64,000 nt of DNA from contig JAWAXF010000003.1 of the NCBI GenBank assembly GCA_038897035.1, positions 64 to 64,063 of the forward strand. Direction: 5' to 3'. The stretch comes from Candidatus Bathyarchaeia archaeon (lineage in GTDB: Archaea > Thermoproteota > Bathyarchaeia > Bathyarchaeales > DTEX01). A program made the position numbers and the translations under genes. This document shows positions 1 through 64,000 of this stretch, one piece after another; within the stretch, counting starts at the first letter, position 1; every line of letters begins with the position of its first letter. Below the pieces are notes generated by a model that did not search any database, was not told the origin of the DNA, and was given only the letters and a program-made list of their open reading frames with translations.

Positions 1-264
1 TTCAGCAAACCAGCCATAATTTTGATATACTGGGAAATTAATTGTTTCACCTCTTCCTGTCTCAATTGTAACCTTAACAGTCACCCAACCGCTCCATTCT
101 CCTGGTGCTAATTCGCCTACCCAAGCAAAATCTGGACCCTGAACTATCTGATAGGTGTAGCCAAACCTTGCCGGATCAGCCCTAACAGGGATTGGGAAAA
201 CCGCGAGCATTGATACCGCTAGGATTGCCAGCACTAGTAAGCCAATCTTACCCTTCATATTCAT
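1..264 (-). CDS. Secreted/exported protein, 5' part only; the gene runs off the window start
   Basis: Reverse-strand ATG at 264 is preceded by GGAGG (reverse complement of 268-280). It translates as MNMKGKIGLLVLAILAVSMLAVFPIPVRADP..., a classic signal peptide, and stays open to position 1. It is absent from the ORF track because it is truncated by the window edge. Confidence 0.55.
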   Translation of the reverse strand, partial: MNMKGKIGLLVLAILAVSMLAVFPIPVRADPARFGYTYQIVQGPDFAWVGELAPGEWSGWVTVKVTIETGRGETINFPVYQNYGWFAE

Positions 265-313
265 ACCTTTTTTCCTCCTTTCATATTTTTCCGATCGGTT
301 TGAGACCTCCCTT

Positions 314-568
314 TCAGCTTTCCTTTAGCTCTTTTAGTCTCTCTTTTTCCCGCTTGATCTTCTCTAGGCAGGCTTCCCGGACGAAGGCTGAGCGGCTAGG
401 CCAGTAGCCGAGATCCTTAATGAGATGGTCTATCTCCTCAAGGATCTTGAGCGGTATGGAGACGGCGCCAAACCTAACACGAGCCTTCCTAGCACCAGCC
501 TTAAACGCGCCCTCACCTTCATCCCTATCCCTTAAGCCTGCCGCATCCATTGAATATCTACTCTGCAT
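314..568 (-). CDS. Ribbon-helix-helix (CopG/NikR-type) DNA-binding protein
   Basis: The segment VSIPLKILEEIDHLIKDLGYWPSRSAFVREACLEKI fits the beta-strand, helix, helix pattern of CopG-family RHH regulators. Confidence 0.6.
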   Translation of the reverse strand: MQSRYSMDAAGLRDRDEGEGAFKAGARKARVRFGAVSIPLKILEEIDHLIKDLGYWPSRSAFVREACLEKIKREKERLKELKES

Positions 569-1201
569 TTTTGTTGAAACCCCAGACCGAGAACGCCGTA
601 GTCGGCCAGAGGCCTCAAACTAATCAAGATTATAAATCTATATTAGTTATATATATTTTCCTATAATTACATTTAATTAAATATGCTGAAAGCAAGAAAA
701 ACGCATAAAAAGCCGCATACGAAGACGAAAATGGACAACCGCGAAGACCAGCGATCAAACCCATAAACCCTATTAAACACCAATCAATAAGCCAATATTT
801 GAGCGCGAAAGCAATAAACCAACTAAAAATTCTCCTAGCAGCAGCCCTATGCGCATCGCTCTCGCTTCTAATCTTCCTAGCAGCCCCAATAATAAAAGTC
901 ACGAGAATAACCACGTATAAAACATGGCTCCCAAACGGCACAATAGAAACAGCTACAAGAGAAGACACCACTTGGATTACACCATACCAGCTCATCTCAG
1001 GCGTAGAAGTCTTCCTCGACATAAAAGACCTAAAAAGCCTAAAGGAAAAGCTGGATAACGCACGCTTCAGGGAGGAGTGCCGCCCACCAAAAGCCAATAT
1101 CGAGTGCGGAGAGAAGAGCACAATCCTAATGAAATAGCGCAACCTAGCCGCCTATATCAACTTAAATACTGGTCTACCAGCATAGTTCTTTAGCGACACC
1201 T

Positions 1202-1357
1202 ATGAGAAAAATCAGCCTATACATAGACGAGGAATTATGGGCTAAATTTAAGGAGGTCGTTCTGAGGAAGCATGGAAACATTAAGGAAGCTCAGCATGAG
1301 GTTGAAAACCTATTGAAAGAATCCCTAGTCGACGAAGGAATTGGGCAAGCCTTTTAG
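1202..1357 (+). CDS. Small RHH-like antitoxin candidate (VapB-like), 51 aa
   Basis: Translates as MRKISLYIDEELWAKFKEVVLRKHGNIKEAQHEVENLLKESL, an RHH-like N-terminus. It lies directly upstream of a PIN-like remnant. It is shorter than the ORF-track cutoff. Confidence 0.4.
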   Translation: MRKISLYIDEELWAKFKEVVLRKHGNIKEAQHEVENLLKESLVDEGIGQAF

Positions 1358-1506
1358 AAGATTAGTGTTGATATTAAAACCCCAAAGTCTCCAGAAGAGA
1401 TAAAGAGGGAAAGACCTACGCTGAGAGACCCAGCCGCCGAGCTCCTCATCAGAGAGATGAGGGGAAGCCCCATTGCTAAAGGCTCATGGGATAGTTAAAA
1501 GCTATT

Positions 1507-1809
1507 ATGGGGTTCTTAAGCGAAATTACAGGGCTACTCCGCTTGAAAAGCATGGAAATAATTCCGGTTTTAACATCTGTACTCGTAGAGGGCTGGCCTT
1601 TAATCTTAGAGGAGCATATCTACGAAGCCGATGCCCTCCAAATCCAAACCTAAATATATTCCGAAAGTAAATTGTTTCTAAGCGATGACGAAAATCTCAT
1701 TAACACCGCCCTAAAAAAGGGAATAAGAGCCATAAATATTAAAGACGAGAGTAAAGTTGAAGCTTCATTGAAGGCAGCGATGAAAAATAGCAGCCAAGGG
1801 CACAGCTGA
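1507..1809 (+). pseudogene. PIN-domain (VapC-like) toxin remnant with an in-frame TAA
   Basis: The single frame reads ...EIIPVLTSVLVEGWPLILEEHIYEADALQIQT*IYSESKLFLSDDENLINTALKKGIRAINIKDE. YxADALQI and LSDDxNL match the third and fourth acidic motifs of PIN domains. There is an in-frame TAA at 1651-1653, and the N-terminal Asp-containing part is missing. Confidence 0.45.
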
Positions 1810-1832
1810 ACGAGAAGGATGGAGCCACCATT

Positions 1833-2102
1833 TTATATCTTGACGTGGAGGATTACGAATAGTCCCATGATCATTATGCAGAGCCAAAACGCTAAATCCA
1901 CCGCTAATAACGCTAAATCAACTCTCCAAACATCAACTGGACCGTGAATAGTGTTTGACGTATGGGTGCACCAAACCAGCGGAAAACCATAGTCCACATG
2001 GACATAATCCGGCCAATTAAACTCAAAACCCCATGTTACCGCTAAAACGGTTACCGCACCCATTACAACTGCGAAAACCAACGCGATTACGCTTTTACCC
2101 AC
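1833..2102 (-). CDS. Small membrane protein (hypothetical)
   Basis: 89 aa with hydrophobic helices at both ends (VIALVFAVVMGAVTVLAV and LAFWLCIMIMGLFVIL). No recognisable family. Confidence 0.4.
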   Translation of the reverse strand: MGKSVIALVFAVVMGAVTVLAVTWGFEFNWPDYVHVDYGFPLVWCTHTSNTIHGPVDVWRVDLALLAVDLAFWLCIMIMGLFVILHVKI

Positions 2103-2159
2103 GCCTAAACCACTTCAATAAACATAACAATAAGTTCTGCTAATAATCTTTTCCAGACA

Positions 2160-2515
2160 TCAGCCTTCCCCAAGAATCTTCTCAATTATCACGTACTCCA
2201 TATCGCTCGTCGTCGCAGTCCCGCCTAAATCATACGCTTTAACCTTCCCCTCGCTTAAAACCTTCTCGACAGCATTCTCTATGCGCCTAGCCGCTTCATA
2301 CTCGCCGAGCCACTCAAGCATCATCTTAGCAGCCAGAATGGTTGCGATCGGATTAGCCCTATTCTTACCAGCATGCTTGGGCGCCGAGCCGTGAACAGGC
2401 TCAAACATACCGTAGCTATCGCCTATATTCGCTCCGGCGGCAAGCCCAATACCGCCAGCTATCTGCGCAGCTTCATCAGAAAGTATATCGCCGAAAAGGT
2501 TAGGCTTGAGGAGGC
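2160..2515 (-). pseudogene. C-terminal remnant of an isopropylmalate/isocitrate dehydrogenase family gene
   Basis: The reverse frame reads [67 protein letters not shown]. This parallels residues [51 protein letters not shown] of the intact LeuB at 18515-19540. A stop lies immediately upstream, and about 220 N-terminal codons are absent. Confidence 0.7.
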
Positions 2516-2966
2516 CACCAAAGAACTAGGAGAAAGGTGGGAAAACTTATAGCGTAAAAATGCACTTTAAAATTCATGTGATGAAAAAATGGCGGCCCAA
2601 TCTCTTCCCCAAACAGAAAGTAAAGAAACAGAGGCCTTCGGCGGGGAAGAGATTTGGACCCGTGATGTAGGTGCCCGGCCGGAGCACCAAAAACCTTGTT
2701 GCTTTTCAAAACGGAACCTAAAATTAGTTTCTCTGGAAAAGCAGAGATTTGCGGGATAGGTATACCCTAGAACTATCCCGTTAGGAGTATACATTTAAGG
2801 TAGAATGTTTATGTCCATGCCAGCTGCTTTAGCCTTCGGCCTTAGCAATTCACCTATGCTCATTATAGTCGCGTCTAAAAATACTTATTAACAAGCAGAG
2901 ACATCTCCAGAAAAAAGTTAATTATCCCTATAGCTTACAATATTTAGTTCGTTGGATGGTGAGATA

Positions 2967-4454
2967 ATGGAAGGCGTTTCACTAAGAGAGAATTATGGTC
3001 GACTGAAACATTTTATTGATAATGAATATGTAGGGGCAGATGCCGACAAATATACTTTGTCTTACGATCCCGGTCTCGGGAAACCTATCGCTGAAGTGCC
3101 GATGTTATCATCAAGTGACGTTGATAGGGCGGTGCGCTCCGCTGCAGCCGCCTTCGATAGTTGGTCGAACTTGCCCATCTTTGATCGCCTCCAATATTTA
3201 GTTAAGCTAAAAATTCTAATGGAAGAAAATCTTGAGACTTTTGCTAGACTTATAGCGAGGAATGTTGGTAAGACGATAAGAGAAGGGCGTGCTGAGATAC
3301 GCAGAGCTATCGAGGCCGTTGATGCATCTTTAGGCGCACCTCATCTACTTATGCTAACTAGGAAGGTTATGAACTTAGCTAAGGCTGTACCAGAAATAGA
3401 CATGGAATGCATTAGGGAGCCACTAGGGGTCTTCGCGATAATATCTCCATTCAATTTCCCCATAATGATACCCATGTGGTTTGTTCCATGGGCAATAATC
3501 CTTGGAAATACTGTAGTAATAAAGCCTAGCTCGCTGGATCCTGTTCCAACAACCTTCTTTGTTGAATTGTTTAAGAAGGCTGGTTTCCCGCCAGGCGTAG
3601 TTAACCTCATTAATGGGACGGGGCCAGCTTCAGATGAGTTACTTAAGCATCCGGAGATAGCAGGAGTATGTTTTGTCGGCTCATCAACTGTCGGTGAAAG
3701 GGTTTATGCCACGGCATGCTCGCATGGCAAGAGGGCTGTATGCCAATGTAGCGCCAAGAATCCGGTTATCCTAATGCCGGATGCTGTTCCGGAACCCTCA
3801 ATTGAGAACATAGTCGGTGGTTTCTTCGATATGGCTGGCCAGCGCTGTTTGGCACCCGGCCTACTGATTACAGTTGGTGAGGCGTATGAAAAATTTGTTC
3901 ACGCAATTGTGGAAAGAACGAAGAGAGTTAAAGTGGGTTATCAACTGTTTGAGGATACTGACATGGGACCATTAGTGGCCGCAAAGGAGCGGGAGAGGGT
4001 TTCAGGAATGATTCAGAGAGCGATTGATGGGGGCGCTAAACCACTCCTCGATGGAAGAACCATCAAAGTTGCCGAGGAATACAATAATGGCTTTTTCCTA
4101 GGTCCAACAATTCTGGATGATGTTAAAAGAGGCATGGAGATAGAGCAGGAGGAAGTATTTGGGCCAGTTATGCCGATTGTGAGAGCTAAGGATTTTGAGG
4201 AGGCAATTGAAATAGCCAATAATAGGCAGTACGGCAATACTGGAACAATATATACGTCAAGTGGGAAATGGTTTAGGGAGTTTGCTAGACGCGTTAAGGC
4301 TGGCAATATAGCATGTAACATGGCTGTAGCGCAACCCCAGCAATACTTCCCATTCCCAGCGCGAAAAAGAAGCCACTATGGCCCCCTAACAGGACAAACT
4401 GGTGCAATAGACTTCTTCACGGACATGAAGGTGATAATGGCCAGATGGTGGTGA
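2967..4454 (+). CDS. NAD(P)-dependent aldehyde dehydrogenase, methylmalonate-semialdehyde dehydrogenase-like
   Basis: ALDH family motifs are present: FNFPIMIPMWFVPWAIILGNTVVIKPS, FVGSSTVGERVY, catalytic Cys context AGQRCLAPG, and EEVFGPVMPIV. ATG at 2967 is preceded by GGTGA; the ORF track starts at the TTG at 2952. Confidence 0.85.
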   Translation: MEGVSLRENYGRLKHFIDNEYVGADADKYTLSYDPGLGKPIAEVPMLSSSDVDRAVRSAAAAFDSWSNLPIFDRLQYLVKLKILMEENLETFARLIARNVGKTIREGRAEIRRAIEAVDASLGAPHLLMLTRKVMNLAKAVPEIDMECIREPLGVFAIISPFNFPIMIPMWFVPWAIILGNTVVIKPSSLDPVPTTFFVELFKKAGFPPGVVNLINGTGPASDELLKHPEIAGVCFVGSSTVGERVYATACSHGKRAVCQCSAKNPVILMPDAVPEPSIENIVGGFFDMAGQRCLAPGLLITVGEAYEKFVHAIVERTKRVKVGYQLFEDTDMGPLVAAKERERVSGMIQRAIDGGAKPLLDGRTIKVAEEYNNGFFLGPTILDDVKRGMEIEQEEVFGPVMPIVRAKDFEEAIEIANNRQYGNTGTIYTSSGKWFREFARRVKAGNIACNMAVAQPQQYFPFPARKRSHYGPLTGQTGAIDFFTDMKVIMARWW

Positions 4455-4832
4455 AAACACTAAATTTTCATCAACAAAAACTTTTTCAATATTATCAGTT
4501 CTTAGCTTCAGAAAATGTTCTGAAGAAAGTCTCTACACCAAAACTGCTATGTTTAAAATGGGTTAGCATATTCACGATCAGAGTCAAAGCGGCAGATCAT
4601 AAAAATAGAGTGAAATTCGACAGCTGGGAGGAGGGATAGGTCACTGCAGGTACTCATTATTTTCCTCAATATTTGTTAAAAAGTATATTTAGGAGATCGT
4701 TCTCTCCTTTTAGAGTGTCGGTTACTCCCGATCTGGGTTCAGCGATGGCTTTAAAGAAGGGCTTTAGATGTGTGGAATATAGGCGTAAGGATAAGTGCGG
4801 AGAAACGCAATTGCCTTCTAAAGTACTTAGTA

Positions 4833-6095
4833 ATGAAAATCTCTTCTGCACCTCCGGATAATCCGAAGCTCCAGGGGCCCTTCGCCCAGAATGAATTTAG
4901 TTTCCCTCAACACTCCCTCCATAAAGCATTCAGAGAGTGTTTAACATCATTCGCTTTTGACCTTATTGGGCTACTGGCAGGCTTTATTTTCGCCTACTTT
5001 TTGGGCGTCTTCATGTTAGCGCCTTGGATAATCGCTATTTATCCCGCAATCTTAACTGCAAAGGGGGTTATTGCGGGTCTTCTCGCAGGCAAACTGGGCA
5101 CAGCCCTCCATATTGGCACAATATATCCCAAGTTTACTGGCAATACGAGGACATTTTATAAGATCTTTGACGTAATCATAGTAGTGAACCTAATAACCAG
5201 CCTTTTTATGAGTACAATCGCCATCATTTTCGGCATACTTTTCTGGGGGATTGAAATCAATAATATTATCGAGATTATATTAAATGTGATTACTACGATG
5301 GCCTTAGGTTTAACAATCTCTCTCCTGACAGCATACATTTCCTTCTTTTCGTTCAGGTTTGGCTGGGATCCGGATGTTGTAGTGTATCCAATTATGTCTT
5401 CTGTAGCCGATTCCGTAATAACCATCTATTATGCCTTAACTGTCTCTACATTCTTTCTTTTAGGCAACGCAGGAAAAATCACTGTGATTATTATTAGTGT
5501 CCTTTATTTAGTCATCGCAGCCTTTACAATGTTACGCAATATACGTGATGAAGAATTTACTAGAAATATAAAGGAGACCTTGTTAACCCTGCTTATAGTC
5601 GCATTCATAGTTAATATTACCGGGACCTTTCTTGAGAGGATAAGTGCCATTATTGAGGAGAGAAGGGAGGTATACACAGTTTATCCATCACTAATTGACA
5701 TGATTGGCGACGTGGGATCCGTTGTAGGCGCAACAGCAACAACAAAGCTCGCTCTAGGTCTAATTAATCCATCATTTAAAGACCTAAAGAGACTTAAAGA
5801 ACACATTTCTGCCTCCTGGCTCTCCTCACTAATAATTTTTACCGCCATTTCAGTAGTGTCGCTGACGTTAAACGGATTACTCAGTCCACCACATTTTACC
5901 TGGCTTACCTCAGTTCTATTAATAGTTAATGCTATTGCCGTCCCACTAATACTTCTTATATCATACCTGGTTTCAATCTTAACCTTTAAAAAAGGCTTCG
6001 ACCCGGACAACTTTGTTATTCCTATAGAGAGTTCCCTTGCAGATAGTGTTGCTACATTATCTCTGCTTCTCGCTATCCTCTTAATTCTCAGATAG
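4833..6095 (+). CDS. MgtE-like divalent-cation transporter membrane protein (duplicated MgtE/SLC41-type domain)
   Basis: A polytopic membrane protein with two repeats, ending in DPDVVVYPIMSSVADSVITIYY and DPDNFVIPIESSLADSVATLSL. These are typical of MgtE-type permease domains. The start is uncertain (ORF opens at 4770; ATG at 4833). Confidence 0.65.
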   Translation: MKISSAPPDNPKLQGPFAQNEFSFPQHSLHKAFRECLTSFAFDLIGLLAGFIFAYFLGVFMLAPWIIAIYPAILTAKGVIAGLLAGKLGTALHIGTIYPKFTGNTRTFYKIFDVIIVVNLITSLFMSTIAIIFGILFWGIEINNIIEIILNVITTMALGLTISLLTAYISFFSFRFGWDPDVVVYPIMSSVADSVITIYYALTVSTFFLLGNAGKITVIIISVLYLVIAAFTMLRNIRDEEFTRNIKETLLTLLIVAFIVNITGTFLERISAIIEERREVYTVYPSLIDMIGDVGSVVGATATTKLALGLINPSFKDLKRLKEHISASWLSSLIIFTAISVVSLTLNGLLSPPHFTWLTSVLLIVNAIAVPLILLISYLVSILTFKKGFDPDNFVIPIESSLADSVATLSLLLAILLILR

Positions 6096-6164
6096 AGGAC
6101 AGAAATTCACTAGATTTAAAAACTGCCAAGATAAAATAAAATATTGGATGGAGAGAACAGTAGG

Positions 6165-7361
6165 ATGTACAAACGTGGGAAGAAGGAGAAAATAAAGTAT
6201 CGGCCAATACCCGTGAGAGAAATACTTTTAGAAATGAAGAATCTCTCTGAGCTAATGATAGACCTAGCGTATTCGGCAGCATTGTTTGGAGACAAGGATT
6301 TGGCCGAAGATGTGATAGAGCTCGAGGAAAGGATCGATACTCTGGCTTATTTCCTCAATATGGCAGTAATGCTTGCCGCAAGGGATGCAGAGGATGCAAA
6401 GATCTTATCAGGGGTTGCTAAAGTTGCCTCCGCCGCCGACAAAATCTCAGATGCGGCTGGCGACATAGCAAATATAGTCCTTCATGAAATTGGCGTACAT
6501 CCAATTATAGCCGATATATTTGAGAAGGTTGAGGAGAGACTGGCAAGAATAAAAATCCTTGAAGACTCCCCAATTGTTAGAATGAAGATAAGCAACTTAG
6601 ATCCAGCATCCATGGGGATAGATATAATAGCCATTCGTAGGGGAGGAGACTGGGTAATAAATCCGAAAGAGGATGAGGTCATTAGGGGCGGTGATATTAT
6701 CATCGTGCGTGGGGTGCAGGATGGCATAAACGGTTTTAGAGAGAAGGTTGGGGAGAAAATTGTAAAGGGAGAGGAAGAGATCATCAGGAAGATTGTATGG
6801 GAGGACCGATTTAAGGACGTTATCAAATATTTTGTTGAACTTAAAGATATTTCTGAATTGATGATTGACTTAGCTTACTCAGCGTTAATGCTTAATAGCA
6901 AGGAGCTCGCCGAGGAGGTTCAGAAGCTCGAGGAATATATTGACGAGCTCCATACAAAGTTTGAATTATTAGTTCTTTCAAGCGGATTCGTGGAAAGCGA
7001 AGCAAAGGGTATACTTGGTCTCATAAGGCTTGGAGTGGCCGCTGAGAGGATCTCTGATGCTGCGGCTGAAATAGCTGAGATAATTCTGAGGGGTATTGAA
7101 CCGCACCCTGTCCTTAGGATGACTGTTGAAAGCGCTGAAGAAACTGTTGTCTATGCGAAAGTGAGCCAAAGCTCCGCCCTAATAGGTAAGACTCTTAGAG
7201 AAGCACGTATACCCGAAGAGACTGGAATATGGGTTCTCGCCATAAAGAGGGGAGATAAAATTATTAGGCCAAAACCTGATACGAGGATTGAAGCTGGCGA
7301 TATCATAATTGCGGCGGGGTACTCTCAAGGTAGGGAAGACCTTATTAGCCTAGTTTCTTAA
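6165..7361 (+). CDS. Regulatory protein with two PhoU-like helical modules and two TrkA-C (RCK_C) domains
   Basis: Internal duplication: ELMIDLAYSAALFGDKDLAEDVIELEERID and ELMIDLAYSALMLNSKELAEEVQKLEEYID. Each is followed by an RCK_C-like segment (GIDIIAIRRGGDWVINPKEDEVIRGGDIIIVRG and GIWVLAIKRGDKIIRPKPDTRIEAGDIIIAAG). It is paired with the upstream permease, as is common in archaea. Confidence 0.7.
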   Translation: MYKRGKKEKIKYRPIPVREILLEMKNLSELMIDLAYSAALFGDKDLAEDVIELEERIDTLAYFLNMAVMLAARDAEDAKILSGVAKVASAADKISDAAGDIANIVLHEIGVHPIIADIFEKVEERLARIKILEDSPIVRMKISNLDPASMGIDIIAIRRGGDWVINPKEDEVIRGGDIIIVRGVQDGINGFREKVGEKIVKGEEEIIRKIVWEDRFKDVIKYFVELKDISELMIDLAYSALMLNSKELAEEVQKLEEYIDELHTKFELLVLSSGFVESEAKGILGLIRLGVAAERISDAAAEIAEIILRGIEPHPVLRMTVESAEETVVYAKVSQSSALIGKTLREARIPEETGIWVLAIKRGDKIIRPKPDTRIEAGDIIIAAGYSQGREDLISLVS

Positions 7362-7395
7362 ACCTCATGCAAGAGTCCTAAGTCCAAGTTAAAAA

Positions 7396-9375
7396 TTATA
7401 TTAATATGATATACATCAGGGCCGCTGTTCCTATAAGGTTTATGAATATGTCTAAGGAGGGGCCAGCAGCGTCTTTAAGCGGGTCACCAACAGTATCGCC
7501 GATAACCGATGCGGCATGTATCGAGCTACCTTTACTTTCTTGCATCCTAATTTCAATGTACTTTTTCGCATTATCCCAAGATGCGCCACTTATACACATG
7601 AGTAGAGAGAGCGGTAACGTTGTAGCCAGATTTCCAACTATGAGCCCACCGAGAGCCTCCTTTCCTAGCAGCAAGCCAATTAAGAGTGGCGTTATAACCG
7701 AAAGAAATGCTGGAAGAAACATTCCTCTCAGAGCGGCTTTTGTGCTTATCTCGATGCATCGAATGTAGCCGGGTTTACTTTTTCCTCTCATACTCTCTAA
7801 GGGAAATGTAGAAGTAGTGAATTGTCTACGAAGCTCCTCAATCATAATATGGGAAGCTTTGCTCACGGCCTTAATGATCAATGAACAGAGAATGAAGGAA
7901 AGCGAGCTGCCAATCAGTATACCGATTATCACCCGCGGATCAGCAGCATTAATTGCATCTAAGCGCGCAGATGTTAGGTAGGTTGAGAATAAAGCAACCT
8001 GAGCCAACGCCGAAGCCCCAATAACATAAACCTTACATGTAGCTTTTGTCATGTTACCAATTGAGTCAAGAACATCCATTGTTCTTCGGAACCCATCACC
8101 CATCTTTGACATGGTTATTAGACCATCGGCGTTATCAACAATCGGGCCATAGGCTGCTATAGATACAAACGATGCCATTATAGATAGAAAGCCAGCTGTT
8201 GCGAGGGCAATCCCGTATAAACCTTCAAAATAGTAGGCGAGGAAGACCACTGCTGAGATTATTATGGTTGGTAGAAGCGCAGCCTCCAGCCCGGTGGAGA
8301 GACCAGTTAATACGTTTATTGCAGGGCCGTATCTAGAAGCCTTTACAATAGCTTTTACGAACCTGCTACTTGGTGAAGTGTAATAGTTAGTTATTTGAGC
8401 GAGCAGAAGAACAGATATTATTCCCATTAACGTAGGCAAGAAAATTCTTAGATTTCCAAGTAAATACTGTGACGCTACAGCAGATGCTATGATAGTGAGG
8501 ATTGCAGGAACGTATGTTGCTCTATACGCCAACCACCTGAGACTTTTAGATGGAAAATGGATAAAGAACAGACTTACTGCTGATGAAAGGAGACCAAAGC
8601 TCAAAACAATGAGCGGATATAACGCGCCGAGAAAACCATATGCGGCCATTCCAAGGATAATCGATGCAACGAGCATGCAAACATATGATTGAAAGACATC
8701 TGAGCCGGTTCCGGCGACATCACCGACATTATCGCCAACCTGATCAGCGATTACAGCCGGGTTTCGCGGGTCATCCTCAGGCAACTTCATCTCGATCTTT
8801 CCAACAACGTCAGCACTTATATCAGCGGCCTTGGTGTATATTCCTCCACCAACACGCGCAAAGAGAGCAACCAAACTGGCTCCAAAAGCTAGACCGACAA
8901 GGTCCGTTACGTCATTATGACCTAAAGCTAGGAGCAATAGGTAGAGCCCGACCACGGCTAATAGCCCAAAACTTGTTAAAGATAAACCTGCGACCATGCC
9001 ACCACTAAAAGCCGTGGAGAAAGCTTTAAGGAAACCCTCTCTAGCAACTTCGACAGTTTTGGAATTCGTGTTCACCGTAATTAGCGTGCTGATATATGCT
9101 GATAAGACCGAGAAAATAGACCCTAGGGAGAAGGCTACCGCCTTCAATATCCCAAAAAATAAATTAAAAATTACAACCAAGACTATGCTGAATAGTAGGG
9201 CTAATGAGAACTGCTTATTCAAGTAGGTAATTGCTCCTTTTCTTATGAGACTTGAAATCTCAGATACTTTTTCGAGACTGACCGTAATTCTGGATAAACG
9301 CCATACTAAAGAAATAGAGAATAAACTAACCACAGCGCACGAAATTACTGGAACATAATACAACAGCGAACTCAA
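7396..9375 (-). CDS. hppA: Membrane-bound proton-translocating inorganic pyrophosphatase
   Basis: 659-aa polytopic protein with M-PPase signatures GDNVGDVAGTGSDVFQSY, DNADGLITMSKMG and GDTVGDPLKDAAGPSLDIFINL. The GNMTKA motif carries Lys where K+-dependent enzymes carry Ala, which suggests the K+-independent subfamily. The start is a TTG. Confidence 0.9.
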   Translation of the reverse strand: MSSLLYYVPVISCAVVSLFSISLVWRLSRITVSLEKVSEISSLIRKGAITYLNKQFSLALLFSIVLVVIFNLFFGILKAVAFSLGSIFSVLSAYISTLITVNTNSKTVEVAREGFLKAFSTAFSGGMVAGLSLTSFGLLAVVGLYLLLLALGHNDVTDLVGLAFGASLVALFARVGGGIYTKAADISADVVGKIEMKLPEDDPRNPAVIADQVGDNVGDVAGTGSDVFQSYVCMLVASIILGMAAYGFLGALYPLIVLSFGLLSSAVSLFFIHFPSKSLRWLAYRATYVPAILTIIASAVASQYLLGNLRIFLPTLMGIISVLLLAQITNYYTSPSSRFVKAIVKASRYGPAINVLTGLSTGLEAALLPTIIISAVVFLAYYFEGLYGIALATAGFLSIMASFVSIAAYGPIVDNADGLITMSKMGDGFRRTMDVLDSIGNMTKATCKVYVIGASALAQVALFSTYLTSARLDAINAADPRVIIGILIGSSLSFILCSLIIKAVSKASHIMIEELRRQFTTSTFPLESMRGKSKPGYIRCIEISTKAALRGMFLPAFLSVITPLLIGLLLGKEALGGLIVGNLATTLPLSLLMCISGASWDNAKKYIEIRMQESKGSSIHAASVIGDTVGDPLKDAAGPSLDIFINLIGTAALMYIILI

Positions 9376-9554
9376 ACCTTAAAATCACTCCAGAGATTAC
9401 GCGGGCCCTCTTCTTCTATGAAAATGGAAGTTTAAAAACTTTACTTCGAAACTTATCTTCTAGCGCCAAAATTTGTGGGGTATGCTTTATTTATGGCAAT
9501 CTTCAAACCGACTTCTGCCGCTCACGTTTCTTTTAGGCTTTTATGAAATCTAGT

Positions 9555-9764
9555 CTAGAGAGTTTCTTGTCCACTTAACATGCTCAAGTACTGCTTAAGT
9601 TTATTAAATAATTCGCCAGCCTTTACTTCCTCGGCGCTCTCAGGTAACATGAACTGGTATTTACCCTGCCCTATATCTCTGAGAATGAAGTATTTTTTGT
9701 TGCACTCGAAGTAGATGTGTTCTCTACCTATTTGAATATCCCACTTCTTGCCTTCACCAGACAT
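9555..9764 (-). CDS. Hypothetical small protein
   Basis: 69-aa ORF in an otherwise non-coding gap. No recognisable motif. Confidence 0.3.
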   Translation of the reverse strand: MSGEGKKWDIQIGREHIYFECNKKYFILRDIGQGKYQFMLPESAEEVKAGELFNKLKQYLSMLSGQETL

Positions 9765-9839
9765 AGGGGATCACAAGCGTTAGATTACTGCAACAAAAGT
9801 ATTAAGGTTTTTGCTTTAATAATGGGCATTATTCGCTTT

Positions 9840-10052
9840 CTAGCGTAAATATGCGTATAGTAGGCAGCAAACTATTGCCATTAGCGCTCCCCAAAGCCCC
9901 CATGCAACCCAGCTAGATGTAAATATATAGGGGAAGGACTCCATCAAAATGGGTAAGGCTTTAAAGTATATTATATTGGCGGCGATGCCAAGTATGAAGC
10001 CTAAGAGACCTATTGCAAACAATGTAAGTATAGCTTTTAGCCTTTTACCCAC
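9840..10052 (-). CDS. Small two-helix membrane protein (hypothetical)
   Basis: 70 aa with two hydrophobic helices (ILTLFAIGLLGFILGIAANIIYF and WVAWGLWGALMAIVCCLLYAYL). It lies 21 nt downstream of the ESCRT-III-like gene on the same strand. Confidence 0.4.
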   Translation of the reverse strand: MGKRLKAILTLFAIGLLGFILGIAANIIYFKALPILMESFPYIFTSSWVAWGLWGALMAIVCCLLYAYLR

Positions 10053-10073
10053 AGATCATCGCCACGGGCCAAT

Positions 10074-10727
10074 TCATTTAGGTAAACTTTCACTCTTAGC
10101 CTCGGTAGACTTTGGCGCAATAAGCTCTGGGAACTTTTCCTTCATCTTCTCCTCAGCTATAAGCGCTGCCTCCTCAAGTATCTTTTGAGCCTCCTCGCTC
10201 ATCACCTCAGTTTCGACACCAACACCAACTGTGTGACTGGACTCAATCATTATCTCATCGAGCATGCTCATTATTACTCCTAGCTCCTGCTCCGCGTTCG
10301 GCATCAATCCCGCTATTCCGGAGCGTATGTCTTTAAGTATATCCATTACCGGCGCTATAACCGCGGCTGCGTTACCTAAATGTGTGATCGTTCCAAGTCT
10401 CAGCGCAACTCTCTCAAGGGCTAGCCTAGCATTTGACATTAGGTTTATAGTCTTCCTTATCTCCGCTAACTCATTGGCGTAAATTGTAGCTCTCCTCATG
10501 TCATGCCCGGAGTATGCTTCGACCACTTTAGAAAATAAAGACTTGTCCCTCTCAGTCATGCTATTAATAGCTCTATCAAGTGCCTGGGCCTGCGCCTCTA
10601 TACGTTTTATAACCAATGAAAGTTTATATTTTAGGGGCTGCTGCGGTCTAACCGCGCCAACAATCCTATCAATTATTGTAGTCTCGGCTCCCTCCCATTC
10701 TTTACTAAATTTTGACATCCATTTCAC
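10074..10727 (-). CDS. ESCRT-III/Snf7-family (CdvB-like) protein
   Basis: 217 aa, predicted all-helical. The pattern matches archaeal Snf7-domain proteins: basic N-terminal hairpin LKYKLSLVIKRIEAQAQALDRAI, then ATIYANELAEIRKTINLMSNARLALERVALRLGT, then PVMDILKDIRSGIAGLMPNAEQELGVIMSMLDEI, then an acidic C-terminal helix EEAQKILEEAALIAEEKMKEKF. A PspA/Vipp1-type relative cannot be excluded. Confidence 0.5.
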   Translation of the reverse strand: MKWMSKFSKEWEGAETTIIDRIVGAVRPQQPLKYKLSLVIKRIEAQAQALDRAINSMTERDKSLFSKVVEAYSGHDMRRATIYANELAEIRKTINLMSNARLALERVALRLGTITHLGNAAAVIAPVMDILKDIRSGIAGLMPNAEQELGVIMSMLDEIMIESSHTVGVGVETEVMSEEAQKILEEAALIAEEKMKEKFPELIAPKSTEAKSESLPK

Positions 10728-10812
10728 CCCAACCGTTTCTGAGCCTAGATGTATATTTGAGTATTCTTATTATCTAGGTATCTACGCGCTTGTTACAGCC
10801 GCTTAAGAGTAT

Positions 10813-11574
10813 TTAAGGCTGCCCTTGGAAGTCTTTTTGGAAAATGGCTGTTTTAAGTTCCGCGAGGATCAGCATTTCTTTAATACGCTCAATAGAGAGC
10901 TTCTCCCAAAATATGCCCCTTGGTCTCCCACCCGTACAGTTTATTCTGATAACTTTTGTTGGTGTTACTATGGCGTTAACCACAAGGTCATAGGGCTCTT
11001 TTGGCACGAAATCAACTACTTGAATGTCATGGACTGTTGTGAAGATGGCCGTGTCATCATCTACAGCGCCTATCTCACGTAGTATCCCATACTCTATCTC
11101 ACTATACCCCCCACCCTTACCAACACGGACGCCATCCCTAGACACCGCCACGGAACCCGCAACGAATAAGTCCACTTTAGGGACATCTTTAAGCCCGAGT
11201 GCCTCACCATACCTGAAAGCGCCATGGATTGTTGATGCCTCATCGTAGGCTCTTTTCGGAATCTTGCTTGGATCGAGGAGCAGAAAACCCGACCTGAGCT
11301 TCGGAGTCGGCATAAGCAGAATTTTCCCGCTCAAAAGGGTGAGGTATCTGACGGCCTTCTGTGGGGAGTCTGGATTAACCTTAACGACCCTAGCCTTACT
11401 AAATTCCTCCTGCTCGGAAAGCTTCCGAGCGGCGGTCTCGGCACCAATAAAATTCGGTATTCTCCCATAAACTGGCCCAGGAAACCTTGCTACATTAGTC
11501 TTCTCCATTAAATCCCATATTCTGCGACGTATTTCTTCCTTGATTGATCTTAGAATCTCGTCTTCAGTTTCCAT
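10813..11574 (-). CDS. 5-formyltetrahydrofolate cyclo-ligase family protein
   Basis: Has the GKGGGYSEIEY motif (GxGxGYYD-type) and the DLFVAGSVAVSRDGVRVGKG context typical of the MTHFS family. Confidence 0.6.
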   Translation of the reverse strand: METEDEILRSIKEEIRRRIWDLMEKTNVARFPGPVYGRIPNFIGAETAARKLSEQEEFSKARVVKVNPDSPQKAVRYLTLLSGKILLMPTPKLRSGFLLLDPSKIPKRAYDEASTIHGAFRYGEALGLKDVPKVDLFVAGSVAVSRDGVRVGKGGGYSEIEYGILREIGAVDDDTAIFTTVHDIQVVDFVPKEPYDLVVNAIVTPTKVIRINCTGGRPRGIFWEKLSIERIKEMLILAELKTAIFQKDFQGQP

Positions 11575-11673
11575 GCATATCCTTTACTATATTATCAAAA
11601 AGTCACATATATAAGAGATTATAATTTGCTAATTCTTCCCAGCTCTCGAAGTACTATTGCCATTTTGAGCGAA

Positions 11674-13245
11674 ATGCTTTTATATGTAATACCTGCAATA
11701 TCTTTGATCTTGAGGTTTGCGAAATGGGGTATTGCTTTATTTAATCGCAAAAACCGCTTTGCTGATAAAATAAGGATTTTTGATACAACCCTGCGCGATG
11801 GGGAGCAAACGCCCGGCGTATCATTAACTCCTGAAAAGAAGGTTTTGATTGCTAAAAAGCTTAATGAGCTAGGCGTGGACATTATAGAGGCTGGATTTGC
11901 GGCGGCATCAGAGGGTGAGATGGAGGCTATAAGACTTATTGCCAGGGAAAATTTGAGGGCTGAAGTATGTAGCTTTGCAAGAGGCGTGAAGAGCGACATA
12001 GATGCTGCACTTAAATGTGATGTAGACTCGGTCTTTTTAGTTATACCAGCTTCAGATATCCAGATTAAAAGTAAGTTCCAGAAAAACAGAGAGGAGATTT
12101 TGAAGATGGTTGAAGAGCATGTTGAGTATGCTAAGGACCATGGGCTAATAGTTGAGTTTGGGCCGGAGGACGCTACAAGGAGCAATATGGCTTTTCTTAA
12201 GGAGATGATTAGAACAGCGCTTTCCGCCGGCGCAGATAGGATCACCCCACCGGACACTGTAGGCATACTAACACCGGAGAGAGCCTACGAGTTCTTCTCC
12301 GAGTTAAAAGCAGAGTTTCCAAAAACTGCCTTCGGAACCCATTGTCATAATGACTTCGGCTTAGCCACCGCTAATACCCTTGCAGCCCTAAGAGCCGGAG
12401 TGGAGATTGCTCATGTTACTGTTAATGGTTTGGGTGAGAGGGCTGGCAACGCGGCCTTAGAAGAGGTGGTCATGTCGCTAAAAATCCAATATAATGTGAG
12501 TACCCCAATAAGGACAGAGCTACTTTACAAGACGTCACTATTTGTTTCAAGGTTAACTGGCATCCCTATTCAGCCTAATAAGGCTATTGTTGGAGAAAAT
12601 GCCTTTACCCATGAGTCTGGAATACACACCCATGCAATCCTGGCAGACCCACTCTCATATGAGCCCATACCACCAGAGACTGTGGGTAGAGTTAGAAGGC
12701 TTGTTGTTGGGAAGCACGCTGGCATACATGGGATTAAGGCGGCGTTGATAGAGATGGGGATCAGCCCAACTGAGGAGCAGCTCAAGGAAATATTTAGGAG
12801 GGTTAAGGAGATAGGCGATAAGGGCAAGAGGGTTACGGACGCCGATTTAAAGGCCATTGCTGAAGCAGTTATGGGGATGCCATCCCTCCAGCCGATAAAG
12901 CTTGAAGAGCTAACAGTCGTAACTGGAAACCACGTTATGCCGACGGCATCTGTTAGGCTCAACGTTAACAACAAGATTATTGTAGAGTCTGCTACGGGTG
13001 TTGGCCCGGTAGACGCTGCAATGAACGCCATGAGAAAGGCAGTATTAGCTATAGAGCCGATTCATTTAGAAGAGTATCATGTTAAGGCCATAACTGGGGG
13101 GACGGACGCTGTGGTTGAGGTGATAGTTAAGTTGCGTAAAGGTGATAGGATGGCGACGGCGATGGGCGTGCATGAGGATATAGTGATGGCAAGCGTTAAT
13201 GCCATGATAAGCGGGATAAACGCTCTGATGGGAAAAAATCAATAG
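11674..13245 (+). CDS. leuA: 2-isopropylmalate synthase / (R)-citramalate synthase, paralog 1
   Basis: Carries [55 protein letters not shown], and a C-terminal LeuA-dimer/regulatory domain. The true start is unclear: no ATG, GTG or TTG lies close to the conserved IRIFDTT. Candidates are ATG 11674 and TTG 11704 or 11710. Confidence 0.85.
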   Translation: MLLYVIPAISLILRFAKWGIALFNRKNRFADKIRIFDTTLRDGEQTPGVSLTPEKKVLIAKKLNELGVDIIEAGFAAASEGEMEAIRLIARENLRAEVCSFARGVKSDIDAALKCDVDSVFLVIPASDIQIKSKFQKNREEILKMVEEHVEYAKDHGLIVEFGPEDATRSNMAFLKEMIRTALSAGADRITPPDTVGILTPERAYEFFSELKAEFPKTAFGTHCHNDFGLATANTLAALRAGVEIAHVTVNGLGERAGNAALEEVVMSLKIQYNVSTPIRTELLYKTSLFVSRLTGIPIQPNKAIVGENAFTHESGIHTHAILADPLSYEPIPPETVGRVRRLVVGKHAGIHGIKAALIEMGISPTEEQLKEIFRRVKEIGDKGKRVTDADLKAIAEAVMGMPSLQPIKLEELTVVTGNHVMPTASVRLNVNNKIIVESATGVGPVDAAMNAMRKAVLAIEPIHLEEYHVKAITGGTDAVVEVIVKLRKGDRMATAMGVHEDIVMASVNAMISGINALMGKNQ

Positions 13246-13510
13246 ATACCATTTTCATATTTCATAGAGCAAGATTTTTAAGCGACATCCGCATAATAAT
13301 ATGCGGTTCCATCCCTTGGAGGGCAGAAAGTGAGGGAGAGCCGGGTACGGAGGAGTTGTTACCTTAATAAACATTAAAAGATGGTTTTTTAGAAATGTTT
13401 CACAAAAATTTGAGACTATGCGTAATTGCATAAAGTTTCCCCGTGTTTTCTCGAGATTTAGGGGTTTCCTGGAAGTAAAATCATGCAATTGCAGTGGAGG
13501 TGTTTTCTAG

Positions 13511-15199
13511 ATGGTTCTGATGAACGGAGCGAGGGTCTTAATAGAGGCGTTGAAGAGGGAAAAGGTTGGAGTAATATTCGGTATACCCGGCGGAGCAATA
13601 TTGCCAGTCTATGACGAACTGTGTAAAGATTTGGACATAAACCATATTTTGGTGCGTCACGAACAGTGCGCCGCTCATGCAGCCGACGGTTATTCTAGGG
13701 CTAGCGGCCGAGTTGGAGTCTGCATGGCTACCTCCGGGCCGGGCGCCACGAACCTTGTCACTGGAATTGCAACTGCCTACATGGATTCTTCATCGATAGT
13801 TGCTATAACTGGTCAGGTTCCAAGAGCACTCATAGGTAAAGATGCTTTTCAGGAAGCCGACATAATTGGTATAACAACGCCCATAACCAAATGTAACTTT
13901 CAAGTTAGAAGCGCCACCGAGATACCTAAAATCGTTAAGACAGCCTTCTACGTTGCTTCCACTGGCAGATGTGGACCGGTTCTCATAGATTTACCTAGAG
14001 ATGTGCAAACAGAGGAGGCCGATGTGAAATTTGGTGATGAAATCGAGCTTAGAGGGTATAGGCCTGTTTATGATCCCCATCCATTGCAAATAGAGAGGGC
14101 TGTTGAATTATTAATTGGAGCTGAGCGGCCAGTGATAGTCGCTGGAGGGGGAGTTATAGCCTCAAACTCATGTAAAGAGCTAGTTGCATTAGCGGAGCTT
14201 CTGCTCGCGCCCGTTGCTACAACATTAATGGGTAAGGGCGCCATACCGGAGAATCATCCGCTCTCCGTCGGAATGCTTGGTATGCATGGAACAGTTGCGG
14301 CCAATCACCTAGTTCAGGATGCTGATGTGCTGCTGGCTGTGGGCATGAGGTTCTCAGACAGAACCACTGGAAACTTTAAGACCTTCTGCCCGAATGGGAA
14401 AATAATACATATTGACATAGATGCCTCTGAGATAGGTAAGAACGTTAGGCCCCACATTCCTATAGTCGCGGATGCGAAGAGAGCTTTACAGGCCATATAC
14501 CAACGCCTACTCGAGAGGGCTCGGAGAAAGGAGAAGTCTGCCTGGCTTGAGAGAATGCAGGAGCTTAAAAGAATGCAGGAGGAAGTTGCCGAATCAAAAA
14601 AGGGTGATGGGATTAAGCCGCCAGCCCTGATGGCGGAGATAAGAAGGATTCTGCCTAATGGTGCCATAATAACTACTGAGGTGGGCCAGAATCAGATGTG
14701 GGCTGCGCTATACCTGAAGGTCTATAAGCCGAGGACATTCATAAGCTCCGGCGGGCTTGGAACTATGGGCTTCGGCTTTCCAGCCGCTATAGGGGCCAAA
14801 GTCGCTTGCCCGGATGTCCCAGTAGTAGATATAGCTGGTGATGGAAGCTTTATAATGACCGAACAGGATCTTGCGACCTCAGTTGCATGGAAAATACCGG
14901 TTATAGTAATAGTGTTAAATAATTCGGTTCTGGGGATGGTTGCTCAATGGCAGAGGTTATTCTATGGTAGGCGCTACTTTGCAGTACACCTTAATGGTAT
15001 ACCGGATTTCGTTAAGCTTGCTGAAGCGTATGGTGCGCAGGGGATTAGGGTACAGTCGATTGGGGAGCTCAGGGGAGCTCTTAAGACCGCTCTGAACAGC
15101 GATGTAACCACAGTTATAGATGTACCAATATCTTCAGAGGAGAACGTTTTACCGATGGTTCCGCCGGGTCAGGATATTAGGAACTTAATGTTGAGTTGA
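13511..15199 (+). CDS. ilvB: Acetolactate synthase large (catalytic) subunit, ThDP-dependent
   Basis: Carries GIPGGAILPVYD, ATSGPGATNLVTGIATAYMDS and the ThDP motif GGLGTMGFGFPAAIGAK...GDGSFIMTEQDL. GGAGGTG lies about 10 nt upstream of the ATG. Confidence 0.9.
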   Translation: MVLMNGARVLIEALKREKVGVIFGIPGGAILPVYDELCKDLDINHILVRHEQCAAHAADGYSRASGRVGVCMATSGPGATNLVTGIATAYMDSSSIVAITGQVPRALIGKDAFQEADIIGITTPITKCNFQVRSATEIPKIVKTAFYVASTGRCGPVLIDLPRDVQTEEADVKFGDEIELRGYRPVYDPHPLQIERAVELLIGAERPVIVAGGGVIASNSCKELVALAELLLAPVATTLMGKGAIPENHPLSVGMLGMHGTVAANHLVQDADVLLAVGMRFSDRTTGNFKTFCPNGKIIHIDIDASEIGKNVRPHIPIVADAKRALQAIYQRLLERARRKEKSAWLERMQELKRMQEEVAESKKGDGIKPPALMAEIRRILPNGAIITTEVGQNQMWAALYLKVYKPRTFISSGGLGTMGFGFPAAIGAKVACPDVPVVDIAGDGSFIMTEQDLATSVAWKIPVIVIVLNNSVLGMVAQWQRLFYGRRYFAVHLNGIPDFVKLAEAYGAQGIRVQSIGELRGALKTALNSDVTTVIDVPISSEENVLPMVPPGQDIRNLMLS

Positions 15200-15205
15200 T
15201 GGGGT

Positions 15206-15721
15206 ATGGAGAAAGAAGAGAAGTTTTACATGATCTCTGCGATAGTTGAGCATAAACCGGGGGTCCTTCATGCAATTTCAAGCATGTTTAGGAGGAGGGG
15301 GTTTAATATAGAGAGTATATCCGTCGGCGCGTCAGAAGAACCAGATCTAGCCAGAATGACGATAACGATTAAGGGTAATGAAACCATCATCGAGCAGGTT
15401 GTTAAGCAATTGAGGAAGATCGTAAGTGTTATTAAGGTAAGCATTCTAGATCCGAAATATACGGTTGCTAGGGAGCTGGCTCTTATTAAAGTGAGTACAT
15501 CAGATTCGAAGATTAGATCTGACGTGATAAATTATACTGAAATATTTAAGGGGCACATCGTGGATGTGGCACATGACTCATTAACAATAGAAATGACTGG
15601 AGACTCAGAGAAGATAAATGCTTTTATAGAGCTCATGAAGCCATTTGGCATAAAAGAGATAGCAAGAACTGGTATAGCTGCCCTCCCAAGGGGTATGAAG
15701 TCTACTAAAATGGAGTGGTGA
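15206..15721 (+). CDS. ilvN: Acetolactate synthase small (regulatory) subunit, ACT domain
   Basis: [33 protein letters not shown] is the typical IlvH/IlvN ACT N-terminus. The gene follows ilvB directly. Confidence 0.85.
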
Positions 15722-15723
15722 TA

Positions 15724-16725
15724 ATTATGGTTAAGATATATTTTGATAGGGATGCGAACCTTGAGGTAATCAAGGATAAAACTATGGCAGTCATAGGCTA
15801 TGGCAGTCAGGGCCGAGCCCAAGCCATGAACATGCGGGACTCTGATCTTAGAGTAATAATCGGTTTAAGGCCGGAAGGCCCCTCATGGGAGAGGGCTAAG
15901 CTAGATGGTTTCAAAGTATACACGATACCAGAGGCCGTGAAGGCGGGTGACATAATCTTCATGCTGGTTCCAGACATGGTTCAACCAGTTATCTACAAGG
16001 AGTATATTGAGCCAAACTTATCTGAAGGGAAGGTTTTGGACTTCGCGCATGGCTTCAATATACATTTTGGGCAGATTGTACCCCCAAAGAACGTGGATGT
16101 CATAATGGTTGCGCCTAAAGCTCCAGGGCCAAGGCTCCGTGAAACCTTCATCAGCGGTTTCGGTGTACCTGCATTGATAGCCGTATACCAAGATTATTCT
16201 GGCAGAGCAAAGGAGATAGCGCTTGCGATCGCTAAGGCTTTTGGGTGCACTAGGGCTGGCGTAATAGAAACCACGTTCAAAGATGAGACTGAGAGCGATC
16301 TAATAGGCGAGCAAACAGTTCTCGTGGGCGGCCTCATAGAGCTCATAAAGAAGGGGTTTGAGGTCCTGGTCGAATGCGGCTATCCACCTGAACTCGCATA
16401 CTTTGAGGCTTGTAACGAGGCTAAGCTAATAATGGACTTGATATATGAGGGGGGTTTAACCGGTATGCTTAAAGCAGTTTCGGAGACCGCCAGGTATGGT
16501 GGGCTGAGTGTTGGGCCTAAAGTGATAGATGAGCATGTTAAGGAGAACATGCTGAGGGCCGCGATAAGGGTGCGAAGCGGGGAGTTCGCCAAAGAGTGGA
16601 TTACCGAATACAGGTCTGGGGGAGAGAACCTTAAGAGATTATTAAGGGGGATTGAGGAGCACCCCCTCGAGAAAGTTGGCTTAATAATACGCAAGATGTC
16701 CGGTCTAGAGAAGAACCAAGCTTAG
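15724..16725 (+). CDS. ilvC: Ketol-acid reductoisomerase
   Basis: [39 protein letters not shown] carries the Rossmann GYGSQG motif, and EQTVLVGG is also present. ATG 15724 is preferred over the GTG at 15715 used by the ORF track. Confidence 0.9.
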
Positions 16726-16738
16726 TTAGTGAAGAGTT

Positions 16739-18016
16739 ATGTGCGGAATGACTATTTCAGAGAAGATTCTTGCGCATGCCGCTGGATTAGATTTCGTTAA
16801 GCCAGGTGAGATAGTCGACGCGAAGGTAGACATGGCCATGGCGAACGATATAACCGGGCCGCTGGCAATAAAAATGTTCAGGCGTATAGGTCTTAAGAAG
16901 GTTTGGGATAGGCAGCGTATAGTTTTAGTACTGGATCATCAAGTTCCAGCGGACTCGGTGAGGTCGGCTGAGCTGCACAAGATTATGAGGGAGTTTGCTA
17001 GGGAGCAGAATATAGAGCTCCTATATGATGTTGGTGATGGAGGGGTATGCCACCAAGTTATGGTTGAGGGGGGTCATGTGAGACCTGGGGACCTCATCGT
17101 TGGGGCTGATTCACATACATGCACCTACGGCGCTTTAGGTGCATTTGCAACTGGTACAGGTTCAACTGAGATTGCGGCGGTCTTCGCAACTGGAAGAATA
17201 TGGTTAAGAGTCCCAGAGACAGTAAAGATAAATGTTACTGGCAGATTCCAGAAGTTTGTAACCCCGAAGGATTTGATTCTCCATGTCATTGGTAAGATTG
17301 GAGCCGATGGGGCGATTTATAAGGCTATAGAGTTTACCGGTCCAGCTATACGTGAGATGAGCATAGGTGGTCGACTAACACTATGTAACATGGTTGTTGA
17401 GATGGGTGCGAAAAACGGCATAATAGAGCCTGATGAAAAGATCATAGAATACGTTAAGAGCAGAACTGATAAGCCGTTTAAAATATTTAAGAGTGATCCG
17501 GACGCTAAGTATGAGGAAATTATGGAGTTTAATACGGATTCCTTGGGGCCGATGGTTGCCTGCCCCCACTCCGTTGACAATGTTAAGCCAGTTAAAGATG
17601 TTGAGGGTATGGAGATAAATCAAGCCTTCCTAGGCTCATGCACAAATGGCCGGTTGGAGGATCTTGAGTTGGCCGCGAGAATACTTAAGGGCAGGCGCAT
17701 CAAGAAGGGAGTTAGAATGATAGTTATCCCAGCATCAACACGAGTCTACCTAGAGGCTCTTGAAAGCGGGCTGATCGAGATCTTCATCAAGGCTGGCGCA
17801 TGCGTCTCTAACCCGACGTGCGGGGCATGCTTCGGCGGGCATATGGGTCTCCTCGCCCCCGGAGAAGTCTGCATAAGCGCCTCAAACAGAAACTTTGTTG
17901 GTAGGATGGGTAGCCCAGAAGCCATGATCTATCTAGCGTCGCCAGCGACGGTCGCAGCCTCAGCAATTGAGGGAAAGATTACCGATCCAAGACGCTTTCT
18001 GGAGGGTTCTGCATGA
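16739..18016 (+). CDS. leuC: 3-isopropylmalate dehydratase (aconitase-family) large subunit
   Basis: Carries TISEKILA, VLDHQVP, GADSHTCTYGALGAFATGTG, and cluster-binding Cys contexts GSCTNGR and NPTCGACFG. Confidence 0.85.
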   Translation: MCGMTISEKILAHAAGLDFVKPGEIVDAKVDMAMANDITGPLAIKMFRRIGLKKVWDRQRIVLVLDHQVPADSVRSAELHKIMREFAREQNIELLYDVGDGGVCHQVMVEGGHVRPGDLIVGADSHTCTYGALGAFATGTGSTEIAAVFATGRIWLRVPETVKINVTGRFQKFVTPKDLILHVIGKIGADGAIYKAIEFTGPAIREMSIGGRLTLCNMVVEMGAKNGIIEPDEKIIEYVKSRTDKPFKIFKSDPDAKYEEIMEFNTDSLGPMVACPHSVDNVKPVKDVEGMEINQAFLGSCTNGRLEDLELAARILKGRRIKKGVRMIVIPASTRVYLEALESGLIEIFIKAGACVSNPTCGACFGGHMGLLAPGEVCISASNRNFVGRMGSPEAMIYLASPATVAASAIEGKITDPRRFLEGSA

Positions 18017-18522
18017 GGGTTTCTGGCAGGGCAATTAAGTATGGCGATAACATAAATACTGACGTCATAATCCCAAGCAAGTACCTGACATCCTTGGATC
18101 CGGATGAGTGGGCTAAGCATGCCATGGAGGGTGTAGATCCAGATTTTCCGAGGAAGGCTAGGGAGGGTGTCATCATTGTTGCTGGAAGAAACTTTGGTTG
18201 CGGCTCAAGCCGCGAACAAGCTCCCCAAGCTTTAAAGCATGCTGGTGCCAAGTGCATACTTGCCGAATCATTTGCCAGAATATTCTACAGGAATGCCATA
18301 AATATAGGTCTACCAGTCCTAGAGGTGCCTGGAGTGACAGCTAAGGTTAACGAGGGCAATATGCTTCACGTCTATCTTGACGAGGGGAGAATTATTAATG
18401 AGGGCAGCGGCGAAGTTATCTTTGCAAATAAACTCCCAGATTTTATTCTCGAGATTATTAGGGATGGAGGATTAATTGAGCATTTGATTAGAGTCACGGG
18501 GGGAAAAGGGAATAATGTATAA
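18013..18522 (+). CDS. leuD: 3-isopropylmalate dehydratase small subunit
   Basis: Carries GDNINTDVIIPSKYL and AGRNFGCGSSREQAPQALK. It overlaps the leuC stop by 4 nt. Confidence 0.85.
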   Translation: MRVSGRAIKYGDNINTDVIIPSKYLTSLDPDEWAKHAMEGVDPDFPRKAREGVIIVAGRNFGCGSSREQAPQALKHAGAKCILAESFARIFYRNAINIGLPVLEVPGVTAKVNEGNMLHVYLDEGRIINEGSGEVIFANKLPDFILEIIRDGGLIEHLIRVTGGKGNNV

Positions 18523-19540
18523 GATTGCCTTAATTCCTGGTGATGGTATTGGCTCAGAATTGACCGAAGCAACTATGACCGTCTTGAAGGCTGTTCAAAA
18601 GAGGCTTCCCTTAAACTTGGAGTTTATTGAGCTTGAGGCTGGGGATGCATGTTATGCAAGGCGTGGCACAGCCCTCCCAGAGGAGACGATAGAGGGTATA
18701 CGTAGGTCACATGTCTGTATCAAGGGCCCCGTTGGCGAGACCGCCGCGGACGTAATAGTCAGGCTTAGGCTTATGTTCGACTTATATGCTAACATACGCC
18801 CAATAAAATCTTATCCTAATACACCAAGCCTAAGAGATGATATAGACCTCGTTATCGTTAGGGAGAATACTGAGGACGTGTATAAGGGCTTTGAATTTAA
18901 AGTTAACGAGGATACGGCGGTTGCTTTGAGGGTGATAACTAGGCGAGGTTGTGAGCGCATAGCGAGAAAAGCCTTCGAGATCGCGCTTAGAAGAAGGAGG
19001 AGGGTTACTGCTGTTCACAAGGCAAACGTTATGCGGGTTACATGCGGGCTATTTGCTGAGGTATGCCGGATGGTTGCTAAAGAGTATCCCTCAGTATCCT
19101 ATGAGGAACAGTATGTTGATGCCATGGCTATGAGACTGATAAAGGAGCCACAGAGCTTTGACATCATAGTTACAACAAATATGTTTGGTGACATACTATC
19201 TGACGAGGCTGCGCAGCTCGTTGGGGGTCTTGGCATGGCTCCTGGCGGAAATATAGGTGACGACTACGCGATCTTTGAGCCAGTTCACGGCTCAGCGCCT
19301 ACAAGGGTTGGCAAACGCACGGCCAATCCATGTTCAATGATTCTAGCTGCTAAGATGATGTTTGACTGGCTCGGAGAAAGGTACAATGATCAATTATGCT
19401 CTAGGGCGGCTTGGCTCATAGAGAACGGGGTTATATCCGCTCTAAAGAAGAGCCTCTCTGTGCCAGATTTGGGTGGAAGATCGAGGACAGATGAGATGGC
19501 CGAGGCCATAGCCAACGAAATATCTGAGATCAATATCTAG
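18515..19540 (+). CDS. leuB: 3-isopropylmalate dehydrogenase
   Basis: Carries IALIPGDGIGSE, LVIVRENTEDVY and NMFGDILSDEAAQLVGGLGMAPGGNIG. It overlaps the leuD end. Confidence 0.85.
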   Translation: MYKIALIPGDGIGSELTEATMTVLKAVQKRLPLNLEFIELEAGDACYARRGTALPEETIEGIRRSHVCIKGPVGETAADVIVRLRLMFDLYANIRPIKSYPNTPSLRDDIDLVIVRENTEDVYKGFEFKVNEDTAVALRVITRRGCERIARKAFEIALRRRRRVTAVHKANVMRVTCGLFAEVCRMVAKEYPSVSYEEQYVDAMAMRLIKEPQSFDIIVTTNMFGDILSDEAAQLVGGLGMAPGGNIGDDYAIFEPVHGSAPTRVGKRTANPCSMILAAKMMFDWLGERYNDQLCSRAAWLIENGVISALKKSLSVPDLGGRSRTDEMAEAIANEISEINI

Positions 19541-19546
19541 GGGTGT

Positions 19547-21055
19547 ATGAGCATGGAGCAGGATTATATAAGGATTTTTGATACAACCCTGCGCGATGGG
19601 GAGCAAACGCCCGGCGTATCATTGACTCCGGAGGAGAAGATGGAAATAGCATTACAACTTGACAAGCTTGGCGTCGACGTCATCGAGGCAGGTTTCCCCT
19701 CAGCCTCGAGGGGTGAACAAAGAGCCATAAGGGAGATTGCTAGAGCTGGCTTAAGGGCGCAGGTCTGCGCGCTTGCAAGGGCTCTAAGGAGCGACATTGA
19801 CATTGCATTACAATGTGACGTCAAATATATTCATACATTCATCTCGACTTCTGATGTCCAGATTAAGTATGCTTTAAATATGATGCCAGAGCAGGTTATT
19901 GAGACCATAATAGATTCAGTAAAATATGTTAAGGATCATGGCGCCATATGCGAGTTCTCACCGATGGACGCTACTAGAACCGATATAAAGTTTCTGAAGA
20001 ATGTTTGCAAAGCAGCTGAAGAGGCTGGAGCAGACTATATAAATATTCCAGATACAGTGGGCATAATGAGCCCGAGATCTATGGAGAGATTAATTAGGGA
20101 GTTAAGGGCTGTCCTGAAAGTCCCGATAAGTGTTCACTGCCACAATGACTTTGGCCTAGCCGTAGCTAATTCGTTAGCCGGGGTTGAGGCCGGTGCGGCA
20201 CAAGTCCATGTTACTGTCAATGGTTTGGGTGAGAGGGCTGGCAACGCGGCCCTAGAAGAGGTAGTCACGGCCCTCCACTTACTCTATAACAAGAGAACTG
20301 GAGTAAATACTAAGCTCCTTTATGAAACCTCAAAGCTTGTTTCAAGGTTAACTGGTGTTCCTGTTCAGCCAAATAAGGCTATTGTTGGAGAAAACGCCTT
20401 CGCGCATGAATCTGGAATACACACAAAGGGGGTTGTTATTAAGCCGATTACCTTTGAGCCCTTTGATCCGGAGCTTGTCGGTAGGCGGCGGAAGATAATC
20501 GCTGGGAAGCATGCTGGCAGGCATGGTATTAAGGCTACACTTGAGGAGGCTGGCTTCTACCCGACCGAGGAGCAGTTGAAGAAGATTGTTGAGCGAGTAA
20601 AGGAGCTTGGCGATAAAGGGAAGACTGTAACTGACGCCGATTTATTTGCGATTGCAAGAGCGGTTATGGGCAGGGCCCATGAGGAGGAAATCGTTAAGCT
20701 GGCCGATTTAGTCGTCACAACCGGCTTCAGGGTTACGCCAACAGCGTCCGTTAAGTTGCTCATTGATGGTAAAGAGTACGTTTCCGCCGAGACGGGAGTC
20801 GGCCCAGTGGACGCAGCTATTAAGGCCATACAAAAGATTACAAGCAATCTAGCTAATGTGAGACTAACAGAATATAGGCTTGAAGCCCTAACTGGTGGCT
20901 CAGACGCAGTTGCCGAAGTTATAATAAAGGTTGAGGATAAAGATGGAAACCTAATTTCCGCCAGAGGTGCTAGGGAGGATATTGTTATGGCAAGCGTTGA
21001 GGCTATGATAAGCGGAATAAACAAAATTTTATCAAAAAGGTTAAAAGAATCTTAA
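19547..21055 (+). CDS. leuA: 2-isopropylmalate synthase / (R)-citramalate synthase, paralog 2
   Basis: Carries [36 protein letters not shown] and [19 protein letters not shown], plus the C-terminal regulatory domain. Which paralog is LeuA and which is CimA cannot be decided from sequence alone. Confidence 0.85.
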
Positions 21056-21085
21056 TTCGTTATTTTTTGCCAAGTGTGTAGAGAA

Positions 21086-22141
21086 ATGAAGAGGGGGAAG
21101 AGATTAACACCGTATTTTGTAAAGAAGCTCGAGCCTATAGAGGTTAGGGTGCCAAAAAAGATATCTGAGCTATTGTCGGAGATGGCTAAAACAGGTTTTC
21201 AGGGGAGGAAGCTTGGCGAGCTTATCGATATTTGGGAGATGATGCTCAAAGACGAGGTGACAATATTTTTCGGCTTTGCTGGATCAATGAGCACGACTGG
21301 CCAGTGGAAAATAATTAATTGGCTCATTGAAAAACGCTTCATAGACGTCATTGTCTCAACCGGCGCAAATATATCGGAGGACATCCTAGAGGCTATGGGC
21401 GGAACATATTGGCAGGGACACTATTTCGTTGACGACGAAGATTTGGCGAGACACAGAATAGATAGATTTTACGACGTGTTCGCCGACGAATATGAGTACG
21501 AAGAAATGGAAAACCTAATAGCTGACTTTATGATGACCTTGAAAGCAGGCTATAGATACTCCTCAGCGGAGTTCCTCCACCTCTTTGGCAAATATCTGTC
21601 AGAGATAGGGGTAAAGAGTATTATAGCGAAAGCTTATGAGAACGATTTGCCAGTCTTCTGCCCAGCTATAGTTGACAGCGCATATGGTATTGCGTATATA
21701 TTGAATAGGCGGAGGAGCAAGGGGGCATTTAGCATAATTGTGGATCAGATGAAGGACTTTGATCAGCTCGTCGATATAAAGAGGAGGTCAAAGGATACTG
21801 GCGTGATATATGTAGGTGGGGGCGTGCCTAAAGACTTCATTCAATTGACGGCCATAGGCGCGAGCATAACCAATGACGGAAGATATAGTCTTCCAGTCCC
21901 ACATAAATATGCAATTCAAATAACAACTGATGCGCCCCATTGGGGAGGCCTATCCGGCTGCACATTTGAGGAGGCTATAAGCTGGGGTAAAGAAAGTAGG
22001 GCTGGGAGAAACGTTCAATGCTACTGTGATGCGACAATAGCTCTCCCAATAATTTCGCATGCGTTAGCTGAAAGGATTAATGAGAGAAAGAATCGGCCAG
22101 ACCTCTCATGGATTTTTCATGAAGTAAGACAAATGATCTAA
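21086..22141 (+). CDS. dys: Deoxyhypusine synthase
   Basis: The segment GFAGSMSTTGQWKIINWLIEKRFIDVIVSTGANISEDILEAMG and the C-terminal GGGVPKDFI...EAISWGK are typical of the DHS family. Confidence 0.85.
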   Translation: MKRGKRLTPYFVKKLEPIEVRVPKKISELLSEMAKTGFQGRKLGELIDIWEMMLKDEVTIFFGFAGSMSTTGQWKIINWLIEKRFIDVIVSTGANISEDILEAMGGTYWQGHYFVDDEDLARHRIDRFYDVFADEYEYEEMENLIADFMMTLKAGYRYSSAEFLHLFGKYLSEIGVKSIIAKAYENDLPVFCPAIVDSAYGIAYILNRRRSKGAFSIIVDQMKDFDQLVDIKRRSKDTGVIYVGGGVPKDFIQLTAIGASITNDGRYSLPVPHKYAIQITTDAPHWGGLSGCTFEEAISWGKESRAGRNVQCYCDATIALPIISHALAERINERKNRPDLSWIFHEVRQMI

Positions 22142-22157
22142 TATTTAATATTACAAC

Positions 22158-22607
22158 TTATTCTCCCTCTTTTTTCTGGGTATTAAGTAGAAACGAAAGA
22201 TTCCTTCTGTTCAGAAATGCCGGTGGGTTCAGATCTTCAACTAGACGCCGATAAACTAAACTCTCATCCATCTTGATTATTCTAAGGAATGCTGGCCAAT
22301 CGATAACCGTATCGGAGGTAAAAACATTATTTCTCCTTTTTGCAACGAGCACTCTCCCGCGCCTGCAGAAACGCGCAGCCCCTCGGGATACAATTATTAT
22401 TCCCGGGGCAGTTGACTTAGCTTTGAAGCCACCCATATATGGGATACGTGCCCTCGTTAGGGCGATGGCGTAATATGCGTCATCTTTATCTGAGTGAACC
22501 TTCCAGAATTTATTAGAAATGATCGCTGAGACGAGGTCATCAATCCTCCGCCTAGAGCACCCTGGATAAACCTTCAGGAAATATTTCCTCAGTTCCTCAG
22601 CGCGCAA
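22158..22607 (-). CDS. Hypothetical protein
   Basis: 149-aa ORF with a TTG start. No motif recognised. Confidence 0.35.
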   Translation of the reverse strand: MRAEELRKYFLKVYPGCSRRRIDDLVSAIISNKFWKVHSDKDDAYYAIALTRARIPYMGGFKAKSTAPGIIIVSRGAARFCRRGRVLVAKRRNNVFTSDTVIDWPAFLRIIKMDESLVYRRLVEDLNPPAFLNRRNLSFLLNTQKKEGE

Positions 22608-22724
22608 GGCGAATCACCCTAATTGTTCTCAGAAACAAAATGAGCTCAGTGATCTAAAAGCGTATATCAACGAAAACGAATTTAATAATGGTTGCTTATT
22701 GATCCCTAGCTTGCGGTGGTTAAA

Positions 22725-23051
22725 ATGCCTATAGAAGCTTCAACTCTGGTTATGATTGTAAGTATAGTGTTTTTACTCGTCTTTTTAATGATATTCCTCA
22801 TAGTATTCATATCGATTCTTAGATGGTTCAGAAGGCCAAGAATCTACTATGCGCCCCTAAAGGTTGAGGATTACATGTGCCCTAGATGCGGATCAAAAGA
22901 ACTCGATATTATTGGAATGAGAACACTGCGGTGTAGAAAGTGTGGAACAACGTTTACGCTGAGGACAACCTTATATGAGGAGCATTATGTAATATGGCCG
23001 CTCTTCTGGTGGTTTCCAATAATAATCCCGATACCATTTAGAGACAGGTGA
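22725..23051 (+). CDS. Membrane-anchored zinc-ribbon protein (hypothetical)
   Basis: N-terminal TM helix LVMIVSIVFLLVFLMIFLIVFISIL, followed by CPRCGSKELDIIGMRTLRCRKCG (CxxC...CxxC). Confidence 0.45.
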   Translation: MPIEASTLVMIVSIVFLLVFLMIFLIVFISILRWFRRPRIYYAPLKVEDYMCPRCGSKELDIIGMRTLRCRKCGTTFTLRTTLYEEHYVIWPLFWWFPIIIPIPFRDR

Positions 23052-23197
23052 GGGACCTCGATGAATGATTAAACCTTTAGTAATGAACAGATAGCGTGGC
23101 TTAAACCCTTGCCCGCTTCGCTTAAGCGCCTACTTTACTTAAACCTTAAATAAATAAACTCTTGGATAGATTAAGGGTGTCATCCTTGTATGGATTG

Positions 23198-25027
23198 ATG
23201 GGAAAGATTTTGAGGATTGATTTAAGGAATAAAAAGGCTACTGCAGAGTCTCTAAAAGAAGATGTTGTTAAGAAATTTATTGGTGGCAGGGGTCTCGGTG
23301 CCTGGATTTTGTGGCGTGAGCTTTCTCCCGGGGTGGATCCACTTAGCCCCGAGAATAAACTGGTTATTGACGTCGGGCCTCTAACAGGCACAAAGGCTTT
23401 AGGCGCGCATCGATGGATTGCCCAGTTTAAATCGCCACTAACCAACACTTACTTCAGGTCCGTTGGCGGCGGCTTCTTTGGAGCCGAGCTTAAATTTACC
23501 GGCTACGACGCTTTAGTGATAGAAGGCAGGGCTGAGAAACCAACCTACGTGCACATACATGATGATGGTGTTGAATTTCGGGATGCCGATAAAGTTTGGG
23601 GGATGACCACTGACGCCGCCAGGGATTTCCTACGGGAGGAAACTGCCAGAGATGCTAGGATGGTCATAATAGGACCCGCGGGGGAGAGACTGGCGAGGAT
23701 ATCCGCATTAGTCACGGATGATATGAGGACTGCCTCAAGAGGAGGGGGAGGTGCGGTCATGGGCTCAAAAAATCTTAAGGCTATAGTCGTTAAAGGCTCG
23801 AAGAGACCAGAGATTTTTGATGAGAAAGCCTTCGAGGAGGCTGTAAGGGAAGAAATAGAGGTCATTAAAGAGAGCCCGGTCTTTGAGGCCTTTCACAGTT
23901 TAGGCACAAACATAGCGGTTTATGGCGAGTACTTAGGCGGCTGTTTTCCAACATATAACTATAAACAAGAAAAACTAGAGGGGATAGAGATGTTTAAGCC
24001 TGAAAACCTTTCACGATACGTTGTGAAGCACTATGGGTGTTATGGATGCATGGTCCGCTGCGGCAAGATATTTAAGCTTACAAGGGGCCCCTATGCTGGC
24101 ATTGTATGGGACTTCCCAGAATATGAGACCCACTGGTCCTTCGGAGGCAATCTTGGAAATATTAATATCGAGTCTATAACGTACGCTAATATGCTGGCTG
24201 ATAAGTATGGGCTGGACACCATATCAGCCGGCTCAGCTATCGGCTTTGCTATAGAGCTGTATGAAAAGGGGATAATCAGTAAGAGCGAAGCTGATGGATT
24301 TGATCTTAGGTGGGGTGATCCAGATCTCATCTGCGAGCTCGTCAGAAGAATAGCCCTTAGAATTGGTATTGGAAATATACTCGCTGAGGGTGTTAGGAGG
24401 GCAGCTGAGATAATAGGTAGGGGGGCCGAGAAATACGCTATGCACGTTAAGGGGCTTGAGCTACCAGCCCATGACCCGAGGAGGGCTAAGGCCTTTGGGC
24501 TCAGTATGGCGACGTCCCCGATAGGTGCAAGCCACACCATAGGCGTTAGTGCTTTTGAGGAGTTTGGAATCCCATTTAAGGGTAAGAAGGTTGATCCATT
24601 TGCCACTGAGGGGAAGGGGGAGCTGGCCAAGTATATTCAGGATGAGACTGCCGCAAATGAGACTGGCGTATGGTGCATCTTCGTCACATTGTTCTGCGGT
24701 GTATCCCTAGCCCTCTATGCAAAACTTCTAGAGGCGGCAACTGGCATAAAAGAGTTCGATGCCCAACATCTACTACTTGTTGGCGAGAGAATATTTACCC
24801 TTGAAAGGGCCATAAGCGCTAGGGATGGCATCGACGCCATATATGATAGGATGCCTGAAAGAATAACTAAGGAAGCGATTCCGAGGGATGATACACCAGC
24901 AAGGGGCCAAGTCTTCGAGGAGGAAATTCTAGTCAAAGATTACTATAGGGCACGAGGTTGGGATGAAAAAGGAATCCCAACTAAGGAGAAACTTAAAGAA
25001 CTAGGCTTGGAAGAAGCTGATTTCTAA
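23198..25027 (+). CDS. aor: Tungsten-type aldehyde:ferredoxin oxidoreductase family enzyme
   Basis: The N-terminus MGKILRIDLRNKKATAESLKEDVVKKFIGGRGLGAWILW is the canonical AOR start. Also present are RTASRGGGGAVMGSKNLKAIVV and the CYGCMVRCG cluster motif. Confidence 0.9.
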   Translation: MGKILRIDLRNKKATAESLKEDVVKKFIGGRGLGAWILWRELSPGVDPLSPENKLVIDVGPLTGTKALGAHRWIAQFKSPLTNTYFRSVGGGFFGAELKFTGYDALVIEGRAEKPTYVHIHDDGVEFRDADKVWGMTTDAARDFLREETARDARMVIIGPAGERLARISALVTDDMRTASRGGGGAVMGSKNLKAIVVKGSKRPEIFDEKAFEEAVREEIEVIKESPVFEAFHSLGTNIAVYGEYLGGCFPTYNYKQEKLEGIEMFKPENLSRYVVKHYGCYGCMVRCGKIFKLTRGPYAGIVWDFPEYETHWSFGGNLGNINIESITYANMLADKYGLDTISAGSAIGFAIELYEKGIISKSEADGFDLRWGDPDLICELVRRIALRIGIGNILAEGVRRAAEIIGRGAEKYAMHVKGLELPAHDPRRAKAFGLSMATSPIGASHTIGVSAFEEFGIPFKGKKVDPFATEGKGELAKYIQDETAANETGVWCIFVTLFCGVSLALYAKLLEAATGIKEFDAQHLLLVGERIFTLERAISARDGIDAIYDRMPERITKEAIPRDDTPARGQVFEEEILVKDYYRARGWDEKGIPTKEKLKELGLEEADF

Positions 25028-25250
25028 CTTAATCAAGAAGATCGTAAGAGAAATTATTTACTACCACATATTTATTTTTGTAATAACGCTGAAGTGAAAG
25101 GGCTCCTGCTCATAATGGTTTGTTTGAAAGGTGAGTGATCCGCCCAATTGGTCTTTACCCTAAACCTTAGCTTCTAAATGGGGAGAAAAATTTTGGGCCA
25201 TCATAAGGCTAAGCTAATAAAAGCAATGTTATATAAGATGCGGTTTCTCC

Positions 25251-25529
25251 CTAAGCCTTTAGCCTTCTTTTAATAAGTATAAAGGTGACCGCAGCCGGGA
25301 TGGCCCCTAAGATAACGATTAATGCAACCTCAGGCAAAATGACCCCAAGGGTTGGGGGAGCAAGTTTGGGCGTGGCTATAATTTTTCCGCTCTCGCTCTT
25401 GCTCACATAAGTTGCTCTTTCCCAATCCCCCATCGTTTTCATGCCTGTGTGTAAAAGTAGAAGAGGCGCTAGCATCATAGTTACTCCGAGTACGGCTGCG
25501 AGCATTAGGCTGAGCAGGTTTCTCTTCAA
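25251..25529 (-). CDS. Small membrane protein (hypothetical)
   Basis: 92 aa with N- and C-terminal hydrophobic helices. It lies downstream of the wHTH membrane protein on the same strand. Confidence 0.4.
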   Translation of the reverse strand: MKRNLLSLMLAAVLGVTMMLAPLLLLHTGMKTMGDWERATYVSKSESGKIIATPKLAPPTLGVILPEVALIVILGAIPAAVTFILIKRRLKA

Positions 25530-25572
25530 ATTTCACCCTCTATAAAATACTTTTCAGTACCCTTTAATTATT

Positions 25573-26028
25573 CTATGTTTTTGAACGACCCTCCAATACC
25601 AGCTTGATAGTTTCCGTCCAGAAGATTATTGAGGCTAATATGCCGAAGATTAGCGCCACGATGTTGTGTATGCTCCATGTGTGCTCATATAGGATTATGT
25701 ATATGATGAGCATGCTCGTCATCCACACCGCGTAGAACGCGAACCTGGGTATCATATACCTCCCCATTCGGACGAAGAGCTTTAGGATCCCGACCTTAAC
25801 CTCCTGCGTGAGGAAGTATTCGCCAGTAGCAGTTTTATCCGCCAGCCCAAGGGAGACGAGCTTGTCAAGATGGTATGCCGCCAAGCTAGGACTAGAGAAT
25901 TTCAGCGCCCTCTGAACCTCTCTGACGCCAACTTTAGACCCAGACTTCTCCAGCAAGTAGATGTAGACTCTAAGTGTCTTGCCTTTAAGGCTAGCCTCTA
26001 AGTCGGCCTCGCTCATAAAGGACTCCAT
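25573..26028 (-). CDS. Winged-helix (ArsR/MarR-like) protein with C-terminal membrane helices
   Basis: LRVYIYLLEKSGSKVGVREVQRALKFSSPSLAAYHLDKLVSLGLA is a wHTH. It is followed by two or three TM helices. ATG 26028 is preferred, because the 15 upstream codons in the ORF track lie in AT-rich promoter-like DNA. Confidence 0.55.
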   Translation of the reverse strand: MESFMSEADLEASLKGKTLRVYIYLLEKSGSKVGVREVQRALKFSSPSLAAYHLDKLVSLGLADKTATGEYFLTQEVKVGILKLFVRMGRYMIPRFAFYAVWMTSMLIIYIILYEHTWSIHNIVALIFGILASIIFWTETIKLVLEGRSKT

Positions 26029-26147
26029 AGGACAATTAACCAAAGAACAATATTTAATTTTAATACTGTTCAATCCACTTGAACAAGTGTACTAAAACAT
26101 AGAGCAATAAGCCGCGGCACGTATATTTTTGTGGTGATGAAAATTTG

Positions 26148-27998
26148 ATGGGTTATAAGTGTCTAGTTGTGGTGTTCTTAGTTCTAGTTGCAGCGACCGT
26201 TGTGTGGACAATGCTTATATCCTTCGAGTGGACGAGTACAGAGCCCGGCAGCCTGAAAACCTTTAAATCAAAAGATGAACTTTTAAACTTTGTTAGCGCC
26301 AAAGTTAAGGCTGTAGAGACGGATCCTCTCATAAGGAGGTTTGTAGGCTTTGCTAGGACCCCGCTAGCCGTACCTGCCCCTGCCGAAGCTGCATTTAAGG
26401 CGTCAGAATATTCTTTGACAAACATCCAGGTCGAGAGTGTTGATGAAGCTGATATAGTTAAAACGGACGGGCAACTAATCTACGTCGCTTCTCATAAAGG
26501 ATGGATAAGCATTATTAAAGCTTATCCGCCTAAAGAGATGAGGGTTCTTTCAAAGATTAACCTTAATGGAGGCGTTATCGGCTTATTTATAGGCAAAGGA
26601 AGACTCATCGCTCTCATCGAGGAAGCCGCTGGGATCAACCCATTACCAGAAAAGAGCGGCATACCTCTCTTAGTACCATATTTTCCATGGAGATTACTAA
26701 TAAAAGTTTTTGATGTCTCAGCCCCAGAGAAGCCTAAGATTACCAGTGAAGTCACATTTGAGGGTAATTACATATCTTCAAGAATGATAGATGCTTACGT
26801 TTACGTAGTTTTAGCACACCCAGTATTAGCGGGGAACCAAACCCTCCTTCCAAGATGGGCAACTAATGGCGTCTGGAGGGAGATCTCCCCATCTGATGTA
26901 TACTACTCCGATTCAATAGAGGCTCCCTCAGGCTACACGTTAATAGTAGCCTTAGATATTTTAAATGGGGGCCACGTGGCCGTAAAATCTGTATTAACGG
27001 GATACGCGTCATGCATGTACATGTCTAGGAGTAATCTCTACATAGCCCTTCCAGTGCTAGATAGATTTCTGGGTGGCTGGGGCAGAACGGAAATTTATAG
27101 GATATCTGTGCATGGGCTGAACATTAGATGTGAAGCTGGAGGTAAGGTTCCGGGCAAAGTGCTAAACCAGTTCTCAATGGATGAGTATGAGGGATACTTT
27201 AGAGTGGCTACAACGACGGCGCCTTATAGACCCTTCGGTGAGGGCATGAGGGCAGAAAGCAACAATGTGTACGTCTTAGATGCGGAAGACTTGAAGGTTA
27301 TTGGGAAGATTGAGGGCTTAGCCCCCGGGGAACGAATATACTCTGCGCGTTTCATGGGAAAACGATGCTACTTAGTAACATTCAAGAAGGTTGATCCATT
27401 ATTCACAATCGACCTCTCAGATCCCTCCAGCCCAAAGGTCTTAGGCGCGCTTAAAATACCGGGATATAGCGACTACCTTCATCCTTATGGTGAGGACTAC
27501 CTAATTGGAATTGGGAAGGAGGCCACCCCGGCTGAAGAGGGGGACTTCGCTTGGTATCAGGGCCTAAAGATATCGCTCTTCGATATCTCAGACATCGAGC
27601 ATCCAAGAGAGGTTGCCAAGATAATTATAGGCGATAGGGGTACAGATTCGCCAGCCCTACTCGACCATCATGCATTACTCTTTGATAAGAGAAGAAGCTT
27701 ACTAGTAATCCCTATTCTAGAGGCGAGGATATTTGAGGAGGATTATCCGAGGGGGAGGCCGCCTTGGATATATGGCAGACCAGTATTCCAAGGAGCCTAC
27801 ATATTCCATATCTCACCAGAGGATGGCATAGTGTTAAGGGGCAGAATAACCCATATGGAGGGTGACGAGATCAACCCAACATACGAGGTTGAAAGAACGC
27901 TCTACATAGATGAAGCATTATACACAATCAGCGACGGGAAGATTAAAGCAAACAACTTAGATAACTTAAGCGAAATCTGTGAGGTCATCTTAGAATAG
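26148..27998 (+). CDS. Membrane-anchored extracellular beta-propeller domain protein
   Basis: N-terminal anchor CLVVVFLVLVAATVVWTMLI. Motifs VDEADIVKTDGQLIYV and RFMGKRCYLVTFKKVDPLFTIDLSDPSSPKVLGALKIPGYSDYLHPYGEDYLIGIGKE are characteristic of the archaeal/bacterial Beta_propel family. Confidence 0.7.
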   Translation: MGYKCLVVVFLVLVAATVVWTMLISFEWTSTEPGSLKTFKSKDELLNFVSAKVKAVETDPLIRRFVGFARTPLAVPAPAEAAFKASEYSLTNIQVESVDEADIVKTDGQLIYVASHKGWISIIKAYPPKEMRVLSKINLNGGVIGLFIGKGRLIALIEEAAGINPLPEKSGIPLLVPYFPWRLLIKVFDVSAPEKPKITSEVTFEGNYISSRMIDAYVYVVLAHPVLAGNQTLLPRWATNGVWREISPSDVYYSDSIEAPSGYTLIVALDILNGGHVAVKSVLTGYASCMYMSRSNLYIALPVLDRFLGGWGRTEIYRISVHGLNIRCEAGGKVPGKVLNQFSMDEYEGYFRVATTTAPYRPFGEGMRAESNNVYVLDAEDLKVIGKIEGLAPGERIYSARFMGKRCYLVTFKKVDPLFTIDLSDPSSPKVLGALKIPGYSDYLHPYGEDYLIGIGKEATPAEEGDFAWYQGLKISLFDISDIEHPREVAKIIIGDRGTDSPALLDHHALLFDKRRSLLVIPILEARIFEEDYPRGRPPWIYGRPVFQGAYIFHISPEDGIVLRGRITHMEGDEINPTYEVERTLYIDEALYTISDGKIKANNLDNLSEICEVILE

Positions 27999-28206
27999 AC
28001 TCGAGTGAACTGCATAAAAGGGAGAACATCCTGTGCTTTATGACCAAAATTTAGGAAAACGAGAAGCAATAAAAGATACCTTACTCGAGAGCCATCCTAA
28101 ACCTACCCCCTCTCCCCATCTATTAGTCCTTTGACTACAACAAACAGTTCTCACTGAGACAAAATTATTAATTCTGGAATAAAATAAACTATTTCATGGG
28201 TGTTTT

Positions 28207-28515
28207 GTGGTGTCTGGATTATGTCGATTACTTGGCCTTATAATTTTAATATTGGGTGTTCTGGGCGTGTTAGGGTCACTGTATCTTTTTGGACTTAAGG
28301 CCGTTGTAACCTCGCTTACTCGAGATATGATAGGGAATGCTATATGGCATGTAGCAGATTTAAACATGACGGCTCATGAGGGCATCAAGGTTATGAACGA
28401 GTGGATCAACACATTATCTTCACTATTAGATAAACCGCTGTTACTCCTATTAGTCTACAGCCTAATATTGATATTAGCATCGATCGTAATGATTAAAAGC
28501 CACTCTACAAAATGA
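28207..28515 (+). CDS. Small membrane protein (hypothetical)
   Basis: 102 aa with hydrophobic N- and C-terminal helices. Confidence 0.35.
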   Translation: MVSGLCRLLGLIILILGVLGVLGSLYLFGLKAVVTSLTRDMIGNAIWHVADLNMTAHEGIKVMNEWINTLSSLLDKPLLLLLVYSLILILASIVMIKSHSTK

Positions 28516-28645
28516 CCAAACAGCATATTCACAATTTTCTCTTTTCTATAACATTCTCATCCCATCTCACATCATGATTAACATGCGCGTAATGCCTAAG
28601 ATAGCAGTTTCAAAATAGATAGGTTTAAATACTTGTTTATTCTTT

Positions 28646-30355
28646 GATGGAAGAAGAACTCTTACGTCCCTCTGAGGTTGCTAAGAAGTTCGATATTTCA
28701 GTTAAAACGCTTTGGAAGTGGCAGAAGAGGGGATTATTAGGGCAGTTAGGCTCCCAACTGGGAAGCTCCGATATCCTAAGAGTGAGATTATGGAAGCAGT
28801 TAAAAGCTACAGGATCCCAGTAGAAGCACCGAGAGATTTAATCGAAGAATACTTCAAAGTTAAGCAGAAGGCTTTAGACGCAATCTTCTCACATGTTAAA
28901 ATTTCTAAGAAGGCTCACCTTGAATTCGATAGAGAGGATAGGAAAAGGCTTAGAGATGAATTGCCTACGAGAGTGGAAATACTCCAAACACTACGTTGAT
29001 TCAGCAATAAGCTCTGTCATAGGGCTTGTTAAGGGCTGGATAACGCTCTACAATAGGGGGAAAGCTGAAGGTAAGCCTGAGATAACTAAAAGAGCAGTCT
29101 ACATCAAGAGCACTCTTTTCAGCTTCAGAAACGGGTTCTGAAGATAAGCATTGAACCGAATAAACGTTATCTTGAGGTTGATTTAACAAAGTATCCTTGG
29201 GTTCGCGGAGATTTCGATGGGATTGGAGGGTTGATTCTAACTGGGAGGGAGCTTATAGTAACGGTTAAGAAGAGCGTTGAGCCGAAGGCTGAGAAGTGGG
29301 CGTCATTTGACGTTAACTTAACGAATGTAACGGCATTCATAGATGGCGAGATTAAGCGCTATGACTTAAGAGAACTCTACCATATTCACAGAACCTATGA
29401 AAGTAAGCGGCAGAGTAAGCCTAATACATCAAAGATGCTCCTCAAGAAGTATTCTAATTCTTAATGGCTCGAAGGACATGAACCGAAAGCTATCAAAGTG
29501 GAACATAAGAACCTTCCAGTTCATGCTTGAATACACGCTTAAATGGCTTAACCTACCAGTAAAATACGTTAACTCAGCCAAATCATCTAAAACCTGCCCC
29601 AGTCTCTATAGAAAAAAATCTTTATATGTAGGCAGGTAGATGATAAATCTATGAACTCCTCGAAGGAATTAGCCTACATACTAGGCGTTTTAATGGGTGA
29701 TGGCTCGGTATACGAGAGAAAAAAAGAAGCACGAGTACGTCATAAAATTGAGAACGACTGAACGAGATTTTGCTGAAAGCTTTGCCCATGCGCTTGAAAA
29801 GCTCGGTATGAGACCTAGAATTGATATTGAAGATAGAAGCAAACACAATCCTAGATGGAAAATACAATATGTTGTTAGAGCTTTTTCGAAAACCTTTTAT
29901 GAATTTTACAAATCTTTATCGTCTAAGGATATAAAAGAGTTAATAAAAGGCTACGAACCCTATTTTTTAAGAGGATTTTACGAAAGTGAGGGGTTGTGCT
30001 ATGAAGGCAAAGGAACCATGAGTATACGTATATACAATTCGAATCTAACGCTGATAGATATTGCTTATGAAGCACTTACAAGGCTTGGATTTCACGTAGT
30101 GATTAAAGATAGGGGTTACCCAGGGGGCTAAGAAGAGGGCGTATGAAATAAGGATTAAAGGATGGAAGGAGAGTTTGAGGTTATCTTCTTAGTGAAACCA
30201 GTCATTAAAGTTCCGCAATGGATTAGCTCTGTTCAGGAAGCATGGCTTCCTATGGGGGGAGGCTGGTGAGATACAAAAAGTGCAGCCTCATAATGGATAG
30301 AGACATAGTAGCAGTATTAAACCTTCAGATGCGGGGAGAAGGGTTCCCCCAATGA
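28646..30355 (+). pseudogene. tnpB: tnpB (OrfB, RNA-guided endonuclease family) pseudogene with an N-terminal MerR-like HTH
   Basis: Pieces spread across frames are:
- LLRPSEVAKKFDISVKTLWKW / EGIIRAVRLPTGKLRYPKSEI (the HTH)
- YRIPVEAPRDLIEEYFKVKQKALD
- WKYSKHYVDSAISSVIGLVKGW
- WASFDVNLTNV (RuvC-I Asp)
- LNGSKDMNRKLSKWNIRTFQFMLEYTLKWLNLPVKYVNSAKSSKTCP
- SYGGRLVRYKKCSLIMDRDIVAVLNL (RuvC-III)
There are at least five frame changes. The region around the RuvC-II Glu is deleted, and the zinc finger is interrupted. Confidence 0.65.
29651..30192 (+). pseudogene. Double-motif LAGLIDADG homing endonuclease gene, twice frameshifted at homopolymers
   Basis: Motif 1 is ELAYILGVLMGDGSV and motif 2 is YFLRGFYESEGL, about 100 aa apart, as in monomeric I-DmoI-type enzymes. 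The frame changes in the A7 run at about 29718-29725 and in the G5 run at 30123-30127. After correction the tail reads GAKKRAYEIRIKGWKESLRLSS*. Confidence 0.7.
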
Positions 30356-30373
30356 GCTAATCGAGAGGGAAGG

Positions 30374-30414
30374 GTTAAGTAGAGGTAATGAAATACCATC
30401 TATCTCTACTTAAC
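30374..30414 (+). repeat. Perfect 11-bp inverted repeat (hairpin) downstream of tnpB, candidate IS right-end / omega-RNA structure
   Basis: gttaagtagag (30374-30384) and ctctacttaac (30404-30414) are perfectly complementary, with a 19-nt loop. The hairpin starts 19 nt after the tnpB stop. Confidence 0.55.
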
Positions 30415-30518
30415 TCAGAACCCACCTTGTGATCACTAATAAAGCCTTTTATTATAGTTCTGCTTGGCGGTTTTCTTAGTCGAGCTGAGAATTTAAAGTG
30501 GATTTGGACTTGTAGGAC

Positions 30519-30596
30519 TGGTGGGGTCGCCAGGATTTGAACCTGGGTCACGAGGGCCCAAGCCTCGTAGCCTAGACCAAGCTAGCCGACGACCCC
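30519..30596 (-). tRNA. tRNA-Pro (anticodon UGG), no intron, CCA encoded
   Basis: The manual cloverleaf has acceptor GGGGUCG/CGACCCC, D stem GGCU/GGCU (two G-U pairs), anticodon arm CGAGG-CUUGGGC-CCUCG, T arm CCAGG-UUCAAAU-CCUGG, and discriminator A followed by CCA. Confidence 0.85.
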
Positions 30597-30721
30597 GCGC
30601 CGCTAATCAATAAGTTATAATTAATATGAGGAGTTTAAAAATGCTATCCCGCATTTTGCTTGCAAGTTTTATATTTGTTTAATATTAATATTCTCTCTTT
30701 AATATAGGGGAGGTCTATGTT

Positions 30722-31027
30722 ATGCAGGTTCAGAGATTTAGGATGACTCCGACGAGCAGAGGTGCGCTGTTTAGAGCTAAGAGGTGGTTTTATTCCACAT
30801 TCTATACTAAGGCTCCACCTGAAGTCAAAGAAGAGAATAAAAGGGCTTGGGTCAGCCTGGCCGGGAAGATAATTGAGGAGCTTAATAGGCGTAACGCCTC
30901 TGATAAGCCGGCGAGACTAACGATAAGCTACGAAGTTGGCTCAAGAGGCGAGTTCAAGCCGATATCTGCGACCGTTGAGCTGATGGAGATAAAGCCCATA
31001 GAAGTATTCACAATAACGGTAGGATAA
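30722..31027 (+). CDS. Hypothetical protein
   Basis: 101-aa ORF. GGGGAGG lies upstream of the ATG. No motif recognised. Confidence 0.35.
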   Translation: MQVQRFRMTPTSRGALFRAKRWFYSTFYTKAPPEVKEENKRAWVSLAGKIIEELNRRNASDKPARLTISYEVGSRGEFKPISATVELMEIKPIEVFTITVG

Positions 31028-31285
31028 AACAGTGGAAATTTCGGTGAAGAAGACAATTCCTTCATCTCCCTTTATTTTAAAGTTTATCGTTTGAGCTGAT
31101 GAATGATGCTTTAGGTTGAGTTTTGGATCCTTATTTATGTTAGATTTAGATGAGAAGTCTAGGGCGAGTTGGGTCCACTATGAAATTGCAAAGAGCTCAA
31201 AAACCATAAAGGATATCTAATGAGTATCGTGAGAAGATAAGAAAAAGAGGGTGGACATAGAGTTAAAAGGCTCTCCAAGATCTCT

Positions 31286-31672
31286 CTAGCTTTCTACCCT
31301 CTCAACCCTAATTTTGTCGCCATCTCTAACCTTCTTGAAGACCTTTGGATCACCAATAATTTCCGCAAAGACGTTTACTGGATCAGCTGGCCTAATCTCT
31401 TTCCCCCGACTTATTGGCGTTGGCCCAAAGAATATGCAAAATCCTCTCCCCGGGGGCCAGTATCCTATATCTCCTGCTTCAACAACTTCCTGCGGGTTCT
31501 CCTCACTGAGCTCAACAGGTATTGTGAAGTATACTTCGTCGCCCCACCTGTGGGCTATCCCATCAAAGGGAAGCTTCTCCCAGATTGCTGCTGCGGTTCT
31601 CGGATTCCTATCCTCTAGCAGCTTAGCTTCTATAACACCAATCCTATCACATCTAATCCTAATTCTCTTCAA
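31286..31672 (-). CDS. Cyclophilin-like fold protein (TM1367-like family), paralog 1
   Basis: Carries RTAAAIWEKLPFDGIAHRWGDEVYFTIPV and GDIGYWPPGRGFCIFFGPTP, which match the small cyclophilin-like family. It is a paralog of 34162-34533. Confidence 0.55.
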   Translation of the reverse strand: MKRIRIRCDRIGVIEAKLLEDRNPRTAAAIWEKLPFDGIAHRWGDEVYFTIPVELSEENPQEVVEAGDIGYWPPGRGFCIFFGPTPISRGKEIRPADPVNVFAEIIGDPKVFKKVRDGDKIRVERVES

Positions 31673-31800
31673 TTAGACACGCCCAACCTTCTTTCTAAAG
31701 TCTTTAGTAAGGACTAGGCGTTTATTAAGGTTAATTCTGGTTTTATTTGAAAAGCCTATTATACTCCATGCTGCATACACTTATCTGATGTGGTGGACGA

Positions 31801-33291
31801 ATGAGGGAGATAAAGCGTACTAAAAGTATATGTCCAGAGTGCTTGAGAGTTTTAGAAGCTCTGATCTTTGAGGAGAATAATATTGTATATATTAGGAAGG
31901 AGTGCCCAGAGCACGGATTTTTCCAAGATGTTTATTGGTCTGATTATGAGCTTTATGAGCGGGCGAAGAAATTTGATTTCGTCGGCGATGGTATTGAGAA
32001 CCCCAGAACTACCATTAAAAATGGCTGCCCACATGACTGCGGAATCTGCCCCCAACATAAATCACATACTGCACTAGCAATAATAGATGTAACAAACAGA
32101 TGTAACCTACGCTGCCCAGTCTGCTTTGCAACAGCTGGCACAACAGGCTACGTTTACGAGCCAACGTTGGATGAGATAAAGAGTATGCTGATAAACCTAC
32201 GCAATAATAGGCCAGTCCCGGCGGATGCACTACAATTGTCTGGTGGGGAGCCGACCATTAGAGATGATCTCCCAATGATCATCAGAATGGCTAAGGAATT
32301 AGGTTTTAAGCATGTTGAGGTTAACACTAATGGCATCAGAATGGCTTCTGACTTAGATTACTGTCGCTCTCTTAAGGAGGTTGGCATGAGCACGGTTTAC
32401 CTCCAATTCGATGGTCTCACCTCGGAAGTCTATAAGTTTACCAGAGGCGTTGATCTAGTTGAGGTTAAAAAGAGGGTTATTGAGAACTGCAGGAAAGCTG
32501 GTATCGACAGCGTAGTCTTAGTTTGCACGCTTATAAGGGGCGTTAATGACGGCCAAGTTGGCGGCATAATAAGATTTGCGGTAGAAAACTTTGATGTCGT
32601 CCGCTGCGTTAACTTCCAACCAGTCTCATTATGTGGGAGACTCCCAGCTGAAGAGCGGATGAATATGCGCATAACGATACCAGACTGGATAAAGCTCGTT
32701 GAGGAGCAAACTGGCGGCCAAATAAGGAGAACAGATTTCTATCCAGTGCCCACCGTTGTTCCAGTCTCTAAAGCGGTTGGAGCGATTAAAGGCAGACGTT
32801 ATGTTGAATTTACGGCCCACCCGCACTGTGGGATGGCAACGTACATTTTCGTTGAGGATGGAAAGATTGTCTCCATAACTAGGTATGCGAAAGTGGACAA
32901 GTTTATTGAGACTATGGAGAAAGTTTACAGAGAGGTGGAAGGGGGCCATAAATTAGGGGCAAAGCTACGTCTCATAGGAGCATTAAGATACATTAAACTC
33001 AACCTACTTAGGAAATATGTATGGCCAGTTCTAAAGACGGGCAGCTATAAATCCTTAGGAGATCTGCACAGAAGGATGATACTAATTTCAGCCATGCACT
33101 TTATGGATCCATACAACTTTGATCTCGAGAGAGTACAACGTTGTGTCATACATTACGCAATTCCAGACGGCCGCATAATACCATTCTGCACAATGAACTC
33201 AATACACAGACCGATAATAGAAAAAGCACTAGGAATACCTATTGAGGAATGGAAGAGAGCTCGAAGAGCTGAAGTAAGTGCAGTTGCGTAG
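31801..33291 (+). CDS. Radical SAM enzyme with an N-terminal rubredoxin-like knuckle; tetraether lipid synthase (Tes / GDGT-MAS)-like
   Basis: CPECLRVLEALIFEENNIVYIRKECPEHG has the form CxxC...CxxH. An extra Cys cluster is GCPHDCGICPQH, and the radical SAM motif is TNRCNLRCPVCFA, followed by LSGGEPT. Length (496 aa) and architecture resemble MJ0619-type enzymes. The radical SAM call is firm; the Tes assignment is tentative. Confidence 0.6.
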   Translation: MREIKRTKSICPECLRVLEALIFEENNIVYIRKECPEHGFFQDVYWSDYELYERAKKFDFVGDGIENPRTTIKNGCPHDCGICPQHKSHTALAIIDVTNRCNLRCPVCFATAGTTGYVYEPTLDEIKSMLINLRNNRPVPADALQLSGGEPTIRDDLPMIIRMAKELGFKHVEVNTNGIRMASDLDYCRSLKEVGMSTVYLQFDGLTSEVYKFTRGVDLVEVKKRVIENCRKAGIDSVVLVCTLIRGVNDGQVGGIIRFAVENFDVVRCVNFQPVSLCGRLPAEERMNMRITIPDWIKLVEEQTGGQIRRTDFYPVPTVVPVSKAVGAIKGRRYVEFTAHPHCGMATYIFVEDGKIVSITRYAKVDKFIETMEKVYREVEGGHKLGAKLRLIGALRYIKLNLLRKYVWPVLKTGSYKSLGDLHRRMILISAMHFMDPYNFDLERVQRCVIHYAIPDGRIIPFCTMNSIHRPIIEKALGIPIEEWKRARRAEVSAVA

Positions 33292-33352
33292 GGGGAGAAA
33301 CTTATAAATTCCGCTTGTCTCCTCATATAAGGGGAATTGGGGGTAGAATAGA

Positions 33353-33679
33353 TTGGGCGGGAAGAAGAAGCCAACTCTCTCACAAGCCGAGAAGGCTCAG
33401 TTAAGGGGGGAATTAAAAGAGGAGGGGGCAAAGGAGACTAAAACTAAAGCTCCAGTAAAGGTGGAGAAGAAGCCTGCAAGCGCAATTATGCCGAACCCGA
33501 GAGATGAGAAAATTATAAAGGAGATACAGAAAATGAGAGTTCTAACACCATATACGGTTGCCTCAAAGTTCAACTTACGCCTAAGCGTCGCAAAAGACCT
33601 CCTTAAGGAGCTCCATAAACAGGGAATAATCACTTTCGTTTCAAGCGGCAGACATATAAAAATTTACAAGCCAGCATAA
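33353..33679 (+). CDS. rps25e: Ribosomal protein eS25 (S25e)
   Basis: A Lys-rich N-terminus is followed by IKEIQKMRVLTPYTVASKFNLRLSVAKDLLKELHKQGIITFVS, the winged-helix core of S25e. The start is a TTG. Confidence 0.8.
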   Translation: MGGKKKPTLSQAEKAQLRGELKEEGAKETKTKAPVKVEKKPASAIMPNPRDEKIIKEIQKMRVLTPYTVASKFNLRLSVAKDLLKELHKQGIITFVSSGRHIKIYKPA

Positions 33680-33778
33680 CAGACCTCGAAAGACGATAAA
33701 ACTACCTTCTAAATAATAGCCGACAATAATTTTGATATGCCCCTATGCTTCCTAATGACGCTGCTAATAAGGAGCTTT

Positions 33779-34105
33779 CTAAATTCTACAGCAGTACATG
33801 GCTATAACGGTTGTAATGCCAATAACCTTACTAAGATCATCGGGGTTAGCAATAGCAACCTCACTTTCCTCAAAGCCGCTCTCAGTTAAAATAGCTTCGA
33901 TCTTCCTAAGTGAATATGGAGCTAAGATAGCCTTTCCATCCTTTGAAGAGATTCTTGGGCAAAGAAAATAATTTAAGATAAACTTTGGGATAAGGCGTGA
34001 GGGAAGGCAGGCTAAAAAGTCTCCGCCGCCGAAACCACTGCAATCACTAAACAACGTTCTATCCGCAGTTAAAACTACCGGAAAACCGTTTTTACCGGCG
34101 GGCAC
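33779..34105 (-). pseudogene. N-terminal fragment of a B12-binding-domain-type radical SAM (COG1032-like) gene
   Basis: PVVLTADRTLFSDCSG...ILAPYSLRKIEAILTESGF...KVIGITTV matches the N-terminal domain of large archaeal radical SAM proteins. The ORF stops after 108 aa, and the radical SAM core is absent downstream. Confidence 0.45.
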
Positions 34106-34161
34106 TTTCGCCTCGCCAATTATTATTAAAAAGTTATTTAATTTAAATTATTTTGGTTGTC

Positions 34162-34533
34162 ATGTCAAGCATATCCAGGATACCAATAAAAATGCTTATT
34201 GAGGGGCTTGGCGAGGCAAGAGGAGCTTTAATAAGAATTCTCTCCCCAAGAACAGTAGATGCCGTCCTTAAACTCCTCCCATTAGAGGGGCGAGCGATTG
34301 TATGGCAAAGTGAAGTGTACTTTGAGATACCATTAAGGATGGGTATTGAGAAGCCAAGGGAGGTTGTGAAGAAAGGTGATATAGCATACTGGCCCCTTGG
34401 AAGAGCTTTCTGTATATTCTTTGAAGAGATGCGCCCCCATAGTCCAGTAAACCTGATCGGGCAGGTCGTGGAGGGCATAGACTTATTCAGCACCGTAAGA
34501 AATGGAACAAGAATTAAAGTTGAAAGGATATAG
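34162..34533 (+). CDS. Cyclophilin-like fold protein (TM1367-like family), paralog 2
   Basis: Carries RTVDAVLKLLPLEGRAIVWQSEVYFEIPL and GDIAYWPLGRAFCIFFEE, the same motif order as 31286-31672. Confidence 0.55.
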   Translation: MSSISRIPIKMLIEGLGEARGALIRILSPRTVDAVLKLLPLEGRAIVWQSEVYFEIPLRMGIEKPREVVKKGDIAYWPLGRAFCIFFEEMRPHSPVNLIGQVVEGIDLFSTVRNGTRIKVERI

Positions 34534-34656
34534 GCCCTCAGAAGAAAGCCCTTAGAATTAGAATTAAGGCTCAAATGCCCACAAATCCAGCTCCTTAAAT
34601 GGACATAAGGGGCAACTCTATAGCCATGAATTGTATAAGGCTCAGAATTTAAAAAG

Positions 34657-34813
34657 TGGCGGGCCCGGAGGGAATTGAACCCTCGACCTTCCCGAAGCGC
34701 CCCGATGCCATCAGAGCGCCCTCGCGGGTGTCTCCTCAGAGCGGCTTAAGAGCATCAGCCCCGCCGCCTTTTAGGGGCAGGACCGCCGCTCTACCTTGCT
34801 GAGCTACGGGCCC
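34657..34813 (-). tRNA. tRNA-Lys (anticodon CUU) interrupted by three BHB introns (29, 17 and 34 nt), CCA encoded
   Basis: The exons join to GGGCCCG UA GCUC AGCAAGGUA GAGC G GCGGG CUCUUAA CCCGC GGGUC GAGGG UUCAAUU CCCUC CGGGCCC G CCA (77 nt). The introns lie at 34754-34782, 34730-34746 and 34689-34722. Each is flanked by two 3-nt bulges separated by a 4-bp helix: CGGC/GCUG, CUCU/GGAG and CCCG/CGGG. Confidence 0.8.
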
Positions 34814-34880
34814 ACGTTTTTCTCAGAAGAAAGATAAGTTAATTGGATAGTTAATAACTTTTCTCCTTTATGGTGTTGGT

Positions 34881-35687
34881 ATGAGTGAGCTCATATTTGT
34901 CGGGTTAGGTCTCCACGACTGCTTTGATATTTCGCTCCGCGGCCTTGAGGAGGTCAAGAGAGCAGATTATGTTTTCGCCGAATTTTATACGAGCCTGATG
35001 CCCGGCTTTAAGCTCGAAGAGTTTAAGAAAATCGTTGGAAAAGACATAATTATAGTTTCAAGAAAGAATGTTGAGGACGAGGATGGTAAAATAATTTTTG
35101 ATAAGGCCTTGCATGACAGAGTGGCTTTTCTTGTTCCGGGTGATCCTATGATTGCGACTACTCATATAGCCCTTAGAATTAAGGCTGAAAAGATGGGAAT
35201 TAAAACTAAGATTATCCATGGGGCATCAATACTATCAGCTGCAATAGGGTTATCGGGCCTACAAAATTATAGGTTTGGTAAGAGCGTCACAATACCATTT
35301 CCTGAGGGAAGCATTATATCGCAGATGCCCTATATAGTCATATCCGAAAATAAATCTCGTGATCTACACACGCTTTGTTTTCTGGACGTTAGAGCTGAAG
35401 AAGCGAGATATATGCGTATTAAAGAAGCCTTAGAAATACTTATAAGATTGGAGGAAATTAATAGGCGGGGTTTTCTCGGAGAGGATAGTCTCGCTGTCGG
35501 TGTTGCTAGAGCTGGGTCAGAGAAGCCTATTGTGAAGGCTGATGTCATAAAGGACTTAGTGAAGTTCGATTTCGGCGACCCACCACACATATTGATCATA
35601 CCAGCAGATAAACTCCACTTCATGGAGGCTGAGGCTTTAATAGCCTTAGCAGGGGCGCCAAGATGGGTAATGGAGATGATTAGATGA
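34881..35687 (+). CDS. dphB: Diphthine synthase
   Basis: LIFVGLGLHDCFDISLRGLEEVKRADYVFAEFYTS and VAFLVPGDPMIATTH are the tetrapyrrole-methylase-fold Dph5 signatures. Confidence 0.85.
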   Translation: MSELIFVGLGLHDCFDISLRGLEEVKRADYVFAEFYTSLMPGFKLEEFKKIVGKDIIIVSRKNVEDEDGKIIFDKALHDRVAFLVPGDPMIATTHIALRIKAEKMGIKTKIIHGASILSAAIGLSGLQNYRFGKSVTIPFPEGSIISQMPYIVISENKSRDLHTLCFLDVRAEEARYMRIKEALEILIRLEEINRRGFLGEDSLAVGVARAGSEKPIVKADVIKDLVKFDFGDPPHILIIPADKLHFMEAEALIALAGAPRWVMEMIR

Positions 35688-35950
35688 ATAAAATTAGCAT
35701 GGAAGAAAGGGTACAGAAGTATATACTTAAGACCGAAAATGTTCTTAATAATATAAAAGTGATAGAAGACTCTATACTTATTAGCGGAAGGAACGTGAGA
35801 GGGGTTATTGAGGAGGCTGAAAGGTATTTTAAGGACGCAAAATATTATTTTGAGAGAAAAGAATATGAAGTTAGTTTAGCATCTATAGCCTATTGTGAGG
35901 GGCTTCTAGACGCTTTACGCATGCTTAGGTTAGCCGAGTTCAAGTGGTAG
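35684..35950 (+). CDS. Small helical protein (DUF357-like), commonly linked to ribL
   Basis: 88 aa ending in SLASIAYCEGLLDALRMLRL. It overlaps the dphB stop and precedes ribL. Confidence 0.4.
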   Translation: MNKISMEERVQKYILKTENVLNNIKVIEDSILISGRNVRGVIEEAERYFKDAKYYFERKEYEVSLASIAYCEGLLDALRMLRLAEFKW

Positions 35951-35961
35951 GGATTGCGGCC

Positions 35962-36441
35962 ATGGAGAGCGAAGAACAAAAAAGGGGAAAAGTGATATTA
36001 GCTGAAGGAACATTTGACCTACTCCATTATGGACACATTCACTATCTAACCAGCGCAAAGAAGGCTGGTGGAGAAAACGCTAAGCTAATAGTTATAGTTG
36101 CTAGAGACAAGACTGTTGAAAGACTTAAGGGTAGGAAACCCGTATTACCGGAGGATCAACGCAGGGCTATCGTTGAATCGCTAAAGGTTGTAGACGAGGC
36201 AATTCTCGGATATGAGGACATGGATATGTATAAGGTTATAGAGAAAATTAAGCCAGACATAATAGCGCTCGGATACGATAAGATTAGATTAGAAGAGGAG
36301 TTAAAGAAATACGTTGAAGAAAAAGGCCTGAACATAAAGGTCATAAGAATTAGTAAATTTGATTCCGCAGAACCAAACAGCTCATCGAGCATTAGGCGAA
36401 AGATTATAGAGGAATATCAAAGCCAGGTAAGCAGAAGATAA
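35962..36441 (+). CDS. ribL: Archaeal FAD synthase (cytidylyltransferase-fold), RibL-like
   Basis: Carries VILAEGTFDLLHYGHIHYL (the HxGH nucleotidyltransferase motif) and a C-terminal NSSSSIRRKI (ISSTxIR-type) motif. Confidence 0.7.
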   Translation: MESEEQKRGKVILAEGTFDLLHYGHIHYLTSAKKAGGENAKLIVIVARDKTVERLKGRKPVLPEDQRRAIVESLKVVDEAILGYEDMDMYKVIEKIKPDIIALGYDKIRLEEELKKYVEEKGLNIKVIRISKFDSAEPNSSSSIRRKIIEEYQSQVSRR

Positions 36442-36521
36442 GCACCCTTTACCTGAATCATAGAATGAGTTTTCCCATTCCATGCCTTTGCTTTGTATTA
36501 AGCCTTTAAGGTGTAGCGCGT

Positions 36522-37373
36522 ATGCTAATGAGAATTGGGTTTCACATGTCCATATATGGGTCCCTTGATAAGGCTATTGACAGAGCTCTTGAAATTGGAT
36601 GCAACACCCTCCAAATATTCACTAGGAACCCAAGGGGGTGGGCTGCTAGGCCGCTTAGGCGTAGTGAAGTAGAGTTATTTACAGTAAAAGTTAATAGAAA
36701 CGATATTAGACCAGTCTTCGCGCACATGCCATACTTACCAAATTTAGCTTCCCCAAGAAGTGACGTCCACATGAAGTCCGTTGAGACGCTCATAACCGAG
36801 ATGAAGAGATGCGAGATTCTAGAAATCCCTTACCTAGTAACACATTTGGGCAGTCATCTTGGACTTGGCTCTAAAATTGGCTTAGAGAACGTGGTTAAAG
36901 CAATAGATAAAGCATTTTCGGTTGCCGGTGAGAAGGTGGTTCTCCTTCTTGAGAACACTGCAGGAACTAGAAATAGTGTAGGCGGGTCGTTTAAGGATCT
37001 CCAATATATATTAGAAAGAACATTATGCCCGGACAAAGTCGGAATATGCCTTGACACTTGTCACGCATTCGCAGCTGGTTATGACCTCAGAACCGAGGAA
37101 GCAATAGAAAAAACGATAGAGACTATTGATGAAAGCGTGGGTTTTAACAGATTGAAGCTTGTTCACCTAAATGACTCGCAGGGAGACCTGAACTCGCGTA
37201 TAGACAGGCATGAACACATAGGTTTGGGGAAGATTGGCGAGAAGGGCTTCAGAAACATACTGAAGAGCAGGTTCGCCAGCTTGCCCCTGATATTGGAGAC
37301 GCCTGTAGACGGGAGGAGGAGCGATATAGAGAACCTAGTTAAGGTTAAGGAACTGGCTGGCATTAAATCCTGA
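36522..37373 (+). CDS. nfo: Endonuclease IV (AP endonuclease, TIM barrel)
   Basis: Carries VTHLGSHLG, LLLENTAG, ICLDTCHAFAAGYD and VHLNDS. Confidence 0.85.
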   Translation: MLMRIGFHMSIYGSLDKAIDRALEIGCNTLQIFTRNPRGWAARPLRRSEVELFTVKVNRNDIRPVFAHMPYLPNLASPRSDVHMKSVETLITEMKRCEILEIPYLVTHLGSHLGLGSKIGLENVVKAIDKAFSVAGEKVVLLLENTAGTRNSVGGSFKDLQYILERTLCPDKVGICLDTCHAFAAGYDLRTEEAIEKTIETIDESVGFNRLKLVHLNDSQGDLNSRIDRHEHIGLGKIGEKGFRNILKSRFASLPLILETPVDGRRSDIENLVKVKELAGIKS

Positions 37374-37378
37374 CACAT

Positions 37379-37720
37379 TTAGCCTTCTTTCGCCTTTATA
37401 TCACGTTTCTGCCCATATTGGTATGGGCGATTCATATTCTTCCTCCACTTTTCCAAGAAAATCTTATCAATGTCTATTTCTATCCCCCGAGTCTTCTCCA
37501 CGAGTCCAATAAAATCTAAGATGTAAAAAATGACGTCAATCAGCTCTTCGCTTATAACGCTCCAGTCCTCACCCTTCTTGTAGGCATCAGCCGCCTCGCC
37601 AAGTTCAACGAAGGCCCAGAGGAGCTTCTGAGATAGCGCCGTCTCATCATCCGGGAAGCCCTTGGTCTCAACCAACCTCCTAACAAGCCTCTTAGCCTCA
37701 TTAAAAGTGCATGAGCACAT
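37379..37720 (-). CDS. MazG-like nucleotide pyrophosphohydrolase
   Basis: The pattern LLWAFVELGEAADAYKKGE...EELIDVIFYILDF (ExxE...ExxD) fits the all-alpha NTP-PPase family. The gene overlaps the cysS 3' end by 20 nt. Confidence 0.65.
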   Translation of the reverse strand: MCSCTFNEAKRLVRRLVETKGFPDDETALSQKLLWAFVELGEAADAYKKGEDWSVISEELIDVIFYILDFIGLVEKTRGIEIDIDKIFLEKWRKNMNRPYQYGQKRDIKAKEG

Positions 37721-39152
37721 CTTTCCATGTCTCCTTTAGTCGCCACTTTGTTCCCCGAGGCGTATCTTCTATTATAAAGCCGAGCCTCTGTAATCTATCT
37801 CTTATTTCATCGGAAATTCTCCACTCTTTTCTTCTACGCATCTCCTGCCTAACTTCTAAAATAATCTCCATTAAAGAGTTCGTTAAGTCGCTTCTATATT
37901 CCGCTCCTTTTTTAACCTCAATCTTGATGCCCAAAACGTCCTCCAAGAGCACTTTCGTTGTCTCATAGACCTCCCTCTTAGTTGCTGCCTCTATGCTCTC
38001 ATTCTTATTGGCGTAAGTGTTTATTGCCTTCACCATATCAAATATTGCTGCTATTGCCAGTGGTGTATTAAAGTCATCATCCATAGCATCCTCAAACCTC
38101 TCCTTAGACTCACGTACTTGAGCTAAGAGGGTCCCCTCACTCCCTCCCATCTCAGCCCTCTCCTCAAGAGAGAGTAATCTCTCTATAGCGCCAAAAATCT
38201 TCTCGAGATTATCTTTGGCCTGCTCGATACTCTCCTTATTAAAATCTAACGGACTCCTATAATGCGCGGATATCAGAAAGAGCCTTAAAACCTGAGGACT
38301 GCACATCTTAAGCGCGTCACGAACAGTAATGAAGTTTCCAAGAGACTTTGACATCTTCTGCCCGTTAACAGTGAGCCATTCATTATGGAGCCAATATCTA
38401 GCAAATGGCTTCCCGGTTAGGGACTCCGCCTGGGCTATTTCATTCTCATGGTGTGGAAAAATCAGGTCTTTCCCACCCATATGTATGTCAAATGTCTCGC
38501 CAAGATACTTCATAGCCATAGTTGAGCACTCAATATGCCATCCTGGCCTCCCCCAGCCCCATGGACTATACCAAGCAGGTTCACCCTCCTTACGGGACTT
38601 CCAGAGGGCGAAGTCCGCCGGATTCCTCTTTTTGGGGTTAACCTCAATTCTAGCGCCCATTTCAAGGGCTTCCATTTTATTTCCAGAAAGTTTACCATAA
38701 TCCTCAAACTTTGATATGTCGAAGTAAACATCGCCATCGACTTGATATGCAAAACCTTTCCCAACGAGCCTCAGAATAGCCTCTATCATCTCAGGTATAT
38801 GCTGTGTTGCTCTAGGGCTTATGTCAGGTCTCCTTATACTTAAGGCATCCAAATCTTCAAAGTATGCATTGCTGTACATTTCGCTAATCTGTTGTACGCT
38901 TAAGCCAGTCTCTTGCGAACGCCAAATAATTTTATCATCTACATCAGTTATATTGCTCACAAGAATTACCTTGAAGCCTTTGTACTCTAGGTACCTATGT
39001 ACAACATCTGCAAATACAAACGCTCGGGCATTTCCGATATGGATAAAATCGTATACTGTTGGTCCGCAAACGTAAATTTTAACCTCATTGCTATGCAGTG
39101 GGACAAATTCTTCCTTACGCATGCCCAGAGTATTAAATACTCTTAAGCCCAT
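37701..39152 (-). CDS. cysS: Cysteinyl-tRNA synthetase
   Basis: Carries VCGPTVYDFIHIGNAR (the HIGH region), the GWHIECS zinc-site context, and KMSKSLGN. Confidence 0.92.
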   Translation of the reverse strand: MGLRVFNTLGMRKEEFVPLHSNEVKIYVCGPTVYDFIHIGNARAFVFADVVHRYLEYKGFKVILVSNITDVDDKIIWRSQETGLSVQQISEMYSNAYFEDLDALSIRRPDISPRATQHIPEMIEAILRLVGKGFAYQVDGDVYFDISKFEDYGKLSGNKMEALEMGARIEVNPKKRNPADFALWKSRKEGEPAWYSPWGWGRPGWHIECSTMAMKYLGETFDIHMGGKDLIFPHHENEIAQAESLTGKPFARYWLHNEWLTVNGQKMSKSLGNFITVRDALKMCSPQVLRLFLISAHYRSPLDFNKESIEQAKDNLEKIFGAIERLLSLEERAEMGGSEGTLLAQVRESKERFEDAMDDDFNTPLAIAAIFDMVKAINTYANKNESIEAATKREVYETTKVLLEDVLGIKIEVKKGAEYRSDLTNSLMEIILEVRQEMRRRKEWRISDEIRDRLQRLGFIIEDTPRGTKWRLKETWKDVLMHF

Positions 39153-39192
39153 ACTAATTCACTTTGAGTAAGAAGAATCACGTATAAAAGTC

Positions 39193-39861
39193 TCACCTTC
39201 CATAAGCCTTAAAACAGGCCGTAATAATCTTATCAATGCCCCTTAAGATTTTATCTCTACTCTTTCTCCAGGAAACTAGAATACATAGGGTAAATGATGC
39301 CACAAGAAGTATTGTCGATGTAATTTCATAATCAAAGACTGATTTAAGTTCCATGAAGATTAAACACCCAATGTGGGCCCCCGCAAGATACAAGATTGTC
39401 TTCCCGATAACCTGTATTGAGATAACTTTCCATAACGGAAGACGGAGGGAACCAGCTAATAACACTATTGGTGTGTCCGGCAGTGGTGAAGAAGCAAATA
39501 GCAAAAGTATTATCAGCCCGTATCTCTCGGCCAATTTTGGTAAGTTATCTTTCTCTCTTTTAGTATTAAAGGCATCCCTTATACCAGACCCCCAGTAATA
39601 AGCCGTCACTTCGCCAAGCGCACCACCCAAGCCGGCCGTGAGCCCAAGTAACACTGGGCCATAAAATTCCGTTAATGAGAATAGTGCCGGGAGAAACGCA
39701 CCCCTAGCGATGATTGATAGATGACTAAGCAAAGCTGCTAAAAAGACCCCCAGTAATCCATAGTCCTTTAAAAAGACTCCATCATAAAGCGCCAATAAAG
39801 AAATAGCTACCGCGATCGCGGCGCCAATAATCTTAGCTAGAGCTTTAGTAAAAAACCTCAT
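39193..39861 (-). CDS. Polytopic membrane protein, possibly DedA/VTT (YqaA-like)
   Basis: 222 aa with about six TM helices. The segment GLGGALGEVTAYYWGSGIRD resembles the VTT-domain reentrant-loop motif. Confidence 0.45.
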   Translation of the reverse strand: MRFFTKALAKIIGAAIAVAISLLALYDGVFLKDYGLLGVFLAALLSHLSIIARGAFLPALFSLTEFYGPVLLGLTAGLGGALGEVTAYYWGSGIRDAFNTKREKDNLPKLAERYGLIILLLFASSPLPDTPIVLLAGSLRLPLWKVISIQVIGKTILYLAGAHIGCLIFMELKSVFDYEITSTILLVASFTLCILVSWRKSRDKILRGIDKIITACFKAYGR

Positions 39862-40028
39862 ACAACTACCTTAACCTCCGTTTTTCACATATAAGTCTTC
39901 TCCTCTCCGGTGGAGAGGACGGCAAACTTACCAAAAAGTATTAAAAACGAGCACCGCCTATTTAAGCTCTTCACAGCATCTCCTTTTCACTAGTAAAAAC
40001 TAGAACACCTCTATAACGTGACAAAAAT

Positions 40029-40040
40029 GATATAAAATAC
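40029..40040 (+). promoter_or_regulatory. TATA-box-like promoter element for tRNA-Pro(GGG)
   Basis: gatataaaatac lies about 33-44 nt upstream of the first tRNA nucleotide at 40073. Confidence 0.35.
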
Positions 40041-40072
40041 GGCTAAGTCAAAATACTAATAGTCGTTAAAGC

Positions 40073-40151
40073 GGGGCCGTGGTCGAGCCTGGTCTAAGAT
40101 GCGCGCCTGGGGCGTGCGTGGTCGTGGGTTCAAATCCCACCGGCCCCACCA
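40073..40151 (+). tRNA. tRNA-Pro (anticodon GGG), no intron, CCA encoded
   Basis: The cloverleaf has acceptor GGGGCCG/CGGCCCC, anticodon arm CGCGC-CUGGGGC-GUGCG, variable loop UGGUC, T arm GUGGG-UUCAAAU-CCCAC, and discriminator A followed by CCA. Confidence 0.9.
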
Positions 40152-40190
40152 TTTATATACTTTTGGATGAACCAGCCCCAGGCTGGAGAC

Positions 40191-41503
40191 CTATTTTCTT
40201 TTGCGGAAGAATTTTAGCCCCTCGTGTTCGCAGACGTATTCAAAGCCTGCCTCTATAAGCTCCGCGATTTCGTTTGGCGTTCTAGCGACTCTGCATACGT
40301 ATTCATCTTCTTTTAGGCCTTCAACTAAGTGCGGTAAATCAATGTGTTTTTAATGTTCTTGTGACCTAGCACTTTCATGACATGTAATATGTCCCTTGTC
40401 TTAGCGTATTCCATTGTTGCCTTCCAGTGGCGTATCGTGTGAAAATGGATTTGTTTCAGCCTTAAATTATTAAGTTTATGTGCGATCCTCCTTCTTTGTC
40501 TCTCAAAAGTCTTTCTGAGCTGTTTAAGGTTCTTGTAATGCCCGAAGATTCTTTCTGAGGTTTTCGGTAATGAATTGAGCATTCCAAGAAGCTTATGGCT
40601 AATACGGAGCAGCCTCGGCTCCCCGCCTTTAGACGGTGTGATTCTAACGGTTTTAGCCTCGAAGTCTACATCTGTCCACTTTAATGCAAAGGCCTCGCTG
40701 GCTCTAGCGCCAGTCTCCTTAAGCAATTGTAAGAAGGCAGCAATATGTCTTGAGCAGCCAGCTATTAAGTCATCTATCTCCCTCTCAAGCGGTACGAAGG
40801 GCAGTTTTTGAACCCGCTTGTAAACCGGTTTCTCCTACCGAAGCCCAAGCCACTTAGCAAGTGAGTCATATGCTTCCGCAGCAAGCTCCTTCCTACCGTT
40901 ACTCCAAGACTGATTAGCTATACAGTCCTTAACTGACTCGGGATTATAAAGGTCGGCGCCACGCTTCGCAAGAACTTTAAGGATCCTTATGCGACTCTCA
41001 ATCGTTTGATCCGCGTACCCCTGTCTCTTCATCTACCACGCAAAGTTAAAGAGCATTTCGCTGACTTTAGGGCTCGACGTGGCTCCCGCAGTCCGGCTTT
41101 CAGCATCAGCCTTCTCCTCCATTGGGACCAGCACGGTCCCAGCCGAGTTTTCCACCCCGCCTTCTGAGGCGCATACTCGGCAATCATTATTTATGGGCTT
41201 AGGTGCAATTAACATTTTTGTTACTTGAGTATCATTCTGGCTGAAGCGGTATCCGCAGTCCCTACAGAGGTATCGCTGCCTGGTTGAGCCGCCCGCAAGG
41301 CGCCTCAAGCCGTTCTTATAGATGCGCTGGCTACCGCATTCTGGGCAGGCCGGCCTATCCTGAGCGTTCTGGGGCCGACATGGGCCTCCCACGCTTGGCT
41401 GAGGATTGGGCTGCGGGAGCCTAAATGCGCCAGCGCCGGAAGCCCCAAAGCCGGCCTCTCCAGGCTCAATGCCAGCCTGCCCCATAAGCCTCTCCTTAAA
41501 CAA
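40191..41503 (-). pseudogene. int: Tyrosine recombinase (integrase) with an N-terminal zinc ribbon; two in-frame TAG stops and one frameshift
   Basis: One original frame reads as follows:
- CPECGSQRIYKNGLRRLAGGSTRQRYLCRDCGYRF (zinc ribbon)
- LFNFAW*MKRQGYADQTIESRIRILKVL (SAM-like domain; TAG at 41033-41035)
- WLGLR*EKPVYKRVQKLPFVPLEREIDDLIAG (TAG at 40835-40837)
- ETGARASEAFALKWTDVD...HFHTIRHWKATMEY...LGHKNIKNTLIY (R..HxxR..Y catalytic set)
A 1-nt frameshift near 40330 follows. After it the tail reads HLVEGLKEDEYVCRVARTPNEIAELIEAGFEYVCEHEGLKFFRKRK*. Confidence 0.75.
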
Positions 41504-42590
41504 TAAGTCCTTCCTTTGTCTCTATCATGCCTGTTACTTGGGTAACAGGCCCCGCAACGCCTAAACTCAGCCTCTTAACCTTCTTCCCCCTACAGTTTCT
41601 GATGCTGCAGCCCTCGCCTAGGCAGAAGCCCAACGCCCTAATACTGGAGCACTTAAATGGCGGCCGAGGGTTCCTAAAGGCGTGCTCCACATAGTAGCGG
41701 GTTTTCCCCTCATTAAAGTCCGTTTGGTTCTGGAATAATGGTATTATCTGGTCTGGAGCATAGCCGGCCGCCTGAAACTCTCGGACAACCGCAAGGCGCA
41801 TTAGGTGCTCGCTACCACCATGTAGAGGCTGAGATAGGGCCGCCTGGATACATGGGCGTATCCTCTTATCCTTAAGGTTAATATTCACTACTCTCGCCTG
41901 CCTGTAGAGCGCCCTCCACTTCTCCTCGCTTTGTGGCTCGTGGATCACGTGCTCCAGAAGCTTGGTTGATAATCCGTTCTTGCGGTAGAACTCGACATCG
42001 CATTCCTCCGGCTCAAGCGGCTTGCCCTCCAAATCAACGGGCTGGCATAGCTGGCCGGTAGCCTCATGCGTTGAGTAGGGGACGCGCTCAAGCCTCTTAA
42101 TGTCACCTTAGGCTGCTTATCCAATGTTGGGAGGCTTAAGCCAAGGAGGATCTTCTCTTGGAGGCGCTCGTAAACAGCCTTAACAAACTCTAAGGGATGG
42201 ATGTTAGGGTTGAAGGCAACAACCTGCTTGAGCAAGACGTCTACGTGGTAGCCCTTTCTACCAGAGAACTTGATGAGTGGAGTAGCATTATAATACCTTG
42301 TGATGTTATCTGCAAGCGCCTTGGCATCCAACCAAGCCCTCTGAGGATCCTCAGGGCAATCAAACTCAAAGAACAACTTCTCGATACCAGGGTTGATCCT
42401 TAGCCTGATAGGGCTGGATGCTCACGTAGGCTGGAGCACCCATCTCCTTGCAGAGCCTAACATAGTCCTCAAGCTCCTCAGATGACGCGATGAAAAGCCG
42501 ATCCTTAGCCTTCTCGCCATAGGTCAGCAGAACCTCGCGGCCCCCATGAACGCCAAACCATTGCTTATAAAACTCAGTTAATTCCAACAT
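41496..42590 (-). pseudogene. Primase-polymerase (AEP PrimPol) fused to a PriL-CTD-like Fe-S domain, split by two frameshifts
   Basis: AEP motif I is KLFFEFDCPED, motif II is FSGRKGYHVDV, and motif III is RLERVPYSTHEATG. The third is visible only after a frame change near 42090. The C-terminal part is RPCIQAAL...GGSEHLMRLAVVREFQAAGYAPDQIIPLF...KTRYYVEHAF...PPFKCSSIRALGFCLGEGC, which resembles the primase large-subunit 4Fe-4S domain. The frame changes lie near 42395 and 42090. Confidence 0.65.
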
Positions 42591-42610
42591 ACCTACCTCC
42601 CTTTCAATCC

Positions 42611-42680
42611 TTGGTAAGGTTGGTAACCTTGGTAGGATGGACAATTTTTCTATCTATTTTGCCAAGGTTACCAAGGTTCA
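42611..42680. promoter_or_regulatory. Inverted and tandem ccaaggtta repeats in the element's intergenic region (candidate operator or origin)
   Basis: tggtaaccttgg (42621-42632) is the exact reverse complement of ccaaggttacca (42663-42674). The right arm is itself a tandem ccaaggtta-ccaaggtt. An AT-rich spacer lies between the arms. Confidence 0.4.
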
Positions 42681-43321
42681 ATTAGAACCTCCTCCCTCAG
42701 CTTTTCAGGGGAGAAGCCGTCAGTCGCTTTATACGCTTGAATCAATTTAGGGGTTGGATATAGCCCCCTTCTCGCTTCAATAAGCCCCTCGCTCGACAGG
42801 CTGCCTAAGAGGGGGCGCAGTTGATTTTTCTCAGCCAGCTTAAACTTGCTCATCAGCTCGTCTCTGGTAACCCTGCCCTATGAACAATATACCTCAATAT
42901 CTCAAGAAGCGCGTCTTCTCCAACGCATCCATTCGCGCATACAAGGATCTTACTGATCAGCCCCTTCGCCTCTTCAGGCGTTAGCGTTTCATGTTTCTCT
43001 ACCTGCGCTAAAATGTTAAGGCCCGCCCGCGCATATTCTTCCTTTGGAGGTAATCTATAATTTTATTAAGGTATCGTCCGTAGATAGAGTTAGGAAGGCG
43101 AGGCTTGCGCTAAGCCGCGCGAGCTTCCACTTCATATCAATAGAAACAAGGGGGATCTCATCGTAGAAGAAGAGGTCATAGAGTTCGGTTGCATATTCAA
43201 GTATTTTCTTTGTAGCTTCTCCAGTAAACTCAACCTCAACCGACCCACATGTCTCCTCAGCGCCTCTAGCAACCTTTAAAACATACTCACTCATACAGCT
43301 TAAACCCCACTCCAACTGCAT
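42668..43321 (-). pseudogene. Remnants of a replication-protein C-terminal region with a winged-helix tail
   Basis: Three frame pieces are present: KWKLARLSASLAFLTLSTDD, then PPKEEYARAGLNILAQVEKHETLTPEEAKGLISKIL...ALLEILRYIVH, then VTRDELMSKFKLAEKNQLRPLLGSLSSEGLIEARRG (a wHTH). No ATPase motifs survive upstream. Confidence 0.35.
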
Positions 43322-43362
43322 TATCTGGCTAACTCTTTTTAGAATCGGATCTTTTTCTTCAT

Positions 43363-43513
43363 CTATTTCAAGTATTTCTTTTGATTTTTCTTAAAAGCTT
43401 CCTCGCATGCTTTAGAGCAGAAATATAGGAATGCGGCCTTCATGCTCAATTTTGCTATAAGCAGTTTCAGAATCTATTTTCATTCCACAAATAGGATCTG
43501 TAACTATAAACCT
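43363..43513 (-). pseudogene. YHS/TRASH-type metal-binding domain remnant (frameshifted, no start codon)
   Basis: VTDPICGMKIDSETAYSKIEHEGR is followed, in the next frame, by LYFCSKACEEAFKKNQKKYLK*, together giving the CGM...FCS..C pattern. A stop lies 4 codons upstream of VTDP, with no start codon in between. Confidence 0.4.
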
Positions 43514-43752
43514 TTTTTATGATTTTCACCCCTTTGGCCCATATTTCCTCAAAGTTCAGCTGCTAAAGGCGACTGTAATTGTGCTTAAAGATATTATTAA
43601 TGCACCAACAGCTACTGGAAGGGTCAGATGCGGATTTCTCGAACTCTTGTTATTTTCTTTGAGAGTAGATTTAAGTGACGCTGATAAGTTTAGGAGGGTA
43701 AAAGGCTAAATAAAAAGGTGAACTAATGAAGGGTTTAGAGTTTGAGATGAAT

Positions 43753-44532
43753 TTATTCATCGTTTATTGTATAATATACTAGTTCCTCAATATTCTTCGG
43801 CTTAAGCACCAACTTATCCCTTCCAATTCTCACACCTTCAGGCTTTAAGTCGATATCAGAGTTAAAAACCGGTGGTAGGCTGGGATCAGCGTAAGGTCCA
43901 CGCTGTCTCCATAACTCGTAGACTTTTTTGATTGAGTAAGGAACTATTTCTTTGTGGGGGTCGCGTTCCTTAATTATTACTGCTGGTTTAGTTTTATCGG
44001 GCTCCGGCATCTCTTTAAGCTGCTGAGTTAACTTGAATTTCTTACCATACTTTTCGACTAATTTGTCTATGGGTCCGAAATCCAGGGCCCTCATTGGGCA
44101 ACTAACGACGCATATGGGGAGTAGATCCTCTTCAAGTCTATCTATGCACATGGTGCATTTCTGGGCTTTCTCCTTTAGGTTATCGCTTGCAAACGCTATG
44201 GAGCCATAGGGGCAAGCCTCCCAGCATGCCCTATTGCAATTTACGATTAAGGGATTACAGGCCTCTTCATCTATCAAAACTGCGCCATATTTTTCTTCTT
44301 TTATAATAGCCTTTGCTGGGCAGGCATCAGCACAAAGGGGTTTTTCACAATGGTAACATGGTATTGCAAGAAAATTTAGTCTCACCATCGGCCAGATACC
44401 CTCCTCCCACTCGAAAACTCTCATGTACTTTACTGGTCCCGGTGGAATTTGATTCCATACCTTGCATGCCATCGAACATGCCTTACAACCTATACATCTG
44501 CTTTGGTCATAAAAGAAACCATATTGAACCAT
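43753..44532 (-). CDS. 4Fe-4S ferredoxin-type electron-transfer subunit (DmsB-like) with a C-terminal extension
   Basis: Four Cys groups are present: CIGCKACSMAC, CYHCEKPLCADACP, C-rich NCNRACWEACP, and CTMCIDRLEEDLLPICVVSCP. A non-cluster tail of about 70 aa follows. Confidence 0.85.
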   Translation of the reverse strand: MVQYGFFYDQSRCIGCKACSMACKVWNQIPPGPVKYMRVFEWEEGIWPMVRLNFLAIPCYHCEKPLCADACPAKAIIKEEKYGAVLIDEEACNPLIVNCNRACWEACPYGSIAFASDNLKEKAQKCTMCIDRLEEDLLPICVVSCPMRALDFGPIDKLVEKYGKKFKLTQQLKEMPEPDKTKPAVIIKERDPHKEIVPYSIKKVYELWRQRGPYADPSLPPVFNSDIDLKPEGVRIGRDKLVLKPKNIEELVYYTINDE

Positions 44533-44552
44533 TAGTTCCCCCTCCTTTCTAC

Positions 44553-47168
44553 TTATAAAATTTTAGTAGCCCTCTTAATTGGACCATCGTACCTCTTTAC
44601 CTCTACAAGACCCGTCGCTGTTGGTGGGCAGGGAGGACTCTTATCATCATATAAAAGTACAGCTGGGCATCCTCCCCAATCTACGCCTTCGTCATCAGGA
44701 TCATACCATGCTCCATGGTGAATGATGACTACGCCTGGTGATATTCTTGAAGTGACGTATGCTGGGATTACAACCTTTCCAACATCATTATAGACAAGGC
44801 ATAAGTCATTGTCATTTATTCCCCTCTTTTTTGCGTCAGCTATGTTGATCCAGAGACTGTGTCTATAGTTCTCTCTTAAATATTGGCTTTGCCAGCCATA
44901 TGAATGGAGTCTGTATCGTGAGTGGGGTGTGAGTAGCATGAGCGGGTACTCTTTAACTAATGGATCTTCCATGCCTCTTACGCAGGGCTGATATATTGGA
45001 TGGGCTGTTTCATCTCTCCAATCATTAGGAACCCATCCTATCCATCTTCCCTCATGATCAAAATGCACTTTCCCTCTCTCTTCCTCTTTCAGCATGAAAT
45101 CACATACGAACTCTATTTTTCCAGATTTTGTTGAAAAGCGCTTATTTTTTACAAAAACGCTATAACATGGCTGTATGGGCTTATCAAAATATTCACTCAA
45201 ATTAACTACTACAAATGCATTTTTCTCGGTTTCTTTAAGAGATGGAAGGGGCTTATCAAGTTTCCCGCCATAATAAACTATGCTTTTCTCAACCATGTCC
45301 TTTATTTGCTCATAGCATAGTGTAAAGAAATACTCCAAGTCTTTTTCCCAATCCTCATCGCTTGTATAGATAGGAAGGAACTTGTCTGGTCCAATACCCA
45401 GGGCCCTCGCTATCTTCCCATAAATCCATATGGGGTGTTTTGCCTCACCCTTAGGCGAAACCATACGTGGGAAATACTGTAGTAATTCGTTAGCGCATGA
45501 AACACGAGTATCTTCAAATTGATCTAAGATTGGTAGTACTATATCAGAGAATCTCGCTGTTGGGGTCATATATGATACGAGGCTAACAATAAGTTTAAGT
45601 CTACTTAAGGCTTTTACAACGTGGTTCGTTGCATAGGGCGCTGTAACCAGAGTATTACTCGTATTTCCAAAACCATAAGTTCCATGGAAAAGTATTTTTG
45701 GTTTTGGATTTGGATGTGATGGATCACAATTCCAACCAATTATTTTTCTAAATTCTTCAGTACTTAACTCTCCCCTCTCAACTTTTTCAAGCAAATATAA
45801 CATTTGACCAAACTTGGTACTTCTATACATTCTCGGATTTATGTGAGGCTCTTTAATAGGTCTTTCAGCACGCTTCTCATATAGAGCGAAGAGTAAAACA
45901 AACGGTTCAATTTTAAATATTGGCCAGGGGCTAGCTAAAGCGGATCCTCCTGGCATAGCTATATAACCCATCATAGACTGAAGTATAATTGCCGTTCTCG
46001 CAGCATTTTCTCCACGACTTTTTCTAGCTACGCTCCAGTTTTTCCAAAGAAAAGTGGGCTTAGATCTAGCATACAATCTTGTGAGTTCATAAATAGTCTC
46101 AGCTGGAACACCACATATTTTCTCAGCCCATTCAGGGGATTTTGGAACACCATCTCCATAAGGATTATCTTCGCCTTTCGGCTCACCCATAATGTATTTT
46201 CGCCACATCTCGAAGCCCTTAGGCTCCACCCACTTCTCAACGAACTCATGATTATACAAGTCTTCTTTAAATAATACGTAAGCCATTGCGCACATCATAG
46301 CCATGTCTGTACCAGGCTTAATTGGAATCCATTGGTCGCAAAGCGTTTCAGCAGACGCACTATACCTTGGATCTATAGCGATAACCGGAGTTCCTTTCTC
46401 TCGGGCGAGACGTATAAAGTATGCGGTGTTGTGGCCTGGGCCATAATGATGAATATCGGGAGATGCCCCCCATAAAATTATAAGTTTACTATTTAGTAAC
46501 ATATCCACGGCTGTTCCCCATTCAACTGGGGTAGGATGCTTTTCTGAGCCAAAGACCGTATGCGCTCCCGGTGGAACTGCGTATTCCATGGGCACACCGT
46601 ACATTAAATGCAAGGCTTGTCTTTCGGGATCATAAGAACACCACCCCCATCCCTGAACGCCGCAATCAAGCCAGCCAAGAAGATTATCAAGGAAGTAGGT
46701 GTCAGGATAGCCTATAATTATAGAGTATTTTTCGCCAGTCTCTACACACTTCTTTATTTCTGAAGCAATTAGGTTGATCGCTTCCTCCCATGAAATTCTC
46801 ACAAAACCGCTTTTGCCTCTATTCTGCGGGTTAGGGTTTTCGGGAGACCAGTCAACCCTTTTTAGCGGATATAATATGCGTTGAGGATGATTTACTATCT
46901 CAGGCCATGCATAAGCAATTTCGCATGGACGGCGCTGCAATCTATATTTAACTAAATCTATTTCTTTAAGAACCTCATCCTCCCTGGCAACATCTCTATT
47001 ATAGGTATCGTCAGGCTCTACGCATACAAAATTCCCATCTTTTACTCGCAGTTTCAATATACAACCGCCGCCATGGCACATCGGGTAACAACCACTATAT
47101 TTCACCTCCTCTCCAGAATGCTTTGCTTTAAGCCTCTCCACAACAACTCGGATCCTCTCCAATTTCAT
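44553..47168 (-). CDS. Molybdopterin (bis-PGD) oxidoreductase catalytic subunit, DmsA-like, without a Tat signal
   Basis: The N-terminal cluster motif is SGCYPMCHGGGCILKLRVKDG. Also present are IAIDPRYSASAETLCDQWIPIKPGTDMAM and the C-terminal LWINIADAKKRGINDNDLCLVYNDVGKVVIPAYVTSRISPGVVIIHHGAWYDPD, which closely parallels DmsA. The N-terminus MKLERIRVVVERLKAK lacks an RRxFLK motif. Confidence 0.88.
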   Translation of the reverse strand: MKLERIRVVVERLKAKHSGEEVKYSGCYPMCHGGGCILKLRVKDGNFVCVEPDDTYNRDVAREDEVLKEIDLVKYRLQRRPCEIAYAWPEIVNHPQRILYPLKRVDWSPENPNPQNRGKSGFVRISWEEAINLIASEIKKCVETGEKYSIIIGYPDTYFLDNLLGWLDCGVQGWGWCSYDPERQALHLMYGVPMEYAVPPGAHTVFGSEKHPTPVEWGTAVDMLLNSKLIILWGASPDIHHYGPGHNTAYFIRLAREKGTPVIAIDPRYSASAETLCDQWIPIKPGTDMAMMCAMAYVLFKEDLYNHEFVEKWVEPKGFEMWRKYIMGEPKGEDNPYGDGVPKSPEWAEKICGVPAETIYELTRLYARSKPTFLWKNWSVARKSRGENAARTAIILQSMMGYIAMPGGSALASPWPIFKIEPFVLLFALYEKRAERPIKEPHINPRMYRSTKFGQMLYLLEKVERGELSTEEFRKIIGWNCDPSHPNPKPKILFHGTYGFGNTSNTLVTAPYATNHVVKALSRLKLIVSLVSYMTPTARFSDIVLPILDQFEDTRVSCANELLQYFPRMVSPKGEAKHPIWIYGKIARALGIGPDKFLPIYTSDEDWEKDLEYFFTLCYEQIKDMVEKSIVYYGGKLDKPLPSLKETEKNAFVVVNLSEYFDKPIQPCYSVFVKNKRFSTKSGKIEFVCDFMLKEEERGKVHFDHEGRWIGWVPNDWRDETAHPIYQPCVRGMEDPLVKEYPLMLLTPHSRYRLHSYGWQSQYLRENYRHSLWINIADAKKRGINDNDLCLVYNDVGKVVIPAYVTSRISPGVVIIHHGAWYDPDDEGVDWGGCPAVLLYDDKSPPCPPTATGLVEVKRYDGPIKRATKIL

Positions 47169-47292
47169 GGAATATCTCCCACTGTAAAAATTATTTTAAT
47201 AATAAATTAAAATAATTTTTACAATATAATCGCTAATAAGGCTTTTAAAATGATCCCACGATCTTTCCAAGTCCTTGTATATTAGAGTCTAT

Positions 47293-48351
47293 TTACGTTG
47301 GATCTCTGTAGCTGTCATAATTTTTTCTTCGCCTTTCTCGCCATCTCGGAATGGCTTCAGGATTTACTATATGCCTAGGTATCCTGCCTCTTAATATTCT
47401 TAGGCAATTTTTTACGGCTAATTTTTCGCCCTCAATTATTGATGTGCTGTTTCGGCCTGCTATGTGGGGTGTTAATATGACGTTTTCCATTTTTAGGAGG
47501 GGGTTGTCTGTTGTTATGGGTTCTTTTTCAACTACGTCTAGGGCGGCGCCGGCTATCATGCCATTTTTTAGGGCGTTTATGAAGGCTTTCTCGTCTATGA
47601 TTGCTCCCCTTGCGGTATTAACTATGTATGCTGTCTTTTTCATTGTGGCTAGCTCTTTGAACCCGATCATGTGGTAGGTCTCCTCTGTTAGGGGGGCGTG
47701 AATTGTGACGAAGTCCGACTCCCTTAGCAAGGTCTCTAGATTTGTTGGTTTTACTCCTATGCGCCTTAATCTTTCTTCTGGGATGTATGGATCGTAGCCT
47801 AATATTCTCACCTGGAAGGGGCGTAGAAGCTTTGCAACCCTGGATCCTATCCTTCCAAGCCCAATTATCCCAACAGTCTTACCAGCTAAAACAATCGTAT
47901 CCACACGCTCATCAAAATACGCGGACGGCCCCTCTTTCGCCATAATCTCTGGAATTATTCTCAATTTTTTAGCCAAGGCAAGAATCAAAGCTACCGTATG
48001 CTCGGCCACGCTTATGATGTTTTCTTTAACGGGAGCATTTGCAATTAATATTCCTAGCTCAGATGCTGCCTTAATGTCAATCTTATCAACACCTATTCCA
48101 CTATTACAAACGCAAATAAGACTTTTCATCGACTTCAAAGCCCTTGCGGTTAACGTCAACCCTGGAGAGCCTAAAATGGCATGCACATCTCTACATCTTC
48201 TAATAATTTCATCTTCAGCATACCTATTTCCTCTACTCACAATTGGGGGTGCTGGTTCCGCGCCAAAGATCAACTCAAATCCCTCATCTCTTAGTGGCTT
48301 ATATATTTCCGGAATATTCATGGGAAAGGCTATGAAGACACGTTTTTGCAT
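47293..48351 (-). CDS. D-isomer-specific 2-hydroxyacid dehydrogenase (phosphoglycerate dehydrogenase-like)
   Basis: Carries the NAD motif GKTVGIIGLGRIGSRVAKLL, then NTARGAIIDEKA, then TPHIAG. Confidence 0.8.
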   Translation of the reverse strand: MQKRVFIAFPMNIPEIYKPLRDEGFELIFGAEPAPPIVSRGNRYAEDEIIRRCRDVHAILGSPGLTLTARALKSMKSLICVCNSGIGVDKIDIKAASELGILIANAPVKENIISVAEHTVALILALAKKLRIIPEIMAKEGPSAYFDERVDTIVLAGKTVGIIGLGRIGSRVAKLLRPFQVRILGYDPYIPEERLRRIGVKPTNLETLLRESDFVTIHAPLTEETYHMIGFKELATMKKTAYIVNTARGAIIDEKAFINALKNGMIAGAALDVVEKEPITTDNPLLKMENVILTPHIAGRNSTSIIEGEKLAVKNCLRILRGRIPRHIVNPEAIPRWRERRRKNYDSYRDPT

Positions 48352-48479
48352 TGAATCATACCTCTCTAAGTAGAGTAATCTTACTAATTATAACTAATTT
48401 ATAAATTTAAGTGAAGACCGGTCAAATAATAATGAAGGGGTATCATTGGAGATTTTTGGTTTAATAGAGTAATACTTTA

Positions 48480-49010
48480 ATGCATGCTGAGAGAATTTAC
48501 TTCCGGATGAAGGAGCTTAAAGTAATTAATGCTAAGTTGCATCTTTTGGGTGATGAGGATATCGAGGCGATAGTTAAGATAGAGATACATCCCGCTGTCA
48601 GAAGATGGCTTCCAGGTTATGTTAGTGATGATTTTAATAGGGAGCTTAGGGAGTATAGAAAATTCTTCCATGATCTCCAGAACAATGAGAGAACTGAGGT
48701 TTTGGTTGCTAAAATTGATGGGCGCGTCGTCGGCTTCCTCGCCCTATGGCGTATGGACGAGTATACGAGAAGTATAGGTGTGAGCGTTCATCCAGAATAT
48801 TGGGGAAGAGGAATCGCAACGGCGCTCATCAAGGAATCCATAGAGATTGCTAGGAAAATGGGTGTTAAGAAAGTTGTGATTGAGACTTTAGCGGAGAATG
48901 GAGCTATGAGACATGTAGCTGAAAAACTTGGCTTTAAATTGGAGTCTATTAGAAAGATTTTTGTAAGCGGGTCTTCTTATAATGAGTATGTATACTCGCT
49001 GCAGCTTTGA
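48480..49010 (+). CDS. GNAT-family N-acetyltransferase
   Basis: The acetyl-CoA motif is VHPEYWGRGIATALIKESIEIARKMG (Q/RxxGxG/A). The start may be the ATG at 48507. Confidence 0.7.
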   Translation: MHAERIYFRMKELKVINAKLHLLGDEDIEAIVKIEIHPAVRRWLPGYVSDDFNRELREYRKFFHDLQNNERTEVLVAKIDGRVVGFLALWRMDEYTRSIGVSVHPEYWGRGIATALIKESIEIARKMGVKKVVIETLAENGAMRHVAEKLGFKLESIRKIFVSGSSYNEYVYSLQL

Positions 49011-49110
49011 TGATCAAAAATATTGATAGAAAGCTTTAAATATCTGGATAGTCGTAGATACACTTTTCTTGTGGCGCCGATGGTGCCACAGGATGCGCGC
49101 GAAATAAAGT

Positions 49111-50223
49111 ATGGGCGAAGACTGGAGGAACATTCTCAAAAATAGTATAACTAGACCAGAACAGATTTTAGAGAGATTTAAGGTCGATATAGAGCCGATT
49201 AAAAAGGTTGCTGAAGTCTATCCAATGTTTGTCTCGAGGTACTATTTTGACCTTATAGAGGAGGTTAATGACCCCATATGGAAGCAGTGTATACCAAGTC
49301 CGCTGGAGCTCCAGGATCTATACGGCTATGAGGATCCATTGAATGAGGAGGGCGATAGTCCGGTACCGGGCTTAGTGCATAGATATCCAGATAGGGTTTT
49401 AATGTGTGTTTCAAATATATGCGCAACGTACTGTAGGTTCTGCACTAGGAAGAGGAGGGTTGGAAAGCCGGTGATAAACTTCTCTGATGAAATCTATTTG
49501 GCGCAAATCAAGTATATTCGAGAGAATCCGCAGATTAGGGATGTCCTCCTTTCTGGTGGAGACCCCTTCATGCTTCCGGATGAAAAGATAGAGTTTCTGC
49601 TGAAGAGTCTCAGGAAGATACCTTATGTTGAGATTCTGAGGATAGGAACTAGAGTTCCCTGCACGCTTCCACAGAGGATCACTCCAAAGCTTTGCCGCAT
49701 GCTTAAGAAGTATCACCCGCTCTACGTAAACGTCCACTTTGAGCACCCACGTGAGATAACTGAGGAGGCTGAGAGGGCATGTGGATTACTTGCGGACGCC
49801 GGCATACCGCTGGGAAACCAGTCCGTCTTACTTAGGGGAGTTAATGATGACCCTGAAACTATGAAGGCTCTATGTCAAAAGCTACTTAAGATCCGCGTTA
49901 AACCATACTATCTATTCCAGATGGACTTGGTGAAGGGGGCCTCCCACTTTAGGACGAGGGTTGAGGTCGGTCTTAAAATAATTGAGTCTCTTATCGGATG
50001 GACCTCAGGGCTAGCTGTGCCGCGCTTCGTTATAGATGCCCCGGGAGGGGGAGGCAAGATACCGCTCCAGCCAAACTATATCATCTCAATAAACGATGAG
50101 GAAGTCATCTTAAGAAATTACGAGGGAAAGATCTTCGTTTACCCGCAGGTGCCAGAGGAGAAAAGCGACGCTGGAATCTTAGCGCCCCTAACAAGGAGAA
50201 GCTCTTGGCAGCATACTAGTTAG
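49111..50223 (+). CDS. kamA: Lysine 2,3-aminomutase family radical SAM enzyme
   Basis: The radical SAM motif is CATYCRFCTRKR, followed by LSGGDPF. Both Asp residues that bind the lysine epsilon-amino group in clostridial LAM appear conserved (FQMDLVKG and VIDAPGGGGKIP). This argues for lysine rather than glutamate as substrate. Confidence 0.85.
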   Translation: MGEDWRNILKNSITRPEQILERFKVDIEPIKKVAEVYPMFVSRYYFDLIEEVNDPIWKQCIPSPLELQDLYGYEDPLNEEGDSPVPGLVHRYPDRVLMCVSNICATYCRFCTRKRRVGKPVINFSDEIYLAQIKYIRENPQIRDVLLSGGDPFMLPDEKIEFLLKSLRKIPYVEILRIGTRVPCTLPQRITPKLCRMLKKYHPLYVNVHFEHPREITEEAERACGLLADAGIPLGNQSVLLRGVNDDPETMKALCQKLLKIRVKPYYLFQMDLVKGASHFRTRVEVGLKIIESLIGWTSGLAVPRFVIDAPGGGGKIPLQPNYIISINDEEVILRNYEGKIFVYPQVPEEKSDAGILAPLTRRSSWQHTS

Positions 50224-50244
50224 GGCCAAGAAGGGCTAACCGCG

Positions 50245-51297
50245 ATGACACTTAGGGTTGGCCTTACATATAACCTTAGGAGAAGGGTGGAAAGCGATAG
50301 TCTGCCAGAGGACTTTTATGTAGAATTCGATGAAGAGGATACTGTTAATGCTATATCTTCGGCCTTGAGGCGGGGCGGATGTAAGGTAATAAGGATTGAG
50401 GCTGATGAGAACGCTTATACTAGGCTGCGCAGGTCCAGACCGGATATAGTCTTCAATATCGCTGAGGGGCTTCGTGGCGAGAGCCGCGAATCACATATCC
50501 CGGCGATGTTGGAGATGCTTGGTATACCATATACTGGCTCAGGCCCCTCAACATTGGCAATGTGCTTAGATAAAGCTTTAACACATAAGGTCTTAAGCGC
50601 CTATGGTGTTCCCTCACCAAAATTCCAGGTCTTTAAGAGGGCTGAAGAGAAGTTAAGTAACGAGTTAGACTTTCCACTTGTGGTTAAACCGCTTTTGGAG
50701 GGCTCGAGTAAGGGAATTAGAAGTAACTCCCTCGTGAAGGATGAGGAGAGCCTTAGAAGGCAAGTTTCATGGATCATTAAGACATATCATCAACCAGCTA
50801 TAGTTGAGGAGTTTATGCCTGGAAGAGAATTTACTGTTGGGCTTATAGGCAATGAGAATCCGGTTGTTCTACCGATTGTCGAGATATGTCTTGATAGGCT
50901 ACCGGGGGGTGCAAGCCCAATATACTCTTATGAGGCAAAGTGGATTTGGGATACGCCGGAGAATACCCTAGAGATATTTAGATGCCCGGCCCCCATCCCC
51001 AAGCAGCTTGAGGAAGAGATAAAGGAAATTGCCATTAAGACTTTTGATGTGCTTGGTTGTAGGGACTTATGCCGCATAGACATGAGGCTGGATGGAGAGG
51101 GGGCACCAAGGGTTTTAGAGGTTAATCCACTGCCGGGGCTAATTCCAGACCCAAATGCCCACTCATGTCTTCCGGAAGCTGCTAGGGCGGCTGGCTTCAC
51201 CTACGATGAATTAATATGCACAATCCTTTGGCAGGCACTAAAGAGATACGGTCTCCATCATCTATTTAAAGGAGAGTCTCTAGTAAAGATACCCTGA
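50245..51297 (+). CDS. ATP-grasp ligase, D-alanine--D-alanine ligase-like, paralog A
   Basis: The Ddl-like layout is: IVFNIAEGLRGESRESHIPAMLEMLGIPYTGSG, then DKALTHKVLSAYGVPSP, then FPLVVKPLLEGSSKGI, then AIVEEFMPGREFTVGLIG, then CRIDMRLDGEGAPRVLEVNPLPGL. Confidence 0.75.
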   Translation: MTLRVGLTYNLRRRVESDSLPEDFYVEFDEEDTVNAISSALRRGGCKVIRIEADENAYTRLRRSRPDIVFNIAEGLRGESRESHIPAMLEMLGIPYTGSGPSTLAMCLDKALTHKVLSAYGVPSPKFQVFKRAEEKLSNELDFPLVVKPLLEGSSKGIRSNSLVKDEESLRRQVSWIIKTYHQPAIVEEFMPGREFTVGLIGNENPVVLPIVEICLDRLPGGASPIYSYEAKWIWDTPENTLEIFRCPAPIPKQLEEEIKEIAIKTFDVLGCRDLCRIDMRLDGEGAPRVLEVNPLPGLIPDPNAHSCLPEAARAAGFTYDELICTILWQALKRYGLHHLFKGESLVKIP

Positions 51298-51321
51298 AGG
51301 GCAAGCAGTCTAACCTATAGC

Positions 51322-52344
51322 CTAGTGTGGTCTCTTATCAGCTCTTGAGAGTGCAAAGTATATTATTCTTTCGATAAATTTCTCAAAGGGTATTTTAGCA
51401 GCCCTTAGTGAGCGCGCAAAACCAGCTTCTGGTGATAGGTCGGGGTTTGGATTAACTTCAAGGACATAAATTATTCCAGTTTCGTCCTGTAGGCGCATAT
51501 CAATCCTGGCGTAATCCCTGCACCCCAGTGCTCTATAGGCCTTAAGCGCGGTCTCCACAACCCTATCTCTTAAATCATTGCTCAATTCCGCTGGGCATAG
51601 AGACTTCGTCCTAGAATATTCATCGCTATCCCTAAGCCACTTTGCTGCATAATCAGCTATTTTTGGCTCCTCCTCAAACTCAAAAATTATCTCTGAGATC
51701 GGTAAGACGATAGGCTCCTCATTGCCTAGAATTGAAACATTAAATTCTCTTCCGCTAATATACTCCTCAACGAGAGCTGGCTGGTTATAAACATCATTTA
51801 TATATTTGACCTGTTTTTCCAGACCTGCAATGTTTTTGACGAAGCTCCGCCGCGATATTCCTATACTGGCGTCCTCCCTTAGGGGCTTAACGATGAGGGG
51901 AAACCTTAACCCCCGTGGGCTCTCATTTTTCTCCATCACTTGATATTTCGGTGTCGGTATGCCGTTGGCTTTAAGAACCGCTTTAGCTAAGCCCTTATCT
52001 TGACATAGTCCAAGGGTTAATGGAGTCGAGCCAGTATATGGTATCCTTAAGATTTCTAGTACGGAGGGAACATGCATTTCCAGGCTGCTCTTGCCCATAA
52101 AGCCCTCAGCCAGGTTCACGATGACGTCTGGTCTATAAACCTTTAGGGCTCTAATAATCTCTTCAATGTCGTCCTTTAGGGGAAACAATTGATAGTGGAG
52201 ACCGAGCTTCGTTAATGCATCTTGGACGGCATTTACTTGATCAAGAATCTCCTCCTCCGCCAGATAGTCTATTTCCTCCCCCCACCTTGGCTTCGCAGGC
52301 AAATTAAATAGTATACCAACCTTAAGCGCCAATTGCCCCGTCAC
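51322..52344 (-). CDS. ATP-grasp ligase, D-alanine--D-alanine ligase-like, paralog B
   Basis: It has the same motif order as paralog A: VIVNLAEGFMGKSSLEMHVPSVLEILRIPYTGS, then FPLIVKPLREDASIGI, then ALVEEYISGREFNVSILG, then ARIDMRLQDETGIIYVLEVNPNPDL. It is convergent with paralog A, with a 24-nt gap. Confidence 0.75.
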   Translation of the reverse strand: MTGQLALKVGILFNLPAKPRWGEEIDYLAEEEILDQVNAVQDALTKLGLHYQLFPLKDDIEEIIRALKVYRPDVIVNLAEGFMGKSSLEMHVPSVLEILRIPYTGSTPLTLGLCQDKGLAKAVLKANGIPTPKYQVMEKNESPRGLRFPLIVKPLREDASIGISRRSFVKNIAGLEKQVKYINDVYNQPALVEEYISGREFNVSILGNEEPIVLPISEIIFEFEEEPKIADYAAKWLRDSDEYSRTKSLCPAELSNDLRDRVVETALKAYRALGCRDYARIDMRLQDETGIIYVLEVNPNPDLSPEAGFARSLRAAKIPFEKFIERIIYFALSRADKRPH

Positions 52345-52497
52345 CTAACTCTAAACTCTACTATCAATACAGCTAACATATAACTTCTCGATAACATCAC
52401 GCTAATGCAGGGCTAAGACTTTATCATTTGATTTGACGCGATTACGGCAAGGAATTGTATTAAATGAAGTGAAGAATCCAGTCCAGCATCTTATTAG

Positions 52498-52966
52498 GTG
52501 GGAATCCCCCTTCTCGCGGCATTCTATCCCAGGGTTGTCTCAGTATTAGATGGGGTTGACGGTGATTTAGCTGAACTCACTTATAGGATCTCGCCTTTCG
52601 GCGGATTTCTGGACGCTATGCTGGATCGCTATGGTGATGCGGCCATCTTGACGGGCATGATATGTTTTTCTCATTGATAGCGAAGGGAACGATATTGCCA
52701 GCATCATCACAGGGCTTGCCGCATTATTTGGTTCGCTGCTCGTAAGTTATAGCGGAGCCCGCGCAAAATCTGACCTAAAATTAACATTTGATAGAGGGTT
52801 CTCCGGTTATGCCGCAAATAGAGATGTCCGCCTCTTCATAATAATGATTGGAGGCTTGCTAAACCAGATCCTCGTGACGCTTGCTATTATCGCAATTTTA
52901 ACAAATCTAAATGTTTTAGCTCGTCTCTGGGATGCTTGGAAAAGTGTTAAGGTAAAGCTGCCTTAG
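52498..52966 (+). pseudogene. CDP-alcohol phosphatidyltransferase family remnant (5'-truncated, frameshifted)
   Basis: LDGVDGDLAELTYRISPFGGFLDAMLDRYGDA matches the family motif DGx2ARx8Gx3Dx3D, with Glu in place of Arg. Only 17 codons precede it, against the 40 or more expected. The frame changes at the T5 run near 52664, after which it reads DSEGNDIASIITGLAALFGSLLVSYSGARAK... Confidence 0.55.
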
Positions 52967-52992
52967 GGATTGTTGTTTGTCGGGATAATCAA

Positions 52993-53274
52993 TTATGGCT
53001 TAATTTCTATTATGATCTTAGATAGGGCTGCCTCGCAAACTTTCCTTATGCCTCTCTTCCCCCTCTTATAGCTCACTCTAATTAATCCGGTCTCCTCAAG
53101 GAGCTGAACCTGCTCACTTACATAAGCCTCGCTTAAACCTAATCTCTCAGCTATTGATGAAACATCTAGACTCTCTTTAGAGAGCAACTGCAGTATTTTT
53201 AAGCTCGTTGATGTTAGAATCTCAGCGATCCTTAAAGCATCCTCACCTCTCACTACAAGCTCATCTGACTGCAA
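52993..53274 (-). CDS. ArsR-family winged-helix transcriptional regulator
   Basis: Carries LRIAEILTSTSLKILQLLSKESLDVSSIAERLGLSEAYVSEQVQLLEETGLIRV. Confidence 0.7.
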   Translation of the reverse strand: MQSDELVVRGEDALRIAEILTSTSLKILQLLSKESLDVSSIAERLGLSEAYVSEQVQLLEETGLIRVSYKRGKRGIRKVCEAALSKIIIEIKP

Positions 53275-53392
53275 ATGATTTTCATCTCCTGCCCTGCTAA
53301 ACCTATCTTAATAGTCACTTGACTATTTTCCATAATATTTCTCTACTGTTAAAAGTATATTTTTATAATGTTTGCTTCTTCTAATAAACCTT

Positions 53393-54865
53393 CTAGCGGA
53401 TCCCGCTGCCCTCGCGGGCGTAAGCGGCGTTCTCCTGAGGTTTATGCTGAGGATGAAACAAAAATGTAGCACGAGCGCTTGAGCATGCCTTTAATAAGCC
53501 CTCAGACTTAAGCTCCCTTATGGTCTCATTAAACTTTTCTATTGTCATCCTGACATCTTCTCTTGTGTGCGCGGTCGATAGAATGAACCTTGGACCCATC
53601 GGATGTAACCCCTATTTATTAAAGCCTTCTCTAAGAGATGCATGGTTCTCCGGCCCTCGCTAAGTTTCCTCCGAAGTTTAATGTAGCTCACGATGTCCGA
53701 GACCTTTAAGTCTTCTGGGCTTACTCCAAAGCCCACATGAACTATTGATGGCGTCGTGCTCCACGCGAGAGTCTCTATCCCGCCGTCCTCGATAACTTCG
53801 TTCAGGCCCCGCTTTAACATATCTCCCTTCCTGTTGATTGCTGGATGAGCTCTCCCCTCAAGTATCATCTTTAGGCATGCATTGCCAGCAGCCGCCGAGA
53901 GTGGATTAGCATTAAACATCCCGTGGTGACTTACACGCCTGGTTTCTCTACGCTCTTCCCTAAACTCTAGGAGGCTCATGTATTCCTCCCCTCCGGCTAT
54001 AGCCCCGCCGGGGTATCCTTCGGAGAGGATCTTGCCGAGCGTTGCCATGTCTGGTATAACGTTGTAGCGCTCCTGAGCCCCGCCCGACGCATCCCTAAAG
54101 CCCGTAACAACCTCATCAAATATTAGGATGACACCATTGTCCCTAGTGACTTCTCTAAGGTTTTTGAGGAAATCCTCTGTGGTTGGTATGATTCCCATGC
54201 GGGCTCCCCCGGGCTCAATTATGACGCATGCTACGTCACCACCCTCAATAGCCTTTTCCACGGACTCTATGTTATTCGGCGGTAGGGCAATTGTGTTTCT
54301 GCATATTTCTGGGGTATGCCGATCGGGTACTCGCCGGCAAGCATAGGCGAATAATTTGGGTTATAGTCAATTACCATGTAATCAAGCCACCCGTGAAAAT
54401 GCGACATAAACTTTATGACCTTTCTCCTCCCGGTATATGCCATTGCTATGCGGATTGCCATCAAATTTGCCTCTGTCCCGGAATTTGTGAACTCAACTAG
54501 GCCCCCATGCGCGCAGGGTACTAGCTGGTAACCTTCTCGGCCCATTCTATTTCAAGCTTGTGTGATGCTCCGTAATGCGTCCCCTTATGTATTTGCCCTA
54601 GGGCGGCTCTAGTGATGGTTGGGTGCGAGTGGCCGAAAATGAGGGCTCCATACCCCATCCAGTAGTCAATATACTCGTTTCCATCGACATCCCACTTCCT
54701 AGACCCCTTGGCCCTAACACAGTATATTGGCATGGGCTCGAAGTACCTTGAATCATGCGTTACGCCCCTGGCGAATACCCTCCTAGCCCTCCTGTAGAGA
54801 TCCATTGACCTTTGATGCTTCTCTATATACTCCACATTCACCCTGCTTAAGGAATCTCCCAACAT
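53393..54865 (-). pseudogene. Class-III PLP aminotransferase (glutamate-1-semialdehyde aminomutase-like) broken into four ORFs
   Basis: The four pieces, in order, are:
- DGNEYIDYWMGYGALIFGHSHP
- FTNSGTEANLMAIRIAMAYTGRRKVIKFMSHFHGW
- ACVIIEPGGARMGIIP...ILIFDEVVTGFR...ATLGKILSEGYPGGAIAG (PLP Lys context)
- ILSTAHTREDVRMTIEKF
Together they make one colinear enzyme with three frame changes, near 54530, 54270 and 53595. Confidence 0.8.
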
Positions 54866-54962
54866 GATCTTCGCTCCCTAGGCAATGAGTAGGCGGCACC
54901 ACTCTCTGATTACTTCACAATCCCTTATAACTCTGTTTTTATGGCGGTGAAGAGATAGATAA

Positions 54963-55556
54963 ATGTGCCCTTTAAGATTTAATCCTATTGGTGGATATTG
55001 TTTGGGGAGGGGAGGTAGACTATTCATTATATTGGGGATTGCTGGCCCTCTGGTAGCCTACGCCTGCATAGGGCTCTCAATCCTTCTTTCATCTTCCTTT
55101 AGCTGGCGAGTCAACGCACTGAGCGATCTCGGCCACGCCCAGAATAGCAATGTTGCGCCAATCTTTAACCTCGGCCTGCTGTTATCCGGCTTCCTAATTG
55201 CCCTGTACTCGGCTAAGTCCCTAATAAACTACGCTAAATACACGGGCATCTCAATCCTCCTCTCAGCCCTGCTATTGCAGGCGGTCGCAACCTTCGACGA
55301 AATCTACGGCAGCATCCACTTTATAGTATCCCTACTATTCTTCGTTTCAGCCGGCATCTCATGCCTAATATGCTCTGTGGAGAGAAGATCTATTCTAGCC
55401 GCGTTGGCCTTCCTTATTGGGCTGCTCTCCTGGGTACTCTGGTGGATGGGCGTGTATGAGGCTGGGGTCGCGGTCCCCGAGATGATATCCGCCCTAGCCA
55501 TCACATCATGCATAATTCACTCGGCAGCAAAGATAATGCACGTAAGTATTGCGTAG
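54963..55556 (+). CDS. Polytopic membrane protein (DUF998-like)
   Basis: 197 aa with about six TM helices. The segment FSWRVNALSDLG resembles the conserved N-terminal loop of DUF998 proteins. Confidence 0.45.
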   Translation: MCPLRFNPIGGYCLGRGGRLFIILGIAGPLVAYACIGLSILLSSSFSWRVNALSDLGHAQNSNVAPIFNLGLLLSGFLIALYSAKSLINYAKYTGISILLSALLLQAVATFDEIYGSIHFIVSLLFFVSAGISCLICSVERRSILAALAFLIGLLSWVLWWMGVYEAGVAVPEMISALAITSCIIHSAAKIMHVSIA

Positions 55557-55632
55557 GTGGCAGCATATTATTGTGGTCTCTCAAATGAGCATTTTCATGG
55601 ATTAATAGGCAATAGAAAAATTTGGTGCTTAG

Positions 55633-55815
55633 TTATTCTTCCTCCTTCTTTTCTTTTTCGCCCTTCACTCCCTTGGCTAGTCCTTTCCCGAGACCCTTTG
55701 TTATTTCAAAACCTTTCTTCAATCCTTTACCAACAACCTCACCAGTCTTCTCAGCAATTTCTTCTGCCTTACCCTTCTCCTCTTTCTTCTTTTCTTTCTC
55801 GCTCAAAACTTCCAC
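55633..55815 (-). CDS. Small Lys/Glu/Gly-rich low-complexity protein (hypothetical)
   Basis: 60-aa ORF with a GTG start. It reads EKEKKKEEKGKAEEIAEKTGEVVGKGLKKGFEITKGLGKGLAKGVKGEKEKKEEE and is encoded by a strongly purine-rich strand. The competing plus-strand ORFs translate as Ser/Pro/Phe-rich nonsense. Confidence 0.35.
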   Translation of the reverse strand: MEVLSEKEKKKEEKGKAEEIAEKTGEVVGKGLKKGFEITKGLGKGLAKGVKGEKEKKEEE

Positions 55816-55981
55816 ACCAGTAAATCCTTGACATAATGGCCCTAATAAGCTTTTCCTAAAGGGCTTATGAAAGAAGTCTGAGCATCCTAACGGGTATAAA
55901 GAAATGTATAAAAGTTCGCAATTATATGGCTTGGAAAATAGATATTTATTTGGCTGAAGATATATTTACTGGTGCCCTATA

Positions 55982-57007
55982 GTGCTTGCTGGGGAGTGGC
56001 TCCCCCTAGATGGGGACACTTTACTGACCGAGGATGGCTTCATATTTAACGTGTTTGGCTACGAGCACCCGGAGGACCGAGTCTTCTCTTTCCTCAAGTA
56101 TATCCCCTCGAATTTCAAAGATCTCTTTAATATCCGCCTACTAGAAAGAAGATGGAAGTTCCATGGCATAGAGCTTCTCCGCGCAGATAAACTTTATACG
56201 GCTAACAACTATAAACTGCTCCTAAGAACCTTTAAAGAGAATTTCCCCAGCTACGTTTACTTTTGCCCTTTTAGGGGCAAGGAGGTTATTAGCGTCCCAA
56301 TCAGCCGCATTAAAACGGTTTTTGTCCCGAGATATTGTTTGCAGGCCCTCCTTAAAAAACCAGGTAAGGATCGTCTTCAGGAGATGGCGGTTGACCTTAT
56401 TATGCTTATTTCGGGCGTCTCTAATGTCCCGGTCGAGGATTTCGGGCTACATGGGTCCATAGCCTTGGACATGCATAGCGGCGAGTCCGACATAGATATT
56501 GTCGTCTATGGTGGGAACAATTTTAGGAGGGTTGAAGCCGCCATAAATAGGCTGGCTGGGGAAGGCTTATTTAGGTATGTGTTCAAGAATAGGTTGGATG
56601 CCTCAAGGAAGTATAGGGTTAGATATGGGGATAGAATCTTCATGTACACAGCCGTTAGGAAGCCAGAGGAGATAAACTTCAGGTATGGCCAATATCGCTA
56701 TGTTCCCATAAAACCCGTCAAATTTATGTGTAGGGTTTGGGGTGATGGCGAAGCAATGTTCCGTCCAGCCACTTATGAAATAAAAGATTACTCCCCACTA
56801 GACTCGGACTCAGAACTTCCAGGAGAAATGGTTCCGAGGAGGGTTGTTTCAATGATTGGATGCTACAGGAACGTTGCGAGGAGGGGCGATAGAATCAGAG
56901 TTTCCGGCTTCCTCGAGAGGGTGGAGGACGCTTTAGGGGGAGGAGCATTCTACCAGGTTGTTGTTGGGACAGCTGAGGGCGGGGACGAGCACATTTGGCC
57001 CCTGTGA
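55982..57007 (+). CDS. Pol-beta-superfamily nucleotidyltransferase-domain protein, tandem paralog 1 (function unknown)
   Basis: The NTase core is [24 protein letters not shown] (hG[GS]x9-13DhD). The N-terminal module is [34 protein letters not shown]. The C-terminal tail is beta-rich ([11 protein letters not shown]). The start is a GTG. Confidence 0.6.
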
Positions 57008-58071
57008 AGCTCAGGGATCGTGATGCCATCGTTACACCAAAGGGTCTTATTTTCAGGGTTCTAGGCTACACGCATCCGCCGGAGGGCTACATATGTGATA
57101 TCGAGTACGCCCCCTCAGAAATTTACCAATCAAGCAACCCAAAGGCATTTAGAAGCGATGGAAAAAGAATCTTCTACAAGTTTTATGGAGATGAGGGGTG
57201 GAGGTTCATACTGGAGAGATACCCCCAGTATATCATGGATTATAGGCCAGCGGGAAGAAAGGTTATCGGTGTGGGGTACGAGGCTATTAGGGAGGTTAGG
57301 AGACCGGGAGAGAGACTCAAGGATCTTGTCGAGCTGAGCCCGGCTGATGAATTAGTCCACTCCCTACAAAGAGTCCTCGCTCTCGTTGGGGATCAAGGGC
57401 TCTCGCCGAAAGACTTCGGCGTATTTGGCTCAATTCTTCACGGCTTTCATAATCCTAAGCTCTCTGACCTCGACATAATAGTTTATGACAAAGAGTGCCT
57501 AGAGAAGCTTCGCGGTATATTAAGCGATTTATATGGTTGGGGGGACTCCCCACTAACAAACGAGTTTTCGGATGGGAGCCCAATCAGGGGTAAGGTCTGG
57601 CGCTTCGAGAACATAAGCCCAAAGGAGTTTCTCTGGCACCAGCGGCGGAAGCTAATCTATGCGGTTTTTCACGACGATCTCTCTGGGCGGAGAATAAAGA
57701 CAGAGTTTGAGCCAGTTAAGGCATGGCATGAAATATCAGATGAATATCGGGCCACTCTCGGCATACGCTGGATAGGGTGGATCAAGGCTATCCTCAGAAT
57801 CACCGATGATAGAGAGGGGCCATTCATGCCCTCAATATACTATGTTGAACCAATCGAGATAATTGAGGGACCTAAATGCGAGAGCGTTCTGAGGGTTATT
57901 TCATATCTCGAGGAGTTTAGGATGCAGTGCTGGAGGGATGAAATAGTCTATGCGGAGGGAAACCTAGAGGAGGTGGAGACGAGAGAGGGGAGATTCCACC
58001 AAATAACGCTAACCTATGGGCCGCGCTACTATAGGCAGACCCTCAAGGTCGTTAAGCCGATAGGTGGTTAA
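56995..58071 (+). CDS. Pol-beta-superfamily nucleotidyltransferase-domain protein, tandem paralog 2 (function unknown)
   Basis: The NTase core is [25 protein letters not shown]. The N-terminal module [34 protein letters not shown] is colinear with paralog 1. It overlaps paralog 1 by 13 nt. Confidence 0.6.
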
Positions 58072-58145
58072 GTCCTCCATAATCCATTGGATTATATTGT
58101 GTTCCGCCATAAGGTATTTATGGGCTGCCCCTCATTTTAGAGGTC

Positions 58146-58975
58146 ATGTGTAGGCTATTCGGCCTACTATCCAATAGGCCCTGCAGCGCCTTCAGGTACC
58201 TGTTTGGTGATCAGTGCTCCCTCTTCGCCCAGAGTAAGGCTGATCCTTCAAGGCTTCAGGGGGACGGCTGGGGTATAGGCTTCTATGCCAGTGGTTGTTT
58301 GAGGGTCATCAAGAGCGAGAGGCCGATCTACGAGGAGCGTGAGCGCTTCAAGAGCATCGCCGGGAGCATCGAGTCTAACATCATCGTTGCCCACGTTAGG
58401 AGGGCCAGCAACCCCCGCGGCCTACCAAGGGAGAAGCTGATCTCCGTCGAGAACTCCCAGCCATTCCACTATGAGAACTACGTCTTCGCCCACAATGGCA
58501 CCATAATGATCCCAGACGAGGTCAAGGGGCTGCTGGGCGAATGGAGACTTAGAATTAGGGGCCTAAATGACAGCGAGGTCTACTTCTGGTTCATCATCAA
58601 GGAGCTCCATGAAGGAGGGAGCATTGCAGAGGCTTTGAGGAATTTTGAGAAGGATTTATGGAGGGTTTGGTTTGAGGTTCGGGATAAACACCCAGGTAAG
58701 ACGAGGCCATACATGGGCTTAAACATGATATTCAGTGATGGAGAGAGATTGTATGCCTATGTAAGTACGATGAGAGGTTAGATGCAGAAATCTCATCATT
58801 ATGCTATGGCAGCCGCCCGGGGATGCAAATGGTCTACATAGCCGACCGGGAGAAGCTCATAGTAGCCTCTGAGAGAACAAACCTAGAGGAAGAGTGGAAG
58901 CCGCTGCCAAGCGGCCAGCTCCTAACCGGCTGCATCAAAGACGGTGAGGTGGTGATCGCCCAAACAACAATCTAG
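58146..58975 (+). pseudogene. Class-II (Ntn) glutamine amidotransferase, YafJ/EgtC-like, frameshifted near the 3' end
   Basis: The nucleophile context is MCRLFGLLS, followed by GDGWGIGFY, VAHVRRAS and QPFHYENYVFAHNGTI. The frame changes near 58760, after which it reads KYDERLDAEISSLCYGSRPGMQMVYIADREKLIVASERTNLEEEWKPLPSGQLL. Confidence 0.65.
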
Positions 58976-59271
58976 TCGAAAACCCACCCGGGCTAACAGT
59001 ATTTCATCCTCCGGAATGAAGAGGAATTTGCAGCCTAATTAGGGTTCAATATCCGCCGGGTTCTTAGGAGAAATAAAGGAATAATACGCCAAGAGGCAAC
59101 TGACCCTCCTAAGAGAGGGTATCCCCGAAAAGCAACCCCACTAACCAAAAATCTAGCCTGAGGGAAGGATAAGAATCATTGAAAGTAGAATGCTTAGATC
59201 AGCTATACCTCTGACTCCTCAGCCTTCGAGAGATAAAGTTTATATTAGGATATTATTACATCTTTGTCTGT

Positions 59272-59366
59272 GGTGCCGGGTTTGTTAGGTGGGCGTATTC
59301 ACTCCAGCTAGGATGAAGAGACCTTGCATCAGCTTTCCAGTAGAGGTTATGTCCGCCCCCGGCGCC
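59272..59366 (+). other. GC-rich structured element with its own upstream TATA-like box (unassigned; possible small RNA or 5' leader)
   Basis: ggtgccggg (59272-59280) pairs with cccggcgcc (59358-59366), giving 9 bp with one G-U. An inner helix gcu..ggaug/caucagc can also form. aaagtttatatta at 59235-59247 lies about 25 nt upstream. Confidence 0.3.
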
Positions 59367-59420
59367 CTTCTCATGCCGCTATATACAGGCCACTGTAAAA
59401 TAATTGTGGGGTGTTGACCT

Positions 59421-60413
59421 ATGACTAAAATTAGCTTTGCCATCCCTAAGGGCCATCTGGCCGAGGGCGCGTTTAGGCTGCTGGAGCGGGCTGGCTACGT
59501 AATCTCGGGCGCTGAGCGCTCCTACAGACCATCCATAAATGACCCGAAGATAGAGCTGAAGATCCTCAGGCCGCAGGAGATACCAATTTACGTCGCCGAC
59601 GGCCTACACGACATAGGGATTACTGGAATAGACTGGATAATGGAGACCCGGGCGGACGTGAGGGTCCTATTGAACCTTGAGTATGGTAGGATTAAGCTGG
59701 TCTTAGCAGTCCCGAAGTCTTGGAGCGACGTCAATGACCTGTCGAGCCTGCTTGAGAGGTTCAGTCGTGAGGATAGGGTCCTAAGGATATCGACCGAGTA
59801 CCTTAATGTTTCGGCTGAGTTCCTCATGAGCAACCCAGCTTACAGGAGGCTCCATGGATCTAAGGAGCCCCTGATGATTACGCCGTGGTGGAGGAAGGGC
59901 GAGAACGAGAAGGTTGCATTATATCTCTCCTTCGGGGCGACTGAGGCTAAGCCCCCGGAGGAGGCGGACGCGATAGTAGACGTCATGGAGACCGGCGAGT
60001 CCCTTGAACGGAACAACCTAAAGCCCATCGAGGTTATAATGGAGTCCTCCGCAATACTTGTAGCCAACAATAACTCGCTTAGGGATCCGGAGAAGCGCGA
60101 GAAGATATATGATGTCCTAACGCTCCTCAAGGGCGTGATCGATGGTAGAAAGAAGCTGCATATATTTGTTAATGTGCATAGGAGCAATCTTCCGGCGCTC
60201 CTAGAGAAGCTGCCTGCCCTTAAGAGGCCGACCATAGCCCCTCTGGCCGACGAAAATTGGTGCTCCGTGAATACCGTAATAGAGAGGGATCAATTCCTAG
60301 AACTACTGCCCATACTGAGAAGGCTCGCACAGGGCCTAGTGGTCTACGAGCCTAGGCAGGTTCTCCCCCTGGAGGAGATATCTGGGAGCGGGGAAAGAGC
60401 TGAGGAGAGTTGA
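59421..60413 (+). CDS. hisG: ATP phosphoribosyltransferase (long form)
   Basis: Carries FAIPKGHLAEGAFRLLERAG, LRPQEIPIYVADGLHDIGITGIDWI and DAIVDVMETGESL. At 330 aa it implies a C-terminal regulatory domain, and no hisZ is nearby. Confidence 0.85.
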   Translation: MTKISFAIPKGHLAEGAFRLLERAGYVISGAERSYRPSINDPKIELKILRPQEIPIYVADGLHDIGITGIDWIMETRADVRVLLNLEYGRIKLVLAVPKSWSDVNDLSSLLERFSREDRVLRISTEYLNVSAEFLMSNPAYRRLHGSKEPLMITPWWRKGENEKVALYLSFGATEAKPPEEADAIVDVMETGESLERNNLKPIEVIMESSAILVANNNSLRDPEKREKIYDVLTLLKGVIDGRKKLHIFVNVHRSNLPALLEKLPALKRPTIAPLADENWCSVNTVIERDQFLELLPILRRLAQGLVVYEPRQVLPLEEISGSGERAEES

Positions 60414-60431
60414 GGCTTGCCAGCGAAGATA

Positions 60432-61688
60432 ATGAGGCTGAATGATGTAAGGGAGCAGCTCTTAAGGGGTAGGTGGCCTAGGAAGAGGGGCCTAGATGCC
60501 GAACTGCTGAACTATGTTGATGGGATTATTAGTGACGTTAGGGAGCGAGGGGACAAAGCCCTAATAGAGCTCACCGAGAAGTTCGATGGGGTCAGATTGG
60601 ACATTGATAGGCTTAGGGTCGGCCAGGAGGAAATTAAAGAAGCCTATAATAGAGTTGGCGAGAGGCAGTTATCGGCGATAGAGACCGCTAAGAGGAGGAT
60701 CCAAAACTTTGAGATGAGCATCATCTCAAAAATCGGCCACTGCTACGTTGATGACCTTGGGGTCAGAGTGTGGTTGAGGTCGCAGCCCATCGAGAGCGTC
60801 GGCTGCTATGTGCCGGGCGGAAGGTTCCCATACCCAAGCACCCTCCTAATGACCGCTCTGCCAGCAAAGGTTGCTGGGGTCCAGAGAGTCATCATCTGCA
60901 CCCCGCCGCTAAGGGATGGGAGCATCCACCCGCTGATCCTGGTTGCAGCCGACATGTGCGGCGTAAACGAGATATATAGGGTTGGTGGGGCCCAGGCGAT
61001 AGCGGCCATGGCCTACGGGACTGAGAGCATCAGGCCAGTTGAGAAGATCGTTGGCCCCGGAAACCAGTATGTTATGGCCGCTAAACTACTGGTCTCACGC
61101 GACGCCCCGATTGATCACCCAGCCGGCCCGAGTGAGATAATGGTCTTGGCTGATGGGGCCGCCGATCCACGCCATGTTGCATTGGACATTATCTCCCAGA
61201 TGGAGCACGGCCCTGGGAGCATAGCGGTCCTACTTACTACTTCAATGGACTTGGCTGGGCGCGTGTATGAGAGCCTATTGCACCTAGCCGGGGATGCTTG
61301 GCTGTTAGTGGCGGAGAATATGGATGAGGCCATCGACTTCGTAAATGAGTTTGCCCCAGAGCACTTGGAGATAATCGCTGAGGGCGCTCATGAGCTGGCC
61401 GCGAGAATACGCTCGGCTGGTCTAATATTGATTGGGGACTCGACGCCAGTCTCCCTCAGCGACTACTGCCTGGGGACGAACCACGTAATCCCGACTGGGG
61501 GCTATGGCCGAGTCCACCAGCCCCTCTCGATCCTAGACTTCATCAAACTCACATACGTTGTTGAGAGCCCGCCGGAAGCCCTGCGGCGCCTCTCGGAGAG
61601 CGCTATAACCTTGGCTGAGAGCGAGGGCCTAGTAAATCATGCTCTAGCAATAATTGAGAGGGTTAAGGGTTGCCTGGGAAGAAAATAA
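60432..61688 (+). CDS. hisD: Histidinol dehydrogenase
   Basis: Carries VGCYVPGGRFPYPSTLLMTALPAKVAGV, GGAQAIAAMAYGTESI, AGPSEIMVLAD and EFAPEHLE. The ORF opens at the TTG at 60417; the first ATG is at 60432. Confidence 0.9.
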   Translation: MRLNDVREQLLRGRWPRKRGLDAELLNYVDGIISDVRERGDKALIELTEKFDGVRLDIDRLRVGQEEIKEAYNRVGERQLSAIETAKRRIQNFEMSIISKIGHCYVDDLGVRVWLRSQPIESVGCYVPGGRFPYPSTLLMTALPAKVAGVQRVIICTPPLRDGSIHPLILVAADMCGVNEIYRVGGAQAIAAMAYGTESIRPVEKIVGPGNQYVMAAKLLVSRDAPIDHPAGPSEIMVLADGAADPRHVALDIISQMEHGPGSIAVLLTTSMDLAGRVYESLLHLAGDAWLLVAENMDEAIDFVNEFAPEHLEIIAEGAHELAARIRSAGLILIGDSTPVSLSDYCLGTNHVIPTGGYGRVHQPLSILDFIKLTYVVESPPEALRRLSESAITLAESEGLVNHALAIIERVKGCLGRK

Positions 61689-62788
61689 TTGAGGATATTC
61701 TCTTTAGGGCTAGAGGTCTAAGCATATACGATGTAGGCGAGACAATTGAGGGGCTGGCCTCGAGGCTCGGGAAGGAACCCGGCGAGATATTAAAGCTCAA
61801 CTCAAACGAGAACTTTTTTGTGCCGCTAGACCTCCTAAGGAGCGTTCTGAAGCAGTGTGTGGAGGAGTCTGATCCGAGAATCTACCCTAGAGACGAGTAC
61901 AAGCTGTTGAGAGAGGCTATAAGTAGGCTCATCGGAGTTCCAGAGGAGTGCATTGTTATTGGCGCTGGGAGTGATCAACTAATAGAGCTGGTCTCAAGGA
62001 TCTTTCTTAGTGGCGTGGATGAAGTCATCTCAATAGAGCCGACTTTCTCAATTTATGAGCGTTGCGTTAGGGTTCAGGGGGCCGCTTACAGGAGCGTGCC
62101 GCTGAGGGAAGACTTCTCTCTAGACGTTGACTCAATGCTCTCGGCTATAACCACAAGAACAAGAGTTATCTTCCTCTGCTCGCCGAATAATCCCACAGCA
62201 AACCAACTTAAGCGGGAGGACGCCCTCCGCCTAGCGGACGAGTTTGCTGGTCTTGTGGCAGTAGATGAGACATATGCGGACTTCTCAGGGAAGAGCCTGC
62301 TTGACGCGGCTAAGGATCTAGACAACCTAATGGTCTTCAGGACGTTCTCTAAGACTTTTGGCTTAGCGGGTCTGAGGGTTGGCTATCTCGTCGCCAATAG
62401 GAGGCTTGCTAGGGCTGTTGAAGAGATGTTTCAGATACCATATTCTGTCTCGACGATAGCGCTTAAGGCTGCCCTCAAGATGATTGAGAGGTGGGATGAG
62501 ATAGCGGAGACGATAAGCGCCATTAGGCGGGAGAGAGAAAAACTCATAACCGAGCTTAATGGGATATCCGGCGTGAGGGTATTCCCCTCCGAGACAAACT
62601 TCGTGCTATTCCAAGTGAATAGGGACTCTAAGATGGTCTACAGGAGCCTCCTAGATAGGGGCATAATTATAAGGAATATTGGTAGAGTACTAAAGTTCGA
62701 TAACTGCCTAAGGGTCACCGTGGCCCCTAGAAGTATGATGGAGCGCTTCATTATGGAGCTTAGGGAGGTTCTGGGCGGCGTTGCCTGA
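61670..62788 (+). CDS. hisC: Histidinol-phosphate aminotransferase
   Basis: Carries LNSNENFFVP, CSPNNPTAN, DETYADF and FRTFSKTFGLAGLRVGY (PLP Lys). The TTG start overlaps the hisD end. Confidence 0.85.
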   Translation: MPGKKIIEDILFRARGLSIYDVGETIEGLASRLGKEPGEILKLNSNENFFVPLDLLRSVLKQCVEESDPRIYPRDEYKLLREAISRLIGVPEECIVIGAGSDQLIELVSRIFLSGVDEVISIEPTFSIYERCVRVQGAAYRSVPLREDFSLDVDSMLSAITTRTRVIFLCSPNNPTANQLKREDALRLADEFAGLVAVDETYADFSGKSLLDAAKDLDNLMVFRTFSKTFGLAGLRVGYLVANRRLARAVEEMFQIPYSVSTIALKAALKMIERWDEIAETISAIRREREKLITELNGISGVRVFPSETNFVLFQVNRDSKMVYRSLLDRGIIIRNIGRVLKFDNCLRVTVAPRSMMERFIMELREVLGGVA

Positions 62789-62801
62789 GGGGTATATTAA
62801 G

Positions 62802-63965
62802 ATGGACTTTGACCTCGGTGAGGCGTACGTTAAGGAGGGTAGGCTGACTGCCATCAGCAAGGTAGACGCGGTAATATTCGATTGTGACGGGGTCCTAATA
62901 GACGTAAGAGAATCCTACGATAAGGCTATAGCGAGGGCAACAGCATGGATATTCGAGGCGCTCACCGGCCAAAGGGTCCCAGAGGATCTTCTCACAAGCG
63001 AAGTGATTTTCCTCTTTAGGAGGAGCGGGGGGTTCAATAATGACTGCGACATAGTCTACGGACTACTCATGTTCCTACTCTCTGAGATGCCGCCCACCCT
63101 CCTCAACAGGCTCTTCGAAGTGATAAGGACCCTTAAGGTTGAGGGCAACGCTGCCGAGAAAATTAATGCTGTAAAGGAGAGAATAAATGTTGGAGAAGCT
63201 CCAATCGAGACTATAAACCTAATTGCCAAGATCGAGGCTTTCACATTCATGCTCAATGAGACAGGGATAGCATCGGTTGACAGGGCAATACTGTCCTTGA
63301 AAAATGTTCCAAGGGAGGCTTACGACGCCATTAAGAGTTTCCTCTATGGGTCAAAGCGGGTCGGCGAAGGAGTTATAGCAACGGTTTTTGAGGAGCTCTT
63401 TTATGGGCCAGAGCTCTTCAGGAGGGTGCATAACATTAAGCCCGAGCTCTTCCAATCTCCTGGAACTATAGAGAACAGCAGGATTATAGTTAGGTTCGAG
63501 GCCCTTAATAGATTGACCTCGCTTATCGGCGGGGCAAAGTTTGGAATAGCATCTGGAAGCCCCTCGGCACCAGCGAAACAGGTACTCGGCAGCCTTCTAG
63601 ACCTATTTGATGCGGGGGCGCTGGTCTTCTTAGACAATATACTGGAGGGCGAAAAAGAGTACTCAGAGAGGGGATTCCTGAAGGTCAGCCTCGGCAAGCC
63701 TAACCCATACCCGCTGCTCAAGTCCGCGTGGAGCCTAGAGCCCTTTAGGGCCGCTGTCTTTGTGGGCGACTCAATCGAGGACGCCCTAGCGGTCGAGAGG
63801 GCCAATAGGCTGGACCCGCGCTTCATATCCGCAGGCGTTTACGCATATACCGGCGCCAGCGAGAGGGCTATGAGGGAATTCCTTAAATTTGGCTGTGACA
63901 TTATCTCCCCATCTGTCAACGAGATTCCGTCAATAATTGAGGCGGCTAGGAGGTTCCCCGGTTGA
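62802..63965 (+). CDS. HAD-superfamily hydrolase with a large cap insertion, embedded in the his operon
   Basis: All four HAD motifs are visible: I VIFDCDGVLIDV, II FGIASGS, III LGKPNPYPL, IV FVGDSIEDA. About 190 aa lie between motifs I and II. The ORF opens at 62781 and overlaps hisC by 8 nt. Confidence 0.7.
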   Translation: MDFDLGEAYVKEGRLTAISKVDAVIFDCDGVLIDVRESYDKAIARATAWIFEALTGQRVPEDLLTSEVIFLFRRSGGFNNDCDIVYGLLMFLLSEMPPTLLNRLFEVIRTLKVEGNAAEKINAVKERINVGEAPIETINLIAKIEAFTFMLNETGIASVDRAILSLKNVPREAYDAIKSFLYGSKRVGEGVIATVFEELFYGPELFRRVHNIKPELFQSPGTIENSRIIVRFEALNRLTSLIGGAKFGIASGSPSAPAKQVLGSLLDLFDAGALVFLDNILEGEKEYSERGFLKVSLGKPNPYPLLKSAWSLEPFRAAVFVGDSIEDALAVERANRLDPRFISAGVYAYTGASERAMREFLKFGCDIISPSVNEIPSIIEAARRFPG

Positions 63966-64000
63966 GGGAGGCAGAATACTATAGGAAGACAGCTGAGACG
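63962..64000 (+). CDS. hisB: Probable start of imidazoleglycerol-phosphate dehydratase (partial; runs off the window end)
   Basis: The TTG overlaps the preceding TGA (TTGA). The 13 visible codons read LREAEYYRKTAET, which resembles the conserved IGPD N-terminus R..R.T.ET. Confidence 0.4.
   Translation, partial: MREAEYYRKTAET

Follow-up and report, generated by a model that had tools for sequence, protein, structure and literature searches.

A LAGLIDADG homing-endonuclease lineage probably specialised on the first zinc-knuckle codons of IS607-family tnpB in thermophilic archaea

In a 64,000-nucleotide stretch of contig JAWAXF010000003.1 from a Candidatus Bathyarchaeia archaeon (assembly GCA_038897035.1), hereafter called the window, a tnpB gene is interrupted by a 626-bp insert with a homing-endonuclease gene (29601–30226, plus strand). 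This insert is probably a member of a lineage of free-standing LAGLIDADG cassettes that is specialised, in thermophilic archaea, on the DNA encoding the first knuckle (T-C-P-x-C-G-G) of IS607 tnpB. Because intact relatives share this site and bear marks of a recent transfer between tnpB alleles, with the insert moving apart from its flanks, we regard the arrangement as one selfish element parasitising another, in agreement with the original prediction. That prediction had allowed for either a free-standing or an intron-borne gene, and the evidence presented below favours the former. Loci and proteins related to the window copy are designated by L and P numbers, respectively.

To fix the bounds of the insert, we followed the tnpB reading frame and compared the locus with uninterrupted alleles. 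According to frame translation, tnpB reads …NSAKSSKTCP up to base 29600 and resumes at 30227 with LCSGSMASYGGRLVRYKKCSLIMDRD…GFPQ*, and the first CxxC knuckle is split between …SSKTCP before the insert and LCSGSM…KKC…DRD after it. When the two parts are joined in silico, the frame matches the Pfam domain Cas12f1-like_TNB (E=1.3e-12). The nesting of a LAGLIDADG gene within the CPxC codons, as first noticed, is thus borne out by the break at 29600/30227 and by the Pfam matches. The 5' part of tnpB (28800–29600, plus strand), a pseudogene ending in …SSKTCP, is 35–38% identical in two frames to the N-part of the L004 TnpB (tblastn). The 3' part (30227–30355, plus strand; LCSGSM…KKCSLIMDRDIVAVLNLQMRGEGFPQ*) includes the second Cys of knuckle 1, the equivalent of the second CxxC and the RuvC-III DRD (30296–30304), and has 59% identity to the matching part of L009.

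The 5' leader of the cassette (29601–29650, plus strand) contains, by reading of the sequence, an A-rich stretch followed by a TATA-like box (TTTATATG, 29621–29628), whose centre is approximately 27 nt upstream of the endonuclease ATG. Archaeal promoters have a BRE/TATA layout, and on this basis the box may be an archaeal-type promoter element. The final ~25 nt of the leader are similar to the leader and start of the cassettes in L022 and L040 (…TCTATGAA…). A 14-bp hairpin with 93% complementarity, found 3' of the tnpB stop by repeat search (30374–30414, plus strand), is probably part of the omega-RNA or right-end region of the IS. Two details of the original prediction, CTCT at both junctions and a 9-bp inverted repeat, are present in the sequence but were given no weight, the former because a shuffle test of junction similarity in the window gave p≈0.27 and the latter because about 0.2 such pairs are estimated to arise by chance. 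A candidate interpretation of the 5' 20–50 nt of the insert as a degenerate duplicate of the beginning of exon 2 was dropped as a general property; in shuffle tests on local alignments L022 alone reached significance (p≈0.012), and the window (p≈0.27), L004, L007 and L040 did not. An 8/9-nt junction repeat, TCAAGATRC, is seen in L022. No further copies were found inside the window.

The insert ORF (29651–30223, plus strand), which is pseudogenised, is that of a monomeric, two-motif, I-DmoI-like LAGLIDADG homing endonuclease in both identity and fold, and was delineated by Pfam, by alignments to L009 and P0003–P0005 and by a profile match to I-DmoI. After frameshift correction, it matches Pfam LAGLIDADG_3 above the curated cut-off (E=3.2e-20); this match and the presence of both motifs, ILGVLMGDGS and FLRGFYESEGL, confirm the two-motif ORF reported at the outset. 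The Asp of GDG and the Glu of ESEG are invariant across the family alignment. The family profile matches I-DmoI with E=2.9e-8, at a sequence identity of just 22–23%. The fold was assessed on the intact homolog P0004. Its AF2 model (pLDDT 87) has I-DmoI as the best PDB fold match (Foldseek, E=6e-9, TM 0.70), and the predicted structure shows the alpha-beta-beta-alpha-beta-beta-alpha double-domain fold. Full-length relatives have an N-terminal HTH domain, which is absent from the window ORF.

The whole window locus is a fossil, all three of its genes (tnpA, tnpB and that of the endonuclease) being dead. In the endonuclease gene, the two frameshifts noted originally, at A7 (29719–29725) and before G5 (30123–30127), are real, and alignment to the closest relative, L009, adds a third, a 1-nt deletion at 30182/30183. 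The same alignment reveals a 16-nt deletion at ~30223/30224, because of which the window endonuclease has no stop codon of its own; the ORF had been credited with its own ATG and stop, and the stop holds for the relatives while it has been lost here. Three-frame translation and tblastn to L004 show at least four frame changes in tnpB and the deletion of the region around the RuvC-II Glu, and the gene has neither a complete RuvC-I/II/III set nor an intact ORF. Upstream of it is a remnant of an IS607 tnpA (28647–28800, plus strand) with a frameshift near 28735, in which the resolvase catalytic domain is deleted and only the MerR-type HTH is left (HTH_17, E=1.4e-8; MerR, E=2.9e-6; Pfam). Residues 3–48 are 43–46% identical to the N-terminal end of the TnpA serine recombinases of L004, L007, L019 and L022, and what looks like an N-terminal HTH of TnpB thus matches TnpA instead.

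The decayed IS607-family element extends approximately over 28592–30450 (plus strand), as judged by similarity to L016, which begins at 28592 and fades past ~30430, so that both ends are approximate. L016 is a second fossil copy at another genomic locus, in a Bathyarchaeia MAG, and both copies are end-stage fossils. The host element of the cassette has the IS607 composition of tnpA plus tnpB; in L004, L006–8, L017, L020, L022, L050 and L053 a serine-recombinase tnpA (MerR HTH plus resolvase) overlaps, from directly upstream, a tnpB of the type with the TNB zinc finger, whereas the window copy keeps of tnpA only the HTH remnant and has lost the resolvase domain, a portion of RuvC and its open frame. 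Decay beside the insert was found in the window, L016, L018, L040, L021 and L007.

With a cut-off of 42% endonuclease identity, 13 of 14 distinct loci, most of them on short metagenomic contigs, have tnpB flanking the endonuclease gene (the window, which equals L001–3, L004/5, L006–8, L009, L016, L017, L018, L019, L020, L021, L022, L023 and L040). At every locus where the junction survives, it lies in the first Zn knuckle. The TnpB N-parts of the occupied lineages are only 27–60% identical to one another, and the tnpB context is common to diverged lineages. Empty alleles predominate, and 410 TnpB homologs were found. Within the top 120 clusters, P0017 and P0092 are N-terminal fragments from a gene split by LAGLIDADG, while five other checked entries that are short or without a Zn finger showed no split by an insert. 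P0015 and P0016, which are 75–80% identical and were recovered from the metagenome that also yielded the occupied L004, are uninterrupted (…TCPICGGRM…), and in metagenome 3300005801 the occupied L004 is found alongside the empty L044/L045. The best empty allele shares 80% identity, along its entire length, with an occupied allele spliced in silico; the empty site of L044 reads …AATACTTCTTCTACCTGTCCCATATGTGGAGGAAGAATGATAAAGC…, and an intron would be predicted to give a spliced joint of exon 1 …TGCCCC and exon 2 NNNTGTGGAGG…. The knuckle site is thus polymorphic for presence and absence of the insert. The two kinds of relative that the original prediction had recommended looking for were both obtained: insert-free tnpB alleles are abundant, and intact endonuclease copies exist at the same tnpB site. 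Sources of an intact element include JGI 3300005801 and that of GCA_027051535.1, and the L019 endonuclease has 195 aa. A second LAGLIDADG family is located ~100 nt downstream.

The inserts are far more conserved than their flanks. Between L019 and L021, 599 of 604 insert positions are identical (99.2%), as against 87.6% and 86.8% in the two flanks, with sharp boundaries (Fisher p=1.5e-19), and the endonuclease gene has a dS of 0.017 as compared with 0.48 for tnpB exon 2; this contrast is a homing signature. The window and L016, which are different loci, are 98.4% identical in the endonuclease part and 81–88% in tnpB. In the comparison of the occupied L004 with the empty L044, exon 2 is 92% identical and exon 1 only 79%. 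The dN/dS of the endonuclease gene is 0.13–0.23, showing purifying selection. Such selection, together with an old association with tnpB that spans diverged lineages, would also be compatible with a native or domesticated domain of the TnpB/IS607 lineage, for example a DNA-binding accessory, with no parasite involved. We consider this highly improbable, as most close tnpB homologs have no endonuclease, the module is a separate ORF that breaks its host gene, the catalytic Asp and Glu are kept, and the insert moves independently of its flanks.

The free-standing character of the cassette is indicated by its own ATG and Shine-Dalgarno sequence. In intact copies (L004, L007 and L022) the tnpB frame meets a stop 2–7 codons past the junction, and a different frame encodes the endonuclease. 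More distant homologs, some of them on viral contigs, are HTH-LAGLIDADG genes that stand alone in other surroundings. These features also bear on an intein, or a degenerate intein, placed before the knuckle Cys, in which the ORF would be the endonuclease domain of a protein-splicing element. The insert is indeed directly before or inside a Cys codon, the usual intein +1 residue, in Pfam the endonuclease domains of inteins typically fall in LAGLIDADG_3, and homologs are labelled "intein-encoded endonuclease-like" in one source. The inserts of intact copies are, however, out of frame with tnpB, and their ORF has its own ATG and an N-terminal HTH in place of Hint blocks; an ORF of 190–260 aa has no space for splicing blocks. 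No Hint or intein Pfam domain was found in the window and the relatives' sequences, and there is no terminal His-Asn, the C-termini being …KNVEEK, …REND and …SVIK. The intein reading is effectively refuted, and its dismissal in the original prediction stands.

The insert could alternatively be an archaeal intron with a homing-endonuclease gene, either of the bulge-helix-bulge (BHB) type, which the tRNA-splicing endonuclease cleaves, or of an unrecognised type, that is spliced from the tnpB mRNA or omega-RNA precursor and restores TnpB; we judge this unlikely. The closest solved relative, I-DmoI, does sit in a BHB-type rRNA intron, and the insertion point falls, as expected of an intron in a structured RNA, within the internal loop of an RNA stem-loop that is conserved (ACCUGYCCC/GGGRCAGGU; one compensatory synonymous change in the stem, and a hairpin inside it). 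In-silico removal of the insert restores the exact CPxC frame in the window, L004, L007 and L022, but this is equally expected after simple insertion. The three intact insert types measured have lengths of 768, 777 and 783 nt, all multiples of three, which would suit an intron but was given no weight because it is probably one ancestral state kept, with the ORF filling the insert. We searched for a BHB motif, taken as a 4-bp helix between two 3-nt bulges at the junctions. The strict search of the window, L004 and L007 gave only scattered, non-recurrent matches, and a relaxed, frame-constrained search of five loci in both arrangements gave no motif at a common offset; neither scan found a consistent frame-preserving position in the window, L004, L007, L022 and L040. 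Rfam cmscan detected no group I or II ribozyme core in the window region (E≤10) or in six related loci (E≤1), the only matches being the neighbouring tRNA-Pro and a sub-threshold chance miRNA (E=6.7), both on the minus strand. The BHB motif or group-I core that the original prediction suggested seeking at the junctions was thus looked for and not found, and the intron option is disfavoured. Furthermore, the ORF occupies nearly the whole insert, leaving at most ~50 nt non-coding, and the wider endonuclease family is free-standing. The T-C-P codons are missing from the L017/L019/L021 lineage, the most recently mobile one and that with the clearest mobility signal, so that splicing cannot rebuild the finger there.

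Both tnpB halves are open in several occupied copies, which suits an intron, and the N- and C-parts still open in the occupied L004, L019 and L022 are counter-evidence to our preferred reading. Another possibility is that the cassette is free-standing but the split TnpB remains functional, its N- and C-fragments being translated by coupling and reassembling into an active or regulatory protein. Stop/start overlaps join the genes in this way: in L007, L022 and L040 the stop codon of tnpB-N shares bases with the ATG of the endonuclease gene (ATGA), and the endonuclease stop overlaps a conserved in-frame tnpB-C ATG (ATGA or TAATG), with a GGAGG-like sequence upstream, in L004, L017–21 and L018/23. 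Split tnpB could therefore still be in use on the basis of these overlaps. The conserved Met and GGAGG-like sequence, however, are also present in uninterrupted genes (…CGGRM…), and for this reason we regard them as native coding sequence and not as an adaptation. The dN/dS of tnpB-N between the occupied L017 and the occupied L019 is 0.13, but we rejected this as proof of function after insertion, since the insert is younger than its flanks (dS 0.17 against 0.44) and the low value can predate the insertion. In addition, the first knuckle of occupied copies is broken (CPxY or CPLL, followed by a stop), and many of these copies have deletions or frameshifts in tnpB. A functional split TnpB therefore seems improbable to us.

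A broader formulation is likewise regarded as rather unlikely. In it the cassette, instead of being a dead-end disruption, is a new archaeal intervening sequence within the internal loop of a conserved stem-loop of the tnpB mRNA or omega-RNA precursor, and either leaves the RNA along some route other than BHB splicing or is circumvented when two TnpB fragments are translated in a coupled manner. If it were true, the transposon would keep its RNA-guided nuclease while carrying a protein-guided homing nuclease, and, given the further LAGLIDADG family downstream, tnpB would be a host to several introns in the way that rRNA genes are.

For the free-standing cassette that we favour, the following cycle is proposed. 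The endonuclease would be made from its own start codon, either on the tnpB transcript, by way of the Shine-Dalgarno-like GGAGGT/AGGTGA and the stop/start overlaps of intact copies, or, in the window lineage, from its own TATA-like box. It may then cut cassette-free tnpB inside the conserved knuckle-coding sequence, a target deduced from insertion positions only. Repair off an occupied copy would insert the cassette, the many IS copies within and between genomes serving as empty targets, and the IS607 serine recombinase TnpA would move the composite to new loci and hosts. Since tnpB is cut in two between RuvC-II and RuvC-III and its zinc finger is disrupted, the insertion probably inactivates TnpB, and the composite element would decay once tnpB is split.

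Homing-endonuclease genes have been described in introns, in inteins and at intergenic spots of conserved genes in hosts or phages, and archaeal rRNA introns of ~600 bp, one of which, of the BHB type, encodes I-DmoI, offer the nearest comparison. Like endonucleases of the I-DmoI and I-PorI/I-ApeI type, that of the cassette is monomeric, two-motif and ~190 aa long, its motifs 1 and 2 containing Asp and Glu, respectively; I-DmoI is its best match by sequence profile and fold, the hosts in both cases are thermophilic archaea, and the insert size (626–783 bp) is similar to that of the rRNA introns. The host gene is, in contrast, a transposon's protein-coding nuclease gene and not rRNA, no BHB motif was found, and full-length members add the N-terminal HTH. 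Free-standing homing-endonuclease genes of phages and organelles include the T4 seg/mob genes and the mobile ORFs within mitochondrial genes of fungi (rps3 or atp6, for example). Like them, the cassette is autonomous, its ORF having its own start and neither a ribozyme nor an intein; like them, it is present in some alleles and absent from others at one fixed site of a conserved gene, and shows mosaic identity of insert and flanks. Its relatives on viral contigs are free-standing as well. Phage genes of this kind usually lie between genes, and the fungal ones supply a substitute for the end of the gene, whereas the cassette simply splits its target, which is itself mobile and multicopy, unlike phage and organelle targets. 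IStrons, in which a group I intron is fused to IS605/IS607 tnpB elements with documented conflict between the two layers (10.1101/2023.11.20.567912), are also nested combinations of a tnpB-carrying IS and a selfish element of the endonuclease or intron type. The IStron ribozyme, however, surrounds the IS and protects the host gene, while here a protein endonuclease gene is inside tnpB and no ribozyme was detected.

No prior description of a tnpB-resident homing cassette was found in the searchable, incomplete literature. The finding would mean that a whole endonuclease lineage is specialised on a transposon's own nuclease gene, in a three-layer nesting of host genome, IS607 and endonuclease cassette, and that TnpB, itself a homing nuclease but an RNA-guided one, is either knocked out by a protein-guided counterpart or exists beside it. 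Because the target is multicopy and horizontally mobile, the usual limit on homing, running out of empty alleles, would be lifted. Split tnpB genes with a central "intein-like endonuclease" can now be recognised in annotation, and thermostable I-DmoI relatives with a highly conserved candidate target of ~20 bp may have practical use. The cassette and its host element would thus provide a natural system for studies of hyperparasitism and of conflict between selfish elements.

Three-frame translation of window positions 28560-30460 revealed a broken tnpB. The N-terminal stretch of the broken reading frame (MEEELLRPSEVAKKFDISVKTLWKWQKRG…) is a MerR-type HTH (Pfam HTH_17, E=1.4e-8). In protein comparison it matches the N-terminal end of TnpA, the serine recombinase of IS607 elements, and not TnpB, so that the window holds an IS607 element from which the resolvase domain has been deleted. 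This reduction of tnpA to its N-terminal HTH part is found in the window (28647-28800) and also at the related locus L019 (749-985). Downstream of the HTH, the TnpB body continues in alternating frames to …NSAKSSKTCP at base 29600, and the tnpB frame restarts at 30227 (LCSGSMASYGGRLVRYKKCSLIMDRDIVAVLNLQMRGEGFPQ*); the RuvC-II region is absent, and the C-terminal part joined in silico gave Cas12f1-like_TNB (Pfam, E=1.3e-12). A tRNA-Pro(TGG) on the minus strand (30519-30596) lies just downstream, about 70-100 bp past the putative right boundary of the decayed IS, and a second tRNA-Pro(GGG) is located on the plus strand at 40073-40151. No further copy of the element was found elsewhere in the 64-kb window. 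After frameshift correction, the 626 bp between the tnpB parts (29601-30226, plus strand) encode a two-motif LAGLIDADG protein (Pfam LAGLIDADG_3, E=3.2e-20), and the coordinates, LAGLIDADG motifs and two homopolymer frameshifts given in the original prediction proved right by translation and Pfam search. Aligning the insert with that of L009, its nearest relative (67% nucleotide identity), disclosed a third 1-nt deletion at 30182/3 and, at the 3' junction, a deletion of 16 nt that took the endonuclease stop codon with it. Judging from the sequence, tnpA, tnpB and the endonuclease gene of the window element are all dead.

Protein search with the repaired endonuclease gave 14 relatives. One of them (P0001, 99% identical) is the window's own locus, present in three metagenome assemblies, and the next-best matches (P0003-P0005; about 50% identity, 254-260 aa) are intact and lie in an IS607 context in the order tnpA, tnpB-N (325-347 aa), endonuclease, tnpB-C (98-99 aa). 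At these loci, tnpB translation stops at …TSS(S/T)CP and restarts at (K)CGGEMIKLRKGQVVKCTKC…DRQ, at the knuckle that is also split in the window. More loci were collected by scans of genome and metagenome collections, and the gene content of the loci was then mapped by tblastn with TnpA, TnpB-N, TnpB-C and the endonuclease as queries. The endonuclease is flanked by tnpB at 13 of the 14 distinct loci where it is at least 42% identical to that of the window (the window locus L001-3, L004/5, L006-8, L009, L016, L017, L018, L019, L020, L021, L022, L023 and L040); only L025, where the endonuclease is a truncated fragment, departs from this. At tnpB-flanked loci with a preserved junction, the junction maps to the first zinc knuckle of TnpB; in L016 and L018 the 5' junction has been deleted. 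Below about 41% identity, the homologs are HTH-LAGLIDADG genes that stand alone in unrelated contexts, and some of them are on viral contigs, adjoining a putative structural (capsid-like) gene. Since the TnpB N-parts of occupied lineages are 27-60% identical to each other and the endonucleases 42-70%, the association of the endonuclease with tnpB is old. A second fossil copy, at another genomic locus (L016:3137-4531), is carried by a Candidatus Bathyarchaeia MAG (JAWBXL010000013.1), which gives the host group; deletions particular to this copy have removed its 5' junction and most of exon 2, the tnpB part 3' of the insert. Decay adjoining the insert is frequent, with deletions in the window, L016, L018, L040 and L021, and with a frameshift in exon 2 of L006-8 that three assemblies have in common.

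The L004 TnpB sequence, joined in silico, matched 410 TnpB homologs at E≤1e-20, and the best of these are uninterrupted proteins of full length (424-450 aa). P0015 (80% identity) and P0016 (75%) run uninterrupted through …NTSSTCPICGGRMIKLRKGQVVKC… and share one metagenome (3300005801) with the occupied L004. Among the top 120 TnpB clusters, two (P0017 and P0092) are N-terminal fragments from a LAGLIDADG-split gene. Five other short or Zn-finger-lacking entries among these clusters were also inspected; P0106 and P0109 end prematurely past the knuckle in a frameshift-like manner, P0120 is cut off soon past it, apparently at a contig end, and P0078 is an N-terminally truncated read-through protein. 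A comparable domain is thus not native to intact TnpB homologs at this position, in agreement with the earlier view of the segment as foreign. By DNA alignment of L004 with L044, which has an uninterrupted tnpB, the insertion point is at or within the second Cys codon of CPxC. An uninterrupted 447-aa TnpB, P0047, is identical in L050, L051 and L052, with an intact tnpA; its flanks differ between L050 and L051 (L052, a contig of 1.9 kb, has too short a flank for comparison), and these two contexts indicate that IS607 has transposed recently in the same communities of archaea.

An intein was rejected, because intact copies have their own ATG and N-terminal HTH in a frame other than that of tnpB; the tnpB frame hits a stop 2-7 codons beyond the junction, and no Hint domain was found by Pfam. 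A group I or II intron was also rejected, with no Rfam match on the window or six related loci, and the non-coding part of the insert is at most about 50 nt. A bulge-helix-bulge (BHB) intron was tested seriously because the best match of both the family profile and the AF2 model of P0004 (pLDDT 87) is I-DmoI, which is encoded in a BHB intron. No BHB motif at a common offset was found in the window, L004, L007, L022 and L040 in both arrangements, with or without frame constraint. The L017/L019/L021 lineage, whose recent mobility is the clearest of all, is without the T-C-P codons when compared with an uninterrupted Staphylothermus-type protein (…NSTKTCPRCGGRM…), and therefore splicing could not rebuild the finger there. 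Removal of the insert by RNA splicing would be in line with the position of the insert, in the 5-nt internal loop of a predicted stem-loop common to all uninterrupted alleles examined, but we consider it improbable; the lack of a recurring BHB motif, the missing T-C-P codons and the free-standing nature of the wider family favour a free-standing cassette that splits tnpB. The stem-loop has an outer stem ACCUGYCCC/GGGRCAGGU (window 29592-29600 with 30254-30262, and equivalents in L044, L045, L050, L053 and L007) and an inner hairpin GGAG…CUCC with a conserved ATG in its loop. The reading frames in which the two stem strands lie vary with the lineage, and there is one compensatory synonymous pair (U-A in L044/L045 versus C-G in L007/L050/L053), and one possibility is that the structure is the 5' part of an omega RNA. 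In L022, an 8/9-nt direct repeat, TCAAGATRC, brackets the insert (3289-3297, 4065-4073) with Tyr (TAC) in the 5' copy versus Cys (TGC) in the 3' copy, and may be a short target duplication; a Tyr-for-Cys codon past the junction is similarly seen in L004, L040 and the window (offset by one codon there).

The inserts of L019 and L021 are identical at 599/604 positions (99.2%), whereas identity in the tnpB flanks is 87.6% on the 5' side and 86.8% on the 3' side (insert versus flank, Fisher p=1.5e-19), with sharp switches at L019:1950 and 2554. Synonymous divergence of this pair is 0.017 in the endonuclease gene versus 0.48 in tnpB exon 2, and L017 versus L019 gives the same trend (93.6% versus 89.0% and 72.9%). 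The copies in the window and in L016, which occupy different loci, agree at 98.4% in the endonuclease part and at 81-88% in tnpB; because the endonuclease frameshifts are common to both, an already defective cassette was copied, as would be expected of gene conversion or of homing driven in trans. L004 and L044 are 92% identical in exon 2 and only 79% in exon 1, and L004 looks recombinant. Purifying selection acts on the endonuclease genes, with dN/dS of 0.13 for L004/L007 and about 0.2 within the L017 group. A split tnpB might still provide a functional TnpB, since several intact copies have a tnpB-N stop that overlaps the endonuclease ATG and an endonuclease stop that overlaps an in-frame tnpB-C ATG with GGAGG upstream, and tnpB-N dN/dS between occupied copies is low. 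Uninterrupted genes, however, natively have this Met and the sequence upstream of it (…CGGRM…), and the tnpB-N divergence may predate insertion, so that little credence is given to a functional split.

A second, unrelated LAGLIDADG family with no counterpart in the window was found in tnpB of L017 (2264-3040) and L018 (1072-1726), having motifs GLCATD… and YIAGAIDGDGNI and a C-terminal HTH (Pfam LAGLIDADG_3, E=1.3e-7). Its site is between …YLRM and (W/C)GFP(P/Q)SPS, about 100 nt 3' of the first site, and its ORF runs in frame into the tnpB tail in L017 and is degraded in L018. RuvC-III is NRQ, and not DRD/DRQ, in exon 2 of L017, L019 and L021 and in the uninterrupted P0100 (Staphylothermus marinus), which raises the question of whether such TnpBs are catalytically active.

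In the full-text literature searched, a LAGLIDADG gene within tnpB was not described; reviews and IStron work were all that was found. The endonuclease type and homing logic are already known, and the window copy itself is only a fossil. What appears to be new is the kind of target, an RNA-guided nuclease gene that belongs to a transposon, together with the nesting in three layers that results from it.

What the first reader, a model, noticed from the sequence alone, without database searches (positions are those of the whole stretch)
34657..34813. tRNA-Lys(CUU) gene carrying three introns, each with a near-ideal bulge-helix-bulge motif
The 157-nt gene has canonical 5' (GGGCCCGUAGCUCAGCAAGGUAGAGC) and 3' (GGUCGAGGGUUCAAUUCCCUCCGGGCCCGCCA) tRNA halves, but 80 extra nucleotides. 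A consistent solution removes three segments.
- A 29-nt intron (34754-34782) lies inside the anticodon stem, between tRNA positions 30 and 31. Its central helix is CGGC/GCUG, its 3-nt bulges are GG|U and AU|G, and it has a 6-bp inner helix CCUGCC/GGCGGG.
- A 17-nt intron (34730-34746) lies at the canonical 37/38 site. Its central helix is CUCU/GGAG and its bulges are UA|A and AC|A.
- A 34-nt intron (34689-34722) lies in the variable loop. Its central helix is CCCG/CGGG, its bulges are CG|A and AA|G, and it has a 12-bp inner hairpin.
Splicing yields a perfect 77-nt cloverleaf with anticodon loop CUCUUAA and discriminator G.

Triple-intron tRNAs are known almost only from Thermoproteales-type archaea. 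This is therefore both a taxonomic marker and a gene that standard tRNA finders may miss or mis-assign.
Basis: seen in the sequence. Interest (0 to 1): 0.7.

Follow-up and report, generated by a model that had tools for sequence, protein, structure and literature searches.

The report
Three-intron lysine tRNA gene, Bathyarchaeia
This is a real lysine tRNA gene interrupted by three small introns, a rare but known archaeal arrangement, and it sits in a hot-spring Bathyarchaeia genome rather than in the Thermoproteales where such genes were first described.

Summary
On the minus strand, 34813->34657, lies a 157-nt gene. Removing 34754-34782 (29 nt, tRNA position 30/31), 34730-34746 (17 nt, 37/38) and 34689-34722 (34 nt, 44/45) gives a 77-nt tRNA-Lys(CUU) cloverleaf with encoded CCA.

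Seven further distinct orthologues carry the same three introns at the same positions: two from named Bathyarchaeia MAGs and five from metagenome contigs. Their exons are almost invariant. Their intron hairpins diverge with compensatory changes: 98% of cells paired, 10 pairs with double changes, 0/500 shuffles as high.

All three introns have the 3-nt bulge / 4-bp helix / 3-nt bulge core. Only intron 1 is a strict hBHBh' motif. Intron 2 is hBH-like with no inner helix. Intron 3 is HBh'-like with at most a weak, offset outer helix.

The three motifs share strands, so they cannot all form at once. I infer that introns 1 and 3 are removed first and intron 2 last.

The taxonomic inference fails. 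Neighbouring proteins are 58-86% identical (six of seven at 73-86%) and syntenic with MAGs labelled Bathyarchaeota/Bathyarchaeia.

The 30/31 intron occurs in tRNA-Lys(CUU) across many TACK lineages. The other two introns were seen only in this clade.

Verdict: a new member of a known kind, of moderate interest.

The parts
34657..34813 (-). Complete tRNA-Lys(CUU) gene: 157 nt, four exons, three introns, genomically encoded CCA.
   Evidence: Rfam tRNA model hit at 41 bits.
34783..34813 (-). Exon 1: tRNA positions 1-30 (acceptor 5' strand, D arm with position 17a, G26, anticodon-stem positions 27-30).
   Evidence: Identical in all 8 orthologues except G/A at position 26. This holds even in the metagenome hits, where exon 1 was not part of the search pattern.
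34754..34782 (-). Intron 1, 29 nt, at position 30/31. Strict hBHBh' motif: outer helix AGAG/CUCU, central helix CGGC/GCUG, bulges GG|U and AU|G, inner helix CCUGCC/GGCGGG.
   Evidence: Central helix 4/4 and outer helix 4 bp in 8 of 8 orthologues. Four of the six inner-helix pairs show compensatory changes. Shuffle P = 7e-5.
34747..34753 (-). Exon 2: positions 31-37 (G31, then C32 U33, anticodon C34 U35 U36, and A37).
34730..34746 (-). Intron 2, 17 nt, at the canonical position 37/38. Relaxed hBH / bulge-helix-loop motif: central helix CUCU/GGAG, bulges UA|A and AC|A, no inner helix. Its outer helix is the anticodon stem.
   Evidence: Central helix is 4/4 in 6 of 8 orthologues, with a C.A mismatch in L128 and L129. 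The outer helix reaches 5 bp only when intron 1 is removed.
34723..34729 (-). Exon 3: positions 38-44 (A38, anticodon-stem 3' strand CCCGC, G44).
   Evidence: Identical in L023 and L068, where it was not part of the search pattern.
34689..34722 (-). Intron 3, 34 nt, at position 44/45 (variable loop). HBh' motif: central helix CCCG (tRNA positions 39-42) / CGGG, bulges CG|A and AA|G, 12-bp inner hairpin.
   Evidence: Central helix 8/8. Six of the eight inner-helix pairs tested show compensatory changes. 0 of 100,000 shuffles matched.
34657..34688 (-). Exon 4: positions 45-76 (variable loop GGUC, T arm GAGGG-UUCAAUU-CCCUC, acceptor 3' strand, discriminator G73, encoded CCA at 34657-34659).
   Evidence: Identical in L023 and L068, where it was not part of the search pattern.
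34832..34844 (-). Conserved A/T-rich box AATTAACTTATCT at -31 to -19 from the tRNA 5' end. I infer it is the archaeal TATA/BRE-type promoter of the tRNA gene.
   Evidence: Conserved in position in all 8 orthologues. Its function is inferred, not shown.
34651..34655 (-). T5 run one base after the CCA. I infer it is an oligo-T transcription terminator.
   Evidence: T-rich sequence follows the CCA in most orthologues. Its function is inferred.

Best explanation
This is a functional tRNA-Lys(CUU) gene of a hot-spring Bathyarchaeia archaeon. Its primary transcript carries three protein-spliced (bulge-helix-bulge) introns at tRNA positions 30/31, 37/38 and 44/45.

Shown: the sequence, the three 3-4-3 splice motifs, the cloverleaf obtained after excision, and the conservation and covariation of this layout in eight orthologues.

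Inferred mechanism: the archaeal splicing endonuclease (EndA) cuts after the second nucleotide of each 3-nt bulge, and an RtcB-type ligase joins the exons.

The motifs share strands. The outer strand of BHB1, CUCU (positions 32-35), is the central strand of BHB2. The central strand of BHB3, CCCG (39-42), is the 3' strand of the anticodon stem, which is the outer helix of BHB2. The transcript therefore cannot present all three sites at once. BHB1 and BHB3 are compatible with each other and can form in the full precursor. BHB2 can form only after the anticodon stem is assembled, which requires both other introns to be removed. The predicted order is introns 1 and 3 first, then intron 2.

Two of the three motifs are relaxed (hBH and HBh'). 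The organism should therefore have a broad-specificity endonuclease of the (alpha-beta)2 or epsilon2 type.

Evolution: the 30/31 intron is widespread in tRNA-Lys(CUU) of TACK archaea. The 37/38 and 44/45 introns were added in this Bathyarchaeia clade.
For: - The spliced product is a 77-nt cloverleaf called tRNA-Lys(ctt). Rfam tRNA hits at 41 bits.
- Eight distinct orthologues share the layout: window, L023, L068, L127, L128, L129, L130, L131. Their intron lengths are 26-32, 14-27 and 31-35 nt. All are hit by Rfam tRNA at 39.6-43 bits.
- Position-based pairing is 93% for intron 1 and 97% for intron 3, against at most 57% when partners are slid.
- On alignment A1, 98.3% of cells are paired, 10 pairs have double changes, 0 of 500 shuffles reach this, and slid controls give at most 58%.
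- RNAalifold and the single-sequence minimum-free-energy (MFE) fold both recover BHB3 without any constraint.
- Exons that were not part of the search patterns are still identical across orthologues.
- The gene keeps its place next to dphB, with a conserved upstream box and a T-run after the CCA.
- The same BHB at 30/31 is present in 44 of 119 tRNA-Lys(CUU) loci from other species.
- The literature supports the framework: archaeal tRNAs carry up to three introns; hBH and HBh' are accepted relaxed motifs; and one intron sometimes has to be removed before the next BHB can form (PMC8450103; PMC4090602; PMC4033280).
Against: - There is no RNA-level evidence. Transcription, the splice junctions and the splicing order are all inferred.
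- Thermodynamic folding does not favour BHB1. Because exon 1 ends in CGGCGG, a register slipped by 3 nt gives a continuous helix. The best fold that contains BHB1 and BHB3 is 6.5-11.6 kcal/mol above the MFE at 37 C, and 2.8-7.0 kcal/mol above it at 75 C.
- Intron 2 has only an invariant central helix, so covariation says nothing about it. Two orthologues have a C.A mismatch there.
- I could not examine the endonuclease type of this genome.
- I could not exclude a second, intron-free tRNA-Lys(CUU) gene elsewhere in the MAG.
Confidence: 0.9

Rival explanations
1. It is a decaying tRNA pseudogene. The 80 extra nucleotides would be insertions, and the bulge-helix-bulge-like pairings would be fortuitous in a G+C-rich sequence.
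For: A permissive scan of the 157 nt finds dozens of weak BHB-like candidates (central helix 4/4 plus a flanking helix of at least 2 bp). Weak motifs are therefore cheap in this composition. Intron 2's motif alone has a shuffle P of only 0.03.
Against: Eight diverged orthologues keep the exons invariant while their intron hairpins change by compensatory substitutions. The boundaries of conservation fall exactly at the predicted splice sites. The upstream promoter-like box and the synteny are conserved. Only the (31,60) and (91,125) candidates in the scan have long flanking helices.
Confidence: 0.02
2. It has a different gene structure: a tRNA with one long intron, as ARAGORN -i proposes (tRNA-Ser(GCU) with a 61-nt intron), or a two-intron solution.
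For: With introns allowed, ARAGORN returns tRNA-Ser(gct) i(37,61) over exactly the same span.
Against: That solution places the intron inside the anticodon triplet. It has no BHB at its junctions (it is not among the candidates with flanking helices). It also lacks the long variable arm that defines tRNA-Ser (established knowledge). Only the three-intron solution restores a complete cloverleaf with U33, A37, G18G19, a T-loop UUCAAUU and a 5-bp anticodon stem. Only that solution matches the conserved and variable blocks of the orthologue alignment.
Confidence: 0.01
3. The gene and its three introns are real, but splicing is not ordered as proposed. For example, the endonuclease might capture each motif from a rapidly interconverting ensemble in any order. 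Or intron 2 might be removed first through a non-nested fold in which its two bulges are closed by the exon 1 / intron 2 helix and by the central helix of BHB3.
For: The BHB conformers are not the predicted ground state in any case, so capture from an ensemble is needed regardless. Intron 2 carries an 8-9-nt perfect antisense to exon 1 nt 22-29 in 5 of 8 orthologues, with a compensatory change in L128. In the full precursor, helices exist on both sides of both intron-2 bulges if non-nested pairings are allowed (inference).
Against: The CUCU strand cannot serve BHB1 and BHB2 at once, and the CCCG strand cannot serve both BHB3 and the anticodon stem. The exon 1 / intron 2 helix is absent in 3 of 8 orthologues. 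Scrambling it barely changes the predicted BHB3 probability.
Confidence: 0.25

Closest known systems
Three-intron pre-tRNAs of Thermoproteales, e.g. tRNA-Pro(UGG) of Pyrobaculum islandicum (introns at 25/26, 37/38, 56/57) and tRNA-Glu(UUC) of P. calidifontis (Sugahara et al. 2007/2008, as cited in PMC4090602 and PMC4390854)
   Same: Three short BHB-type introns in one gene, which is the known maximum. One canonical intron at 37/38 plus two non-canonical ones. A mix of strict and relaxed (hBH, HBh') motifs. Iterative removal is needed to expose all motifs (PMC8450103).
   Different: The isoacceptor is Lys(CUU). The positions are 30/31 and 44/45. The host lineage is Bathyarchaeia, not Thermoproteales. 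Here the triple layout is inherited vertically across at least eight diverged lineages of one clade.
Single-intron tRNA-Lys(CUU) genes with an intron at 30/31 in Sulfolobales, Desulfurococcales, Pyrodictiaceae, Thermoproteaceae, other Bathyarchaeia, Methanomethylicota and Nitrososphaerota (found here)
   Same: Same insertion point. Same BHB built on exon strands AGAG-CGGC and CUCU. Similar 3' intron end (GCCGAG|G, GUUGAG|G, GCUGAU|G). In Bathyarchaeia, the same neighbourhood next to dphB.
   Different: Those genes carry only this intron, or this intron plus one other: L024 and L028 add 37/38, and L103 adds a variable-loop intron; L072, whose locus is cut before the 3' end, appears to as well. 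The window's clade carries all three.
Variable-loop intron at 45/46 of tRNA-Lys(CUU) in Acidilobaceae, Pyrodictiaceae, Ignisphaera and other Desulfurococcales. A 45/46 intron is also reported in tRNA-Thr(GGU) of Caldiarchaeum subterraneum (PMC3293823).
   Same: The architecture is an A, then a hairpin, then a 4-nt strand pairing with the 3' strand of the anticodon stem, then AA|G. The location is the variable loop.
   Different: The position is one nucleotide upstream here (44/45). The central helix is CCCG/CGGG on positions 39-42, instead of CCGU/GCGG on positions 40-43. I did not establish whether the two introns are homologous.
Three-intron nuclear tRNA genes of the red alga Cyanidioschyzon merolae (PMC3728597, PMC9602550)
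   Same: Multiple ectopic BHB-like introns in one tRNA gene.
   Different: Eukaryotic host and different splicing machinery. Unrelated genes.

Membership tests
Archaeal BHB-type (endonuclease-spliced) tRNA intron | Two 3-nt bulges on opposite strands separated by a 4-bp helix, with the splice sites inside the bulges. | tested here: met
   All three introns have the 3-4-3 core at the junctions that restore the tRNA. It is conserved in 8/8 orthologues for introns 1 and 3, and 6/8 for intron 2, with one C.A mismatch in the other two.
Archaeal BHB-type (endonuclease-spliced) tRNA intron | Strict form hBHBh': both flanking helices have at least 2 Watson-Crick pairs (definition in PMC7714728). | tested here: inconclusive
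   Met for intron 1 (outer 4 bp, inner 6 bp). Not met for intron 2 (no inner helix). Not met for intron 3 (no adjacent outer helix, only an offset 3-bp one in 6/8 orthologues). These two fit the accepted relaxed classes hBH and HBh' (PMC4090602).
Archaeal BHB-type (endonuclease-spliced) tRNA intron | Excision restores a canonical tRNA cloverleaf. | tested here: met
   ARAGORN calls the 77-nt spliced product tRNA-Lys(ctt) with perfect stems.
Archaeal BHB-type (endonuclease-spliced) tRNA intron | The helices are maintained by compensatory change in relatives. | tested here: met
   10 pairs show changes on both sides, 98.3% of cells are paired, 0 of 500 shuffles reach this, and slid controls give at most 58%. 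The result is uninformative for intron 2, whose pairs are invariant.
Archaeal BHB-type (endonuclease-spliced) tRNA intron | Actual cleavage by EndA and ligation by RtcB. For relaxed motifs, a broad-specificity (alpha-beta)2 or epsilon2 EndA must be present in the genome. | not testable with these tools
   No RNA data are available. I could not read the rest of MAG GCA_038841375.1. I did not look for endA in the 64-kb window beyond the immediate neighbours.
tRNA-Lys(CUU) | 7-nt anticodon loop with U33, anticodon CUU at 34-36 and a purine at 37, on a class I cloverleaf. | tested here: met
   The loop is C-U-CUU-A-A on a 5-bp stem GCGGG/CCCGC, with a 5-nt variable loop. The mature sequence matches the intron-free tRNA-Lys(CUU) genes of other archaea, apart from the T stem and positions 43-44.
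   Neighbouring proteins are 58-86% identical (six of seven at 73-86%) and collinear with MAGs titled Candidatus Bathyarchaeota/Bathyarchaeia (L023, L068). The next-best matches, at 53-60%, are also Bathyarchaeia. Bathyarchaeia lies in a separate phylum, Candidatus Bathyarchaeota, in the NCBI taxonomy. The assignment rests on the submitters' record titles.

The most novel reading that the evidence does not exclude
A clade of hot-spring Bathyarchaeia has vertically inherited a three-intron tRNA-Lys(CUU). This would be the first such lineage documented outside Thermoproteales. The gene was built by adding 37/38 and 44/45 introns to a 30/31 intron shared across TACK archaea.

Its three splice motifs are mutually exclusive. 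Maturation would then be an obligatory refolding cascade: introns 1 and 3 first, then intron 2. Intron 2 carries a co-varying 8-9-nt antisense to the D-stem / anticodon-stem strand of exon 1, which could act as a built-in folding switch.
Probability: 0.15. Interest if true: 0.6.

Novelty: new member of a known kind. Interest (0 to 1): 0.4.

Why it matters
Genes like this are dropped or mis-typed by routine annotation. Here ARAGORN misses it or calls it tRNA-Ser, and Rfam sees a tRNA without an anticodon. A genome can then appear to lack tRNA-Lys(CUU).

The finding also shows that multi-intron tRNAs, taken in the literature as a hallmark of Thermoproteales, occur as a stable, inherited trait in Bathyarchaeia. 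They cannot be used as a taxonomic marker.

The set of 0-, 1-, 2- and 3-intron versions of one orthologous gene across TACK archaea is a clean natural series for studying intron gain and loss. The eight co-varying orthologues with overlapping splice motifs give a concrete substrate for testing ordered, refolding-dependent splicing by archaeal EndA.

Tried and rejected
- ARAGORN's one-intron tRNA-Ser(gct) solution. Rejected: the intron splits the anticodon, there is no BHB at its junctions, and there is no class II variable arm.
- Exhaustive scan of the precursor for alternative BHB placements. It produced many weak candidates. Only (31,60) and (91,125) have long flanking helices. No 45/46 placement of intron 3 is possible in this sequence.
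- Single-sequence MFE folding and RNAalifold as a test of BHB1. Both prefer a register slipped by 3 nt, allowed by the CGGCGG repeat. BHB1 is therefore supported by its position, its conservation in 8 of 8 clade members and 44 other species, and covariation of its inner helix. It is not supported by thermodynamics.
- Hypothesis that the exon 1 / intron 2 antisense helix frees the 3' strand of the anticodon stem for BHB3. Scrambling it changed the predicted BHB3 probability only from 0.45 to 0.36 at 37 C and from 0.33 to 0.30 at 75 C. Not supported.
- E-value-level Rfam scan of the whole window for further hidden tRNAs. None found.
- Testing intron 2 on the MAFFT alignment. The alignment is not structure-consistent there, so I used splice-site-anchored counting instead.
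- Literature. The library holds no paper linking Bathyarchaeia with non-canonical or multiple tRNA introns. Sugahara et al. 2007 (PMC1852824) is not held, so I could not check their full list of three-intron genes.
The window's own MAG was not among the hits. The taxonomic counts are therefore lower bounds, and a second gene copy cannot be excluded.
- L006 is cut inside the gene, so I did not use it.

Full report
OBSERVATION

The feature lies on the minus strand, 34813->34657, and is 157 nt long. It opens with a standard tRNA 5' half, GGGCCCGUAGCUCAGCAAGGUAGAGC. It closes with a T arm, the acceptor 3' strand, discriminator G and an encoded CCA.

ARAGORN folds this product as tRNA-Lys(ctt) with every stem Watson-Crick. 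In standard numbering, with one extra D-loop base (17a), the insertions lie at 30/31, 37/38 and 44/45.

Default ARAGORN does not find the gene. With introns allowed it reports tRNA-Ser(gct) with a 61-nt intron that splits the anticodon. Rfam's tRNA model detects the acceptor, D and T arms (41 bits, gathering threshold 29) but skips the anticodon arm as an 86-nt insertion.

THE SPLICE MOTIFS IN THE WINDOW

I anchored the motif on the splice sites: 4-nt central strand, then a 3-nt bulge cut after its second base, on each strand.

- Intron 1 is a strict hBHBh' motif. It has an outer helix AGAG/CUCU (4 bp), a central helix CGGC/GCUG (one G.U pair), bulges GG|U and AU|G, and an inner helix of 6 bp.
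- Intron 2 has the central helix CUCU/GGAG and bulges UA|A and AC|A, but no inner helix. Its outer helix is the anticodon stem, which intron 1 interrupts. In the full precursor only one outer pair is contiguous. After intron 1 is removed there are five.
- Intron 3 has the central helix CCCG/CGGG, bulges CG|A and AA|G, and a 12-bp inner hairpin. It has no directly adjacent outer helix. RNAalifold proposes a 3-bp helix between the last three bases of intron 2 (GAC) and GUC of exon 4, offset by the unpaired A38. That helix is present in 6 of 8 orthologues.

I shuffled each intron with the exons held fixed. A motif at least as good arose with P = 7e-5 for intron 1, in 0 of 100,000 shuffles for intron 3, and with P = 0.03 for the central helix of intron 2.

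So 'near-ideal' describes intron 1. Introns 2 and 3 belong to the relaxed hBH and HBh' classes described in the literature (PMC4090602).

RELATIVES

The dphB product next to the gene occurs with an identical sequence on NCBI MAG GCA_038841375.1 (contig JAWBTX010000003.1) and on several hot-spring metagenome contigs.

I scanned one genome per species for the 5' half followed by 0-30 nt and then GCTCTTA. Parsing them gave the following:

- 22 intron-free genes of 74 nt.
- Many genes with one intron at 30/31.
- Many genes with one intron in the variable loop at 45/46.
- A few genes with an intron at 37/38.
- A few two-intron genes (L024, L028, L103, and apparently L072, which is cut before its 3' end).
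- Exactly two genes with the window's triple layout: L023 (Candidatus Bathyarchaeota archaeon JZ_bin_36.1) and L068 (Candidatus Bathyarchaeia archaeon ZZQ_201803_bins_111).

A metagenome scan anchored on exons 2-4 added five further distinct versions (L127-L131). Together with the window there are eight distinct orthologues. Their intron lengths are 26-32, 14-27 and 31-35 nt. All are detected by Rfam tRNA at 39.6-43 bits.

Exon segments that were not part of the respective search patterns are still identical, apart from G/A at position 26. These are exon 1 in the metagenome hits, and exons 3 and 4 in L023 and L068.

COVARIATION

I counted pairs by distance from the splice sites, so no alignment was needed. 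The central plus inner helices are 93% paired for intron 1 and 97% for intron 3. This falls to at most 57% when the partner is slid by 1-3 nt. The hairpin sequences of intron 3 cannot be aligned between orthologues, yet they always pair.

On the MAFFT alignment A1, I tested the structure acceptor + T arm + BHB1 + BHB3. It has 98.3% of cells paired and 10 pairs with changes on both sides. None of 500 shuffles reaches the observed values, and slid controls give at most 58%.

RNAalifold recovers BHB3 unaided.

The pairs of intron 2 are almost invariant, so they say nothing either way. L128 and L129 carry a C.A mismatch in its central helix.

The BHB at 30/31 is also present in 44 loci from other species. 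Its central helix is 4/4 in 42 of them, and its outer helix is 4 bp in all of them.

WHAT IT IS AND HOW IT MOST LIKELY WORKS

This is a functional three-intron tRNA-Lys(CUU) gene.

Shown: the gene structure, the motifs and their conservation.

Inferred from established knowledge of archaeal tRNA splicing: EndA cuts within the bulges and an RtcB-type ligase joins the exons.

The motifs overlap. CUCU (tRNA positions 32-35) is the outer 3' strand of BHB1 and also the central 5' strand of BHB2. CCCG (positions 39-42) is the central strand of BHB3 and also the 3' strand of the anticodon stem, which is the outer helix of BHB2. The central and outer strands of BHB1 include the 3' strand of the D stem.

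BHB1 and BHB3 do not overlap each other, so both can form in the full precursor. BHB2 needs the anticodon stem, which means both other introns must already be removed. The proposed outer helix of BHB3 uses the 3' end of intron 2, which fits the same order. I therefore predict that introns 1 and 3 go first and intron 2 last. [quoted passage not shown]

A conserved A/T box at -31 to -19 and a T-run after the CCA fit an archaeal promoter and terminator. That reading is inferred.

CAVEATS

There is no RNA evidence.

Thermodynamic prediction does not favour BHB1. Exon 1 ends in CGGCGG, so a register slipped by 3 nt gives an unbroken helix. The best fold containing BHB1 and BHB3 lies 6.5-11.6 kcal/mol above the MFE at 37 C, and 2.8-7.0 kcal/mol above it at 75 C. 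The enzyme would have to capture or induce the BHB conformer.

I could not determine the endonuclease type of this genome. I could not check for a second tRNA-Lys(CUU) gene elsewhere in the genome.

TAXONOMY

Seven proteins flanking the gene were tested by tblastn: radical SAM, S25e, cyclophilin-like, DphB, DUF357, a nucleotidyltransferase and an AP endonuclease. They are 58-86% identical and collinear with L023 and L068; six of the seven are at 73-86%, and only the cyclophilin-like protein against L068 is lower (58%). The next-best matches, at 53-60%, are other Bathyarchaeia loci that also keep the tRNA-Lys / dphB neighbourhood but carry only the 30/31 intron.

Bathyarchaeia is in a separate phylum, Candidatus Bathyarchaeota, in the NCBI taxonomy. 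[quoted passage not shown] The inference from that to this genome is wrong.

Within Bathyarchaeia the gene occurs with 0, 1 or 3 introns.

COMPARISON WITH WHAT IS KNOWN, AND NOVELTY

The mechanism and the class are known. The closest examples are tRNA-Pro(UGG) of Pyrobaculum islandicum (25/26, 37/38, 56/57) and tRNA-Glu(UUC) of P. calidifontis.

New here are the isoacceptor, the combination of positions, the host lineage, and the demonstration that the triple layout is inherited across a clade. The searchable library holds no paper that links Bathyarchaeia with non-canonical or multiple tRNA introns. That is absence from the library, not proof of novelty, and tRNAscan-SE 2.0 would probably annotate this gene correctly.

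I rate it a new member of a known kind, with interest 0.4.

UNEXPLAINED

Bases 2-9 of intron 2 (GCCGCUCU) are a perfect antisense of exon 1 nt 22-29 (AGAGCGGC). This holds for 8-9 bp in 5 of 8 orthologues. L128 shows a compensatory double change (AGAGCAGC / GCUGCUCU). The shuffle P is 0.003.

The helix is predicted with probability 0.5-0.99 in the intermediate that lacks intron 1 in the four of those five orthologues where the test was in register (it was offset by one base for L128). It excludes the D stem, the anticodon stem and BHB2. My one functional idea, that it promotes BHB3, was not supported by scrambling in silico.

Noticed in passing
window 34738-34745 (-) pairing with window 34785-34792 (-): Intron 2 carries GCCGCUCU, a perfect 8-nt antisense of exon 1 AGAGCGGC (D-stem 3' strand, G26 and the start of the anticodon stem). 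It is 8-9 bp in 5 of 8 orthologues, with a compensatory double change in L128, and absent in L023, L127 and L129. Shuffle P = 0.003. Its role is unknown. A test of one idea was negative.
   Followed up: partly
L010, L012, L013, L016, L017, L020, L031, L033, L034, L052 and 34 other loci: An intron at 30/31 of tRNA-Lys(CUU), with the same BHB built on exon strands AGAG-CGGC / CUCU, is present in 44 of 119 species loci. These span Sulfolobales, Desulfurococcales, Pyrodictiaceae, Thermoproteaceae, Bathyarchaeia, Methanomethylicota and Nitrososphaerota. Either the intron is old or the site is a recurrent insertion point.
   Followed up: partly
e.g. L015, L030, L036, L040, L073, L094: Many Acidilobaceae, Pyrodictiaceae, Ignisphaera and other Desulfurococcales carry a variable-loop intron in tRNA-Lys(CUU) at 45/46 (CCCGUAG|ACC...GGGCGGAA|GUCCC; 16-52 nt). 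That is one nucleotide downstream of the window's 44/45 intron, with the same 'A-hairpin-4 nt-AA|G' build. I did not test homology between the two.
   Followed up: no
window 34783-34788 (-), exon 1 3' end CGGCGG: The tandem CGG repeat lets the 3' end of intron 1 (GCUG) pair in two registers 3 nt apart. MFE folding and RNAalifold choose the slipped, bulge-free register, not the BHB.
   Followed up: yes
window 34850-34862: A second conserved box (AAAAGTTATTAAC on the tRNA strand) lies in the 67-bp spacer between the tRNA gene and the divergent dphB gene. It is centred about 25 nt upstream of the dphB ATG at 34881. This looks like a TATA box for a leaderless dphB mRNA. It is conserved in all eight orthologous loci.
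   Followed up: no
window 30519-30596 (-) and 40073-40151 (+): Two intron-free tRNA-Pro genes (UGG and GGG) flank the region. With permissive filters the GGG gene is reported as a sub-threshold tmRNA hit (36 bits against a gathering threshold of 47). This is an artefact of clan competition.
   Followed up: no
L105 394-489 and 1750-1849 (+): A Sulfolobaceae genome has tRNA-Lys(UUU) and tRNA-Lys(CUU) genes 1.3 kb apart. They share the same 5' half, and each has a different canonical 37/38 intron.
   Followed up: no

Follow-up and report, generated by a model that had tools for sequence, protein, structure and literature searches.

Four adjacent genes of a Bathyarchaeia archaeon, encoding a lysine 2,3-aminomutase (KamA), two Ddl-fold ATP-grasp ligases (AG1 and AG2) and a GNAT acetyltransferase, more probably than not constitute a single biosynthetic pathway (we put the probability at about 0.6), in which beta-lysine is the building block for two sequential ligations and an N-acetylation. 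The genes lie in a window of 64,000 nucleotides from a Bathyarchaeia MAG (Table 1). Their arrangement is far beyond chance: in 60 of 82 loci from other species these genes are likewise linked, and they also exist as fusion proteins. The system is widespread yet uncharacterised, and it points to an unknown beta-lysine-containing compound. We searched family models and the literature and found neither a curated model nor a paper on the four-gene system, in agreement with the original prediction, whose author knew of no characterised pathway of this composition.

Table 1. Features of the KamA–ligase locus, with positions counted from the first nucleotide of the window
Feature	Coordinates	Strand	Basis or context
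GNAT (GNAT1), 176 aa	48480..49010	+	Pfam Acetyltransf_1 4e-21, Acetyltransf_3 1.4e-19
KamA, lysine 2,3-aminomutase, short form, 370 aa	49111..50223	+	Pfam Radical_SAM + LAM_C
AG1, Ddl-fold ATP-grasp ligase, 350 aa	50245..51297	+	Dala_Dala_lig_C 1e-38
AG2, second Ddl-fold ATP-grasp ligase, 340 aa, GTG start	51322..52344	-	Dala_Dala_lig_C 1e-35
AT-rich intergenic region, 128 nt	48352..48479	.	between divergent 2-hydroxyacid dehydrogenase gene and GNAT

The gene set, coordinates and strands given by the original prediction, which was made from the sequence alone, held in every detail, as did its gaps: 100 nt between GNAT and KamA, 21 nt between KamA and AG1, and 24 nt between the stop codons of the convergent AG1 and AG2. 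The intergenic region is presumed to contain the promoter of the GNAT-KamA-AG1 unit; this is inferred only, without data on promoter function, and the region has no Rfam match. PADLOC defence-system models gave 0 matches to the four proteins.

KamA is 55% identical (1e-120) to the lysine 2,3-aminomutase (LAM) of Clostridium subterminale (PDB 2a5h). Aligned to 2a5h, it has both of the aspartates that mark lysine specificity, D293 in ‘FQMDL’ and D330 in ‘FVIDAPGGGGK’ (C. subterminale numbering), and it keeps C125/C129/C132, R134 and K337 as well. From the 2a5h literature, Lys337 of LAM is known to bind PLP, and Arg134 to contact the substrate carboxylate. The radical-SAM motif, CxxxCxxC, reads CATYCRFC in KamA, aligned to CSMYCRHC in LAM; this motif, R134, the GGGGK sequence (K337) and both aspartates are present in 50/50 cluster-linked KamA homologs. 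The claim that kamA retains both aspartates, with beta-lysine the likely product, was therefore upheld by the alignment and the homologs, and the case that would have refuted it, a different substrate signature on careful alignment, was not borne out. What is missing is the structural Zn site of clostridial LAM: C268 has become D, the Cys-rich tail is lacking, and just one of the 50 linked homologs has at least three Cys in its C-terminal tail. We regard this loss as the mark of a short-form KamA subgroup and not as a catalytic feature. Among NCBIfam models, KamA exceeds the cutoff of the KamA subfamily TIGR00238 (297 bits; cutoff 199), and falls under that of the AblA equivalog (479 bits; cutoff 525) because about 54 C-terminal profile positions are missing. 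By score, it is closest to LAM/AblA. Two other identities do not fit by NCBIfam cutoffs: EpmB (250 bits; equivalog cutoff 369) and glutamate 2,3-aminomutase (441 bits; cutoff 650), the latter also because both aspartates are kept. Glutamate 2,3-aminomutase has non-acidic residues (Lys/Asn) at these two positions.

Linkage of KamA to the ligase pair extends over more than 20 named lineages in both domains, the median distance from KamA to the AG block being 503 nt in the 60 loci (of 82) that have KamA. Of the 82 loci, 74 retain AG1 together with AG2, the flanks of the cassette differ completely between lineages, and in three loci (L001, L047 and L088) stop and start codons overlap, indicating translational coupling. 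These loci come mostly from MAGs, and ORF calling in them was crude. Conservation of the neighbourhood, the check proposed for the original prediction, is thus seen for KamA and the AG pair; the GNAT is less constant. Ten complete loci are without KamA, six of them from Deltaproteobacteria/Thermodesulfobacteriota, and a Promethearchaeum locus also lacks it. No residue separates the ligases of KamA-less loci from those of KamA-linked ones; beta-lysine, therefore, is perhaps not obligatory, or else those genomes carry a KamA gene at another site. The loci show no conserved transporter, carrier protein or riboswitch; none of the small ORFs inspected there resembles LysW, and no gene for a small target or carrier is conserved. 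In eight Ignavibacteriota/Bacteroidota loci the gene after KamA encodes an M24 peptidase, an S51 (cyanophycinase-family) peptidase occurs two genes downstream in a single locus (L001), and in DPANN clusters a PLP decarboxylase and PanD adjoin KamA. The distribution is not skewed towards saline or hot environments, and this makes a pure osmolyte role less convincing.

Fused genes found in nature link up as a chain, KamA::AG1, AG1::AG2 and AG2::GNAT, that joins all four activities in a single pathway. Of 120 listed 90%-identity clusters, most are KamA::AG1, with hosts among the Thermoplasmatota, Methanocellales, Woesearchaeota, Nanoarchaeota, Spirochaetales and Omnitrophota. AG2::GNAT, for its part, accounts for most of 120 listed clusters, from hosts that include Methanothrix, Promethearchaeum syntrophicum and Lokiarchaeum ossiferum. 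(Promethearchaeum and Lokiarchaeum are cultured Asgard archaea.) The ligase half is of the AG1 type in the KamA fusions and of the AG2 type in the GNAT fusions. AG1::AG2 fusions exist as well, and double-domain proteins number about 43 among the best 150 family representatives. In one Spirochaetales locus KamA::AG1 stands alone, which suggests that what KamA makes passes straight to AG1. The fusions support, and go further than, the original reading of the locus as a beta-lysine ligation pathway.

AG1 and AG2 are paralogs, 42% identical, and represent two ancient clades (71 and 59 sequences, respectively), one window protein falling in each. The ATP/Mg residues of DdlB (K97, K144, E180, E187, K215, R255, D257, E270 and N272) are 95–100% conserved in both clades. 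A model of AG1 (AF2, pLDDT 89.6) has Ddl enzymes for all of its top 50 Foldseek matches (TM 0.74/0.84). Retention of the ATP/Mg and phosphate-handling residues implies an acyl-phosphate mechanism, an inference from sequence and fold. The prediction of a Ddl-like ATP-grasp pair, including a divergent, convergently oriented paralog, thus held (Pfam and percent identity). Against the NCBIfam Ddl models NF002378 and TIGR01205 (cutoffs 243 and 246 bits), AG1 scores 209 and 172 bits, and AG2, 169 and 156 bits. Both are under every curated Ddl, VanA and D-Ala-D-Ser cutoff, and Ignavibacterium homologs are likewise under the Ddl cutoffs. RimK/LysX families match merely at 1e-4, PylC is absent from the AG1 sequence matches in the PDB at 1e-3, and no primer-binding or oligomerisation domain is detectable with Pfam.

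The substrate-side residues are altered. The N-terminal GGxSxE (E15) motif is missing; nothing aligns to DdlB ahead of residue 25, and a family-specific insertion stands in place of the E15 region. In both clades H63 of DdlB is replaced by E, Y216 by W, G252 by D and M259 by R, and the replacements at H63, G252 and M259 are invariant across the family. AG1-clade proteins are marked by E27-x-D29-xxx-T33 and R81, and AG1 retains S150, G276 and S281, the residues that, in DdlB structures, hold the carboxylate of the nucleophile. In AG2, G149-S150 is replaced by D-A, G276 by D, and S281-L282 by A-G. Its acidic substitutions, D158 and D302, sit where Ddl binds the nucleophile, and its second-substrate pocket is inferred to be differently charged. 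No mur-type gene family recurs at the AG loci by ORF clustering; the conserved neighbours are KamA and GNAT. The original prediction would have been refuted had the ATP-grasp genes been cell-wall or housekeeping ligases without linkage to kamA. This was not borne out: the scores (209/169 bits against 243), the absent GGxSxE motif, the changes at H63, Y216 and M259, the archaeal host, and linkage to kamA in both domains show that they are not cell-wall Ddl.

The GNAT is the least conserved partner of the cassette. GNAT1 exceeds the Pfam Acetyltransf_1 gathering cutoff (75.9 bits; cutoff 20.7), all of its NCBIfam equivalog matches are under cutoff, and its nearest PDB entries are 3f8k and SpeG spermidine acetyltransferases. 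The GNATs of these loci give weak RimI/RimJ-type matches in NCBIfam, and the AblB family is not among the NCBIfam matches of either the window protein or the Ignavibacterium GNAT (157 aa); AblB itself is about 270 aa long. GNAT1 is RimI/RimJ/SpeG-like, then, and not AblB-type, and the predicted absence of an ablB-type partner held. Of 11 distinct related archaeal loci, 8 have a GNAT1 ortholog beside the cassette (about 290 bits on the orthologs' own HMM); in bacteria, about 56 loci have a small GNAT after AG2. In different lineages the slot holds three non-orthologous, barely related GNAT types, and in three Bathyarchaeia loci there is no GNAT near the cassette.

A variant context occurs in 9–11 Deltaproteobacteria/Thermodesulfobacteriota loci, in which the genes immediately upstream of AG1-AG2-GNAT are DHS-like, agmatinase-like and pyruvoyl-ADC. 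The Asgard archaeon P. syntrophicum has these same DS and PvlArgDC neighbours. In the Deltaproteobacteria and Promethearchaeum, homospermidine-synthesis genes thus replace KamA as the neighbour; SpeY/SpeB/ADC clusters of this kind make homospermidine (PMC13625781). In the window, DHS is 27 kb away from the cassette.

The case for one pathway rests on the linkage, the differing flanks, retention of the AG pair, the position of GNAT after AG2, and the fusion chain. The first step is well supported: L-lysine is converted by KamA into beta-lysine (3,6-diaminohexanoate) through radical-SAM/PLP chemistry. Everything after this is inference from context. AG1 would take beta-lysine directly from KamA, as fusion and translational coupling suggest, and form the first amide bond via an acyl-phosphate; AG2 would extend the AG1 product by a second amide bond; and GNAT would cap a free amine using acetyl-CoA. 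The order of steps is read off the order of the fusions, which is suggestive but not proof, and the co-substrates, the nitrogen or carboxylate of beta-lysine used, and the stereochemistry are unknown. No product has been observed. Its most likely form would be a small, soluble, N-acetylated di- or tri-amide containing beta-lysine, peptide- or polyamine-like. Such a cationic or zwitterionic metabolite may remain cytoplasmic, acting as a compatible solute or polyamine surrogate, although its role and structure are unknown. A small molecule is favoured over export or a protein target by the absence of a conserved transporter, carrier or riboswitch and by the M24/S51 peptidases nearby. A cationic substrate is suggested, again by inference, by the E, D and R at positions 63, 252 and 259, by the E-x-D motif of AG1, and by the spermidine-acetyltransferase relatives of the GNAT. 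The product options first offered (a dipeptide, an oligomer, a solute or a modification) are not supported, the product being still unknown.

Parts of this scheme have counterparts in known systems. AblA/AblB, which makes N-epsilon-acetyl-beta-lysine in methanogens, green sulfur bacteria and Bacillus (YodP/KamA), likewise combines a LAM-type aminomutase, with both specificity aspartates, and a GNAT, and the output here, too, would probably be a cytoplasmic small molecule. Here, by contrast, two ATP-grasp ligases are integral, and fused to KamA and GNAT; the GNAT is about 160–180 aa without an AblB match, and KamA is short and under the AblA cutoff. Ddl/VanA enzymes share the three-domain ATP-grasp fold and all ATP/Mg and phosphate-handling residues; the AG ligases differ in scores, in the lost E15 motif and in substrate residues, and they occur in wall-less archaea, linked to KamA rather than to mur genes. 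In pyrrolysine synthesis, PylB rearranges lysine by radical-SAM chemistry to a diamino acid, and PylC, an ATP-grasp enzyme, then forms an amide. The logic is the same, but PylB is no KamA-family PLP aminomutase, and our cassette lacks PylD and has a second ligase and a GNAT. Ngg is a bifunctional GNAT and ATP-grasp enzyme for the osmolyte N-acetylglutaminylglutamine amide. As an acetyltransferase–ligase fusion yielding an N-acetylated dipeptide solute it parallels AG2::GNAT; its domain order and ATP-grasp subfamily are different, however, and it involves no beta-amino acid, aminomutase or second ligase. In EpmB/EpmA, finally, a KamA-family aminomutase likewise provides the beta-lysine for a dedicated ligase, but EpmA is a LysRS paralog whose target is a protein lysine of EF-P, whereas KamA here is LAM-like.

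The alternative that survives best, though we consider it unlikely, is amine acylation. The AG pair would not activate the carboxylate of beta-lysine but acylate a primary amine of a 1,4-diaminobutane-type motif, with beta-lysine (N3 and N6 are four carbons apart) and putrescine/homospermidine as alternative acceptors. The amine would come from KamA or from homospermidine genes, giving a polyamine analogue that is amino-acylated or acetylated. In its favour are the homospermidine-type variant loci, including P. syntrophicum, and the known product of such clusters (PMC13625781), the DPANN decarboxylase and PanD genes, the lack of any specificity residue that differs between KamA-linked and polyamine-linked ligases, the acidic D158 and D302 of AG2, and the SpeG-like GNAT. 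Against it, AG1 keeps the nucleophile-carboxylate residues (roles as in the DdlB structures), the polyamine genes might be neighbours by synteny or co-transfer, and the window DHS is remote. It overlaps the one-pathway reading and does not exclude it.

Less likely still is a cyanophycin-like or poly-beta-lysine polymer, for storage or as a polycation, made by AG1 and AG2 in alternation and capped or primed by GNAT. There are two distinct ligases, and cyanophycin synthetase has two active sites; double-domain AG::AG proteins are frequent, and S51 and M24 peptidases occur nearby. However, both sequence and fold place the ligases nearest to Ddl enzymes, which form dipeptides and are not polymerases, the S51 gene is in one locus only, primer-binding and oligomerisation domains were undetected, and KamA::AG1 can stand alone. 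Slightly more doubtful again is protein modification, with beta-lysine or a beta-lysine tail placed on a translation factor or ribosomal protein, as in EF-P beta-lysylation or by RimK. KamA paralogs do feed EF-P beta-lysylation, DHS, the IF5A-modifying enzyme, neighbours the cassette in two distant lineages, and the GNATs have weak RimI/RimJ-type matches. But KamA fails the EpmB cutoff and is nearest to LAM/AblA, the ligases are Ddl-like with only marginal RimK/LysX similarity, no conserved target or carrier gene or LysW-like small ORF was seen, and the DHS-like neighbours fit a small-molecule homospermidine pathway. Two unrelated functions, KamA and GNAT making N-epsilon-acetyl-beta-lysine in the known AblA/AblB manner (the window GNAT is immediately upstream of KamA) beside accidentally adjacent housekeeping or cell-envelope ligases, are largely excluded by the archaeal host, the missing AblB match, the failed Ddl cutoffs and altered substrate residues, linkage over more than 20 lineages and, above all, fusions that join KamA to AG1 and GNAT to AG2, not KamA to GNAT.

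The original prediction for this region named a lysine-2,3-aminomutase gene with two Ddl-like ATP-grasp ligase genes and a GNAT gene, and its gene content and arrangement held exactly (ORFs, coordinates and Pfam). In the order GNAT (acetyltransferase), KamA (lysine 2,3-aminomutase-type protein), AG1 and AG2 (the ligases), the genes are separated by 100, 21 and 24 nt, calculated from the coordinates. AG1 and AG2 are convergent, and their products are 42% identical.

Positions of the cassette, of neighbouring features and of features in homologous loci from other genomes (L numbers)
Feature	Sequence	Position	Strand	Remarks
Deoxyhypusine synthase (DHS)	window	21074-22141	+	Pfam DS, 8e-94
D-2-hydroxyacid dehydrogenase	window	47293-48351	-	divergent from cassette
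GNAT	window	48480-49010	+	176 aa; Pfam family confirmed
KamA	window	49111-50223	+	370 aa; Pfam family confirmed
AG1, ATP-grasp ligase	window	50245-51297	+	350 aa; Pfam family confirmed
AG2, ligase paralogous to AG1	window	51322-52344	-	340 aa; GTG start; Pfam family confirmed
Stretch upstream of AG2	window	52345-52992		648 nt; no ORF >=60 aa, no Rfam match
Small ArsR-type HTH gene	window	52993-53274	-	
Class-III aminotransferase (Pfam Aminotran_3), broken	window	53545-54865	-	three successive ORFs
Aminotran_3, first ORF	window	54521-54865	-	profile positions 7-78
Aminotran_3, second ORF	window	54267-54545	-	profile positions 86-135
Aminotran_3, third ORF	window	53545-54261	-	profile positions 187-331
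Tandem overlapping ORFs	window	55982-58071	+	341 and 358 aa
S51 (cyanophycinase/dipeptidase E family) peptidase	L001	11855-12559		two genes downstream of AG2
Polyamine-linked locus	L013	6168-11719		Deltaproteobacteria
M24 metallopeptidase	L045	11956-13164		directly after KamA
Extended DPANN cluster	L075	6612-15482		includes PanD
Extended DPANN cluster	L079	7887-16460		four AG copies
Extended DPANN cluster	L084	1115-8534		
Histone-deacetylase/acetylpolyamine-amidohydrolase-like gene	L081	11054-12124	-	Chloroflexia MAG; adjoins cluster

The strongest evidence that beta-lysine passes directly to AG1, and that the four activities belong to one pathway, comes from natural gene fusions, and we infer from them that both statements are likely true. 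In one Thermoplasmatales locus (L046), KamA is joined to a ligase in a protein of 738 aa, and a ligase to a GNAT in one of 526 aa. Neither arose by accident of assembly, as their recurrence in the databases shows: KamA::Dala_Dala_lig_C proteins of 680-880 aa make up most of 120 listed 90%-identity clusters (Thermoplasmatota, Methanocellales, Woesearchaeota, Nanoarchaeota, Spirochaetales and Omnitrophota), and ligase::GNAT proteins of ~505-556 aa make up most of the 120 listed in a second search, including those of Methanothrix, Promethearchaeum syntrophicum and Lokiarchaeum ossiferum. By clade-specific HMMs, the ligase fused to KamA is of the AG1 type, by 110-150 bits, and the ligase fused to GNAT is of the AG2 type, by 80-100 bits. 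AG1::AG2 fusions also occur, and about 43 of the 150 best representatives of the family contain two ligases. The resulting chain, KamA::AG1, AG1::AG2, AG2::GNAT, is the gene order of Methanothrix, in which stops and starts overlap. One Spirochaetales locus has KamA::AG1 alone.

The linkage extends well beyond fused genes. Scanning one genome per species with the AG1/AG2 alignment as query yielded 80 loci, and the window proteins were mapped on these and on further loci, 82 in total. Of the 82, 74 have the AG1-AG2 pair and 60 have KamA, whose median distance from the ligase block is 503 nt; 12 further loci are truncated, and 10 are complete and without KamA. The cluster occurs in archaea (Bathyarchaeia, Nezhaarchaeales, Thermoproteota, Thermoplasmatales, Methanosarcinales, a Euryarchaeota MAG and four DPANN groups) and in bacteria (Ignavibacteriota, Bacteroidota, Kryptonia, Gemmatimonadota, Aminicenantes, Chloroflexi, Planctomycetia, Nitrospinota and Auribacterota). 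Its flanks differ wholly from lineage to lineage, and so the cassette itself is the conserved unit. Gene order varies: AG1>AG2>GNAT>KamA in most bacteria; KamA>AG1>AG2 in Chloroflexi, Thermoplasmatales and Methanothrix; and the window order, GNAT>KamA>AG1 with inverted AG2, in 12 of 12 loci from Bathyarchaeia, Nezhaarchaeales and Thermoproteota. A neighbour-joining tree rooted on DdlB separates an AG1 clade (n=71) from an AG2 clade (n=59), each with archaeal and bacterial members. Mirror-tree correlations (AG1-AG2, 0.84; AG1-KamA, 0.73; AG2-KamA, 0.77) show co-inheritance, but a species phylogeny common to all would give the same values, and we place little weight on them. Most of the loci come from MAGs, and ORF calling in them was crude.

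The linkage of kamA, two ATP-grasp genes and a GNAT gene, for which a conservation test across archaea and bacteria had been suggested, thus held, with the qualification that the GNAT slot is not orthologous. The ~500-nt gap in bacterial loci contains a ~160-aa GNAT (Pfam), and an HMM for this protein finds it directly after AG2 in about 56 loci; its sole close solved relative is a structural-genomics entry, 2r7h. The Bathyarchaeia GNAT forms a separate subfamily (about 290 bits with its own HMM, about 20 with the bacterial one), and a third type is found in the fusion proteins. The slot is therefore filled by a GNAT in each case, though the GNATs are not orthologous.

KamA aligns with lysine 2,3-aminomutase of Clostridium subterminale (2a5h) over 344 residues (E = 1e-120, 55% identity). 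The claim that it keeps both aspartates associated with lysine specificity held on this alignment: the radical-SAM cysteines, R134, the PLP lysine, D293 and D330 are all retained, as they are in 50 of 50 aligned cluster-linked homologs. The window protein is a short form, in which a Zn-site cysteine is substituted and the Cys-rich C-terminal tail is missing, and for this reason it passes the NCBIfam KamA subfamily cutoff (297 against 199) and misses the AblA equivalog cutoff (479 against 525). It falls far under the cutoffs for glutamate-aminomutase, arginine-aminomutase and EpmB. Beta-lysine is therefore the expected product, an inference from residue conservation; the stereochemistry cannot be read from sequence. 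Database searches also returned KamA-family proteins of 516 aa (P0233-P0237; Halobacteriota, Syntrophoarchaeum and Methanomicrobia) with a second, C-terminal copy of the latter half of the KamA domain, from which the GGGGK PLP motif is apparently missing.

AG1 and AG2 both adopt the fold of Ddl. AG1 matches E. coli DdlB at 5e-32, and its AlphaFold model (pLDDT 89.6, pTM 0.90), a prediction, has Ddl structures for all of its top 50 PDB matches (TM 0.74/0.84, 28-29% identity). We reject Ddl identity for either protein: with 209 and 169 bits they miss the Ddl subfamily cutoff of 243 and fall far under every equivalog cutoff, and their substrate region is altered. The Ignavibacterium homologs are likewise under the Ddl cutoffs. 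The prediction would have failed had these been bona fide cell-wall or housekeeping ligases without linkage to kamA, and scores, residues and linkage all came out against this. When 130 family members were aligned with DdlB, the ATP, Mg and phosphate residues proved each 95-100% conserved in both AG1 and AG2, and because of this both paralogs are likely, judging from sequence alone, to be active acyl-phosphate ligases. The GGxSxE (E15) segment at the N-terminus is replaced by a family-specific insertion, the low-confidence portion of the AG1 model. Family-wide substitutions (DdlB numbering) are H63 to an invariant Glu, Y216 to Trp, G252 to Asp and M259 to Arg. The AG1 clade keeps S150, G276 and S281 and adds R81 and a conserved E27-x-D29-xxx-T33 motif; in the AG2 clade G149-S150 become D-A, G276 becomes D, S281-L282 become A-G, and R311 is gained. 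In DdlB structures these positions make up the two D-Ala sites, and it can safely be concluded that the two pockets differ from each other, do not accommodate D-Ala and are more highly charged. Comparison of KamA-linked with polyamine-linked ligases found no distinguishing residue in AG1 and a single conservative Y/F change in AG2, and so could not show which ligase uses beta-lysine. At E <= 1e-30, AG1 matches 1,760 clusters of 50% identity, which makes the family a large one, and NCBIfam has no model naming AG1, AG2 or the small GNAT. Stand-alone AG1-like genes in Bacillota, Chlorobiales and a Gammaproteobacterium lie in housekeeping contexts and offer no functional clue.

Other contexts involve polyamine genes. 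In Deltaproteobacteria and Thermodesulfobacteriota, genes homologous to those for DHS and agmatinase, together with one for pyruvoyl arginine decarboxylase (ADC), precede the AG1-AG2-GNAT block, and a SAM methyltransferase gene follows it. In the Deltaproteobacteria loci L013-L040 the DHS is SpeY-like, the GNAT is GNAT2, a RimI-like GNAT comes after the methyltransferase, and KamA was not found within 7-8 kb. SpeY/SpeB/ADC clusters of this kind make homospermidine from agmatine, according to a 2026 paper (PMC13625781) in which the ligases go unmentioned. In P. syntrophicum, deoxyhypusine synthase and pyruvoyl arginine decarboxylase genes lie 2-4 kb from AG1>AG2::GNAT. A DHS gene is also present in the window, with 27 kb between it and the cassette; in Deltaproteobacteria and Promethearchaeum, DHS homologs adjoin AG1-AG2-GNAT. 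In DPANN clusters KamA is accompanied by PanD, a PLP decarboxylase of the Orn/Arg/DAP type, an additional ATP-grasp enzyme and an unknown protein that is PP-loop-like. The three extended examples in the table each have the AG pair, a ~440-aa unknown protein with a PP-loop-like SFGKDS motif, an ATP-grasp_4 enzyme, the decarboxylase and KamA, with PanD in L075 only. From context, we infer that the module belongs to aliphatic-amine and beta-amino-acid chemistry; the rationale, an inference only, is that the N3-to-N6 segment of beta-lysine is the putrescine skeleton. The HDAC-like deacetylase gene, present in L081 and no other locus, was dropped as pathway evidence.

In the pathway we propose, KamA converts L-lysine to beta-lysine, a step well supported by residue conservation, and, on the basis of fusions, coupling and gene order, AG1 would form a first amide bond, AG2 a second, and GNAT would N-acetylate. 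No product is known. We put the chance of this pathway, with a small amide product, at slightly better than one in two. A small cytoplasmic molecule is favoured because no conserved exporter, carrier protein or riboswitch was found, because the nearest enzymology is dipeptide-forming, and because M24 peptidases occur in some lineages and an S51 peptidase in one locus (L001). In loci of Methanothrix, Promethearchaeum and Spirochaetales, the small ORFs beside the cluster show no resemblance to the carrier LysW, and Rfam searches of the window between 44 and 56 kb (E <= 0.1) and of 8 loci from bacteria and archaea were negative. The M24 gene directly follows KamA in L045 and seven other Ignavibacteriota/Bacteroidota loci; the M24 and S51 peptidases might be product turnover enzymes.

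A bolder reading, which we hold more tentatively and would not bet on, is that the four proteins make an undescribed class of primary metabolite, an acetylated beta-lysine pseudo-peptide or polyamine analogue, within the physiology of homospermidine, which would occur in over 20 lineages, among them cultured Asgard archaea, Methanothrix, DPANN and Ignavibacteria, and that AG1 and AG2 found new Ddl-fold substrate classes. Rivals to the proposed pathway are direct acylation of polyamine-type amines by the ligases and synthesis of a cyanophycin-like polymer, both unlikely, and modification of a protein, which is very unlikely. That the genes serve two unrelated functions is essentially ruled out by the fusion pattern.

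The cassette would work like AblA/AblB with two extra ligations; it shares with PylB/PylC the logic of a radical-SAM lysine mutase followed by an ATP-grasp ligase, and with Ngg, the NAGGN osmolyte synthase, a GNAT-ATP-grasp architecture. It belongs to none of these systems, nor do its proteins qualify as Ddl, AblB, EpmB or glutamate aminomutase. The full-text literature searched contains no description of KamA, two AG ligases and GNAT in combination, although the search did not cover the likeliest earlier computational mention, a 2009 amidoligase survey (Iyer et al., PMC3268129). The superfamilies are familiar; the combination probably lacks a characterised counterpart, and we found no curated model or paper for it.

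We consider the cassette of above-average interest because it is widespread, mis-annotated and testable in cultured organisms. It spans both domains, including ecologically dominant and poorly understood groups (Bathyarchaeia, Asgard archaea, DPANN, Methanothrix, Ignavibacteriota, Gemmatimonadota and Aminicenantes), and its current labels, 'D-alanine--D-alanine ligase' and 'KamA family radical SAM protein', can lead metabolic reconstructions astray, for example into crediting archaea with murein synthesis or lysine fermentation. Were the product identified, core microbial biochemistry would gain a new beta-amino-acid metabolite and a drug-target fold new specificities, and beta-lysine might prove to be linked with polyamine physiology. 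The hypothesis can be tested directly, since some hosts are in culture and the fusion proteins occur in nature.

The four proteins gave zero PADLOC matches to anti-phage defence systems, and that candidate was rejected. Sigma-70 and terminator scans gave background levels only and are uninformative, the host being an archaeon. The neighbouring D-2-hydroxyacid dehydrogenase matches VanH below cutoff (161 bits against 540), and a van-type cluster formed by this gene and the Ddl-like genes was rejected, since their adjacency is not conserved in related loci or other lineages. The stretch upstream of AG2 extends to the ArsR-type HTH gene. Beyond that gene, the broken Aminotran_3 gene could be a pseudogene or the result of assembly frameshifts. 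The tandem overlapping ORFs further downstream look paralogous, with a weak nucleotidyltransferase-domain match in the first ORF only.
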